Source of the DNA: Mobula hypostoma
Taxonomy: Eukaryota
Direction: 5' to 3'
Assembly (NCBI RefSeq): GCF_963921235.1
Contig: NC_086097.1
Coordinates: 137,828,001-137,892,000, forward strand
DNA: 64,000 nucleotides
Shown here in pieces: positions 1 through 64,000 of the stretch (position 1 is its first letter; each line of letters starts with the position of its first letter). Below the pieces are notes generated by a model. It was given only the letters and a program-made list of their open reading frames with translations. It was not told the DNA's origin and did not search any database. The position numbers and the translations under genes were made by a program.

Positions 1-437
1 TCTTCTTATTGAAAGAGATTGCTCATTATATCCTGGCAATTAAAATCAGCCTGAATTGGTTTGCTGCCTATCTTAATAATTCCACCTTAATTTCCTCCTT
101 TTTCCCCAGTGAATTATTCGATTTCTCACCAAAAATTTATTTTCTTTGGGATCTCTGTCCAAATTACTCTCATCTGAAGTTGATTTGAAGTTTTGCAATG
201 GTTACATTGTTATGAAACCCCATAAAATCCTACTCCGTATTTAACAGTCTTACAGAACCCTCTCTGGCTTACTGACTGCACTCTTTAGGTGACTCACAAC
301 TTAATTTTTTTACAAAATAGGCAAAGGAATAGGAGCTGGAGAAGGCCATTCATCCCTAAATCCCACTGCTATTCTGGAAGATGATTCTAATATTTTACCA
401 TAATGCATGTTCTCACCTGATTCATGCTTCCCTTAAT

Positions 438-633
438 GTAAAGTGTAGACTACTTTCTAAACGGGGAGAAAATTTAAAAAATATGAGGAGCAAAGGGACT
501 TGGGAACCCTCGTGCAGAATTCCCTGAAGGTTAACTTGTAGGTTGAGTCGGTGGTGAGGAAGGCAAATCCAGTTCTAGCAATCATGGATATACTTGTGTG
601 GTATGGGCATGTTGGGCCAGATGGGCCTGTTAT
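438..633 (+). mobile_element. CR1-type LINE fragment (RT C-terminal part plus 3' tail)
   Basis: Translates to YFLNGEKI / EQRDLG.LVQNSLKVNL.VESVVRKAN, then a GGGCCAGATGGGCCTGTT tail like other CR1 ends in the window. Confidence 0.75.
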
Positions 634-671
634 CTCTAAATAAAGGAAATATATATTTTTAAATATGCATG

Positions 672-880
672 GCAAGATCCCACAATCTGCAGTGCGACGA
701 TAACCAGATAAGCTGCATTTTGAGATCTTGGTTGAGGGATAAACATTGGTTGAGAAAACGAGAATAACTCCCCTGCTCTTCTCTAATAGCATGGATTGTT
801 TGAGCCCACCGGAGAGAGCAGGTTGACTTGGCATCTTGTCCAAAAGACGGGAATTCATGACACTGCAACATTCCCTTGGC
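672..880 (-). mobile_element. DeuSINE (SacSINE1-like) core fragment
   Basis: Reverse strand contains AAGAGCAGGGGAGTT...TTTATCCCTCAACCAA...TGTGGGATCTTGC, matching the recalled Deu-domain consensus; related copies near 28425, 55080 and 58110. Confidence 0.65.
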
Positions 881-1044
881 ACCACATGGCTGGAGTGAAC
901 GATTATCGATACCAGAGAGCTGGGAGGAGCTTTCCACGTGATGGTAATAGCCCGTCACATGGAATCTGCAGAGCGTAATATATAGTTTGAAGTGAAGCTC
1001 AGTTCTGGAGATCTGAGATTGGTGCTTGGACTGAAACCAAAGCT

Positions 1045-1120
1045 CTTGTGTTTTTCTCTCTCCACAGACACCGCTTGATCTGCTGAGTATTTCCAGCCCT
1101 TTCTGCTTTTTGTATCAGTA
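1045..1120 (+). mobile_element. Penelope-like terminal repeat remnant
   Basis: CTCTCCACAGA...CTGCTGAGTATTTCCAGC, homologous to the sequence following the hammerhead at 54935-54998. Confidence 0.55.
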
Positions 1121-1394
1121 GAACAGTAGGAGCACCAGGATTTGTAACAATTACAGAAATGAGTTCATTCAAAATTCTGGGCAGTCAATGCGGCTTTGAG
1201 TAAAATGTCAATCACGTGGGTAATTGAGAATTCAGATGTGACTGACAAATAAGCACACATTTAGTGCTTATATTTAGGTAGGTTGTGCATGCAAGCTTCC
1301 ATTGTTTAAACTTCTTGGCAAAGTGGTTAGATTAAACATTCAGAAGCTTGTTTAGATGGCTGTGAATGTTATAGTTCCTTGGTTACTAAGTGGC

Positions 1395-1495
1395 AGGAGT
1401 GCCCGGGGAACAAACAGAGTCTTGGGCGAACTGTACAAATACTGTGCAGACAGCTTCAGAGGTCGGGATCGAACCAGCTCCCTGAAACTGTCAGG
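1395..1495 (-). mobile_element. V-SINE (HE1-like) fragment
   Basis: Reverse strand has a B-box-like GGTTCGATCCC followed by GCTGTCTGCACAGTATTTGTAC...CCCCGGGCACTCC (V-core-like). Confidence 0.55.
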
Positions 1496-2470
1496 CAATT
1501 GACTTGATTGCCTTTGTATAGACCCAACAATACATAATTATTGCTACTTTGGAGTCCAGATTTGCAAATGTCACTAAATTCCACATGCTACAACTGGCAC
1601 GAACAAGTAGGTGCCACAACAAGAAACTGCTTTCATATAGTGTCCGATAGTGAACGTCCTCAGCGAATACAGAGCTATGTCAAGCATAACCTAGCACTGA
1701 CTCTCACCCCGTTAGGGTAGTGGCCATAGCCTCCTCATAGAGGTTGTTTTTGAGGATCTCCTTGAGGTGGAGGAAGAAAGAGACAAAGAAGTTTGCGGGG
1801 GGAATCCAGGGCTTGAGAAAGCATGTTTGTCAGTGGTCACCGTTTCTCAGAAAACCTGGAGATAACCTGAAGTGGCAGCCCATTCATCTCGACAAGTGGA
1901 AAGCTGTCAGATTAACATTTGCGGACATTAATCTCTGTGTTCTATTTATACTGCATTAATTGTACCAAAAACCTTAGGATCACCTCTCGCGTCCAGCAGC
2001 CAGAATCGAGATGTGACAGAGTGAAAGCTGATGGTGTGAATCACACAGCAGCCAAAACTTCACCCTTGACCTTTACATGCCATTTCAGTGATAACAGTCA
2101 CTTCACTAATGGATGGCAGAGGTCTCCCTCTGTCAGAGTGATGTGAGCAATGACCAGCTGTTACAAAGTGCTGACATAGAAGGCCCAGTCAGTGGGTGAC
2201 CCCTTGTGGAAAGGCTGAGCAGTTTTTATACTGCACTCGATCTTATCCCAGACCCTTGCTTTCACGGAGAGGCAGAAGTGGGGGTGTTGTAGGAGGGTGT
2301 CTGTTCTACGGAACTGTTACCGTATAATGCAGTGCGCTATGACATCACGAGCCATGAGCACGAAACAACTAAGTGTGTGGACACAGCTCAATACACCATG
2401 GAAGCTAGCCTCCCCTCCATGGGCTCTGTCTACACTTCCGACTGCCTCAGTAAAGCAGCCAAAATAATCA

Positions 2471-3226
2471 AAGACCATAAGACATTTTTTGTTGTGTGCC
2501 ATACTCTGCCAGACCCTCAACAACCACTTTTTCAAGTGGTTGTCTTGGAGGAAAGGTTCTGTGAGTGGTCCTCACGTCCTTCTCACAGCACAGTTTTTTT
2601 TTACGAGGCCGAATTGTGAGCTCGACACTCAACCCAGCACGGATGGAAAGCGTGCCCGGGAGCGGCCCGACTGGATTTGAACTCGGGAACCTTCGCTCCG
2701 GAGTCTGGCGCTGATGTCACCGCGCCACCAGCCGGCCCGTAAGACATAGGAGTACAATCAAGCCATTCGGCCCATCGATTCTGCTCTGCCATTCCATCAT
2801 GGCTGATTTACTATCCCTCTCAACCCCATTCTCCTGCCTTCTCCCCGTAACTTTTGATGGCCTTACTAATCAAGAAGCTATCAACCTCTGCTTTAAATAT
2901 ACCCAATAACTTGGCCTCCACGGCCATCTTTGGCAATGAATTCCAAAGTTTCACCACCCTCTGACCGAAGAAATTCCTCCTCACCTGAATTCTAAATGGA
3001 TGTCCTTGCATTCTGAGGCTGTGCCCTCTGGTCCTAAATTCCCCCACAAAAGGAAACGTCCTCTCTATGTCCACTCTCTCTAGCCTGTTCAATATTCAAA
3101 ATCCCTCTTCATTTTTCTAAACTCCAGGGAGTACAGGCCCAGAGCCATCAAACACCCCTGATACATTATCCCTTTCATTCCCATGATCATTCTCATGAAC
3201 CTTCTCTGGACCCTCTCCAAAGCCCT
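2471..3226 (-). mobile_element. 5'-truncated CR1 LINE
   Basis: Minus ORFs ALERVQRRF...LGLYSLE and RTRGHSLR..RRNFFGQRVV.LWNSLP; AAGACCATAAGACATAGG tail repeats. Confidence 0.85.
2486..2739 (-). mobile_element. tRNA-derived SINE, tail type 1
   Basis: Sense 5' end GGGCCGGCTGGTGGCGCGGTG (A box) and GAGTTCAAATCC (B box); 8-bp TSD TAAGACAT at 2478-2485 and 2740-2747. Confidence 0.8.
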
Positions 3227-4149
3227 TGCCCACCATGGACATTCTCTCTTGTCCCCTATCCTATCAGACGGAAGACCCAAAAGCTTGAAAGCATGTACCA
3301 TCAGGCTCAAGAAAAGCTTCTGCCTCACTGTTTTAAGATTATTGGATAGCCTCCCCAAATGGACTCTTGACCTCACACCTTAATTTCTATCTGTACTGCA
3401 TATTCTCTGTAACTGTAAAACTTCATTCTACCTTCTGTTATTTTTCCCTTGTATTATCTCAATGCACTGATGTAATAAAATGATTTGTCTGAATTACATG
3501 AAAGATAGTTTTTCACTGCACCTCACTGCATACAACAATAATAAACCAACTCAGCAATTTACCAAGGCACCTGAACCACAAAAGCACTAAAGGCATCCTA
3601 CAACAATATTCCCATCTTGATTAGCAATTAAGATCATTGCTCTTGTCTTCCCAGCTCCTCTTACTTTTCTCATTCCAACTCATAATTCAATTTCACTGCA
3701 AGATTGGAAATGTCAAAACATCTCAGACATCATTTCCTCATTTTCCCTGCAGACTTGTGAGCCGGAGTCAGTTACACAATTAGTTATTTCTATCGCTGCT
3801 CTCAATCTCCAATCTACTGTTCCAACATTGAGTCTCTGTATTAACTTACTTAGCCCAAGTGTACAACCTTACATGGAGTGTGGTATCAAATGTTTTCTTG
3901 TGGTACCGTATTAAAGTGGTTCCATCTACCTTGCACGGCCACTTGATTTCACATTACTCCTTTTTCAACCTTCATCCATTGCTCATCTCTTTCGTGAACT
4001 TGCGTGTAATTCTACATCTTACCCGATTTCAGGTTTCATTCTAAATGCATTGGTGACATTTCAACTTTGCATTTCATATTTTATTCAAAAATTAATTTAA
4101 TCTTCTGCTCCTCCTTCTAGAACACATTAGTCTGTACACCCACTTCCCA

Positions 4150-4735
4150 CCATGTTCGCACTTCCTCAGAGGGCTAAAGAAATTTGACAAGTCCCCATTG
4201 AGCCTCGCTGATTTTTTTGGAAAGCGTCCTTTCCAAAGGCATCACAGGTTGACATGGTAACTGTGTTTCTGGAGTCCATAAGAAACCGCGGAGAGCTGCG
4301 GACTCCGCTCAGCACAACCTCCACTCCATGGACTCTGTCTACATTCCGCACTGCCTTGGTAAAGCAGATGACATATTCAAAGAGGCCACCTGCCCCAGAC
4401 ATTCTGTCTTCTGCCCCCTCCCATCATGCAGAAGAAGATACAAAAAGCTGAACGCACACAACAGCGGGCTCGAGGACAGCTTCTATCCTGCTGTTATAAG
4501 ACGATTAAACAGTTCTCTTGTACAATCAAATAGACTCTTGACCATGCAATCTATCTCGTTATGGCCTTTGGCCTTATTGATGCCCAGCACTGCACTTTTT
4601 CTGAAACTGTGACACTTCATTCTGCATTCTGTTATTGATTCTGTCATTGCTACCTCAATGCGCTGATGTGATGTAATGATCTGTGTGAATGGTATGCCTT
4701 GGAACATGTGACAATAATAAATCAATTTACTGATT
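4150..4735 (+). mobile_element. Rex1/Babar LINE 3' fragment
   Basis: MDSVYIPHCLGKADDIFKE..HSVFCPLPS.RRYKKL..LEDSFYPAVIRRLN; GTGACAATAATAAA tail. Confidence 0.75.
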
Positions 4736-5074
4736 TCTTTTACACTGCTGATGACAGTTTGATTCAAAAACATAGAAATTTACATATAAATCCTCCCACA
4801 ACCTCAGTCCTCTCTAGCCTTGTAATTTTGTCAGGCTCCAAATACCCCTGAAAGCTCTTCACTGTTCCAGGTTATTGTCATTGAGTACATTTTAATTGGA
4901 AGTTGATAGGTTCTTGATTAGTTAGGGCATCAAAGGCAGGAGAATGGGATTGAGAAGGAAAATAAATTGGTTCAAAGGTTCATTTGAATATTAGAGAATG
5001 TATACAGTATACAACCTGAAATTCGTACTCTTCACAGACATCCGCGAAACAAGAAATCTCATAGAATGAATGAT

Positions 5075-5275
5075 GGCGTTCTTTTCTGTGCCCTGTGGCG
5101 CATTGGGCAGAAACCTTGCCATTTCTCTAACATTTGTCTATTTTTTACGAGGTCGAGTTATTAGCTCGGTTATCAACCCAGCACAGGTGGAAGGCATGCA
5201 AGGGGCTGGCTGGATCCAAACCTGGGACCTCTCTCCTTGAAGTCCAGTGCAGATGCCCCGAAACCGCTGGCCGGC
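5075..5275 (-). mobile_element. tRNA-derived SINE, tail type 2
   Basis: Head and core homologous to the 2486 and 60803 copies; 13-bp TSD TAGAATGAATGAT at 5062-5074 and 5276-5288. Confidence 0.8.
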
Positions 5276-5814
5276 TAGAATGAATGATAGAAACATTCAT
5301 AAATCAGACATGGCCGAATGGCAGACAGACTCAATGGGCCAAATGGCCTAATTCTGCTCCTATGTGTTATGATCTTATAGCCTCTTGTCAATTTTAACCA
5401 TTCTTCAAAACCAAGGCTTTGAGGTTTGCAATCCTCGCTTCACATCTCTCTATCTCTCTCTCCTTTAAGATGTTTTGCTGCTCTCCGACCAAGATTTTGA
5501 TCATCGGCCCTAATACCTCTTGATTAGCTCATTCAATGCTCCTGTAGAGCACCCCAGGATCTGTAACACCATCACAGGTGTGATATAGGTGTAATTTTTT
5601 TTAAAACTTTGATCCTTTTAATTCTGGTTAACAAAAATCTTTAATAACACTTCCTGAAAATTAGTCAATTTGATGAAGTTTGGTCACAGATAAGTCATAT
5701 CATCAGTGAATGACAGCATTCTCTTTCTAGGCTGAATGGCTTTCTCCTGTTTCAATGGCCAATGAAGTGCCCCAGCCTGGAAAATGCTTTGGATGCTGCC
5801 TATATGATAGTATA

Positions 5815-6022
5815 TGTGAGTGAGTGTGTGGAATGGGCTTCCGACAACGGTGGCGGAGGCGGATACGATAGGGTCTTTTAAGAGACTTTTGGATAGGTAC
5901 ATGGAGTTTAGAAAAATAGACGGCTATGGGTAAGCCTAGTAATTTCTAAGTTAGGGACATGTTCGGCACAACTTTGTGGGCCGAAGGGCCTGTATTGTGC
6001 TGTAGGTTTTCTATGTTTCTAT
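5815..6022 (+). mobile_element. CR1 3' end (young family)
   Basis: Highly similar to the 3' UTRs at 23990-24181 and 31480-31690; (TTTCTATG)n tail. Confidence 0.85.
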
Positions 6023-6464
6023 ATATGTCTGAGATGTTGCTACAAGTGTGTTTTTCATTTTACCTGTGTATACATGGAGTTGTGTGCATGACAATAAACT
6101 TGACTTAGACTTCTGATACTTCAGCATCCTTCATTGTTTGGCCTGCAGACTCCACTTTCTTGAGTGGACTCTTGAGATGGGTGTCCAGAGAACTTGCCTG
6201 ATTTCAAGTGGTATCTGGATTGCTTTGAGGCAGTGTCATCATCGCTATAGGAATGTTCCAGAGATCTGTGAGAATGGAGGCTGGTCTCAAACAAATCCAT
6301 TTGTCTCACATTGAATTGTTGGCATCCATTTATTGAATAAGGTAAAGTCAATGTTAAACTTCTGAACTATGAAATTTGGACAGAGGCATTTTGTGGAAGC
6401 ATTGCTTTTTCACTAGTCCACAAAGTCTCAATGCAGCAACCATTAGAAAGGGAATAAGGGGAGG

Positions 6465-7160
6465 AGAAGCTGGCAGCACGACGCAGTGCGCGCGGCCGCT
6501 CCAAAATTATATCGTATTTGTAAGTAGGATGCCGAGCACAATCCTGATTTGATGGAGACAGACATGAGATGCACAGAGGAACATCTGGAGAAACTTCTGA
6601 AATGCCCGCTTTGCTGCCGCTGCTACTGTGCGATTGAGAATCTCAGGAGGGGAAGGCCTCAAATTCTTGGCTTTGCCTATTGCCTGTTGCCGGGGCCGGG
6701 GTCGAAGTGCTCGGCAGAGATGGTGCTCGGTGCTCAGTGTCGGAGGACTGGTCGAAGGCTTGAAGTTTTCGGACGGACTCAAGAGTCAGCTGTGGTCGGG
6801 TGCTTCCAGGGTGCTGCATTGGCAAGTTTGCAGTGCTGGAAGCTCATGGCAGGGAGAGTTTTTCTTCCTTCTCCATCTGCGTGAGATGATGGGACTTTCG
6901 AGAGACTTTGAGACTTTTTTTACCATGCCCATGGTCTGTTCTTACCAAATCATGGTATTGCTTTGCACTGTTGTAACTATATGTTATAGTTATATGGTCT
7001 TTGTCAATATTTCAGTCTTGTTTGTTTTGTGTTTCTGTGATATCATTCTGAAGGAACATTGTATCATTTCTTAATGTGTGCATCACTAAATGACAATAAA
7101 AGAGGACTGCGTGTCCTCATAATCTACAAACGTTCGTAATCTAATCTAATCTAATCTAAT
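6465..7160 (+). mobile_element. Non-autonomous retroposon with (AATCT)n tail
   Basis: GC-rich 5' end, T-rich 3' half, AATAAA, then TAATCTAATCTAATC repeats; no credible ORF. Confidence 0.5.
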
Positions 7161-7234
7161 GCAAAGATCAAGAATGAGGAGGTGATTGGATTATCCATGT
7201 AATTACGGTAAGATAAAATAAATGGAAACAATAC

Positions 7235-8445
7235 TGTAGAAATTTGTTGTAACAAAACACTTTGATGAAGGTAGAGCAGTCGATGTTTTGTATATGGATT
7301 TTAGTAAGGCTTTTGAAAAGGCTCTCCATGCAAGGCTCATTCAGAAAGTAAGGAGGCATAGGATCCAAGGAGACCTTGCTTTGTGGATCCAGAATTGGCT
7401 TGCCCACAAAAGGCGAAGGGTGGTTATAGATGGTTCATGTTTTACATGTAGGTCAGTGACCAGTGGTGTTCTGCAGGGATCTGTTCTGGGACCCCTGTTA
7501 GTGATTTTTATAAATGACCTGGATGAAGAAGTAGAAGGGTGAGTTAGTAAGTTTGCTGATGACACAAAGGTTGGGGGCATTGTGGATAGTCTGGAGGGGT
7601 GTCAGAGGTTATAGTGGGACATGGATAGGATGCAGAACTGGGCTGAGAAGTGGCAGATGGAGTTCAACCCAGATAAGTGTGGTGGTTCATTTTGGAAGGT
7701 AAAATTTGAAGGCAGAATATAATATTAATGGTAAGACTCCTGGCAGTGTGGAGGATCAGAGAGGTCTTGGGGTCTGTGTCCACAGGACACTCAAAGCTGC
7801 TGTGCAGGTTGACAGTTTTGTTAAGAAGGTGTGTTGGCATTCATCAACCATGGGATGGAGTTCAAGAGCGGTGAGGTAATGTTACAGCTATATAAGACTT
7901 GGTTAGACCCCACTTGGAGCACTGTGTTCAGTTCTGGTCACTTCACTACAGGAAGGATGTGGATACTTTAGAAAGAGTGCAGAGGAGATTTACGAGGATG
8001 TTGCCTGGATTGGAGGGTGTACCTTTTGAGAATAGGTTGAGTGAACTTGGCCTTTTCTCCTTGGAGCGACGGAGGATGAGAGGTGACTTGATAGAGGTGT
8101 ATAAGATGATGAGAGGCATTGATCATGTGGATAATCAGGGGCTTTTTCCCAGGGCTGAAATGGTTAACATGAGGGGGCATAGTTTTAAGGTGCTTGGAAG
8201 TAGGTACAGAAGAGATGTCAGGGGTAAGTTTTACACAGTGCGTGGAATGCACTGCCAGCGACGGTGGTGGAGGCGGATATAATAGGGTCTTTTAAGAGAG
8301 ACTTAGATAATGGAGCTTAGAAAAATAGAGGGCTATGCGTGAGGGAAATTCTAGGCAGCTTCTACAGTAGGTTACATGGTCGGCACAATATTGTGGGCCG
8401 AAGGGCCTGTAGTGTGCTGTAGATGTCTACGTTCTATGTTCTATG
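7235..8445 (+). mobile_element. 5'-truncated CR1 LINE (RT pseudogene)
   Basis: YMDFSKAF, GVLQGSVLGPLL, KFADDTK, RPHLEHCVQFWS motifs with stops; TTCTATG tail. Confidence 0.92.
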
Positions 8446-9785
8446 AAAAAAATCAGGGAGTTGTGCAGTGGACTTCTGTTGGCTGTCCTGGGGTCAATAT
8501 CTTTCAGTTATCAAAACATTTCATATTTTCACATTTCTGGCTGCTAGGTGTTCTTCATTAAACTGCTTACAATTTACCTCGTTGGCCATTGAACGTGTTG
8601 GGACATGCTGGGATTGTGAATGGCGCCAGAGAAATGCATGTCTTCATGTAAACCTGGAGGGCTGGTAATCCTAGTAAAAAAACGTGCTGCTGATCTAGCG
8701 GTGCGTCAGACGGTGGCATGTGGGTGCACAATCACACCAGGAGAACCAGCTTGATTCCACCGTGGAAGAAGGCTCACGTGATACAGGTGGTTCTGTGGAA
8801 TGAACTGTGGGTGGCGAAGCTTGGAAACCCAGTCTGAGGCCAGGTACTAAGTCCGGGCAAAGAAGGACTCGGATAGACTGTGACTCCACGGGAGCAAGCA
8901 ACAGTTACAACATCTGGATTAGCTTCAGTTAACTTATCACTTCGGCTTGTTACTAAAAATAATCTGCCCTCTCCTCTGGACCTCCTGCAATGGCTTCTGT
9001 TTATTTATTTGGTACAAAGGAGATTTGCAGGGAGACCTCTCGAAACCCTCCCATTAACAATGAGCCGTTGAGACAGAAGCTACAGCAAAACAAACAAAAA
9101 CAAAATTAGACTTATAGCAAATAACACAAAGCAATATATACTGAACAGTAGAGCAGTTGAAACACTCTGTCATTTGTAATGAGGGATGGAAGTACTTTGT
9201 TTCGGAAGGAGGTTTTGTGGAGAATTGCTCTTCATTTTAGTGTGAATTGACTTATTTTTCTTCATCCAATTGGTTCGTTTCCAGGAGTGCACAGACTTGA
9301 GATAGCATCAGTGGAGATGATCAATTTGAGAGTGAGGTACAGGGTCACCTGAAAGATAGCACACGATAGGACTCCATATAAAGGAAGAAATATTGGGAAC
9401 TTGGGATAATCATGAAGGATTTTACTGTACACATAGACTGGGTAATGCAAGCCAAAATGAGGAATTTATGGAGTGGTTTCAGGATAATTTCTTAGAAATA
9501 CATTCTGAAACCAACCAGAGACCTCATATTGTGTTGTCAGACAGGATTAATTCATGAGCTCAGCACGAAGGCATACCTGGGTGGCATTGAAGATAACATG
9601 ATTTAATTTTATATTCAGTAAGGAGAATGGGTCCAAAATTGGATTTCAAATTTAAATAAGTCAATTATAGGGGCACAGAAACAGAGCAGATTAAGTGAAC
9701 CGGAAAATTAGGTTAATGGATCAGTCTGTTGAGATGATGTGGCAGACATTGAAGGGGATCTTTCAGAAAGTACGAAGTAGATGTA

Positions 9786-10353
9786 CATTCAGCAGCCATT
9801 CTATTAGCTGCTACTTGTACCTAATGAAGTGGTCACTACGTGTATATTTGTGGCCTTCTGCTGCAGTAGCCATCTGCTTCAATATTTGACGTGTTGTGCA
9901 TTCAGGGAGGCTCTTCTGTGCAACGATATTGTAACGTGTATTTTTTTTTAGCTACTTTTGCCTTCCTGGCACCTTGAACCAGTCTGGCCATTCTCCTCTG
10001 ACCTCTTTCGTCATCAAGACGTCTCCGCCCACAGAACTGCCGCTCACTAGATGTTTGTTGTTTATCGTACCATTCTCTATAAACTCGAGAGGCTGTTGTG
10101 TGAGAAAATCCCAGGAGGTCAGCAGTTTCTGAGATAATCAAACCACTCCATCTGGCACCAACAATCATACAACAGTCAAAATCACTTAGATCACATTTCT
10201 TCCCCATTCTGATGTTTGCTCTGAACATCAACTGAATCTCTTGACCATGTCAGCATGCTTTCATGCATCAAGTCACTGCACATGATTGGCTGATTAGATA
10301 TTTGCATTAATGAGCAGGTGTATAGGTGTACCTAATAAAGTGGCCACTCTGTG
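9786..10353 (-). mobile_element. Non-autonomous Tc1 transposon derivative
   Basis: N-terminal HTH MGKKCDLSDFD..MIVGAR..G.IISETADLLGFSHTT.SRVYREW; CAGTGGCCACTTTATTAGGTACA-type TIRs; flanking TA. Confidence 0.85.
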
Positions 10354-10514
10354 TAGCCTCCCAATATACGGGGTACAACCATCTTCAGCAGCAAATGTTA
10401 TAGACAAGAGCTAACTGTCCTAAAATAATTGCAGAAAATGCAAAGTACTCAGCAAGTCATGATAAAGAAAGATAATTAGTATTTCGGGTCAACGTTCTTT
10501 TAACAGAATTTTAG

Positions 10515-10640
10515 CTTCAGCATTTGATGAAGGGTCTTTGACCCAATACGTTGACTCTGCTGCCCTCTTCACCAGATGCTGCCTGACCTGCTGAGTGTTT
10601 CTAGCACTTTATTTCTGATTCCCAGCATCTGCAGTTTCTT
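10515..10640 (+). mobile_element. Penelope-like terminal repeat remnant with decayed hammerhead
   Basis: TTGATGAAGGGTCTTTGACCCAATACGTTGACT followed by AGATGCTGCCTGACCTGCTGAGT. Confidence 0.6.
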
Positions 10641-11100
10641 GTCCTTGAAATAATCAGTTGAACATGTTCTAAGCCTGTGCACGGTAATCAGATATTCTGC
10701 GGAGTTAGAAAGCAGCTGGGAGTCTGTGGGCGGGGGAAAGAGTGGGTGGGTGATTACAACTTTAATTCCAAATGTTTAACAGCAAAAAAAAGGCAAATAA
10801 TTAGAGGTGTTTTATGATCTGCAAATCAGGGCTGTGTAATCAATAAACCTCATGGAACATTTATTAAAAGGGCCCAGGTGGATCTTTAACCTCTCAGCAA
10901 AACTCTTAGAAGAATCATTCAGGGATTCTGTGCCTGTCAACACATTGAGATTATTAGTTGCCTGTTATTTAGATTGCTTGAACTGCCTTAGATTTACTGC
11001 TGTATGTGATATTAAACTTCTGCGCATACCCTCCTTTTCAAAATGTATTATGCTGAGCCAAAACCATAAATTGACGGTTCTTTATTAACATTGACAAACA

Positions 11101-11654
11101 CATTCAGTGGCCACATTATTAGATACAGGGCTGTACCTAATAAAGTGGCCACTGAGTTTATGTTTGTGGTCACTGATGCTGCTGCATCAAGGTTCAAGGT
11201 TCGGATTGTTACATGTTCAGAGATGCTCTTCTGCACAGCACGGTTGAATGTGTGGTTATCTGGGTTACTGTCGCCTTCCTGTCAGCTTGAACCAGTCTGG
11301 CCATTCTCCTCCGACCTCTCTCAGTAATAGGGCATTTTTACCCACAGAACTGCTGCTCATTGGATTTTTTTTTACTTTTCACACCATTCAATATAAACTC
11401 TAAAGACTGTTGTGCATGAAAATCCCAGGGGGTCGGCAATTTCTGAGATAACTCAAACCACTCTGTTTGGCACTAAGAATCATTCCACAGTCAAAATCGC
11501 ATTTCTTCCCCATTCTGACGTCTGGTCCGAACAACAATTGAACCTCTTGACCATGTCTGCATCCTATTATGCATTGAGTTGCTGGTACATGATTGGCTGA
11601 TTCGGTATTTACAAGCAGGAGTACAGGTCTACCTAATAAAGTCACCACTGAGTG
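11101..11654 (-). mobile_element. Non-autonomous Tc1 transposon derivative
   Basis: Same family and same internal structure as 9786-10353; TIRs at both ends. Confidence 0.85.
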
Positions 11655-11689
11655 TAGTGTTTCAAAGTGAAAGAAAATTTCTAAATGGA

Positions 11690-12660
11690 AGTTAACTAAA
11701 AAGGTAGCAACAATAGCAAACTTAAAGAAAAAGAAAAGATGAGTAGCAGGTTGTTAGGTTGAATAAATAAAAGATTAATAAGGAAGCGAAATTTAGAGTA
11801 AAGGTATCCAGAAATGTAAAAACAATCAGTAAGAATTTCTATAGATTTTTTTTTGAAGTTAACAAAGTGGGCCAATACACACAAAATACTGGAGGAACTC
11901 AACAGGTTAGGCAGCATCTATGGAGGAAAATGAATAGTCGATATTTTGTTGGTTTCATGGAAAGTCCGCTTAGGAAATTAACAGTAGAAAAGTAGGAAAT
12001 AGAAGATGTACTAAAGGGGTATTTTTCACAAGCCCTGCCTAGGGAGGGATTTTTAACATTCAGGAATTGGAATGGAGGGAGGAATTCAGAAAAATTCCAA
12101 ATCCCAAGGGAGTGGGACTGAGTGAGTTGCTGGAACTGTGGGCTGGGCCCTGATGGAGTTCGTCGTGGTCTTGGAGATGGCCCGTGAGGTAGTTGTTGCA
12201 TCGGTTTTAATTTTCCATAATTTCCTAGATTCAGCATATTTCTAAGATTCATTTAGATTTGAAAATAGCAAACGTAACTGCTTTATTCAAATCGGGAGGG
12301 AGACAGTGAGCAGAAAAACACTGGCCAGTAGCTGAACATCTGCCAAAGAGAAAGTGTTAGAAGTAGTTATGAAAGACATTACAGCTGGATGCTTAGCAAA
12401 GATAAAGGTTATCAAGCAGACTCAGCATAGTTTTGTGAAAAGAAAATCATCCTTATTGGAAATGTTTGAAGCAGTAACTTGTGCTGTGGATAAAGGGATC
12501 TGGTGGATTCCTGTACTTAGATTCCCAGAAGATGTTTGATAAGGTGCCGCATCAAAGGTTACTGTGGAAATAAAAGCTTGCGGTGCCAGAGATGGCATGT
12601 TGGTGTGGACATGGTAAGTTGTAATGAGAACTGGAGCCACAACCTTTTACATTTATATAA
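11690..12660 (+). mobile_element. Old, fragmented CR1 ORF2 remnants, with a PLE end near 11878-11948
   Basis: IANVTALFK.GG and QHSFVK remnants; TTTGATAAGGTGCCGCAT (FDKVPH). Confidence 0.55.
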
Positions 12661-12724
12661 CATGACATTCACCAGGACAGGGGGCTGAAGGATGTTTCTT
12701 CGGGCTCAGGAATTCTGAGCCAGT

Positions 12725-13950
12725 CAACATAGAACAGCATAAGAACAGGCCCTTCCATCCACAATTTTGTGCCAGACTAATTAAACTAGTAATTAAAAGC
12801 CCCAGTAAACTAATCCCTTCTGCCTAATCAGTGTTCATGTCCGCCCATTCTCTGCACATTCGTGTGCCGATCTAAGAGCCCCCTAAATACCTCTGTTGGA
12901 TTTTCCCCCACCACCACTCCGGCAGCACATTCCTGGCACCCGCCACTCTCTGTGTAAAGAAAACTTGGCCAGCTCCTTTGAACTCTCCCACCCACCACCA
13001 TAAATGCATGCTCTCTAATAACCCTGAGGAAAAGACACCAGCTGTCTACTCTATCTCTGCCTCTCTCAATCTTACAAACTTCTATCAGTCTCCCCTCAGC
13101 CTGTGTCATTCTAGAGAAAACAACCCCAGATTGTCCAACCTCTCCGAATAGCACATGGCCGCTAATCCAGGTAACATCCTGATAAACCTTCTTTGGAGAG
13201 CATAGAATACTAAGGGAATGTCTATGCAGAATATTAATAGAATACTAAGCAGGAGAGTCTGCACTCAGAGCAATGCAGATATTTGTAATTCTAAACCCCA
13301 ACACCCTAATGATTTCCCAAAAGTCACACTTGTCACTTTTAACTTCCAACTGCCAGTGCTCTGCCCAACTTTCTGCTTGACTTAGATGACCTTTCTCACT
13401 ATCCACAATTTTTGTGTAATCAACAGATTTACTAACTACACCTCCATCATTGACATCAAGTCATTAATGTATGTCACAGACAACAAAAGTCCCACCAGCA
13501 ATCCCTGTACTGCTCACACACTTCCAATCAGAAAAGTATCCTTCCAGCACTATTCTTTAGTCCCGTTACCAAGACAATTTTGGATCCAATTGGCCAGCTT
13601 TCCTTGGATTGCATGCACCTTAACCTGTTGACCAACCTGCCCTAGCTGACTTTGTCAAGTGCCTTTCTAAAGTCCATATAGAAAATGACAACCATCTAGC
13701 CTTCATCAACTTCTTTCTTACATTCACAAAAAAAAATTACTGAACTAGAAACTACCCTGTACAAAACCATGCCGACTATCCCCGAGGATACCTTTCTAAA
13801 CATACCTACATAAGTTCTGTCCCTTAAAATTTCCACCAATCATTTTTCTACCACTGACATGAGGTTTGCTTGAATATAGTTTCTTATCTTATCTTCTGCT
13901 GCCCTTCTTGAGTTATGGAACATTATCTCTCTTCCAGTCTTGAAGTACTG
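12725..13950 (-). mobile_element. CR1 LINE fragments
   Basis: Minus ORF LIEVCKI.RGRDRVD; RT-region remnants near 13560-13700; CATAGAACAGC...AGGCCC tail. Confidence 0.65.
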
Positions 13951-15124
13951 AGATGGTGAAATGATCTATTTGGATGGCATGCAAAACCAAGTTTTTCACT
14001 GTACCTTGGCTCATGTGACAATAATAAACCAATTACCAAGGCACTTTAAATGAGTGATGATCAACAAAAAGTTTACAGTAAGACTCGGAACAGACTTGTT
14101 TAGTCAACACTAAATTTTAAAGAGCTTCTCAAAAAGAGAAGCCATAGGTGAAGAAGGTGAGGGTTTAGAGGGGAATTCCAGAACCTGGGTGTCAGGCAGC
14201 TAAAGACCTGGTTGACTGTGGCACAGTATAATTAAAGCAGAGGATGTTCAAGGGACAGAGATGAAGGACATTGGGTTTGCAGAGATTTCTGCTCACGGAA
14301 TGCACAGGGTCATCTTTCATTTCTGAAGCTTGGGCTATACAGTCAATCTGGAGTTGTATCTTTAATAAAATGAGGGCTGATGCATTTAATTTGTAGATAT
14401 GGGATAGTAGCAAGAATTGGATACATCCCAAAGCCATTAACAATATAATGGATGGATTAAAGAGTCAATTAGTCACTGGAGTAAGCAAAGGGGCCAACCA
14501 TGGGAAATCTTGCCTTTGTTACATGTGACTTTTACTTGAAAGGGTTAGGAAGTGAGGAGATAGGTTGTTACTAGATAACTTGCAGTTCAGTAGCCATGAA
14601 ATCTGACCGTCTCGCACTGCCTTCCCAGTACTCAGAGCAGTTATTTATAGAGAGAGCCACGAAGTGGGGAGGCAAGGGCACCTGAAAAAAGCACGATCAA
14701 TGCTGTTTTTAAGAGATGAGAGTGCACAGGGTTATTAACGTTGAACAACCGTTAGAGAGAATACCTCCTCAAGAATGGAACTCATCAACCACTTTGCTGA
14801 GCTCCTCTATTCAACAAGACCAGAATGAAGCAGAGTCATTTGTGATTCGTCAGTCCACAGGAAGCCAATAACAACCAATTTTCTCTTTCTGTGCCATAAT
14901 AATCCTGATTTGGAGTCATCCTGTAGTATTAAACAATGAATATTAGTAGAATTTGCTCCTGTTCTCTCCGTGGCAGAGACACATATTGACTGAAGAGTAC
15001 AGAACAGGGTATGTGGGTTAACCAGTCTGATTCCTGCACGAGCCTCTTCCAGATTCCACTCTTCCCTTTCCTCCTTGTTGCTCTCTCTGAAGCCCATCTC
15101 CGCTCTGCCCAGCAACCTCTGATT

Positions 15125-15230
15125 TAACTCTAGGCTAATCACAGGACAATTTACAATAACCAATTAACCTACTAACCAATATGTCTTTGCAATGAAGGAG
15201 GAAACTGGAGCACCCGGAGAAAACACATGC
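15125..15230 (-). mobile_element. V-SINE core fragment
   Basis: Reverse strand reads TTCTCCGGGTGCTCCAGTTTCCTCC...GGTTAATTGGTTATTGTAAATTGTCC. Confidence 0.7.
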
Positions 15231-17179
15231 ACCCTGGCGCCCTCTTCTTGGGCTAGTTCAACTCTACGCAGCACCATCACAGAGTAGGACATATTAGCTG
15301 ATAGGAAACACCAAGTCTTCCTGATCTGGACTGAACAACAGAACCTCATACCCATACAACGGACCCACCAACTCAACCCATGCCAGGTTTGCTGGGCACA
15401 CTTCTTTGTGCAAATCATCTTCACCATCTCCTACCAACTCAGCTCCAAAAACACGAAGGCAGGCACCCCGGCATGACAGTCTGATACAGCTGAAACGGAG
15501 ATCAACCCTCAGCCCATCATTCCATCCTCGCACCGATCGTCTGGGATCTGGAGAGCCAGATCGGCCAGGCCCAACAGAACGAGACTGCTCTGGCCTACAC
15601 ACCTGACAACCGCATGTATGTGCTGGTGGTCGTGTGCACTCTGGTGAGCCCGGTCCTCGCCCCTCCCCAGCCATTCAGGCACACGACGTACTCGGGGTTT
15701 TCTGCATCGCCAGCTCTGGCCCACCATGATCGCAGATGAGTATTGGTTCATCACTGCTTGCCCTCAACGTGCTCAGTCTAATTCCTCCAACCTGTGGCCC
15801 TCTGGGCTCCTCCAGCCCCTACCACATCGCCATGGACGTCATCATGAGTTTGCGACCTTCTGATGAGGCCAAGGTGACCATGACAGTGATGGACCAGATC
15901 TCCAAGGCGGCCCACTTCACTCCCCTCCCTGAACTCCTGTCAGCCACTGAGATGGTGAGCGGTGTTCTCCAACGTGCTGTTCATCTTGACGGCTTTCCTC
16001 GGGATGTTGCGTTGGACTGGGGCCCAGAATTCATCTCCCACTTCTGGTGAGCCTCCTGCTCCCTCCTCCGCGCCTCAGTGAGTTTGTCCTCTGGCTATCA
16101 TCTGCAGACCAACGGTCAGTCAGAAAGAACCAGTCATCAAGCCGGAGAAGTTTCTGTGATGCTTCGCTGCATCTAACCCTTCCAAATGGAAGAAGTATCT
16201 GTGCTGGGCTGAAGTGTCCCACAATCTATAAACCTCCTCTGCCACAGGAATGCCACTCTGTGAAGTGCTTCATGGCTACCAACCCCATCGTTCCTCATGG
16301 AGAAGCCAATGGAGGAGGTTTCCTGCTGGAATGCTTGGAAGGGGACATGGAGAACCATCCTAGCTGTGAACTGTGCCTACTGCTGCCAGGCTAACCACCA
16401 GCAGCACTCAGCCAGACTGCCCCGTCCTGAGGACCATGTCTGGCTGTCTACCCAAGACCTGCCCCTGTGCTCCGACTACTACAAGCTCTTGCCCAAGCCA
16501 TTGGTCCCTCCAAGGTTACTCATCAACTCAACCCAGTTACTTATCTTCTCCAGCTGCCTGAATCCCCCCAGGATCTCACCTGCCTTCCATGTGTCCTTCC
16601 TTAAGCCCGTTGTCCATGGGCCGCTCACCCCACCTGAGCCTGCTCATCTGGAACCCCGGGTGGTGGAAGGTGGTCCAGTGTACACAGTTTGCTGGTTGAT
16701 GGATCCACATCAACGTGGATGGGGTAAGCAATACCTGGTCGACTGGGAAAGGTGCGGCCCAGAGGAGAGTTCTTTGGTGTTGTCCAGTTTCGTCTTAGAT
16801 CCATCACTTATTAAGGAGTTCCACCTGACCCGTCAGGATCATCCTGGGCAGTCAGGTGCCAGCCATAGAAGGGAGATCCTGTAAGGCCTGCACAGACAGG
16901 CACCCCCAGCTTCCTCACTGAGACACCTGGCACTCATTTCCAACTATCGCCTGCAGCCTATTTAAACTCAGATCTCAACCACAATCCTTGTTCACTCATA
17001 CGAAACAGCCAATCACCACCAGTTGCTCCTCACCTTCAGTTACCTCATTGCCTGTGGTGCTTAGTAGCTGTTCTCTCTCGTTTTGTGGCTTGTTGTTTTC
17101 ACTGTCTATCACTGAAGTTATTGTTCATTGCTGAATCATCTCCACTGGTCTGGTCAAGCCTCCTCTACATTTCCTGACA
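15231..17179 (+). mobile_element. Degenerate chromovirus-type Gypsy LTR retrotransposon (RNase H, integrase, chromodomain, 3' LTR)
   Basis: QLNPCQVCWAHFF (RNase H); HIAMDVI..DQISKAAHF..GFPRDV.LDWGPEFISHFW (integrase); KQYLVDWERCGPEESSLV (chromodomain). Confidence 0.88.
16880..17179 (+). repeat. 3' LTR of the Gypsy element
   Basis: Starts TGTAAGG just after the purine-rich AGAAGGGAGA at the end of pol and ends CCTGACA (inverted termini); internal TATTTAAA. Confidence 0.75.
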
Positions 17180-17269
17180 TTAGCTCAGAGGAGTAGAAAC
17201 AGTGCAAGTTAACCTACCAGAACTGAAACCCCCCTTGGCTTTTCAAAGACTTTAAAGTCATGAAACATT

Positions 17270-17910
17270 AGGGGCAGGAGCATGAGACCATGATCTTTTA
17301 GCAAGATCATAGCTGATTGGATCACGGCCTCAGCTCCATTCCCCTGCCTTTACCCACAATCTCGACAGACCAAAACCTGTCTCTCACCACCTTGAAACTA
17401 TTCAATGATCCCTTCTACATGTCTCTGTGGGGTGGAGAATTCTAGAGGGTCATGGCCCTCTGAGAGTCATAAATGTACAGAGGGGAAATGTGTTGTTTGG
17501 CCCAACCAGTCCTTGCTGATCAAACTTCCCAACTAAGCTAGTCTCATTTTCCCACCTTTGGCCCCTATCCTTCAAAACCTTTCCTATCCATCCTCATTCT
17601 TGTCCAAATACCTTTAAAATGTTGTCTCAATCATATCCTTCGGCAGTTCACTCCATATACAGATCACCACTGGCTAAAAAGATCCCACGCTAATTCCTAT
17701 TAAATCTCACCTTAAACCTATGCCCTCTAGTTCTTGGTTCCTCAGCTCTGGGAACAAGACTATGCACATGGGCCCTATCTACGCCCTCATGATTTTATGT
17801 ACCTCTATAAGATCATTCCTCATTGTCTTGCGCTTTGATGAAAACAGCCTCAGCCTGTTCAACTTCTCTCCATAATTCAGTTTCTTAAGATACAGCAACA
17901 TCCTTGAAAA
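17270..17910 (-). mobile_element. Two old CR1 3' fragments
   Basis: Reverse-strand CR1 3' coding and UTR motifs, e.g. TATGCCCTCTAGTTCT and CATGATTTTATGTACCTCTATAAGATC on +. Confidence 0.6.
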
Positions 17911-18029
17911 AATGTCCAAGTGCTCTGCTTTTTACTCCCATAAATGACAATTACTTTGACAGGAAAATATGGAAACAGGGCAGTCTTTATATGAAGGAAA
18001 CTGTCAACAATCTCAGCAATAGTTTGGGA

Positions 18030-18410
18030 ACAGTAGTGGATCCAGTTGTTTTGCCAGACTAATAATCCATTTGCTTCAACTCAAGATCCAATAGAATGTA
18101 TTAAAATCCCAGTGTGGGCTGTTTGAGAATTTGAATTTAATCTCAAACATCTGAAAATAATGAGTTGGCTTCAATAAAAAGAAACTGTGGCTGCAGATTG
18201 TCATAAAAAGTTAATTGTTTCATGACCCTAGAGAAACCTGCTGTCTTTATTTACTACATGTGACTGAATCCACTCCCAGAACAATGTGGTTTGTTCCTCT
18301 GGAGAGGCTTTGTGAATGCCAATTTATGTCATGTCTCTACAAATCAAATGGACTGTGATGATTGGGCATGGGCAATAAATACCAGGCTTGCAGATGACGC
18401 CCAGAAAGAC
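18030..18410 (+). mobile_element. Old tRNA-derived SINE (second copy about 25395-25760)
   Basis: Both loci share CTAATAATCCA, AAATCCC, GAATTTAATCTCA and GGGCAATAAAT blocks in the same order. Confidence 0.55.
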
Positions 18411-19237
18411 CTATCGAGTGAGCCTGCCAGTTAATTACAGTATATGCACAGTGGAACATACAATTATTTCCCTTTTCTTGTTGTGTTGTGTGATGTGTTA
18501 TTTTTCAGCCTTGTTACTGAACTGAAGGCAGAGTGCCAACACAGAAACATCTGCATTCTCCCACTCTCCATAACTTTAAACTCCTTCTAGGGAGGTCCCA
18601 ATATACCAATATTCCATAGGAGATGTGATGTTCTAGTTATTGACAAGAAAGAAATGCTAAATCAAAAATTTACGGGCATTGGGCTGTGAATTCTGCCCTC
18701 ATAATTCCCCAAAATCTGCACTCAGGAAGTGAAGTGAATTAACATTTGGACGATTTGGATAAGAACGTTTTTGGGCAAAAGTCGACTGGCAACCGTGTAA
18801 GCATAGAACTTGGAGAATGGGGATGGAGGCACATGCAGGATAATTTTAACCCTACAACTACAAAAGGCAGGTGTTTGATAAGTCTCCACAACGTATCCAG
18901 AGGGAGGCAAACTGCCAACTATCTATCGCCCATTTGGTACACTGTGCAGAGCCAAGGCTTTCTTCCACCAGCAAACACTTGTTCAGAGGCCTAAACAAAC
19001 AATATCCAATGAGGCACCTTCTGAAGGGGACTTGGAATCCAGAAACACACCAGCCTCGCAGCAAGATCTCACAAGCAGCAGTGTGGTAATTCTTGAACAT
19101 TCTCCTTCAGAGAGATCATTTAGTATTTCCGAGAATATTCCTAACACAGGGCCCTGGGGAATGTTGTAGAATAGTAAAACGTAGGAGTATGAGTACATGG
19201 TTCCTGGAAAGTGTCGTCACAGGAAGGCAGGGTGTTA

Positions 19238-20058
<821 letters not shown>

Positions 20059-20335
20059 GAGGGACAACTGCACAAGTGTGTGGACGTCAGCGAGTTAGAC
20101 AGGCATGAAGAGTTTAAAAGGAGACAGATTTTTCTTCAGCAGTTTGATCAAGGGAGGATTGCACAAGCACGTGGATGTCAACGAGTTAGACTGGCATGAA
20201 GTTTAAAAGGAGACAGCTTTACAGTGCAGGTGCCAGAGGAGTGGGTGACAGAGTAGAGGAAGCCAGAGTAGGAGGGCTTTGGATCAATGGGGCTTCAGCA
20301 AGGTAGGTTACCTCTGAAGAATAGAAACAGGAAGA

Positions 20336-21240
20336 ATGCCTGTGAGGCCGGAGTTCTGTACTGGGTGTTGGATATGGATGTCTAGGAGACTCCCAGCCTC
20401 CCGGAAGGCAGCTCCTTAGGGACCGGGTTAAGGAACTGGAGCTGCAGCTAAACTGCCTTCGTCTGGTCAAGAAAAGTGAGGAGGTGATAGAGAGGAGCTA
20501 TAGGCAAGTAGTCACACCAGGGCCTCAGGAGACAGGTATGTGGGTAACAGTCAGTAGAGGGAAGGAGAAGAGTCAGGTACTAGAGAGTACCCCTGTGGCT
20601 GTACCCCTTGACAATAAGTACTCCTGTTTGAGTACTGTTGGGGGAGGACCTACCTGGGGGAAGCAACAGTAGCCGTGCCTCTGGCACAAAGTCTGGCCCT
20701 GTGACTCAGAAGGGTAGGGAAAGGAAGAGGATGGCAGCAGTGATAGGAGACTCTATAGTTAGGGGGTCAGACAGGCGATTCTGTGGACGCAGGAAAGAAA
20801 TGTGGATGGTAGTTTGCCTTCCAGGTAACAGGGTCTGGGATGTTTCTGATCGCGTCCATGATATCCTGAAGTGGGAAGGTGAACAGCCAGAGGTTGTGGT
20901 ACATATTGGTACCCATGGCATAGGTAGGAAAAGGGAGGAGGTCCTGAAAGCAGACTACAGGGAGTTAGGAAGAAAGTGGAGAAGCAGGACCTCAAAGGTA
21001 GTAATTTCGGGATTACTGCCTGTGCCACGTGACAGTGAGTATAGGAATAGAGCGAGGTGGAGGATGAATGTGTGGCTGAGGGATTGGAGCAGGGGGCAGG
21101 GATTCAGATTTCTGGATCATTGGGACCTCTTTTGAGGCAGGTATGACCTGTACAAAAAGGACGGGTTGCACTTGAATCCAAGGGGGACCAATACCCTGAT
21201 GGGGAGGTTTGCGAAGGCTATTGGGGAGAGTTTAAACTAG
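20336..21240 (+). pseudogene. CR1 ORF1 (zinc finger/leucine zipper plus SGNH esterase), disrupted
   Basis: CTGC, RVKELELQL, VIGDSIVR, CLPG, VVVHIGT, VISGLLP, DGLHL; frameshifts and an internal stop. Confidence 0.88.
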
Positions 21241-21334
21241 AATTGTTGGGGAGTGGGGATCGAACTGAAGAGATGGAGGAAGGGGCTCACAAATAGAGAA
21301 AGCTTGGAGTCAGTGCGAGAGGGAGGATAGGCAG

Positions 21335-24090
21335 GTGAAAGAGAAGGGATGCACTCAGACCGATGGTTTGAGATGTGTCTATTTCAATGCAAGGAGTATT
21401 ATGAACAAAGTGGATGAGTTTACAGCGTGGATCAGATCTTGGAGCTGTGATGTTGTGGCGATTACAGAGACTTGGATGGCTCAGGGGCAGGAATGGTTAC
21501 TTAAGAGTGCCAGGCTTTAGATATTTCAGAAAGGACAGGGAAGGAGGCAAAAGAGGTGGGGGCGTGGCACTGTTGATCAGAGATAGTCATGGCTGCAGAA
21601 AAGGAGGAAGTCATGGAGGGATTGTCTACTGAGTCTCTGTTGGTGGAAGTTAGAAACAGGAAGGGGTCAATAACTCTACTGGGTGTTTTTTTTTTATAGA
21701 TCACCCAATAGTAACAGGGACATAGAGGAGCAGATAGGGAGACAGATTCTGGAAAGGTGTAATAATAACAGGGTTTTCATGGTGGGAGATTTTAATTTCC
21801 CAAATATTGATTGACATCTCCCTCAAGCAAGGGCTTTAGATGGGGTAGAGTTTGCTAGGTGTGCTCAGGAAGGTTTCCTGACACAATATGTAGATAAGAC
21901 TACAAGAGGAGAGGCTGTACTTGATCTGGTATTGGGAAATGAACCTGGTCAGGTGTCAGGTCTCTCAGTGGGAGAGTGATCACAATTCTATCTCCTTTAT
22001 CATAGCATTGGAGAGGGATAGGAACAGACAAGTTAAGAAAGTGTTTAATTGGAGTAAGAGGAAATATGAAACTATCAGGCAAGAACTTGGAAGTATAAAT
22101 TGGGAACATGTTCTCAGGGAAATGTACAGCAAAAATGTGGCAAATGTTCAGGGGATATTTGCGTGGCATTCTACATAGGTACATTCCAATGAGACAGGGA
22201 AATGATGGTAGGGTACAGGAACCATGGTGTACAAAGGCTGTTGTAAATCTAGTCAAGAAGAAAAGAAACCCTTATGAAAGGTTCAAAAAACCAGGTAATG
22301 ATAGAGATCTAGAAGATTATAAGGCTAGCAGGAAGGAGTTTAAGAATGAAATTAGGAGAGCCAAAAGGGGCCATGAGAAGGCCTTGGTGGACAGGATTAA
22401 GGAAAACCCCAAGGCATTCTACAAGTATGTGAAGAGCAAGAGGATAAGATGTGAGAGAATAGGACCAATCAAATGTGACAGTGAAAAAGTGTGTATGGAA
22501 CCAGAGGAGATAGCAGAGGTACTTAATGAATACTTTGCTTCAGTATTCACTACCAAAAAAGATCTTGGCGACTGTAAGGATGACTTGCAGCGGACTGAAA
22601 AGCTTGAGCATATAGACGTTAAGGAAAAGGATGTGCTGGAGCTTTTGGGAAGCATTGGGACCGAATGAGATGTACCCCAGGCTATTATGGGAGGTGAGGG
22701 AGGAGATTGCTGAGCCTCTGGCAATGATCTTTGCATCATCAATGGGGACGGGAGAGGTTCTGGAGGATGGGAGGTTTGCAGACATTGTTCCCTTATTCAA
22801 GAAAGGGAGTAGACATAGCCCAGGAAATTATAGACCTGTGAGTCTTACTTCAGTGGTTGGTAACTTGATGGAGAAGATCCTGAGAGGCAGAATTTATGAA
22901 CATTTGGAGAGGCATAATATGATTAGGAATAGTCAGCATGGCTTTGTCAAAGGCAGGTTGTGCCTTACGAGCCGATTGAGTTTTTTGAGCATGTGACTAA
23001 ACATATTGCTGAAGGAAGAGCAGTAGATGTAGTGTATATAGATTTCAGCAAGGCATTTGATAAGGTACCCCATGTAAGGCTTATTGAAAAAGTAAGGAGG
23101 CATGGGATCCAAAGAGGACGTTGCTTTGTAGATCCAGAATTGGCTTGTTCACAGAAGGCAAAGAGTAGTTGTAGACGGGTCATATTCTGCATGGGGATCG
23201 GTGACCAGTGGTGTGTCCCAGGGATCTGTTCTTTCTGATTTTTATAAAGGACCTGGATGAGTAAGTGGAGGGATCGGTTAGTAAATTTGCTGATGGCATA
23301 AAGGTTGGGGGTGTTGTGGATAGTGTGGAGGGCTGTCAGAGGTTACAGTGGGACATTGATAGGATGCAGAACTGGGCTGAGAAGTGGCAGATGGAGTTCA
23401 ACCCAGGTAAGTGTGAGGTGGTTCATTTTGGTAGGTCAAATATGATTGCAGAATATAGCATTAATGGTAAGATTCTTGGCAGTGTGGAGGATCAGAGGGA
23501 TCTTGGGGTCTGAGTCTATAGGATGCTCAAAGCTGCTACACAGGTTGACTCTGTGGTTAAGAAGGCATACGGCACATTGGCCTTCATCAATTGGGGGATT
23601 GAGTATAAGAGCCGAGAGGCAATGTTACAGCTATATAGGACCCTGGTCAGACCCCACTTGGAGTACTGTGCTCAGTTCTGGTCGCCTCACTACAGGAAGG
23701 ACGTGGAAACCGTAGAAAGGATGCAGAGGAGATTTACAAGGATGTTGCCTGGATTGGGGAGCATGCCTTATGAGAATAGGTTGAGTGAACTCGGCCTTTT
23801 TTGCTTGGATGATGGAGGATGAGAGGTGACCTGACAGAGGTGTACAAGATGATGAGAGGCATTGATAGTGTGGATAGTCAGCGGCTTTTTCCCAGAGCTG
23901 AAATGGCTAACATGAAAGGGCATTGTTTTAAAGTGCTTGGAAGCAGGTACAGAGCAGATGTCAGGGTTAGGTTTTTTATGCAGAGAGTGGTGAGTGTGTG
24001 GAATGGGCTGCTGGAGGCGGAAACAAAAGGGTTTTTAACAGACTCCTGGATAGGTACATGGAGCTCAGAAAAATAGAGGGCTATGGGTAA
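21335..24090 (+). pseudogene. CR1 ORF2 (APE endonuclease plus reverse transcriptase), disrupted
   Basis: YFNARSI.NK, VAITETW, GGGVAL, GDFNFP, NYRPVSLTS, DFSKAFDKVPH; RT catalytic motif mutated to FADG. Confidence 0.92.
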
Positions 24091-24181
24091 GCCTAGGTAA
24101 TGTCTAAGGTAAGGATATGTTCGGCACAGCTTTGTGGGCCGAAGGGCCTGTATTGTGCTGTAGGTTTTCTATGTTTCTATG

Positions 24182-24629
24182 TTACAAGGATATTGCCTGG
24201 ATTGGGGAGCATGCCTTATGAGAATAGGTTGAGTGAACTCGGCCTTTTCTCCTTGGAGCAGCAGAGAATGAGAGGTGACCTGATAGAGGTGTATAAAATG
24301 ATGAGAGACATTGATCATGTGGATAGTCAGAGACTTTTTCCCAGGGCTGAAATGGCTAGCACGAGAGGGCATAGTTTTAAGGTACTTGGAAGTAGGTACG
24401 GAGGAGATGTCAGGGGTAAGTCTTTTACGCAGAGAGTGGAGTGGGCTGCCGACGATGATGGTGGAGGCAGACACGATAGGGTCTTTTAAGAGACTCCTGG
24501 ACAGGGACATGGAGCTCAGAAAAATAGAGGGCTATGGGTAAGCCTAGGTAATTTCTAAGGTAAGAACACGTTCGGTACAGCTTTGTGGGCCAAAGGGCCT
24601 GTATTGTGCTGCAGGTTTTCTATGTTTCT
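24182..24629 (+). mobile_element. Second, 5'-truncated CR1 inserted in the tail of the first
   Basis: Repeats 23733-24181 with many substitutions and different indels. Confidence 0.85.
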
Positions 24630-24659
24630 ATATCCTGGTGATATTAAATCTGATTCTGA

Positions 24660-25110
24660 AGAAGGTTTTTGGCATATTGGTCTGAATCAGACAGGGCAGT
24701 GAGTATAGATGTTGGGAGATCAAGATCATTGCCAGGATATGAAGGGCTGAGTTATAGAGGGAGGTTGGACAGGCTAGGACATATTCCTCGGAGTATAGGT
24801 GACTGAGAGGGATCTTATGGAGGTGTTTAAATTCATGAAGAGCATAGATAGGCTGAATTGCATGTCTTTTTCCAGAGATGGGAACGGTCAAGAACTAGAG
24901 ACTGCAGTTTTAAGGTGAGAGGAAAGAGATTTATTAGGAATTTGAGGGGAAGCATTTTTACAGAGATGGAATTAATTACCAGAGGAAGTGGGTGAGACAG
25001 GTACAAGAAAATTGGACAGCCACATGGATTGGAATATCAGGCAAATGAAATCAGCTTGGACAGGGCATCATTGGGCCAAAGTATCTGTTTCCATTCTCTA
25101 TTACTATAAC
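24660..25110 (+). mobile_element. Old CR1 3' fragment
   Basis: LRGILWRCL-like remnant; AGAACTAGAG..TTTTAAGGTGAGAGG; GGGCCAAAGTATCTGTTTCC tail. Confidence 0.6.
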
Positions 25111-25777
25111 TCCAGGGAGAAATTACCTCCTTTTCATTGAGTTGTCATCTTTTACATCCTACTGAGAGGGTTGACAGAAGCCTTGATTTTGCATTTCACC
25201 AGAAGGGCAGCATCTCTGCCAGGGCAGTGCTTTCTCGTGTGACTCCAGACCACAGCAACATCATTGGCTCTTGGCTGAAGCGGATCATTCAGTTTGGGGC
25301 AAATTGGACAAAGGTTATAATTGGCACCTAGGATTCACTCAGCTCCAAGGCTGACCATGGAAGAATGACCTGATGAAAGTATCACAATGGGAAATGGTGG
25401 TGGTGCAGGTGTTCAATTGCTCTACAGAGCCCTGGCTAATAATCCAGAGATCTGAGTTCAAATCCCTCCACGGCAGTGATGGAATTTAATCTCAGTTAAT
25501 AATCTAGTTTCAAATGACAATGACTAGCATTAATTACAATAATCTCAATTGTACTACAAAGGTCAATCTGGTTTACTGATATACTTACCCCATCCAGCCA
25601 GTAATGAATCCAGACCAAGCCCATGTAGTTGACTCAGGAAAGGCACAGCAGGCTGCTCAGTTTGGGGATGGCTACACCCCCCTCGCAGCAACCAGGTTTG
25701 GGCAATAAATGCTAACCCTGACTGTAATGCCCCAATCTTGAAAAATTAATAAATAAATTTAAATGTTTGAACATTAA

Positions 25778-27515
25778 CAGGGAGTCGAGGTTGGAGGTGA
25801 CATCGGATGTATGACAACTCGACAGGGTTTGCAAGACATTACTTCCTACGAAGTGAAACCCAATAGCATGAATGGCAGTGATGCTTCACTACCAGATGAA
25901 CTCAATGCCTTCTATGCCTGCTTTGAAAGGGAGAATATAACTGCAACTGTGAAGATCCCTGCTGCACCTGGTGACCCTGTGATCTCTGTCTCGGAGGCCG
26001 ATGTTAGGCTGTCTTTAAAGAGAGTGAACCCTCGCAAGGTGGGAGGCCCCCACAGAGAACCTGGTAAGGCCCTGAAAACCCGTGCCAACCAACTGGTGGG
26101 AGTATTCAAGGACATTTTCAACCTCTCACTGCTACAGGCGAAAGTTCCCACTTGCTTCAAAAAGGCAACAATTATACCAGTGCCTAAGAAGAATAATGTG
26201 AGCTGCCTTAATTTCTATCACCCAGTAGCACTCATATATAGTGATGAAATGCTTTGAGAGGTTGGTCATGAATAGACTGAACTTCTGCCTCAGCAAGGAC
26301 CTGGACACACCGCAATTTGGCTATTGCCACAATAGGTCAATGGCAGACGCTATCTCAGTGGCACGCCACATGGCTTTAGACCTAGACAGCACAAACATCT
26401 ATAGCTCAGCATTTAACAACATCATTCTCATAATCCTGATTGAGAAGTTACAGAACCTGGGCTCTGTACCTCCCTCTGCAGTTGGATCCTCGACTTCCTA
26501 ACCGAAAGACCACAGTCTGTGTGGATTGGTGGTAACATGTCCTCCTCACTGACGATCAACACTGGCGCACCTCAGGGGTGTGTGCTTAGCCCACTGCTCT
26601 ACTCTCTGTATACACATGACTGTGTGACTAGACATAGCTCAAATACCATCTATAAATTTGCTGATGATACAACCATTGTTGGTAGAATCTCAGATGGAGA
26701 TGAGAGGGTGTACAGGAGCGAGATATATAAACTAGTGGAGTGGTGTCGCAGCAACAATCTTGCACTCAACGTCAGTAGGACAAAAGAACTGATTGTGGAC
26801 TTAAGGAAGGGTAAGACAAAAGAACACATAGAAGGATCAGAAGTAGAGAGAGTGAGCAGTTTCAAGTTCCTGGATGTCAAGATCTCTAAAGACCTAACCT
26901 GGTCCCAACATATCGATGCAGTTATAAAGTTATAATGAAGTGGCTATACTTCATTAGGAATTTGAAGAGATTTGGTATATCAACAAATACACACAAAAAC
27001 TTCTATAGATGTACCATGGAGAGCATTCTGACAGGCTGCATCACTGTCTGGTATGGGGGGGCGCTACTGCACAGGACCAAAAGAAGCTGCAGAGTGCCAT
27101 AAATTTAGTTGGCTCCATCTTGGGTACTAACCTACAAAGTACCCAGGACATCTTCAAGGAGCGGTGTCTCAGAAAGGCAACATCTATTATTAAGGACTTC
27201 CAGCACCCAGGGCATGCCCTTTTCTCACTGTTACCATCAGGTGGGAGGTACAGAAGCCTGAAGGCACACACTCAGTGATTCAGGAACAGTTTCTTCCCTT
27301 CTGCCATCTGATTCTTAAATGGACATTAACATCATGAATTACCACACTTTTTAAATATATGTTATTTCTATTTTTGCAGGATTTTTAATCTATTCAATAT
27401 ACGTATACAGTTATTTATTTAATTATTATTTTTTCTTTCTGTATAATGTATTGCATTGAACTGCTGCTGCTAAATTAACAAACTCCATGACACATGCCGG
27501 TGATAATAAACCCAA
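25778..27515 (+). mobile_element. Rex1/Babar LINE (RT pseudogene), 5'-truncated
   Basis: [64 protein letters not shown]. Confidence 0.92.
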
Positions 27516-28424
27516 TTCGGAGTCCGGTCAACCATTTATCAAAATAGACAGTTAACTGGGAGTGGCTGGTTGTGCAAGGGTGAATGTGGAGGAATGCAGA
27601 CACTGTGCCATCTGCATGGCCTTGTGTTAACCAGCATTGCCCCAAATCTGGATGTTGACCTTCAAAAGCATTTAGATGTGTTCTTGAAAGGAACATTGTG
27701 CAGGACAGAGCAGAGTCCTGGGACCACCTGGAGAGCTTTCTAAAGGACCAGCACAGGCACAATGGACAGAAATGTCTCTCCGGCAACCTGATTCTTTAGG
27801 TGGGTGTCATACTGGAGGCTTTATTGCAACCAGTTGCTGCCACCTCCACGCTTCCACTGGTGGTCACTTGACATGTCCATCAAGCCCATCAACCAATCAA
27901 AAAATGGTCAGGTTCGTCATCGTCTGATTGACGCCCAATCAGCCAGTCAGACAGCACCCCCTACCCCTACCAGTTCACCTTCATAATTTTTATAATTATA
28001 ATCAGAAAATTTCAAGAATCATCAGGGAGAATCCACATCACTTGTTCTATCACCCAGAGCTACTTGTCCCAAATGTTGCTGTCAGCAGGATCCTGGAGGA
28101 TAATCTGTAGTTCCTGCAGATACCGCACCAGTCCAGGAGGCTGATACCATCAGCACCCAGACTAAACCCTTAAGCTCAGAATTTCAAAGCTGAAGAATTC
28201 CTTGAGCACCAAGGATTTGGACACTTTGACCTCTGTGTCTGGTATTTCAAACTGGACCATTTCTCCCTTTAAATGCATATAGAAAGTAATTCTCATTACC
28301 ACTCTAACCTATATCTAATTTCAATTCCGAAACTAGAAACAAGCGCAGGATAAGCAGCTTACAATTAGTTCCTTACTAAGTCGGCAGACTTATGGCTCAA
28401 CTCTTCTCAGTTCAAACCCAGGTC

Positions 28425-28660
28425 AGTAAGTCATCAGTTCAAACTCCCTTTGTGATCCTCGGTTACAGCCCTCTGCAGTACTGAAGGAGTGCAGTGCAGC
28501 CAGAGGTGCTGTTTTCAAGTTCAGGCCCCATCTGGTCTCTATGATGGGCAGGGTAGTCCAGTTATGATGGGTAGAGTAGAGAGATGTTCTCCCAACCAGC
28601 ATTACCAAAACAGACCAACTGGTTACTTCACTGATTTATGTGGGACTTCTGTATTCTAAT
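28425..28660 (+). mobile_element. DeuSINE (SacSINE1-like) remnant
   Basis: CAGTACTGAAGGAGTGC..AGAGGTGCTGTTTT..AGGCCCCATCTG..AAAACAGA..TGTGGGA blocks. Confidence 0.55.
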
Positions 28661-28689
28661 CCTCATGAAACAACTGCTAACATTACATT

Positions 28690-29025
28690 TTCCTTCTTTA
28701 ATACCAACTCAATCTGCAAGTTAACCTTGAGGGAATCCTGAACTCACAAGTCCCTCGGCACCTCTGATTTCTGAATTTTCTCCTCATTTTGAAAATTTTC
28801 TACACCCTTATTCTTCCTACCAAAGTGCAGATCTCCACGCTTGATGCTTTACTCCATCTGCCACTTCTTTGCCCACTCCCAACAAATGCAAATCGGTCTG
28901 CAGACTTCCCTTCTCTGGATCACTACCTGTTTCTCCACCTACCTTGGTATCATCTACAAGCTTGACCACAATGCCATCAACTCTTTCATCCAGATCATTA
29001 ATATATAAAATGAAAAGTTGCAGTC
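28690..29025 (-). mobile_element. CR1 RT fragment
   Basis: Reverse strand FIY*SG*KS / KLVDDTKVGG / KWQME remnants. Confidence 0.65.
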
Positions 29026-29638
29026 CACTACTTCACCCAATGGCTGTCACTGATGAAGCAGCATGGAAAAGTTGGATACTGGTTGGATATACTCCCAGAG
29101 GTTGCATCACATAACCCCTCTTATCTCACTGTCTGACCTATCCAAACAAATTTATCCACAGTCTCCAAAATTTGTCTAGATCGGAAGGTCAGAGGAAATG
29201 ATTAAACAGCACAAAGTTCTTTTTAATATTTTTGTGATTTTCCTGTGGGAGTTGTCCAGAGTGCATGGAGGGTTTCCAGGATGATCCTTGGGTCGGGAGC
29301 TGGTGTCTCAACCACGGATTTGGCAGCGCAGTAGATACGGCAATTGCGCTTGTGGATTTGCACGTGTCAGCTAATTATTATTTAATCGTGATAGTATTTA
29401 ACTCCATACTTGTCGTTGTAGTGCTTGTCAAGACTTGGACAGAGCACAGCAACGCTCTGCTGCCTGTTTGTCTTCGGCCTTCCCTGAGAAATTGGACTTT
29501 CGAGTCAACTGACTCTGAAGACTAGCAGTATTCATTTAATGTTTAGATTTTCTTCTCAGCCGCAATGTAGGCTTCATTTCCCATTTGAGAGTTTTAGTTA
29601 ATGGCCCTATTTGTCCAAGCGTTTATTGTTTATTTTCC

Positions 29639-31690
29639 CGTGGAGTTCTGCATAGGTACATTCCAATGAGACAGGGAAAGAATGGTAGGGTACAGGAACC
29701 ATGGTGTACAAAGGCAGTTGTAAATATAGTCAAGAAGAAAAGAAGAGCTTACAAAAGGTTAAAAAAAACTAGGTAATGATAGAGATCTAGAAGATTATAA
29801 GGCTAGCAGGAAGGAGTTTAAGAATGAAATTAGGAGAGCCAGAAGGGGCCATGAGAAGGCCTTGGTGGACAGGATTAAGGAAAACCCCAAGGCATTCTAC
29901 AAGTATGTGAAGAGCAAGAGGATAAGATGTGAGAGAATAGGACCAATCAAATGTGACAGTGAAAAAGTGTGTATGGAACCAGAGGAGATAGCAGAGGTAC
30001 TCAATGAATACTTTGCTTCAGTATTCACTACCAAAAAAGATCTTGGCGACTGTAAGGATGACTTGCAGCGGACTGAAAAGCTTGAGCATATAGACGTTAA
30101 GGAAAAGGATGTGCTGGAGCTTTTGGGAAGCATTGGGACCGAATGAGATGTACCCCAGGCTATTATGGGAGGTGAGGGAGGAGATTGCTGAGCCTCTGGC
30201 AATGATCTTTGCATCATCAATGGGGACGGGAGAGGTTCCGGAGGATTGGAGGGTTGCGGATGTTGTTCCCTTATTCAAGAAAGGGAGTAGACATAGCCCA
30301 GGAAATTATAGACCTGTGAGTCTTACTTCAGTGGTTGGTAACTTGATGGAGAAGATCCTGAGAGGCAGAATTTATGAACATTTGGAGAGGCATAATATGA
30401 TTAGGAATAGTCAGCATGGCTTTGTCAAAGGCAGGTCGTGCCTTACGAGCCGATTGAATTTTTTGAGCATGTGAGTAAATACATTGCTGAAGGTAGAGCA
30501 GTAGATGTAAGGTATATGGATTTCAGTAAGGCTTTTTACAAGGTACCCCATGCAAGGCTTATTGAGAAAGTAAGGAGACATGGGGATCCAAGGGGACATT
30601 GCTTTGTGGATCCAGAACTGTCTTGCCCACAGAAGGCAAAGAGTAGTTGTAGACGGGTCATATTCTGCATGGAGGTCCATGACCCGTGGTGTGTCTCAGG
30701 GATCTGTTCTGGGACCCCGACTCTTCAAGATTTTTAGAAATGATCTGGATGAAGAAGTGGAGGGATAGGTTAGTAAATTTGCTGATGACACTAAGGTTGG
30801 AGGTGTTGTGGATAGTGTGGAGGGCTGTCAGAGGTTATAGTGGGACATTGATAGGATGCAAAACTGGGCTGAGAAGTGGCAGATGGAGTTCAACCCAGGT
30901 AAGTGTGAGGTGGTTCATTCTGGTGGATCAAATACGATGGCAGAATATAGTATTAATGGTAAGACTCTTGGCAGTGTGGAGGATCAGAGGGATCTTCGGG
31001 TCTGAGTCCATAGGACTCTCAAAGCTGCTGTGCAGGTTGACTCTGTGGTTAAGAAAACATACTGTGCTTTGGCCTTCATTAATCGTGGGATTGAGTTTAG
31101 GAGCCGAGAGGTAATATTGCAGCTATATAAGACCCTGGTCAGACCCCACTTGGAGTACTGTGCACAGTTCTGGTCCCCTCACTATAGGAAGGATGTGGAA
31201 ACCATAAAAAAGGTGCAGAGGAGATTTAGAAGGATGTTGCCTGGATTGGGAAGCATGCCTTATGAGAATAGGTTGACTGAACCCGGCCTTTTCTCCTTGG
31301 AGCGACGGAGGATGAGAGGTGACCTGATAGAGATGTACAAGATGATGGGAGGCATTAATCATGTGGATAGTCAGAGGCTTTTTCCCAGGGCTGAAATGGC
31401 TAGCATGAGAGGGCACAGTGTTAAGGTGCTTGGAAGCAGGTACAGAGGAGATGTCAGGGGTAAGTTTTTTACGCAGAGGGTGTTGAGTGCGTGGAATGGG
31501 CTGCCGGTGACGATGGTGTAGGCGGATACGATAGGGTCTTTTAAGAGACTTCCGGACAGGGACATGGAGCTCAGAAAAATAGAGGGCTATGGGTAACCCT
31601 TGGTAATTTCTCAGCTAAGGACATGTTCGGCACAGGTTCGTTGGCTGAAGGGCCTGTATTATGCTGTAGGTTTTCTACGTTTCTATGTTT
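29639..31690 (+). mobile_element. 5'-truncated CR1 LINE (same family as 20059)
   Basis: Colinear with 22162-24181; KFADDTK at about 30775; TTTCTATG tail. Confidence 0.93.
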
Positions 31691-31894
31691 AACACTGTTC
31701 ACATTAAAGTCTGTGAACTATCGACCTGCTTCAATGTCTCTCACTCCGCACTTGGGCCATATCTGAACCAGGTGACAGCTGGGTAGGGGAAGACACCACA
31801 GCTGAGCCCTGGTGATGGTCTGGTCCTAGTTTTCCACCAGTATTCCCATTGCACTGTGTAAAGTGTGAGCAGAAGGCTGTCAGAGGCAGTACAT

Positions 31895-32398
31895 GGTACA
31901 CCGTGCACAGTTCTGGTCACCCCATTATGGGAAGGATGTGGAAGATTTGGAAAGGGTGCAGAAAACGTTCATGATGATGTTGCTTGCATTAGATGGTATG
32001 GGGTACAAGGAGAGGTAAGGTGAACTTGGGTTGTTATCTCAATAGATCAGAGACTGAGCGGAGACCTGATGGAAGTTTAGAAAATTCTGAGGGGCATAGA
32101 TAGATAGTCAGAGTCTTGATCCCAGGGTAAAAATGTCAAATACTAGTAGATATGCATTTAATGTGAAAAGGGGAAAGTTTAAAGGACTTGTGCAAGGCGA
32201 GTCTTTTACACAGAGAGTAGTAGTGAAAGTAGATACAACAGTGGCATTTCAAGGCTGTTAGGCAGACATATGAAAATGCAGGGAATGGAAGGACATGGAT
32301 CACGTGCAGGAGGAAGGGAATTGGTTGAATTCGGTTTCATGCCCGGTGCAGACATTGTGGGCTGCAGAGCCCATTTCTGTGCTGTGCTGTTCTATGCT
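31895..32398 (+). mobile_element. CR1 3' fragment (older family)
   Basis: QFWSPHYGKDVEDLERVQKTF; CR1-type tail. Confidence 0.75.
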
Positions 32399-33699
32399 CC
32401 AGACCTGCTCGCTTTAGTGGAGACCGAAATATTGCAGGGCCTGATTCTAAGTCCACAGACTGACCATTTTAGGTAGCATGTCAGTCCCTCAAATTAGCCT
32501 GGAGGAAGAAGTGTTAGGAGATTATTGCCACAGTGCTTGTAGCATTCCCAACAGAGGACCTGGCATGTTGCAGCTCCCTTACACAGCAATGAAGTAAATT
32601 CCGATGAAGCATTAAGTCAGAAAGCGGGCTGTTTGGATTCTGTAAGTCAATCAAGACTTTTGCCTTGACTGAATAAAATAGATGTGGAGGAATAATTCCC
32701 ACTTTATGTGTGAGAGTTGTGAGGTGTTGAGACTAGCGTGGGCCATAGGCTGTCGCTCAAGCACTTTCTCAGGAAGCCACTTTAACCAACACCTCTGTCT
32801 TATTTTTAACTGCTGTAGTTGTTAACGCCTAGCGAACCCCTCAGCCAGCAGGAAATGCGATAAGGCAGCGATGGGATCAGCATCTCTCAGCAGTATCATT
32901 CAGTCTGCTGGTAATGGGCTGCCAGCATCATGCCCAGCCTCTGGGCTGCACCTTGCCCTTTGACTGATTGCCAAACCAGCGTTGCCCAGGACAAAGCCAG
33001 CACCTTTCAGTGGCAGCGGGGTAGTGTTGTATCAGTTGGTTGCACTGATTTCCCATCTCTAATGTTAAAGTGACACCACGGTCCAAGAAAACCGTCAGAT
33101 ATGCAGAGTGCCTAGGGCAGAGGTTCTCTCTGTTCAACCGTTGCAAGCTTCCGTGTGTGCAAGCATCTTGGTCAATTCATTGATGCCGCATCTCCACAGC
33201 ACCTTCCCTGTGCACGGGAATGCTCAAAGCACCATTCAATACACTTTATTTTCCGTCAGGAACTTCGTTTGTGCAGTGGTAGGGACAACATCACAGAAGT
33301 CGATACGCAACATATAGAACATGCACACTCATCTACCTAGTCAACTGGACTAGGTAGATTAATGGTGCTGGGCCAAAGGGCCTGTTTCTATTCTGTATGA
33401 CTAGTATTCCCAGCACACTGTTTATTTACAGTCCATAGTTCCTGATGTTTACAATTTACAGTTACTGTTCCATAGATTTGCTGAGTATGCCCACAGAAAA
33501 AGTCTCTCAGGGTTATATGTAGTGACGTGTATGTGCTCTGATAATAAATTTTACTTTGAACTTTATACTCTTTGACCCTTTGATTTTAAACCTTTACTAA
33601 AATTGCTTCCTGTCTTTCCATCTGCTGCAGATACAGAATTGAGTTTTTCTCACTTTGCTAATTGCAGTGCTGTTGCTCTAATAACTTATAAAACAAGAA

Positions 33700-34095
33700 C
33701 AGGTGGAACCATGGCACAGCCCAGAGAGCGTCTGCCTCTCAGTGCCAAGGGTCCAGGTCCAATCCTGACCTCTGCTGCTGTCTGTGTGGCACGTTCTTCC
33801 CGTTCGGAGCACCCGGTGTGGGTTTCACCAGGGGCTCCAGTTTCCTCCCACGTCTCAGAGGGCACCTGAGATGTCCCTTACACAGTAACAGAATAAATTC
33901 TAATGAAGCATTCATTTATATGGTGGGTTAACTGGCCATTGTAAATTGCCCCTAGTGTATAGACAAGAGGTAGAGTCTGGTGTGAGTTAACGGGAATGTA
34001 GAGAAATAAAGGATACGGTGAAGGATGGTTGATAACCAGTATGGACCCTGTGGGCCGAAGGGCCTGTTTCTGTGTTATCTCCTTTTGTGACTCTT
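33700..34095 (+). mobile_element. V-SINE (HE1-like) with CR1-type tail and an internal insert
   Basis: tRNA-like head; GGCTCCAGTTTCCTCCCAC; GGTTAACTGGCCATTGTAAATTGCCCCTAG; GGGCCGAAGGGCCTGTTTC tail. Confidence 0.8.
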
Positions 34096-34916
34096 ATGAT
34101 TCTAGCTGTGTTTTCCCTCTCATCCGCTATTGTTTGGAGTCAGTCCAAAATAACTGACCACACATCAACCAGCTGGATGCTACCTGGCATGTATTAATTA
34201 GTCACTTTGTGAGTGCCTGTCCTTTCTCACCAGGGTCTGTGGCAGAGAGCTAATCCCCACCCACACTTTCTCTCTCTCTGTCTTTCCAGTGCCACTTTGC
34301 TTTGGTAATGCTGGTTATAGTCTCCACCAGCATGCAGCAAGTAAAGGGTTAACTGGTGACCCCACCCCCCCAGGCTGTGGAGAGTGTACTGAATGCCCCC
34401 CGGTGGAAGGGAAGGATTGATCTAGTCCAACCACTTCAGACTGAAGTTTGTCGAAGGGGTGGAGAGGAATTGTTCTCTCTGGGGGGGTGGGGGCAGAGGT
34501 CAGCAAGCACTTCCCCTCACAGACGTAGCCCTCCTTTCCCCTTTCCTCTCCGGTTGAGACGAGAGAGCAGTCGAACAGTTGAGAACCAGGATTGATGGAT
34601 TTGGGGTCAGTCAGATCACAGAATCAAGGTGGAGCATTGGATTTCCAGTCCAGATTGGGCATTAACATGCTTGTGTCGCTCGGTAAAACTGCTCTAACTG
34701 CTGCCTCACATACAGGTAGGGGTGGTAGGTCTTACACAGCCTCAGTGACTCAACAGGAGTCATTATTCCTCCACATTCCCATTAACTCACACCAGACTCT
34801 ACCTCTTGTCTATACACTAGGGGCAATTTACAATGGCCAGTTAACCCACCATATAAATTAATACTTCATTAGAATTTATTCTGTTACTGTGTAAGGGACA
34901 TCTCACGTGCCCTCTG
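33856..34916. repeat. 154-bp inverted duplication (arms 33856-34009 and 34763-34916)
   Basis: Manual alignment gives about 6 mismatches in 154 nt. Confidence 0.9.
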
Positions 34917-35669
34917 CCATCTAACTTCTGAATGGAGATTGAACCCATGAACACTACCTCACTTATTGAATTACTTATGTAACATATATATACATACATA
35001 TATATATTCTTACTGTCATTCAGTTTTTATGATTATGTTTTGCAATGCACTGCTGCCGCATTGCAACAATCAGGTGATATTAAACCTGATTCAGATTGTG
35101 AAGTTGTGTTCTGCAAATGCAAATCAGAGTGAGGTTATAAATACTGCCCTTGACAACAATGCAGGAATGAATTCAAGAAATGTGTCGCTAAATCTGGAAT
35201 TGCTTAGACATAGAAGGCAATGGACCAAGTGCTGGGTAATGAAATTACTACAGAAGGTGGCCACTGTTTGGCACGGACAAGATGGGCTGAATGGTCTGTT
35301 TTCATGCTGTGTGATAGGTTACCACAATGGCAGCACTATGTGGCACTCGAGCTGCAGGTCTATTTGACAGATCACATGCTCCTCAGCTACTGGAAGCATA
35401 ACAACAAAGAGCAGGGAGTATCCCTGCTTTGAAAGGTAAGTGACGGGAACCCCAGCCCTGTGATCTGCATGGGATTTCATCCTTCACTTTTACGATATGA
35501 ACACTGCAGGAAAAGCCACAGTCACTGCCCATCTCTTCTACCCTGAGCTGACCAGGGACTTTCTGCGCTTTCATGGGGCAGTTAGGAGTCAATTGCCTTG
35601 CCTTGTAGTTTGGGGTTGAACGAAGGCCTGGGCACGAATGACTGATTTTCCTCCTTAAATGGAAAGTTA

Positions 35670-36060
35670 ACTTGGTAATTGGTTTCTAATTACTACATGT
35701 ACAGAGATACAGTAAAAAAAATATCCAGGCAGATCATTCCATACATACTGTAAGTACATCGAGGTACAAAAGGGTAAAAAAATGCAGAATATAGTGTTAC
35801 AGTTACAGACAGCGCCGAGCAGGCAGACAAATACAGTGCAAGGGCCATGACAAGGGAGACTTGAGAGATCAGGAGTTCAATATTATCATACAGGAGCCTG
35901 ATGACAGCAGGATAGAAGCTGTCCTTAGGCTTGTTGGTACTGCTCTGCCCAGCTGAGGGGTGGGGAGGATGAGAGAATGACTGAGGTGAGAGGGGTCTTC
36001 GATCATATTGGCAACAGGAAGTGTAAACAGAGTCTATGGAGGGAAGGCTGTTTTGCATCG
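35670..36060 (-). mobile_element. Rex1/Babar 3' fragment
   Basis: SLPSIDSVYTS..KDSFYPAVIRLL. Confidence 0.75.
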
Positions 36061-36077
36061 TTTGAGGTGAACGTAAC

Positions 36078-37135
36078 TCAGAATCAAAACCAAGTTTATT
36101 ATCACTGATATAGGGTGTGAAATTTGCTGTTTTGTGGCAGCAGCACTTTATACTTTACACTTTATTCTTTATTGTCGCCAAACAATTGATACTAGAACCT
36201 ACAATCATCACAGCGATATTTGATTCTGCGCTTCCCGCTCCCTGGATTACAAATCAATAATAAATATTAAAAATTTAAATTATAATTCATAAATAGAAAA
36301 TAGAAAAATGGAAAGTAAGGTAGTGCAAAAAAACTGAGAGGCAGGTCCAGGTATTTGGAGGGTACGGCCCAGATCTGGGTCAGGATCCGTTCAGCAGTCT
36401 TATCACAGTTGGAAAGAAGCTGTTCCCAAATCTGGCCGTACGAGTCTTCAAGCTCCTGAGCCTTCTCCCAGAGGGAAGAGGGACGAAAAGTGTGCTGGCT
36501 GGGTGGGTCGTGTCCTTGATTATCCTGGCAGCACTACTCCGACAGCATGCGGTGTAAAGTGAGTCCAAGGACGGAAGATTGGCTTGTGTGATGCATAAAT
36601 ATATTATGAATTATAATATATAATTTCAAGCTCCTGTCCCTCCTCTCTGAAGGTGACAATGAGAAGAGGGCATTTTCCAGGTGGTGGGGATCCTTAATGA
36701 TGGTTACTGCATTTTCGAGCCATCGCCTTTTCAACATGACCTCGATGCTGGGGAGGCTGGTGCCTATGATGGAGCTGGCTGAGTTCACAACCTTCCTGCA
36801 GCTTTCTCTGGTCCTGTGCAGTGGTCCCTCCACGCCGAACAGTGATGCAACTAGTTAGAATGCTCCCTCTCCACGGTACATCTGCAGGGATCTGCGTGTC
36901 TTTGGTGACAGATCAAATCTTCCCAAACTCCGACCGAAGTATAGCCACTGGTGCGCCCTCTTCATAATTACATCAATATGCTGGGCCCAGGATACATCTT
37001 CAGAGATGGCGACACCAGGAACTTGAAAGGGCTGGCCCTTTCCACCACTGACCCATTGATGAGCACCGGTGCGTGTTCCCTTGACTTCCCCTTCATGAAG
37101 TCCACAGTCATTTCCTTGGTCTTTCTGACCATGAT
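36078..37135 (-). mobile_element. Rex1/Babar 3' portion with a nested second Rex1 family at about 36146-36592
   Basis: KTKEMTVDF, FKFL, IIKDPHHLENALFS; nested copy RIIKDTTHPA..LPSGRR..NSFFP with its own (TAAAGTA)-like tail. Confidence 0.8.
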
Positions 37136-37951
37136 CAACCATGATCGCATTGAATGGTGGGGACAGGGATGGGCGGCTGAACGGTCTACTCTTGCCCTAC
37201 GTTCTCATCTTCGCTGCTCTGTACAAGGAGGATGCTGTACTTGCTCAATGTGAGCTAGTAATTCATGTGTTCGGTGAGAGGTGACTGAGGCGAGCGAGGG
37301 GGAAGCACAGAGCTACAGACGCATCCCCCTTTTCTCCTGGTAAAGTCAGCGTAACCTAGAAATAAAAGAAAGTCTGGAAATGAAGTCCATATGCTCTTGG
37401 GGCAGGTGCCACCTTAATCCCCTTATCAGAATGTATCTGTAACACAGGGATAACAAGGCATTAACCCTGCGACTCTGTGATGTGGGGAATGCACAAACCA
37501 CACACAGGTTTTAGCTTGTGCCACTGCTGTTCTGTGCTGTTTTGTCTTTACGCAGTGATATTCTAAGCGCAGACCGTAGATTCTCTGCAGGAGTCAATTA
37601 AGTACGGTTCTGTTCTCCGATTGTCGCTGTTGTTTTCAAGCAAGTGTTGACCTTGTGACATAGAGAGTGGGGGCAGAGTCAGGCTGGACTGTTGTATTCC
37701 AAGATTCCAGCTTTTCAACCTGTTCCGAACCTACTCAAAGGATCTCAAAGCATTGGTTCAGTGAATGTACATGACCTGGGGCGATTGGTACAGTTATTGG
37801 AGGCTACAGGCACTGGCCAACCCAGGACGGTCTGTTCTGATTCGGGGGCTCGAGGGTTTACTTTCCACTCTGCATGCTTGAGAACTGTAATCTAGGCTGA
37901 GCGGGTGCTGCCTGGTTGAAGGTACTGACTCGTCAACGGGATGACAAACTA

Positions 37952-38516
37952 CACTCAGTTGTCACTCTGTTAGGTACACCTGCTCATTAATGCAAATATA
38001 ATCAGCCCATCATGTGGCAGCAATTCAATGTATAAAAGCATGCAGACATGGTCAAAAGATTCAGGTGTTGATTAGACCAAACATCGGAATGGGAAAGAAA
38101 TGTGACCTAAGCGAGGTTGAGCATGGAATGATTGTTGGTGCCAGATGGGGTGGTTTGATTATCTCAGAAACTCAAACTGATCTCCTGGGATTTTCATGCA
38201 CAACAGTCTCTAGAGTTTACAGACAACGATGAGAAAAGCAAAAAAAAAAATCCAGTGAGCTACAGTTCAATGAGTGAAAACGCCTTGTTAATGAGAGAGG
38301 TCAGAGGAGAATGGCCAGACTGGTTCAAGCTGACAGAAAGGTGACAGTAACTCAAATAACCTCAGGTTACAACAGTGGTGTGCAGAAGAGCATCTCTGAA
38401 TGCACAACACATTGAACCTTGAAGTGAATGGGCTTCAGCAACAGAAGACCAGGGACGTGCACTCAGTCGCTGCTTTACTGGATACAGGAGGTAGCTAATA
38501 GAGTGGCCACTGTGTG
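37952..38516 (+). mobile_element. Non-autonomous Tc1 transposon derivative
   Basis: MGKKCDLSEVEHGMIVGARWGG..ISET; TIRs; TA at 37950-37951 and 38517-38518. Confidence 0.85.
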
Positions 38517-39529
38517 TAAGTCCCTGCCTGCCTTGAACAGCAAAAGGTCTTATGTTAAAGCTGGATAGAGAGTGAGAGTTTGCCCAGTGTCTCCAGACCA
38601 TAATTCACCCTTTATCTAATATCATTAATCATACAGTATGTCAGCTGGTTAGTCCAGAAACTAAGTGTTGCAGATTTTAAACATCCACATGTGAAAAAGG
38701 ACTGAGAATAAGGTTAGCACATTCTTGAAGCCTGAGCATCCATTATCTTCATACTGGTATGTTCTAGAAAAGACATATAATTTTTGATGAAATATCGTTG
38801 ACCTGAAATGTTAATGGTTTCTCTCACCACAGAGGCTGTCTAAATTGTAGAGGATTTCTAGCATTCTCTGCTTATTCTTGTTCGTAGGAGGTTGCTGTGT
38901 GCAAATTGATTGTTTCCCAATTTGCAACAGCCAATGGGCTTTGTTTTTTAGCGGCCCCACTGTGTGCTTGGGCTGTGAAATGGTTGTGCAGGGCGCAATA
39001 GAAATGCAGAAATTAGTTTGTTCTCAGAGCTGCTATAGGCATGACTCAGGATGGGGAGGGTAAGGATGAGTGCGTGGAGATGGGGGCATTTGCTGCCACC
39101 CTCCCTGGGGTTGGGGGCCTCTTGGGATTACTCGTTTGGGTTACCTCCTGTGTTTGTCAAGCAGACAACGTGCAATCGAGGAGGTTTAAACTGGAGGCAC
39201 AGAGAGAACTAGGAGGGAAAAGATCTTTAGTGGGGGGGTGGGATAGAGGGATGAGATCATAAGGAAGGGAGGGTGGAGGATGGATATGGAGAGGAGAGAG
39301 AGGGTGTGGTCATGAGCACTTTGGGGTGAAAGGTGAGGGAAATTCAGGCTTGTGAGTGGGGTTTAAAGCACAAAGTGTGGTTGAGGTTGTGGGACAGTTA
39401 AGGAAGGAGGGGAATGGTAAGGATTAGAGGTGAGGGTGGGAGTGAAGAGTAAGTTGTGAATGAGTGAGGGATGACAGCTCAACAGGCTCATATCCAGCCC
39501 CCTGTCTTACCCCGGTTTTAGTTAGCGCT

Positions 39530-39996
39530 GATCACTTCCTGCTTCCTTCTTTCACCTCCCCCCCACCCGATCCATTGTCAAATATCATCCCAATGTATCC
39601 GACAGCTAAACAGCCACCACAGACTTCTGTGATCTTCCTTTGCCCCTGTTTTCCTTTCCTCTGCTGCCTGTCTGTGTCTCTGTCCCTCTGTCTCCCTCTC
39701 TCTCACTCATTCTCAATGCATCTGCCTGTCTCTGCTTCCATCTGTCTGTCTGTCCCCCCCATGTGTCTGTGTGTGTTTGTGCATGCACATATGTGCGTTT
39801 TCCTGTCCACTCATCTTTTTCTATCTCTGCCTCTTTATTTTATCACTGTATCTCTCTATTTCTCTTTCACTCTACCTCTTTCAAACATACCTCCATCTCT
39901 CTGATCTCTCCCTCCCTCTCTCTGTCTCCACCACAACCCCCTACGCACCACCGTCTCTCCCTGTCCCTGTCTCTGTCTCCGTCTCCTGTGTGGTCC
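39530..39996. repeat. Pyrimidine-rich low-complexity tract (preceded by a purine-rich tract about 39180-39480)
   Basis: Directly visible CT/CTGT-rich composition. Confidence 0.8.
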
Positions 39997-42900
39997 CAGG
40001 ATTTTGACTGCACGCAGGTATTTGCAGCAATTGAATCAGAAAGACTGCAATTAGGAGAGATTGATGTTGAACAGTTTGTGTTTATGCTGAAGCCCAGATT
40101 GGGAGCTTGAGTGACAGCACCCTCTTATTTCACTCTGCTGTTCGCAATGAGCAATGTCTGTGGTTGACTTTAGCAGGAAGATTGGAGTTTGAGTAGCACT
40201 AATTTCTTTTGTGACCAGCAATTATTCAATTGGCTAAATGAGTTAAATTAATGTCTATAAATTTATGGAAACGGTGCGACGAGACAGCACAGGAGAATGC
40301 CATTTGGCTCTGACTAGCTCATACCATGATCTTTCCCCACAGCTTTGCACATTTTACTGATGCAGGAAATGCTTTTTGACTAATGTTCAATGCAGACTTT
40401 CTGCTGCAGAAGTTGAATTATTTGGAATTAAATGAAATGCTTGAGGGCGAGTTAAAGGTTAGGATGTGAGCGACACCGTTACACTGGGAGTGGGGGCTGG
40501 TGTACACCAAAGCAAAGCACGACTCAGCTCCAGACTTGTTGCAGGTGCTGTGAAATACCAGCTTGGAAATGGACCATTTGGCCCCCTGTGCCTACATTTC
40601 AGCTCTACAGAATCTAACCACCCCCCTCACAACCCCTCTCCAACTTACATCGCCATCTCCTCCTGCTCTTTTCTCCCTGGTGTGTTTATCCAGCTTCCCA
40701 CAGTTGTTCACAAGGGAGCTACAAATCTCTCTGGCAGATTCATACTCTAAGCGACCAAGCTGTATGAACGTGCAGGGCAGCAGCTTCTGGAAGGCAACCT
40801 CCAGGCAGATTCCATCAGGTAACTTAGAGATAACCAAGGAGGAGAATTCACCTCATTTGCGTCTCAACCAGAACAAAAATCTGTAAAGAAGCAGCTTGTT
40901 TGAAGAAACTGAGTGTCCGGTGGTGTGGTAGGCAGAGCTCGCAATGTTCCAGTTAAAGTGCCCGCACTCTGCTTGTAGGAAGCCAGACGGCAAGTGGCCG
41001 GGTTGGAGAGGGTTGCTGGGGTCCACCAAGGCTGCACGAATGGTGGAGGAGAGATGTCCTGTTCCCACTGAGACACAGCTGGGCGGTCATGACTGCACCC
41101 CCACCCCAACCCCTCCCCCCCCCCGGGTCTGGATTCAGTGTGGCTAGCAGTTCAACAACCTCACCCAAGCTGTTGAGGCCACTGAGAGTTTTTTCTCAAA
41201 TGCCATCTCCTGTCAATGGTTTCTCCAAACATGGCCCTTGCACTGATGACTGCACCCCACCACCGACCTGCCAACGTTCTCTCTCAGCCTCACATTCACA
41301 GACTCCCTCTCCCTCTCACTCTCAGCAGTTCCTGCAGCCTCGCCTCCAGTCTCACAGCTCCAGCACACTCCCACCTGTCAGCATAAGTCATGGTTTATTA
41401 TTGTCACATACACGTGGACACAGTGAGGAGTTTTGTTAGCGTACCGCACAGACAGACAATTCTGTATGTGCAGTAAGGGCATTGAAGCAATAAAATGGAA
41501 AACAGAACGCAGATTGTTCAACCATGACTGAGTGAACGTGTACGATTCTGGGTCCACTGGAGGCTGCAGGCTGCAGAATATGGATGTCTTGGGTTTAGAG
41601 GGACTGTCTATGTGTGTCGGTGGGAGGGAAGAACAGGGTCTTGTTTTGCAGTTATTGTTTAGTTGCTTGTTGTGCTCTGTGTTGTTCTGCCGGGCATTGT
41701 GGGCATTCTATGTTGGTGCCGGACTGTGGTGACACTTATGGGCTGTTAATTGCTAACGCAAGTGACACATTTCACCGTATGTTTTGATGTGCATGTGATA
41801 AACACACATGAATCTTGATCCTAACAGCTGACTCACTCGATTGGGTTGTGGGGCACAGGGCAAAGGTGAAGGAAGAGAGTGTGGGTGAGCCAGCCCCTAG
41901 GCTGGTACGTCAGTGTTGCTTGGGCCCTGCTGCCAGGTTGTGGTCAGGGCACACACCACCCCAGCACCCGTGATCCCACAGTCAGCTCCATCCTGAAAGC
42001 TGCAGAATGTGCAAGAGGGCACCTCTACCATGACCCCTGTACTCTTCTCCTGCCAGGTGACTGCGCACGGTGACCTGTCCCAGCCGAGGGACTTGGAGCA
42101 TGGAAAGGTGGTGGGATCCAGGACACTTGTGGCCTCAGCTTGGTCTGTGGTTCATTCCGGCCCAAGTGCCAGCTCTCCGGGCTGGCTGCTGGCAGAGGGT
42201 CCAGCCGAAAACCACTGGACAGGTTCAGTCTGGCAGGTGCGGGCAAAGTGCAGTGTTGGGGAGGTGATATCCCAGCTCCATTGCAACACAGAGCAGGCAT
42301 CAAGTGCCCGGGTGCTGCAGTGAGCACTGGATCTGCACTGGGGGTTGCAGGCTCTGCGGCTGCTCCATCTCTCCTCCAGCTGCACAGTCGGCTGCAACTA
42401 CTGCACTGTGCCAATGTCCACAAGGGTTCGGAAAGCACGGCTCCTCCTCCGATATCTGGCCTGAGGTGCTGCAGGACCTCCTTGAGGCACAGGCTTCCTA
42501 CCCTCTCTCAGTGTGCGGCCAATTGCGATGCCAGCCCTCCTGCCGACACTTGTGGCCTGGGCTGCCAGCTGGTGTTACTGCCGTACCCCCACCACTGCCT
42601 GGGACCTGGGCCGCAGAAGATGCCAGATTCCATTGTGCAGGCAGCTCACTCACTGTTTCCTGGAGGGATCGGTTCGGGGAGGGGCTATCTGAGCACAAGG
42701 GGCAGAGACCGCTTCCTGCTAAGGGCCATTTTCTCCCCATCCCTCCTTCTCCACCCACCTCTGTTCTTCCAGCTCTCAGCTCCCACTGGCCATTCTCCCA
42801 ACGAGACTCTAAGTGCAATACTTGTTACATCACCCGTGCCTGGAATTAAAGAACTTCTCTACAGAACTCTTGAGGGCAAAATCATTTTCCACCTGCCTCT

Positions 42901-44139
42901 CCACTCCCCTTGACTTTAGCAGGTCTAAAGAACTCTGAGGAACATCCATACCTGGCCCAGAAGCCATCAGGACTGGAGCCATAGCTAGTTCCTGTATGCT
43001 GAGGCAGGGCTTGTACTCGCTGGCCAGGGCTGGGTCAACCCATTCAGCTCCTGCTCCACTGACCATAGTCACATCTGCCCATTCTGTGTGCTGCCCAAAG
43101 CAGTCAACTGTGCCAACAGCCTGGCATGGCTCAGTGTGCCAGCACCTCATTGGCATATTGGAATGAGGTCAGTCCCAACAAACTGTGCACCCCAGGGGCC
43201 AAGTTACTTAGGAGGGTTCATACAAGCAGCCAGTCACGAAAGGGGTTTTAACACATCAACTTCAGCCGCAGGCTCAGGTATCAGAAATGGAAAAGTAAGG
43301 AAACTGTTTCCTGGAGCGAGAAGAGCTGTAAAGGTCATAGGCAGCACCTGGTGGGCAGGGCAACGTTGAGGATGTGATGTTTGGGGTGAGATGTTCGGAC
43401 ACAATTTTCTCAAGCCCCTGGCATTATTTCCATTGCTTTCTTAATTCAAATAATACATAGACCCATTGTTTCTGTACCTCAACACCCCCATACTGGGTGG
43501 ACACACAATAGTGTCTATCACAAACAAGGTTGGAAATATTAATGTGCAGTGCGTTGTGTCTAATAGGCGGGTAGAGGAAGGAGGTAGAAAGTGTGTGTGT
43601 GTGTGTGTGTGTGTGTTGAAAAGGAAAAAGAGTGAGGGAAAGCGTTCATGAGAAAGAAAGCGTGTGAGAGTGTCAGAGAATTAATGTGTATGTGTGAAAG
43701 AATAGTGAGAGTGTGAGAGTAAATATAAGAAAGGAATATGTCAGGATGTGAGAGGAAGAGGAAGTGTAAGAAAGTGAGGGATGTCAGACAGAGTATGCGA
43801 GAGGGAATGTCTTAGCATGCCTGAGCGAGAGGCTCAAGATATATGAGAGAATATGAAAGAAAAAAGGGATTACAGCAGAAGTTGACAAATCTGTCCACAA
43901 TTGGCAGCAATTTAAACTGAAAGTAAAGGAGCTAAATTGTACGGAATTTGCTGTAATCTCCAACTGTGCTCTGCTTTTATTAAAACAGCTGGTTTCAGAT
44001 CAGTTCACAGAGGCACACAATTTATTCTAATTGTCTCCGGTAACATCGCTGTTCACTAAAACATAATATCACAAGGCATGGCTGGCAGCTGCTGAACGGA
44101 CTCTCTGAAATCCCATCCAAAGCAAACTCCAAAGATTTC

Positions 44140-44629
44140 ACTGGTGCCTTATCAGGAGGAAGGTGCTCTAAAGCAGATAAGGAAGCTGGACCATTGCACA
44201 GGCTCGGGGTCATTAGGCACTGTTTCTTTTTGGTAAAATGATCCCTTTGCAACTTGGGTATCAGAGACTCCCAGCACAGTGCCGCACACATTCCTGTCAA
44301 AGCCTCTCTCTGGGCTGAAGTCTCTCCGTTCCTCAGTCAGGATCAAGAGGGAAGTGCAGCTCTGGACTCCAGTCTATGGGCTGAAGAAGCTTTATTGGCA
44401 CCGCAGAAAAATCTGAGTGTTTACGTCGAAGATCTAGTGCTGAAGTGTGCAAGGGAGAGAAAAACGCCGACTTCCATTTACTCGTCTTCTCATATTTCAG
44501 AAGGTTTTTTAAAATCATCTGATCATGGTCCGGTTCTAATGTAATATTGTTTGGGACGGTGCAATTTGGGAGGAGCAGCCGTACCAGTGTTTCAGACCTT
44601 GCTGTCCGAGAGGAGGTGAGAGCCGGAGG
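44140..44629 (+). promoter_or_regulatory. Putative proximal promoter / 5' UTR of the angiopoietin gene
   Basis: TE-free sequence directly upstream of the ATG; inverted GATA pair (CTTATC 44148, AGATAA 44175) next to GGAA cores; CATTCCTGTCAA at 44289. Confidence 0.5.
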
Positions 44630-44929
44630 ATGTGGGTGATGGATTCTCTCTCTGTGGCTCTGCTGTGGGCAGCCCTGGCTCAGGCTGGCTGCGGCGGGCA
44701 GTCCCGGGGCACCGAGGGGGGCCGCAGGCGCCTGAACAGGGTCCAGCACGGGCCATGCAGCTACACCTTCATCTTGCCTGAGCTCGAGGGCGGCTGCCGG
44801 GGTCCTGCTGAGAGTCACAGCACCAACTCCCTGCAGCGGGACGAACCGCCGCTGGAATCGGACTGGCCCTCGCAGAAGCTGCAGCGGCTGGAGACGCGGT
44901 CCGACAACAACACCCAGTGGCTGCGCAAG
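44630..44929 (+). CDS. ANGPT4: Angiopoietin first coding exon (signal peptide, superclustering domain, start of coiled coil); ANGPT1/ANGPT4 subfamily, probably ANGPT4
   Basis: MWVMDSLSVALLWAALAQAGC..RRLNRVQHGPCSYTFILPE..C..NSLQRD..SQKLQRLE..NNTQWLRK; 100 codons ending at the phase-0 donor AAG|GTAGGA (44930), where angiopoietin exon 1 ends; CpG-rich. Family call is firm, paralogue call is not. Confidence 0.88.
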
Positions 44930-46289
44930 GTAGGACCTCCCTCCCGCCCTTGCTTCCTGCCCCCTGTGCCTGCGTGAAGGTAACCCTCTGGGTGGGCAGC
45001 ATGCCACGGCAGAGATGCCAACATGGCACTGGTGGAAGGACCAAGGAAGGGCATCCCACATCTCCTTAGTTACCTCAGGCTCACTATCCCAGCACCCTCA
45101 CCATTGCTGTCTCCAACCACTCGCTCATCCAGCACAGCCTCCTGTCCTAAACTCACCCTCCTCACCTGCCCCAGCTGACTGGCTGCGTTTTCAATCATTC
45201 CCAAATCCTCCGTTTATCCTACTCCAAGCTCACGGTCCACCATGGCTGCAAACCCCAGTTCCGTCCTCCCTCTCATCCCCATCATTCCACCACCCCTGCC
45301 TTCAGTTGCCCTCATCCAAAACTCCTTCCTTATGCCTCCCTTCCTCTTCCTTCTCCTTCACTGTCCAGGTCCCCAGTTCACTCTGGGACTCTCTCCCTAC
45401 ACTTCCCAGCCTCTCCTTCCTTTTCCAGCAGCCTAACCCCTGAGTTCTCCAGCTCCCTAACCCGCTCTCCAACTCTCTCTCTCTGTCTCTCTCTCCACAT
45501 CTAAGACCTCCCTTGGTGTGAATGGGCTTCCGTCCGGACATCTCCTTTACCTTGGTGTACCTGGGACTGTTCTCCATGTTAAACGAGCTGCGGGGGTGGG
45601 GGAGTGGGGGGGCCTTCTGCAAATTGTTGCGACCCAGTGCTCTAAAGCAGGTTTAGTGCCACACTGGCTCGGTCTCGCTGTGGTGTAGGTCTCGCACCGA
45701 GACCACCACCGGGACACCCCCGACTGGGCGCTTCACTAAAGCCACGCCATGACCTGGGAAAACCCGAGAGAGAGATCCCTGAGGCGGTCAGTGTTGACGG
45801 TGCAGCGTTATACTGTACACCCTGTTTCTGGTTTATTATCACTGACATAGGTCGTGAATTTTTTTGTTTGTTTTTGTAGTTGCAGTACCGAACAAAGCAT
45901 AAACTGCCCGTTGTGTATGAGTCAGTACCGTCTGCGGGAAAGGGAGGGGGTGCTTCAGGTTCTCGCCCCCTGGATCGAACACGGGGTGTTTTGTAGCACA
46001 ATTAGGGGTAAATTTGGCGCGGAGAGTGCGATAATTAAGGGTGGCGTTGACACGGAGCGAGTGCCGCCTGGTCAATCCGGACGGTTCTGGGTTCGTCCAG
46101 CATTGCGAGCCCCAGGAGACCCGACCTTCAAACACGGCCGGGTGCTGGGACCAGGAACCAGGCTCACACCGGCGTGACAGGTCGCTGCTCCGCCTGGCGG
46201 CAGGTAGATGGAGCTCGGGATCCGACGGCCGAGGGGTGGAGTTCGGGAGGTGTGGTAAGGGGGTGGGGTGTAGTGGAGTTGGCACGGCG

Positions 46290-46946
46290 CTGTACCCCTG
46301 TAACGGGAGTGTGGGTGACACGCTCTCCTCTCCAACTCCACTGTACTCATGTAACCAGGGAGTGAGGGACACACTCCCCCCTCCACTGTACTCATGTAAC
46401 CAGGGAGTGAGGGACACACTCCCCCCTCCACCTCCACTGTACTCATGTAACCAGGGAGTGAAGGACACACTCTCCCCTCCACTGTACCCCTGTAACGGGA
46501 GTGTGGGTGACACGCTCTCCTCTCCAACTCCACTGTACTCATGTAACCAGGGAGTGAGGGACACACTCCCCCCTCCACTGTACTCATGTAACCAGGGAGT
46601 GAGGGACACACTCCCCCCTCCACCTCCACTGTACTCATGTAACCATGTAGTGAGGGACACACTCTCCCCTCCACCTCCACTGTACTCATGTAACCACGGA
46701 GTGAGGGACACACTCTCCCCTCCACCTCCACTGTCCTCATGTAACCAGGGAGTGAGGGACACACTCCCCCCTCCACTGTACTCATGTAACCAGGGAGTGA
46801 GGGACACACTCCCCCCTCCACCTCCACTGTACTCATGTAACCATGTAGTGAGGGACACACTCTCCCCTCCACCTCCACTGTACTCCTGTAACCAGGGAGT
46901 GAAGGACACACTCCCCCCTCCACTGTACTCATGTAACCAGGGAGTA
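46290..46946. repeat. Minisatellite of 45- and 51-bp units (13 full plus 1 partial)
   Basis: Unit CTGTACTCATGTAACCAGGGAGTGAGGGACACACTCCCCCCTCCA(CCTCCA). Confidence 0.95.
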
Positions 46947-47552
46947 GCAGCAACATCTCCCAACCTCTGCCTGTTCCCCCTGTAACTGGGAAGTGAGCAA
47001 CATCCTCTCAGCCTTTACACCTGCACCTGTGTCTCACTGCATTTGTACATCTGACAATGGACTTGATGGGAGGCAGCTCCTGGAGCTGTGCCAGGTACAG
47101 GCGCATTTTCTCCCCATCTCCCTCTGTGAACCCAGTTGGAACTGTGAGCCTACTGTACCTTCTTTACAGTCTGCGCCTCGGGCAGGCTGCAATAAAGACA
47201 GCGAGGATGATATCAGGAGGAGAGATACAGTGGCATCTGTACTCTGGAGCAATGAGCTTTTAAGATTAAGACAAGTGTCCGCTGATCAGCAGAGCGAAGG
47301 TGTCTACACTTGTGGGGAGAGGAAAACCAGAGACTAGCGATGGAAAAGAGTCCCCATTCACATGAGAAATTCATGTTAGAATGCCCAGTCATGTAACCTG
47401 GAGGTGCGGAGTGAGAAACAGAGAGCAGGGTGGGGATTTAAAAAAAACAGGGCAGGGAGATTGAGTTTCAGAATTAGATCGCCGAAACATGTTGTGAAAT
47501 TTGTTGTTTTGTGGCAACAGTACAATGCAAGACATTTTAAAAAATTATAATA

Positions 47553-48275
47553 CATGCAGTGGCCACTTTATTAGGTACAGGAGTGGAACCCAGTGTGATC
47601 TTCTGGGGCTGCAGCCCATCCACTTCAGGGTTTGATGTGTTGTGCTTTCAGAGATACTCTCCTGTTGTAATGCATGGTTATTTGATGTGTTGTGCTTTCA
47701 GGGATACTCTCCTGTTGTAATGCACAGTTATTTGGATTTGCCTTCCTGTCAGCTTGAACTAGTCTGGTCATTCTCCCTTGAACTTTCTAACTAACAAGGC
47801 ATTTTTTGCCTGCGGAACTGTTGTTCCTGGATGCTTTTTGTTTGTTTGCACCCTTCTCGGTAAACTCTAGGGACTGTTGTGTGTGAAAAATCCCAGGAGA
47901 TCAACAGTTTCTGAGATACTCAAACCACCCAGTCTGGCACCGACAATCATTGCATGATCGAAGTCACTTAGAGCACACTTCTTCCTCAGTCTAATGTCTA
48001 AACCCCTTAGTCCACGGGTGGCCAACCTTTTACATTCCATGCGTCAATTTTTTCACGCACAAGTTCAGATGCGATTTTTTTCATGCACGAGTTCTATATT
48101 AACATATTTTTACAAGAATTGAATGGGGGTAAAAGAGCTGTATGGCGCATCTGAACTCGTGAATGAAAAATTTGATGCATGGAATGTAAAAGGTTGGCCA
48201 CCCCTGTCTTAGTCATATCCTATATTTACATATTTTTATGCATTGAGTTGCTGCCACATGATAGGATTACTAGAT
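47553..48275 (-). mobile_element. Non-autonomous Tc1 derivative, truncated, with a 50-bp tandem duplication (47631-47730) and a nested MITE
   Basis: TA followed by CATGCAGTGGCCACTTTATTAGGTACAG; body homologous to the 9786 and 11101 copies. Confidence 0.8.
48013..48206. mobile_element. hAT (Charlie/Buster-like) MITE
   Basis: TIRs of about 55-60 bp starting CA(C/G)GGGTGGCCAACCTTTTACATTCCATGC; 8-bp TSD CCTTAGTC/TCTTAGTC with central TA. Confidence 0.85.
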
Positions 48276-48646
48276 CGCAAACAACAGGAATTCTGCAGAT
48301 GCTGGAAATTCAAGCAACACACATCAAAGTTGCTGGTGAATGGTTGCTGGTGCCGCTAATGCCCCACCTCCCCCTCGTACCCCATCCGTTATTTATTTTT
48401 ATACACACATTCTTTCTCTCTCTCTCCTTTTTCTCCCTCTGTCCCTCTGAATATACCCCTTGCCCATCCTCTGGGTCCTCCCCCCCCCGCCCCGTCTTTC
48501 TCCCCGGACCTCCTGCCCCATGATCCTCTCATATCCCCTTTGCCAATCACCTGTCCAGCTCTTGGCTCCATCCCTCCCCCTCCCCCTCCAACTTACAAAT
48601 CCCTTACTCACTCTTCCTTCAGTTAGTCCTGACGAAGGGTCTCGGC
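48276..48646 (+). mobile_element. Penelope-like fragment (short inverted end plus pLTR truncated inside the hammerhead)
   Basis: Homologous to 54015-54999; ends AGTCCTGACGAAGGGTCTCGGC. Confidence 0.8.
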
Positions 48647-51119
48647 AGGGAAGGTGCAGTGCAGGTGGACAAATAAAGTGCAAGGGCCACATTGAGGTCG
48701 ACTGGGAGATCAAGAGTTCATCTCTTAGCAGCGGTGTCCTTCAAACTCTTAAATCTTCAGAATTCTTCATCATGAGAGATACAAAACAGAAACAGGCCAT
48801 GCTGACCACAAAACACCCTTTTACACTAATCCTATTCTTTACTCTCATCAACAACCCCACAGATCCTGCCCCTCCACTGCAGAGAAGAGAAGGGATTTAA
48901 AGGGCAATTGTCCTTCTTAAGTACTGAAAGTGGCAAAGAAACCTCACTCCTTAGTAGCTCCTGCCTGAGATGGTAATTCAAAGGGATGTGGTGGTTTTGA
49001 CACTGAAATCCAATCCCCTCCTCTTCCCCCAACCTCATGATCACATCTGTGACCAGCTGTCCTTTGAAAATCAGCAGCGGGCCGCTGAGAGGAGGGGACC
49101 TGGCCTAAGTTTTGCTCCATTCCATAAGTCCACAGGGAAAGAGGCAGAAACTGGGCCTCTCCTTAACAAAATGGACGACTAAATCCACAATTGCCATCCT
49201 TGAGCCAGCAAACCTGTGGCAGAGATAGTTCAGTGTAAGGTCATTCGATGTTGGGATTCCTGCTTCCTTTCAGAGGTGGGGATGTTCTTGGGATCAGTCA
49301 CAGGCACAATGTGCCAAGGGCTGGGGTGAGTGGGAGGTGATCATAAAGAGTCAGCAAGGCTTGAGGGAACTTTGGATTATCTTGCGGAGGTCTCCAAAGA
49401 CAAGTGGTAAAGTTCCGAACATCAGTGTAGCCACGCCAAGTGGGTTGGTAAAAGGCTATGGATAGAATGATGCCCTCTGATTGACAGGATGTGACCAGTG
49501 TCATTCCCTGGGGAATTGTTCTGCAATCTCATCTTCTCACTACTTAGAGGAGTTGCTTGGTGAAGGAGTGGAGACGTATATACCCAAGCCTGGAGATGTC
49601 CCATTGGTTGGGTAGGCCAGGGCAGGGAGGGTCTGTGGACTTTGGGAAACTGTAAAATAGGTGATGTTGTACTGGCTGTTCACTCACTACACTCCTGGAT
49701 ATCAAATTTGTTGAATTCACAACTACCAGCAGTGAGCTGAGAAATCTGCAGCAGACCTTCTCAAGGAAGGTGGATTATGAGGTTTAAAGTGAAACCGGGT
49801 TCAACTCTGGGAACCATCTAAGGAAGCAGTGTTGAACTGCAAGAGTTAACCTATCAGGCAGGTTGCACTTATCAGAGTTATACTCACCTGAGTTTAGAGG
49901 ACTGATGGTCGATTGTGAGGCGGGTGCTCATGGGGAAATGACTTACTTTGGTGAGGGGAGACCAGAAGAGGCACAGACCCAGCCAGTCAGGACAAAGTCA
50001 GGAAGCACCTCTCCACACAGAGACGGAGGGAGTCTGGGTCTTTCCCCAGCATCACTATGGATGCTGCACATCCATTTCAAAATGGAGACTGCGGATTGAA
50101 GTCGACATTTCAGGCTGGGACCCTGCAGCAGCGTCGCAAAAATGTCTATTTATGCCGTGGGCTTCCTCAGTTGCTGCTCACTCACTTTTTTTTCAGTTTC
50201 CTGTTTTTGTTCTAGATTACAACACATGCAATCTTTTGTTTTTATTGACAAATCTATATTTGATAAAGTAATTGAAAGGTATGTGTGTAAGAGGCCAGGT
50301 TACAAGTGTGTCTGTGTATTTGACTGTGTGTGTGTGTGTGTGTATGAGAGAGTGAAATTCAGAGAGAGCATGTGAGCGTGCATGTTCGAAGAACAATGTA
50401 AACCAGTTCTTTTTAAGGGCTATTGCTGCCCTGGGAGTTCTTTTGTAGTTACTACTCCAGTCCATTTTCGTCTGCTTCAGGCAGGTGTTTTCTCTCAGAA
50501 TAAAGTTGTTCCCTTGGGCGCAATTGCTCACCATTAGCATATAGAAGAGATGAGATGGGATATACTCCGGCTGAGATCAGCTGCCTGGCTGGATGAAGAA
50601 CATACTGCTGCACTGGGTTTACAATGAACGTTAACTCCACTGCTTCAGCACAGCTAACCCAAGTACTTTCCACCTTTGATTCGTCTCTTGGGTGTTTGTA
50701 ATGCAAAGCGAGAGCCAGTTAAATTTTTTACACTGGCTGAATGAATTCGTCTTAAATTATGCAAATTATTCTATCCTGCTGAGACCAGGGTATGCTGGAA
50801 ACACAACTATGTGTTAATGATGCTTACCATAATTACTGATCAGGTTACCCAGTGGGTTCATGGGCAGGTTGGCAAACTCCAGAACCAGTTTGCTCAATTT
50901 ACGCTGCCAATAGTGACTTTCACATCACCATCCTCCTGAACTGAACTTCCTCGGAAACCTTAAAAACCTGCCGCATTTGCACCTTAAGCTCAAGGCAGAA
51001 AGGTCAGGCTCAGAATTTTTTTAAGATCAAGGAAAAGGTTTATTCATAATAAAAATGTATACAAAGGAAGGAACAGTGCGAATCTTTCACATGCACGGTC
51101 AATACATGCAGTAGAGAAT

Positions 51120-51787
51120 GTGAATCGGAATCAGGTCTGTTGTCACTGACTTATATGTCATGACATTTATTGCTTTGCAGCAGCCAAACAGTGCAAAGAC
51201 AAAAATTACTTTAAGTTACTAAATAAATTAGTAGTTCAGGAAAAGCGACAATGAAATACTGTTTGTGGACTCATGGATTGTTCAGAAATCTGATGGCAGA
51301 GGGGAAGAAACTGTTCCTAAGTCGTTGAGTGTGTCTTCAGACTCCTGTATCTCTCTGCAGTTTAAGGAACGCTTAGGTTTCCCTCTTCCCTCCACACTTG
51401 TAACAAAAAGAGGGCATATCCCATATGGTGAGTGCCCTTAACGATGGACATTGCCTTCTTGAGACACTGCCTCCCGGAGATGTCCTCTGATGGGGAGGGT
51501 TGTGCGTGTAATAGAACTGGCTGCGTCTACAACCCTTCTGCTACTCCGTGTGATACTCTCCATTGGCACCTCTGTGCCAGGCTTTGATGCAACTGGTCAG
51601 AATGCTTTCTACCATACAGCTGTAGGAATGTTGCAAGGGTGTTTGTTGACATGCCAAATCTACTCAAATTTCTAATGAAGTGGAACCACTGTTATGTCTT
51701 CTTTGTGATGATATCAATGTGTTGGGACCAGAATAAATTCTCTGGGTGTTGACCCTGGGAACTTGAATTTGCTCACACTTTCCACCT
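51120..51787 (-). mobile_element. Rex1/Babar 3' portion
   Basis: Homologous to 56660-57340. Confidence 0.75.
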
Positions 51788-51799
51788 TAAGTAGGGTTA

Positions 51800-52215
51800 A
51801 CTTATTTTTTAAAACCATAGCACCATTGCCACTTAAGTGTATGAAGGTTTTCCTCATCACACTCAGCTCCTCCATGTGCGGTAGCAGGAGAGGCCTGGAC
51901 TACTGACCTTCCCCACAGAGTCATTGTACTGGCTGCTCCCTCAGTACGTACTCCTGTAGCCTGGAATGTGCCAGTTGGCATCACTCCCATGTAGACACCT
52001 CGCTGTGCTGGAAGACCAACAAGTTTTGGGCAGACCAAAAGGATATTCACTGAGTTAATGACCTTCCAGTGGCACTTAATGCCTGTCTCTATTCATGTCC
52101 CTGGGAACTGCTCGTAGATTAGAGAGTCCTTTGTTATGCAGCTGTTTGGGATGAAGTGAGACAAGGAATTTCTCCATCTTTCTCCGTACCCTCAGCAGTC
52201 TGCTAACAGAGTAAA
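51800..52215 (-). mobile_element. Degenerate Tx1-like LINE 3' end
   Basis: Reverse strand FPGT..IKCHWKVINSV..EYVLR..LWGR resembles the recalled Tx1 ORF2 C-terminus. Confidence 0.45.
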
Positions 52216-52330
52216 GTGTCTCATAACAATATGCTAACCACTATTGCAATGCCAGCCGGTCGATCTATCCCAGAACAGTTCACTTTTAACTGCAGCGAAT
52301 GAATTATTGTTGGAGGTATTAGAAATTCCT

Positions 52331-52434
52331 AGCAACACACTCACAAAGTGCTGAAGGAACTCAGCAGGTCAGGCAGCATCTAAGGAAATGAATAGAGGGT
52401 CGACGTTTCTGGCCGAGACCCTTCTTCAGGACTG
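52331..52434 (-). mobile_element. Penelope-like terminal fragment with a hammerhead motif
   Basis: Reverse strand CAGTC-CTGAAGA-AGGGTCTCGGCCA-GAAA-CGTC-GAC followed by AGATGCTGCCTGACCTGCTGAG. Confidence 0.8.
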
Positions 52435-52559
52435 ATTTATATATTTTAATCATCACTTTTTGTTACTCTCTCCCAGTCCAGTCTCTTTGTTTGTCCTTCC
52501 ACGCCTCATTTACTTTTAGTTCACCTAGTTTCTTCCCCTTTTAGTCCAGTATCTTCCTC

Positions 52560-52889
52560 AAAACCAGGACTCTCAACACCAGCTTCAAGTACAATTACTA
52601 CCCTTCAACCATCAGGCTCTTGAAGTACAGAGGTTAACTCCACTTATTCTATTTCTGGTGTTCCACAACCAATCATCTCACTTTAAGGACTCTTTACCTT
52701 GTTATTTCATGCTCTCATTATTTATTTCTACTTATTTATATTTGCAATTGCAGTTTGTTTTTCTTTGACCATTTACAGTTACTGTTCTATATATTTGTTA
52801 AGTATGCCTGCAGTAAAAAGAATCTCAGGACTGTATATGGTGTCATATATGTTCTTTGATAATAAATTTTACTTTGACTTTGACTTTGA
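52560..52889 (+). mobile_element. Rex1-type 3' end with (ACTTTG)n tail
   Basis: AATAAATTTTACTTTGACTTTG tail; related tails near 33420-33570 and 58150-58535. Confidence 0.65.
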
Positions 52890-54120
52890 TTAAGGAGATA
52901 GTCTGTAGTTTAAGGAATGCTGAGGTTGCCCTCTTCCCTCCACACTTGTTATCCCTTTCGATTCCTAGCGAGTTATAGCTGTGTTGTGGATAGGTGGGCA
53001 GGCTGTGAAATGCCACTCGCCAGCTGGGTCTGGCTCTTGGAGCCAAGAGGGACTGAACCGGATTCGGAGCTTGTGGGATCGGATTGAAGACCGCAGAAGC
53101 TGCACACTTGCGTTGCCCCGACACTGACTGTGGGGGCTGTGAACGCCTGCGAGGGTGTACTTGTGCGAGAGTGTGGGTGTGGGCTGGGTGCATGCCCACA
53201 CAATGGTGTATGAGAGCGTGAGTGCATGTGTAGCTGTGTGCAAGGAAGAGTGTACGAGATGTGAACGTGTGCAACAGTGTACGAGCATGTGAAGGTGTGC
53301 AAGTGTGTGCAGGAGTGGAAGTCGTTGGGTCAGCAATGACCTCTGCCCTGAATGCTTTATGCTTTTGATGGTCTTCGACTTTTACGGACTCCAAACGATG
53401 TGTGACTAATTGAGGAACTCTGAAAGAGTCAGCACAGGCATGATTGACCAAATGGCCTTCTCTGCATCATGGTGTTCCAAGGTTTGGAATGAAACAGGAA
53501 CCTTCGTTCACTTTGTATTTGCCATCATGTGTTTCTGATTTGCTTGTCTGAGTGGAGAACGTGATTACTGCTTCCCTGACCTTTGCACCCAAGAAGTTCA
53601 GAATCCTGTGGACGAGTTACCCCTGCGAAGGACAAGGCGATGGCTGACAGGAGAGGTGGGAGGGGTGGTCAGTGACAGTTCAAGTTAGGACCTGGGATAC
53701 TGAGTAAGAGGAAGTCCAATAAATAAATAAGTCATAACCTGCAGCTGGCAGTGAAATACTTCCAGTCATTAACCTTATGCAGCTTCAAATGAGCACAAAT
53801 CAGATGCACCAGCCTCCCTTCCCCCTACCATCAAGCTAACTTGATTTTTTTACTCAACTTTCCAGATCAGAAAAGTAATTGTTCTTGGATTAGCAGATAA
53901 ACATCAAGGGATTTGTGTGATATGTTTGCCACAACTTGAAATAAAAAGACGGCTCCTGCTTCAGTTAAAAGAATAATGACTCAGTGGCCTGAAAGACCTT
54001 TTTAATTGTATTTCAAAACGCAGACAGGAGGAAATCTGCAGATGCTGGAAATTCAAGCAACACACACAAAAAATGCTGGTGGAATGCAGCAGGCCAGGCA
54101 GCATCTATAGGAAGAGGTAC

Positions 54121-54156
54121 AGTTGACGTTTCGGGCCGGGACCCTTCGTCAGGTCT
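54121..54156 (-). ncRNA. Minimal hammerhead ribozyme motif (stem I mismatched)
   Basis: AGAC-CUGACGA-AGGGUCCCGGCCC-GAAA-CGUC-AACU. Confidence 0.65.
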
Positions 54157-54898
54157 AATTGAAAGAGGAGATAGTAAGAGATTTGAAAGTGGGAGGGGGA
54201 GGGGGAGGGGGAGATCTGAAATGATAGGAGAAGACAGGAGGGGAAGGGATGGAGCCAAGAGCTGGAAAGTTGATTGGCAAAGAGGAGACCAGTCTGGAGA
54301 AGGGAGAGGATCATGGGACGGGAAGCCTGGGGGGAGAGAGAAGGGGGGAGGGGAGCCCAGAGGGTGGAGAGCAGGCAAGGAGTTAAAGTGAGAGGGACAG
54401 AGGGAGAAAAAAGAGAGAGAGAAAAAAAGGGGGGGAAATATATTAAATAAATAAATAAGGGATGGGATGTGAAGGGGAGGAGGGGCACTTAACGGAAGTT
54501 AGAGAAGTCAATATTCATGCCATCAGTTTGGAGGCTACCCAGACGGAATATAAGGTGTTTTTCCTCCAACCTGAGTGTGGCTTCATCTTGACAGTAGAGG
54601 AGGCCGTGGATAGACATATCAGATTGGGAATGGGACGTGGAATTAAAATGTGTGGCCACTGGGAGATCTTGCTTTATGTCCCTCTCACTATACCTATTGC
54701 CTGCTCTCCACCCTCTGGGCTCCCCTCCCCCCTTCTCTCTCTCCCTAGGCTTCCCATTCCATGATCCTCTCATATCCCTTTTGCCAATCAACTTTCCAGC
54801 TCTTGGCTCCATCCCTCCCCCTCCTGTCTTCTCTTATCATTTCAGATCTCCCCCTCCCCCTCCCACTTTCAAATCTCTTACTAGCTCTTCCTTCAGTT

Positions 54899-54934
54899 AG
54901 TCCTGACGAAGGGTCCTGGCCTGAAACGTCGACT
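54899..54934 (+). ncRNA. Minimal type I hammerhead ribozyme motif
   Basis: AGUC-CUGACGA-AGGGUCCUGGCCU-GAAA-CGUC-GACU: stem I AGUC/GACU, both core boxes, palindromic ACGU stem III, GUC cleavage triplet. Confidence 0.75.
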
Positions 54935-55079
54935 GTACCTCTTCCTAGAGATGCTGCCTGGCCTGCTGCGTTCACCAGCATTTTTTGTGTGTGTTGCTGT
55001 AATTGTATTTCTGAGGGTTATCAGGAAGAGTTGGTGGTATTGAGGTCTGTGGAGGCAGCTCTGTACATCCTATGCTCCA

Positions 55080-55400
55080 TGGTATGTGGGCATTCAACTT
55101 GGGCCAGAGGGCCTAGGGTTTGCCTTGCATATCCCTGCAGCAGTGTGGGAGTGCGCCACAGTGGGCTACCTCTCTGCGGAACCATTAAACCACAGCATTG
55201 CCTGCTCTCTTCAGTCTATAATCCCTTGGTATAATTTAAATAAATCCGGACATCACCCCAGTGACCTGCTGGTTAATATTCATCTCCCAATAATGTCCCT
55301 GAAGGCGACAGCCGCGCGACTGACCACATTGCTGTTTATGGGAGCTCGCTGTGCACAGGTCTGTTGCAATATTTCCTACTTTACAGTGCCTCCTTTATTG
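55080..55400 (+). mobile_element. DeuSINE (SacSINE1-like)
   Basis: GGGAGTGCG..TTAAACC..AATATTCATCTC..CACATTGCTGTTTATGGGAGCTCGCTGTGCAC. Confidence 0.65.
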
Positions 55401-55479
55401 GGTGGGAAGGGTTCTGATGTTGTGGAGGATTTTATTTCGTGAGTGTCATTAAGAATGATACAGTCAACTGCAAGTTTTT

Positions 55480-56090
55480 GACAGGTTCTTATTCAGAGGA
55501 TAAATAAAAGGAGCCAGTTGCTTTGGGGGCAGTGCAGAGAGGGTTCATCGGGTTGATTACTGGATGAAGAGGTTATTTACAAGCAAAGGTTTGAACACCG
55601 GAATCTCATCTGTCCACTTCCCACCGCAGACACTGCCTGACCTGCTGAGTTCCTCCAGAAGTTTGTTTTTTTTTTGGCTCCAGATTACAGCTTCTGCGGT
55701 GTCTGGTGTCTCCAAGGTTTGAACAGGCTGTGACATTTCTCATGGAAGCTTAGAAGAGTGAGAGGTGATCTTATTGAAATATATGATATTCTAATGGGGG
55801 GGAGGGGTGGTTGATAGGGAGGATGCTGAGAGAAAGTTTCTTTAGAGGTGCTGTCTACAACTAGAGTAAAAGGGTCATTTTCTTAAGATGGAGATGAAAA
55901 ATTTCTTATCTTGGGAGGGAAAGTTGGAATTCTCTACATTGAAGAGCTGTGGAAGCAGTGCCATTGAATGTTTTCAAGGCAAAGATGGTGGAATTTGATC
56001 CGTAGGGGAGACAAGGGTTGGGATGGAATCAAACCTCTCAGATTGGCTGTGATCTCAGTGAATAAGAGAGCAGACTCGGGGGTGGAATTA
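55480..56090 (+). mobile_element. Old CR1 3' fragment interrupted by a PLE end (about 55610-55712)
   Basis: VQRGF, RVRGDLIEIY; CR1 3' UTR. Confidence 0.6.
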
Positions 56091-56442
56091 CTCCCATCTT
56101 TTCCCCACCAATTTCCAAACTTTGATTTCGTATGTGCTTGAAAGGAATACAAATTCCCCATGGGGACACAGAAACCATGGCACATTCTGAAAGGTTTCTA
56201 AGTAGTTCCCACATATCCGTGAACAGAAGAAATATTTGTAAAGCAGTCAAGGAAACTCGATGCCTGAAACTGAACATAAACACTGTGAAATTCTTATTCA
56301 GGCAGGCATGTGCCTTGTGTCCCCGTTACTGCACCAACCTTCATTTAGTTAGTGTCCATTAATAATCGTTATTCAGATCCTGTCACACTAATCGAGTAGA
56401 AATGATGAAAGTTCATGAAGCCTTGATTGCAGTGAGCAACCA

Positions 56443-56590
56443 GTGGGGCGCCATGGTGGTGTAGTGGTTAATGCGACGCCATTACAGCTTGGGGTCTCGG
56501 AGTTTGGAGTTCAATTCCGGCGTCCTCTGTAAGAAAGTTTGTATGTTCCTCCGGTACTCTGGTTTCCTCCTACAGTCCGAAAATGTACAG
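56443..56590 (+). mobile_element. V-SINE 5' part
   Basis: TGGTGTAGTGG A box, GAGTTCAATTCC B box, CTCTGGTTTCCTCCTACAGTCC core. Confidence 0.7.
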
Positions 56591-56659
56591 CCTCCTTCAG
56601 CTACCTTACCTCATCCCCTACCTCACCTGGTTCCACCTACCTTCTGCCGGCCTCCTGTC

Positions 56660-57810
56660 TCAGAATCAGGTTTATTATCACCGGCATGTGTTGTGAAAGT
56701 TGTCAACTTAGCGTAATATAGAAGAAGAAAAAAATTAATAATAATAAAAAAGTAAATCAATTTACAGTATTACATATATCAAATAGATTAAAATCATGCA
56801 AAAAGCAGAAATAATGTATATTAAAAAAATGAGGTAGTGTTCACGGGTTCAATGTCCATTTAGGAAACTGATGGCAGAGGGGTAGAAGCTGTTCCTGAAT
56901 CGCTGAGTGTGTGCCTTCAGGCTTCTGTACTTCCTACCTGATGGTAACCGTGAGAAAAGCGCATGCCCTGGGTGCTGGAGGTCTTTAATAATGGACGCTA
57001 CCCTTCTGAGACACCGTTCCCTAAAGATGTTCTGGGTACTTTGTAGGCTAGTACCCAAGATGGAGCTGACTAGATTTACAACCTTCTGCAGCTTCTTTTG
57101 GTCCTGTGCAGTAACCCCTCCATACCAGACAGTGATGCAGCCTGTCAGAATGCTCTCCATGGTACAACTATAGAAGTTTCTGAGTGTATTTGTTGACATG
57201 CCAATCTCTTCAAACTCCTAATAAAGTACAGCCACTGTCTTGCCTTCTTTATGACTATATCAATGTGTTGGGACCAGGTTAGATGCTCAGAGATCTTGAC
57301 ACCCAGGAACTTGAAGCTGCTCACTCTCTCCACTTCTGATCCCTCTATGAGGATTGGTATGTGTTCCTTCGTCTTACCCTTCCTGAAGTCCACAATCAGC
57401 TCTTTTGTCTTACTGATGCTGAGTGCCAGGTTGTTGCTGCAGCACCACTCCACTAGTTGGCACATCTCACTCCTGTATGCCCTCTCGTCACCATCTGAGA
57501 TTCTACCAACAATGGTTGTATTATCAGCAAATTTATAGATGGTATTTGAACTATGCCTAGCCACACATTCATGGGTATAGAGAGAGTAGTACAGTGGGCT
57601 AATCACACACCCCTGAGGTGCACCAGTGTTGATCGTCAGTGAGGAGGATATGTTATCACCAATCCACACAGATTGTGGTCTTCCCATTATGAAGTCGAGG
57701 ATCCAATTGCAGAGAGAGGTACAGAGGCCCAGGTTCTGCATCTTCTCAATCAGGATTGTGGGAGTGATGGTGTTAAATGCTGAGCTATGGTTGATGAACA
57801 GCATCCTGAC
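56660..57810 (-). mobile_element. Rex1/Babar LINE (RT pseudogene), 5'-truncated
   Basis: [57 protein letters not shown]. Confidence 0.92.
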
Positions 57811-58109
57811 ACAGGTGTCACAGCACCCCTCCCTCTCACCTCAGTCTTTACACTCTCTGTCTTGATGCAGGGGTCTCATCCCCTTGCCCTACACAGGAAC
57901 TGCTTGACCCATGAACTTCCCCAGAAGTTTGTATTTTAGCCATAGAGTTAGAGCAATACGGCATAGAAACTGGCCTTTTGGTGCAACCAGTCCACGGCGA
58001 CCATGCTGCCCATCGAATCCTGTCCCACTTACTCCAGATTCCTCCATCTAAATTCGGGCTCATCTACCTGCCGAGGTTTGCTTCCTCCCTCATCCCTGGA
58101 TTTCACTTC

Positions 58110-58690
58110 TCCTCAATCAACATCACTAAATGACAGCTATTTTGACCTCAAGTACAAGGCCTCAAGAAGGTACAGGAGTTCAGAACCCACGCCATCAGGT
58201 TCAGGAACAGCTATTACCCACCCGCCCCCAACCATCGGGCTATTGAACCAGAGGGAATAACTTCACTCAACTTTACTTGCCCCATCACTGAACTGTTCCC
58301 ATAACCTATGGACTCACTTTCAAGGACTCTTCATCTCATGTTCTTGATATTTATTGTTTACTTATTTATTATTATTTTTCCCAATGTATTTGCACAGTTT
58401 GTTGTCTTTTGCACACTGGTTGGGAGCGGTCGTTCATTGATGCTGTTATGGTTATCGGATTTACTGAGTATAGCTGCAAGAAAACTCATCTTAGGGTTGT
58501 ATATGGTGACATATATTTACTTTGAACTTTGAACAGTATCACGTTGCCTATTGTCGATCTTGTTGTGTAGAAATAGGTTGCTGTCTTCCTGCGTTACAAC
58601 GGTGCCTACAAACTTCATTGGCTGAGGAGCACCTTGGGACTAGTTGAAGTGATGAAAGCTGCCATAAAAACACAAGGCCCTCCCTCCTTG
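58110..58690 (+). mobile_element. DeuSINE 3' half split by a Rex1-type fragment (about 58150-58535)
   Basis: CTCAATCAACATCACTAAA on the left; CTTCATTGGCTGAGGAGCACCTTGGGAC..GTGATGAAAG on the right. Confidence 0.6.
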
Positions 58691-60724
58691 CTGAATGCAT
58701 AATGTTGGGCATTGGCAACTGCGAAGCAAGGAATTTCCCAGCGAAATGTTTGCAAATGATCCCAGTGGGACGAAGCTTCAGCACCATTCATTCACTAAAT
58801 AGAGTGGAATACCTATAATGGATTACATAGTATAGCGAGTAAGGCTACTGGGGCTGCAATTCTGGTGGACCCCTGGTAATCAATCAGGAATGCCAAACTT
58901 GCTTTGAATTGAAAGGTTTCCCATTTGGGCTCAGTTTCCAGCCTTTGCACCATCTTGGTTATACGATCTGCTGTTGGCATCAAGCAGAGTCCATGTGGTC
59001 TGACACAATGACATTCTGTAATTAGCATTACAGAGGCACGGAGTTAGCTTGACATTACACAGGCCCCAGTTCATTGTTCCTGCCCCAGTCACCGGAGAGC
59101 TTAGGTACCTCAGGTGGCCACATGTTTCGCATCAGTCCATGTTATTATTGGACAATGCCTATAGGTTTGGTCCATGCTCACAATCCAGAACAGCCCCTAT
59201 GGTTTGGATGGGTGATTAATTATCTGACTAATCATTATACTCACTATAATTAGGCTGCCTGTTTCAGAGCATGTGGAATTACTCACTCAGTGACATCCAG
59301 TGCTCTCTCGCTGAAGTCATTGTGTGAAGAAGTTGGCCATGGGTCAGATATGTGCCTGTTGAACCATTAGGCAGTCACGATTTCCAGTGTGCTAGTGAAA
59401 CTGCCCACAAGGTTACCATCTGCTACAGGCTGATGTCAAAACATTATTTTTCGGTGTGCCCTCTGTAATAAGGCTTGTCCTCAGTAATAAGGCTTGCGGA
59501 TGGAACAGGTCAGTGATGAACCAGTTTCGAGGGACCAAATGGCCTCCAGCAGAATCTTTTTGCCAGGCGTTCCTGTGCACTTGCCAGAAGGAAAGATTTT
59601 CACATCCTCATGCGCTTCACCTACACCGAGGAACACCTCTGGCGTATGGGAGAGATGCTGCAGTTATTACCCTCTCACAGTAATGCGGTGAATGAAAAGC
59701 TGCCTTGTTTTAGTGTTTGCTCTGTAGATAAGTGTTTGTATTTTGATTAAGGAAAACTCAGGGAACTATTTCCTGTCTGCTGGCTCAACACCATTCCTCT
59801 ATCAGCACTGCTTTTGATTATCAAACCAAAAATACGGGAGATACCCCAGCAGGTCAGACAACATCTTAAATTGATTTTTCATGACCCAAGAAAGGAAGGC
59901 TGGTGCTTTAAGTTTCCCTGTAGTATCAAACCTTTATCTGTCAAACTTCCCACCAAAACAAACGTAACGGAACTCCTGATTTACAGAGGAGGTTGTCGGC
60001 TTTGCTCTGGAGAGATTGCCCTCCATGTGACTCTTTATGAGTTTTGATAGCATCCTGGAAAGAGAAACGTGTCTGGTCCCAGCACTCTCAGAAGGTCATT
60101 GAAGGGATTGCTATCTCAACAAAATATAACTCATGGGAGAAATATTGAGGGGTGGAGACCAGCATCAAAGCCTTGATAAGCAGGCATGGAAGAACAGTCA
60201 GTAGTCCCACTCCTTCTGGGAGGGCTGGGTGACATACCAACTCCAAGGTCATTGGAATTCTCCGGCACTGCAGGAATCTGCAAGCTTTTTGCCTGTTAGC
60301 TGAAAATCTGTTTCAAATTCTTGATGAAGAATTATGGCTAAAAGAGCAAGTGGTGGATGATTGAGATTGCTGTGGGGGTTTCTGTGTAGCTTGTCGTGAA
60401 TCAACTGACTAATCAGTTAACCCTTTACGGCTTCCAAAGCTAAAACAATTCATTGAATGCAAGTTGTTATTATATGACTACTTTATAACACCCCTAGCTG
60501 ATCTGCATGGGAGATCATCAAACAATATTTGATGTTAAGTTTCAAAAGGAGATATGAAGTGAAGTGTTCGAAGGCGGGAACAAATGTTCTAAGCATTTTT
60601 AAAGGAAAAGAGAAAAGTTTTCCTCATACACTGAGTAGCTTTAACAGACAGTCAGAATCCTTTGCCCTGACTGATTCCCAGTCCTGAAATTAACGGATTC
60701 ACAGGTGACCTTCAAACTTGTGAA

Positions 60725-61197
60725 AGAAAATGCTGGAACTACTCTATAGGTCAGGCAGCATTGATGCAAACAGAAACAGGATTAACATTTCAGTGGAAGA
60801 CACCTTTTATTTGGGCGTGTGCGCGATGATATCTTTTTCAAGCCTTTACAAGGCGCGGAGCGAGAGAGAGACCGTGTGGAGCGCCTCTCCTCACACAGAC
60901 ATTTCGCAGTATTTTTCCCTTTTATTTTACGAGGTCGAGTTGCGATCTCGACATTCAACCCGGCGTGGATGGAAAGTGTATTCGAGAGCGGCCCTGACTG
61001 GGTTCGAACGTGGGAACCTCTGTTCCAGGGTCCGGCGCTGATGTCATTGCGCCACCAGCCGGCCCCAAAGACATACTTCTAATGACCTAAAATGTTAATT
61101 CAGTTTTACCCACAGCAGATGCTGTCTGACTTACTGAGTATTTCCAACAATTTCCTTCAGTCTTTATTTCAGATTTCCTGCATCTGCAGTTTTTATT
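60725..61197. mobile_element. Head-to-head pair of old PLE terminal repeats, split by a SINE
   Basis: AAATGCTGGAA..AGGTCAGGCAGCAT..TTAACATTTCAG mirrored by AAATGTTAA..AGATGCTGTCTGACTTACTGAGTATTTCC. Confidence 0.6.
60803..61067 (-). mobile_element. tRNA-derived SINE, tail type 3
   Basis: GGGCCGGCTGGTGGCGCAATG A box and GTTCGAACCC B box; AAGACA at 60797-60802 and 61068-61073. Confidence 0.8.
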
Positions 61198-62004
61198 AAG
61201 ATGAGCTTGGAAGGTTTGGGTGCCTGGGGAGAGAGCCCCATATGAGCAGTGCCAGGAAGACAGTAACTTTCTCCCTTCAACTGCTTAGTCTCAAAGTACA
61301 AGTCAAATCACGTTTAATTGTCATTCAAACCATACATAGATACAACTGAATGAGTCAGTGTTCCTTGGGGGCCAAGATGCAAAAACATACGTACCCATTC
61401 AAAAATAGTGAGAAAGAAAACATCCTCATGTAAGAAAGCACATTTTTTAGCCAGAGACCCTGAATGACAAGTTCCATAAATTGATGATTCCGGACAATCC
61501 AGTCTGTCATTCCACCGATCGAACACTAGAGGGCAACACCAATGGAGATGCCACTCCCAACCAAGCACCCCACGCTGGCCTCCGGGGTCTCATTACCTGG
61601 TCTGCAGCAGCAGGCAAGCCTGTGGCTTGGGGCCTGGGGCCTAATCCTCACCACAACCAAGACTCTGCCTATCTCACCACCAAACAAGGGAAACAGCAGA
61701 CAGGGTCTTTCAATCGCAAGAGAAATGTCCAAGACAGTCACTCACAGTTTCACTGCATGCCACCTTCATGCACCAACTTTGGTGCCTTCGGGTAGCAGAC
61801 AACAGCACAGTCTGCACCCAGCTCAGCTCCTTCAAACCCAATGTGGCTCCTCCAATGGCCTGACAAACCTGCACTCTCCTCTGGCGGCCCGACCAGTCTG
61901 TACTCTCCTCTTCTCTGAACTGCCAGTCAGCTACTCTGAAGAATGAGTGGCTCACTGATGCAGTAGGCCTTCTGTACCCATAGTTATTGGAGTCCAGTAT
62001 AATC

Positions 62005-62583
62005 CAGACATCCCACCTCTCCTGGAAGTTCCGGGAGTCTCCTGCTTATGAATAGTGGCTCCCTGATGCCCACAAATTATATACAATATCACAGAAATCA
62101 ATTTTTTTGAGAGCGAGGGAAAGCGGGTGAGAGAGAGAGAGAACGCGAGAGCAAGCAAGTGAGAGTGCGAGAGAGAAAGCAAACGAGAGCGCGTGCGAGC
62201 AACCACGAGAGAGAGAGAGTGAGCACGAGCGCGCGCCATGGCAGAGTGTTCCAAAAAAAAAGAAAATATAAAACGTACGTCACCCCAGACTACACTAAAG
62301 TGTACCCCTGCTTAATAGGGGTCAGAAATAATGACAGTGTTGCTCACTGCACTGTTTGCAACAGTGACTCTTCTATTGCCTATGGTGGGTTAAGACTGTA
62401 AGAGACATGTTGAGGTGAGTTTAACAGGTGTCATTCATTCATTAGCATAGCTAACGTTATTTAAACTAGCTGGCTAGCTGCTAAGGAGCTACTCTATTGC
62501 AGACATCCCACCTCTCCTGGCAGTCTCCCGCAAATTGATGGTGCTACCTCCCTGAAATCCGTTTTTGCAGGGTGGGATGTCTG
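62005..62583 (+). mobile_element. Non-autonomous hAT-like DNA transposon with a BED-finger remnant
   Basis: TIR CAGACATCCCACC / GGTGGGATGTCTG; TSD ATAATC; AHCTVCNSDSSIAYGG. Confidence 0.8.
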
Positions 62584-62959
62584 ATAATCTTATGATCATA
62601 ACATATTTAACAAAGAAAAGAGCACCTTTGGTTGAGTGGCTGCTGTGTGTACATGTACTGCCATGTTACTGGAAGGATTTCAGATAAATTACTCTACCCT
62701 CTGCTAAATCAGTTAAATCAGCAGCTTCATTTACAAATGCAACTTGCAAACCTGACTTTTGGCAAAAACCATAGCCTGAATTATTCCAATAGATTTAATG
62801 AGATAAAGTGGCTTAGAAAGTTCACATCAACAAGTGTTATCAAAATAACTTTGAGACAGGACCTAGAAGGAAATATTTGGAGCGATGACCCCAAAAGAAG
62901 TAAGAGCTGGTGGCTTTAACCAGTAAAGAGAGGTGGTGGTTGTTGGGAAAGTGACTGCA

Positions 62960-64000
62960 GAGCTCAGAGCCCAAACAGCTATGTGGTGCAGAGATCAAAA
63001 CTGGGACGATCAGGAGGCTGGAACTGGAGGAGCCAAGTATTCTTGTAGGACTGTAGAACGTCAGAACAAGAGGGAATTAGGCAGGATCTAGCAGATGTTG
63101 ATTGGGTAAGCTTGTTGGAAGGGCATGAAATGAATAGCAAGGGGAAGGCTTTTAAGGGCTTGATATCAACAGTCCAGGAGCAGCCTGTTGCTGTTAGGGT
63201 GAAGGGTAAACCTGGCAAGTTTAGGGAACTGTGGCTGATGAGAGATATCAGAAACATAGAAAACTTACAGCACGATACAGGCCCTTCGGCCCACAAAGCT
63301 GTGCTGAACATGTCCCTACCTTAGAACTACCTAGGCTTTACCCATAACCCTCTATTTTTCTAAGCTCCATGTATCCATCCAGGAGTCACTTAAAAGACCC
63401 TATCGTTTCCACCTCCACCACCGCCACCAGCAGCCCATTCCATGCACTCACCACTCTCTGCATAAAAAACTTAACTCTGACACCTCCTCTGTATCTGCTT
63501 CCAAGCACCTTAAAACCCTGCCCTCTCGTGCTAGTCATTTCAGCCCTGGGAAAAGCATCTGACTATCCACACGATCAATGCCTCTCACCATCTTGTTCAC
63601 CTCTGTCAGGTCACCTCTCATCCTCCGTTGCTCCAAGGGGAAAAGACCGAGTTCACTCAACCTATTCTCATACAGCATGAGACTCTTCTAAAGAAAGTGA
63701 AGGAAGCATTTATTGGATTTAGATTGTCAAGGATGAGTGAATCCCTTGATGACTATAAGAGGCAAATCAGAAGAGCAAAGAGAATATGTGAGATGGTTCT
63801 GGTAGGTAATGTTAGGGAAACTCCCAAGAGCCTCTATAGCTATGTCAAGAGTAAAAGGTGGCCAGGGAGAGAGTAGATCCTCCTAGGGATCAGCAGGTTT
63901 GTGTAGGTTTTGAACCGCTGTAGATGGGTGGAATTTTTAATGAAATTTTACCACAGTGTTAACAGAGGAGAAAAACATTGTTGCTCATAAGTGGAATTTT
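62960..64000 (+). mobile_element. Old CR1 ORF2 fragment, host of the 63250 insertion
   Basis: DLADVDWVSLL..WLMRDI / QIRRAKR..ETPKSLYSYVKSKR. Confidence 0.65.
63250..63678 (-). mobile_element. Young CR1 3' fragment
   Basis: Reverse complement of the 23760-24181 type sequence; GAAACATAGAAAAC tail. Confidence 0.88.

What the first reader, a model, noticed from the sequence alone, without database searches (positions are those of the whole stretch)
54003..55011. TSD-bounded Penelope-like insertion places a hammerhead ribozyme and its antisense copy in the same angiopoietin intron
Seen: a 12-bp TSD TAATTGTATTTC (54003-54014 and 55000-55011), a GIY-YIG C-terminal fragment on the minus strand, and inverted arms of about 344 and 322 nt. 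Each arm has a CUGACGA...GAAACGUC core, and the + copy keeps a perfect AGUC/GACU stem I. Established: Penelope-like elements carry minimal hammerheads with palindromic stem III, thought to cleave as dimers, and often integrate with inverted pLTRs. Inference: in the angiopoietin pre-mRNA the arms could fold into a ~320-bp hairpin that sequesters the sense ribozyme and offers an ADAR/Dicer substrate. That would be a self-silencing ribozyme cassette tolerated inside a gene.
Basis: partly seen in the sequence, partly recalled or inferred. Interest (0 to 1): 0.7.

Follow-up and report, generated by a model that had tools for sequence, protein, structure and literature searches.

The report
Truncated Penelope insertion with inverted end
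This 985-base insert in a ray genome is the cut-down end of a Penelope-type jumping gene joined to a mirror-image copy of itself, and the spot is empty in three relatives; its self-cutting RNA motif is likely inactive, and the predicted hairpin is likely an ordinary by-product of insertion, not a silencing device.

Summary
The 12-bp TSD is exact. The empty site carries a single copy of it in 3 of 3 runs from other organisms, and the insert's junctions occur in two organisms. The insert is a 5'-truncated Penelope-like element: endonuclease end, pLTR, a 41-nt tail on one side only, and an inverted 322-nt pLTR copy. That layout is the published norm for this class, including hammerhead pairs on opposite strands. 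The hairpin is predicted to bury the sense hammerhead (mean pairing 0.97). Silencing is probably unnecessary, though. Such minimal hammerheads do not cleave as monomers (PMC4209133). This copy has G·U in place of the conserved G10.1-C11.1 pair, and no second intact sense core lies in the window. The arms differ by 6.2%, no less than flanks differ from organisms lacking the insert. One lean toward selection: G·U-compatible differences outnumber A·C 10:3 (p=0.09). The intron placement rests on exon 1 alone, and transcription is untested. The scan found this kind before on other DNA: 34 notes in at least 9 genomes, two of the 8 shown from this genome. Verdict: ordinary.

The parts
44630..44929 (+). 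Coding part of exon 1 of an angiopoietin-1-like gene (host context); GT donor at 44930; no later exon in the window
   Evidence: 100 aa, 100% identical to P0001 (labelled angiopoietin-1-like, Mobula birostris); tblastn of 5 full-length relatives hits only this exon; a lenient search finds no exon 2
54003..54014 (.). Left target-site duplication (12 bp, AT-rich, contains ATT)
   Evidence: exact repeat; single copy at the empty site in X9, X10, X11
54015..54055 (-). 41-nt 'tail': the element's 3' extension, present on the left end only
   Evidence: outside the arm alignment; also at the end of family copy 48276-48342; a 30-40 bp one-sided tail is described for PLEs
54056..54399 (-). Left arm: 3' part of the pLTR in element-sense orientation, antisense in the inferred host pre-mRNA (344 nt)
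   Evidence: arm alignment
54121..54156 (-). Decayed minimal hammerhead: core intact, stem II base pair G-C, stem I broken (2 of 4 pairs)
54400..54488 (-). Unduplicated 5' part of the pLTR (part of the 277-nt hairpin loop)
   Evidence: matches family copy 48353-48583; lies behind the ORF stop codon
54489..54675 (-). Last 61 codons and stop of the PLE ORF (C-terminal end of the GIY-YIG endonuclease); everything upstream is missing
   Evidence: 90% identical to P0043, E 1e-27; alignment; family contigs run on with other sequence behind 54675 in 4 of 4 runs (table 7)
54676..54676 (.). Inner head-to-head junction (one base assigned to neither side)
54677..54998 (+). Right arm: inverted, 5'-truncated pLTR copy without tail (322 nt), sense in the inferred host pre-mRNA
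   Evidence: the right outer junction is seen in X1 and X5 contigs (table 8)
54899..54934 (+). Minimal type I hammerhead motif: stem I AGUC/GACU, core CUGACGA, extra A at 54910, stem II with G·U at its base (54911/54922), GAA, palindrome ACGU, predicted cut after C54930
   Evidence: no Rfam hammerhead hit
55000..55011 (.). Right target-site duplication

Best explanation
This is a 5'-truncated insertion of a very abundant Penelope-like retrotransposon, likely of the Neptune clade, made of the element's 3' end joined head to head to a shorter inverted copy of its pLTR; it likely lies in intron 1 of an angiopoietin-1-like gene, is likely decaying neutrally, and its sense hammerhead is predicted to be inactive with or without the hairpin. 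Shown: the anatomy, the TSD, the empty site, presence in two organisms, and the base changes in both hammerheads. Inferred mechanism: the element's endonuclease cut an AT-rich target with a 12-nt stagger. Both target ends primed reverse transcription, one at the long start site (giving the tail) and one at a start site about 41 nt further in. Both cDNAs stopped early and were joined in the middle, possibly by a 5-nt microhomology since eroded. Inferred consequence: if the intron is transcribed, the antisense arm is made first and the sense arm zips onto it, giving a roughly 320-bp imperfect duplex. ADAR would likely edit it like other inverted repeats, and it would be removed with the intron. 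The pairing is a geometric by-product of how these elements integrate.
For: Empty site with a single TSD copy in 3 of 3 runs; outer junctions in X1 and X5. Family abundance: 171,199 contigs laid in X1 and 54,501 to 109,927 in the other three runs; summed depth over the insert is 1e5 to 6e6 against about 12 on the flanks (the tool says this is no copy number, so it shows great abundance only). At least 4 more family fragments lie in the window. Inverted 5'-truncated copy, one-sided 30-40 bp tail and TSD are described as typical. Opposite-strand min-HHR pairs 100-700 bp apart are reported. Cleavage at ATT, extension from both strands and two RT start sites bracketing the tail are shown in vitro for the anole element. 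Arm divergence of 20/322 (6.2%) compares with flank divergence of 4.0-6.8% to organisms lacking the insert (Fisher p=1.0 against X10) and 1.5-1.6% to the organism sharing it. Monomeric min-HHRs are inactive. The + copy has G·U at 10.1/11.1, and its open hammerhead fold has a predicted probability near 1e-4 because GACG pairs with CGUC over the cut site. It is the only + strand core with a full stem I in the window. 5 of the 7 closest proteins carry the CX2-5CxxC linker.
Against: In the + strand hairpin, 10 of 13 transition differences are G·U-compatible and 3 are A·C (two-sided p=0.09, one-sided 0.046), whereas a hand tally of polarised flank transitions is even (11:11 as entered, Fisher p=0.16; a recount gives 11:12). 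The sense copy, not the antisense one, kept stem I and all core bases. The insert has persisted in two organisms. Thermodynamic models omit hammerhead tertiary contacts, so the low predicted probability of the open fold is weak evidence. The two-ended priming step is taken from another clade's element (Poseidon) and is not shown for this family. The inner junction is not confirmed by any independent contig.
Confidence: 0.87

Rival explanations
1. One reading: the inverted arm is a safety catch. The sense hammerhead could cut the pre-mRNA, and the insertion was tolerated because the antisense arm, transcribed first, sequesters it.
For: Mean probability 0.97 that hammerhead bases pair with the left arm, and stem I probability 0.00 in the full insert. 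The helix is predicted to zip as the 3' end grows. G·U lean of 10:3. Sense copy intact in core and stem I. Tandem retrozymes are under-represented in Xenopus introns (10.64898/2026.07.22.740005, passages), so selection against genic ribozymes is conceivable.
Against: Monomeric min-HHRs do not cleave, and the anole one needs the element's protein, with no RNA-seq ends at its cut site. G10.1-C11.1 is lost in this copy. No intact sense partner lies in the window. The arms are as diverged as neutral flanks. Every inverted insertion of this class gives the same geometry, whichever way it lands.
Confidence: 0.06
2. Same element, different origin of the inversion: one cDNA folded back on itself at a short microhomology and copied its own pLTR (self-priming), and the short arm was then trimmed at the tail boundary. 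This differs from the best explanation only in the integration step.
For: Self-priming was proposed for inverted PLE junctions (PMC3846280). Family contigs continue behind 54675 with five bases complementary to 54398-54402 in X1. Both arms share a base at 54916/54139 that about 86-95% of family depth lacks, which points to one source copy.
Against: There is no junction palindrome; the loop is 277 nt. The short arm ends exactly one tail-length from the long end, as two RT start sites would give. The arms differ at 54891/54164, a site where the family is split in X1 and X5 (38-41% T) but nearly all T in X9 and X10, which fits two templates. The same microhomology also fits the joining of two cDNAs.
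Confidence: 0.3
3. The sense hammerhead does cut the nascent intron now and then, by pairing in trans with a transcript of another copy or with help from the element's protein, before the hairpin closes.
For: Core, palindromic ACGU and stem I are intact, and the family is very abundant.
Against: The active dimer form is predicted at -6.7 kcal/mol against -28.3 for the best dimer fold. The complementary arm is already present in cis when the motif is made. Dimers cleave only weakly in vitro.
Confidence: 0.04
4. The inverted structure is an assembly artefact.
For: No listed contig spans the insert, and such structures are known to trouble assemblies.
Against: Both outer junctions, in opposite orientations, are present in contigs of two organisms. 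The arms differ by 6.2% plus indels. The TSD matches the empty site.
Confidence: 0.02

Closest known systems
Endonuclease-bearing Penelope-like elements with inverted pLTR, tail and TSD (Adineta vaga Pen2/Pen2a, PMC3846280 passages; general scheme in bioRxiv 10.1101/2021.04.23.441226 passages)
   Same: 5'-truncated copy plus adjacent inverted truncated copy; tail on one end; TSD of similar size (8-10 bp there, 12 bp here)
   Different: Here only 61 codons of the ORF remain, there is no tandem direct pLTR, and there is no junction palindrome (277-nt spacer)
Neptune clade PLEs
   Same: The closest proteins carry a C-terminal GIY-YIG region with internal CxxC and an upstream CX2-5CxxC linker, the trait given for Neptune and Nematis
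   Different: The linker and RT are not in this copy; no RT tree was built; the target here is AT-rich but not a microsatellite
Minimal hammerheads (min-HHR) of metazoan PLEs (PMC4209133, parts 1-2 of 4 read)
   Same: Type I, short helix I, extra base between 9 and 10.1, palindromic 15.2-16.2 with no helix III; opposite-strand pairs already reported
   Different: The sense copy has G·U instead of G10.1-C11.1; the antisense copy has lost half of helix I; helix II is short (3-4 bp)
Poseidon element of Anolis carolinensis (PMC11167929, parts 1-2 of 4 read)
   Same: ATT-containing target, one-sided tail, hammerhead in the pLTR
   Different: A different clade; that element is full-length and active in vitro, this one is a dead fragment
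Inverted-repeat ADAR substrates in pre-mRNA (PMC5625713, passages)
   Same: Long imperfect intramolecular duplex predicted; Penelope is heavily edited in lizard and hyper-editing is recorded in elephant shark
   Different: Editing at this locus was not observed, because no raw RNA reads were available

Membership tests
EN+ Penelope-like element (truncated copy) | ORF with RT and C-terminal GIY-YIG endonuclease | tested here: inconclusive
   Only the last 61 codons are present; they are 69-90% identical to 7 ray/skate proteins, 4 of 6 scanned with a sub-threshold Pfam GIY-YIG hit. The RT is absent from this copy, as expected for a 5' truncation.
EN+ Penelope-like element (truncated copy) | pLTR behind the ORF carrying a hammerhead motif | tested here: met
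   Core at 54125-54152 (-), about 340 nt behind the stop codon
EN+ Penelope-like element (truncated copy) | Inverted 5'-truncated copy adjacent to the 5' end | tested here: met
   54677-54998
EN+ Penelope-like element (truncated copy) | 30-40 bp tail on one end only | tested here: met
   41 nt, 54015-54055
EN+ Penelope-like element (truncated copy) | Target-site duplication with a matching empty site | tested here: met
Neptune clade | CX2-5CxxC linker upstream of GIY-YIG | tested here: met
   Met in 5 of the 7 closest proteins; the region is missing from this copy, and the trait is shared with Nematis
Neptune clade | RT phylogeny | not tested
PLE minimal hammerhead (sense copy) | Core CUGANGA / GAAA / UH | tested here: met
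PLE minimal hammerhead (sense copy) | Helix I of 4-5 bp, extra base between 9 and 10.1, palindromic 15.2-16.2 | tested here: met
   AGUC/GACU, A54910, ACGU
PLE minimal hammerhead (sense copy) | Conserved G10.1-C11.1 pair | tested here: not met
   G54911·U54922; the other arm has G-C. Filed as a decayed copy of the motif.
PLE minimal hammerhead (sense copy) | Self-cleavage as a dimer | not testable with these tools
   Needs an in vitro assay
Rfam hammerhead families | Covariance-model match | tested here: not met
   0 hits at gathering score in 64 kb; no hammerhead family among 2 hits at E<=10 in 53900-55800
Non-LTR retrozyme | Head-to-tail tandem repeats of a hammerhead-bearing unit | tested here: not met
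   The two copies are head to head, and no tandem unit is seen

The most novel reading that the evidence does not exclude
Inverted-pLTR integration gives Penelope elements a built-in safety catch: an insertion that puts an intact hammerhead on a gene's sense strand also puts its complement just upstream, so armed copies escape purging from introns while unarmed sense copies do not, and pairing is then kept by weak selection (the 10:3 G·U lean here). A second, separate possibility is that the two arms were copied from two different RNA molecules by a dimeric enzyme priming at both target ends.
Probability: 0.07. Interest if true: 0.5.

Novelty: new member of a known kind. Interest (0 to 1): 0.13.

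Why it matters
As one locus it matters little: it is a clean example of a published insertion type in a very abundant family. It is usefully complete, with a verified TSD, a one-sided tail, a bracketed age (present in two organisms whose flanks differ by about 1.6%, absent in three that differ by 4-7%) and a readable inner junction. It could therefore serve as one data point in a genome-wide test of how inverted pLTRs form, and of whether sense hammerheads are purged from introns unless armed. If that test came out positive, it would explain how ribozyme-bearing elements can fill genes, and would give the inverted pLTR a role.

Tried and rejected
No whole genome is held for this window, so the share of family copies with inverted arms and the intronic orientation bias could not be counted. 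Rfam gave no hammerhead hit at either threshold; a motif without helix III is expected to be missed, so this is not evidence against it. Pfam on the window's ORF remnant found 0 families. A degenerate hammerhead pattern had 0 matches in metagenome contigs. No RNA holder was listed for 52500-57000, and the one run guessed to be RNA (X16) laid nothing on the unique flank 53560-54036; neither says anything about expression. All runs were contigs, so editing and RNA ends could not be read. A lenient search for exon 2 and later exons gave only E>=2.5 noise. The 114-aa frame 54489-54833 is rejected as a gene: its first 53 residues are the reverse strand of the right arm and junction. A relaxed core scan gave one further + strand hit (23053-23098, 2 of 4 stem I pairs, upstream of exon 1), dismissed as chance. 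Two papers opened for the effect of changing G10.1-C11.1 (PMC544870, PMC11300833; passages) mention the pair but give no rate for G·U, so the size of that effect is recalled, not cited. Earlier-finding look-ups by place and by sequence returned nothing. A retrozyme reading was rejected (no tandem units), as was a MITE reading (the insert carries a retroelement ORF end and a tail).

Full report
What is there. The window is from a ray: the exon at 44630-44929 (+) encodes 100 residues identical to a protein labelled angiopoietin-1-like of Mobula birostris. Five full-length relatives hit only this exon, it ends in a GT donor, and a lenient search finds no later exon. The insert, 9 kb downstream, is therefore inferred to lie in a long first intron with the + strand as sense. 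It runs from 54015 to 54999 between exact 12-bp repeats.

Anatomy. Read on the minus strand, the insert holds the last 61 codons and stop of a retroelement ORF (54489-54675), a pLTR (54488 down to 54056) and a 41-nt tail (54055-54015). The ORF remnant is 69-90% identical to 7 ray and skate proteins. Four of six scanned have a sub-threshold Pfam GIY-YIG hit, and five of seven carry the CX2-5CxxC linker that marks the Neptune and Nematis clades. The remnant itself has no Pfam hit. After a one-base junction, an inverted copy of the pLTR's 3' part (54677-54998) runs to the right TSD and lacks the tail. The arms are 344 and 322 nt, with 20 substitutions in 322 columns and 7 gaps.

Empty site and age. 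Contigs of three other organisms (X9, X10, X11; 3 of 3 such runs laid) carry one copy of the 12-mer followed directly by the right flank. In one search, contigs of X1 (flanks identical, possibly the window's own source, so not independent) and X5 (27 differences in 1734 bases) run from each flank into the element. The insert thus arose after the split from organisms whose flanks differ by 4.0-6.8%, and before the split from one that differs by about 1.6%. No listed contig spans the interior. The family is very abundant: 171,199 contigs were laid in X1, with summed depth 1e5 to 6e6 over the insert against about 12 on the flanks (not a copy number). At least four more fragments lie in the window.

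The hammerheads. The core pattern occurs twice in 64 kb, against 0.01 expected. The + copy (54899-54934) reads as a type I minimal hammerhead: 4-bp helix I, CUGACGA, an extra A, a short helix II, GAA, the palindrome ACGU and a predicted cut after C54930. Its helix II begins with G·U, where the other arm has G-C; PMC4209133 lists G10.1-C11.1 as highly conserved. That this change lowers activity is recalled, and the two papers checked gave no figure. The - copy has only 2 of 4 helix I pairs. Rfam finds neither copy. Alone, the + motif is predicted to pair GACG with CGUC across the cut site, leaving the open fold at about 1e-4; the active dimer scores -6.7 against -28.3 kcal/mol for the best dimer fold. 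These models ignore tertiary contacts. No other + strand core with a full helix I lies in the window, though the intron extends beyond it.

The hairpin. The whole insert folds at -693.8 kcal/mol (z -32.6 against 20 shuffles). 35 of 36 hammerhead bases pair with the left arm, and the longest run is 45 Watson-Crick pairs, or 59 with G·U. The antisense arm would be transcribed first, and folds of growing 3' ends stay zipped. No RNA evidence could be had.

Is the pairing selected? The arms differ by 6.2%, the same as flanks differ from X10, which lacks the insert (Fisher p=1.0), and far more than flanks differ from X5 (p=8e-6). There is no sign that the arms are held alike. This rests on local-alignment counts, and it could also mean the arms came from two templates. 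Against my reading, 10 of 13 transition differences are G·U-compatible on the + strand (two-sided p=0.09, one-sided 0.046). A hand tally of polarised flank transitions from the rows shown is even: 11:11 as entered, Fisher p=0.16; a recount gives 11:12; one search showed 40 of 239 difference rows. This is a hint only, and one locus cannot settle it.

How it formed (inferred). The anole Poseidon protein cuts at ATT, extends both strands and starts reverse transcription at two sites that bracket the tail (PMC11167929). That fits an ATT-containing TSD, a long arm with a tail and a short arm without. Family contigs continue behind 54675 with five bases complementary to 54398-54402 in X1 (first base differs in the other three runs), which suggests a microhomology join, though the window has one other base in place of three of them. 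Fold-back self-priming (PMC3846280) remains a rival. The arms share a base rare in the family (54916/54139) but differ at a site where the family is split (54891/54164), so one versus two templates is open.

Comparison with what is known. An inverted 5'-truncated copy, a one-sided 30-40 bp tail and a TSD are described as typical of these elements. Min-HHR pairs 100-700 bp apart on opposite strands were reported in 2014; here the cores are about 750 bp apart. A single min-HHR showed no cleavage and multimers little. The anole motif needed protein and left no RNA-seq ends at its cut site. Penelope repeats are heavily edited in lizard. Five searches listed no paper whose title or abstract start tests sequestration of a PLE hammerhead by its own inverted pLTR. 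The library lacks most subscription papers, and I read no supplements; those of PMC4209133 may hold fish consensus motifs that bear on the helix II comparison. Papers seen: PMC4209133 and PMC11167929, parts 1-2 of 4; bioRxiv 10.1101/2021.04.23.441226, PMC3846280, 10.64898/2026.07.22.740005, PMC5625713, PMC544870 and PMC11300833, passages only. The scan holds 34 notes with the same key words in at least 9 genomes; two of the 8 shown are from this genome. They are unchecked and are not counted as support.

Verdict. This is a new member of a known kind: a dead, truncated Penelope-like insertion whose predicted hairpin follows from its mode of integration. Interest 0.13. The safety-catch reading has a probability of about 0.07 and would merit 0.5 if a genome-wide test bore it out.

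Noticed in passing
window 48276-48647: A second inverted insertion of the same family in the same inferred intron. The tail end (48276-48342, -) is joined to a + strand pLTR piece (48353-48646) that stops inside hammerhead helix II. The two pieces do not overlap, as in a twin-priming inversion, so no hairpin forms; no clear TSD was seen by eye.
   Followed up: partly
window 52322-52437 (-), 11877-11941 (-), 55598-55720 (+): Further pLTR fragments of this or related families. The 52 kb copy has a minus-strand hammerhead core with a mismatched helix II base, and could also pair with the right arm in the pre-mRNA (79.8% over 104 nt).
   Followed up: partly
window 54891: A base at which family depth is about 60% C in X1 and X5 but over 99% T in X9 and X10. 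This suggests a subfamily that expanded in the lineage carrying this insert.
   Followed up: partly
window 46290-46945: Tandem array with a unit of about 48/96 nt, 85-93% alike, 1.4 kb into the inferred intron 1, with long open frames on both strands.
   Followed up: no
window 48013-48206, 11094-11167, 33856-34009/34763-34916: Other palindromic or inverted elements: a roughly 190-bp palindrome, a short one, and a pair of 154-bp arms 96% alike about 750 bp apart that look like DNA-transposon terminal repeats.
   Followed up: no
window 22162-24183 and 29639-31689: Two 2-kb copies of a LINE-like RT region, 91% alike, 7.5 kb apart in the same orientation; family assignment (CR1/L2-like) is recalled, not tested.
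   Followed up: no
proteins P0045 and P0049: Public gene models named 'divergent protein kinase domain 1C' and 'neuromedin-U receptor 1' contain this element's ORF end. They are probably annotation chimeras with Penelope sequence.
   Followed up: no
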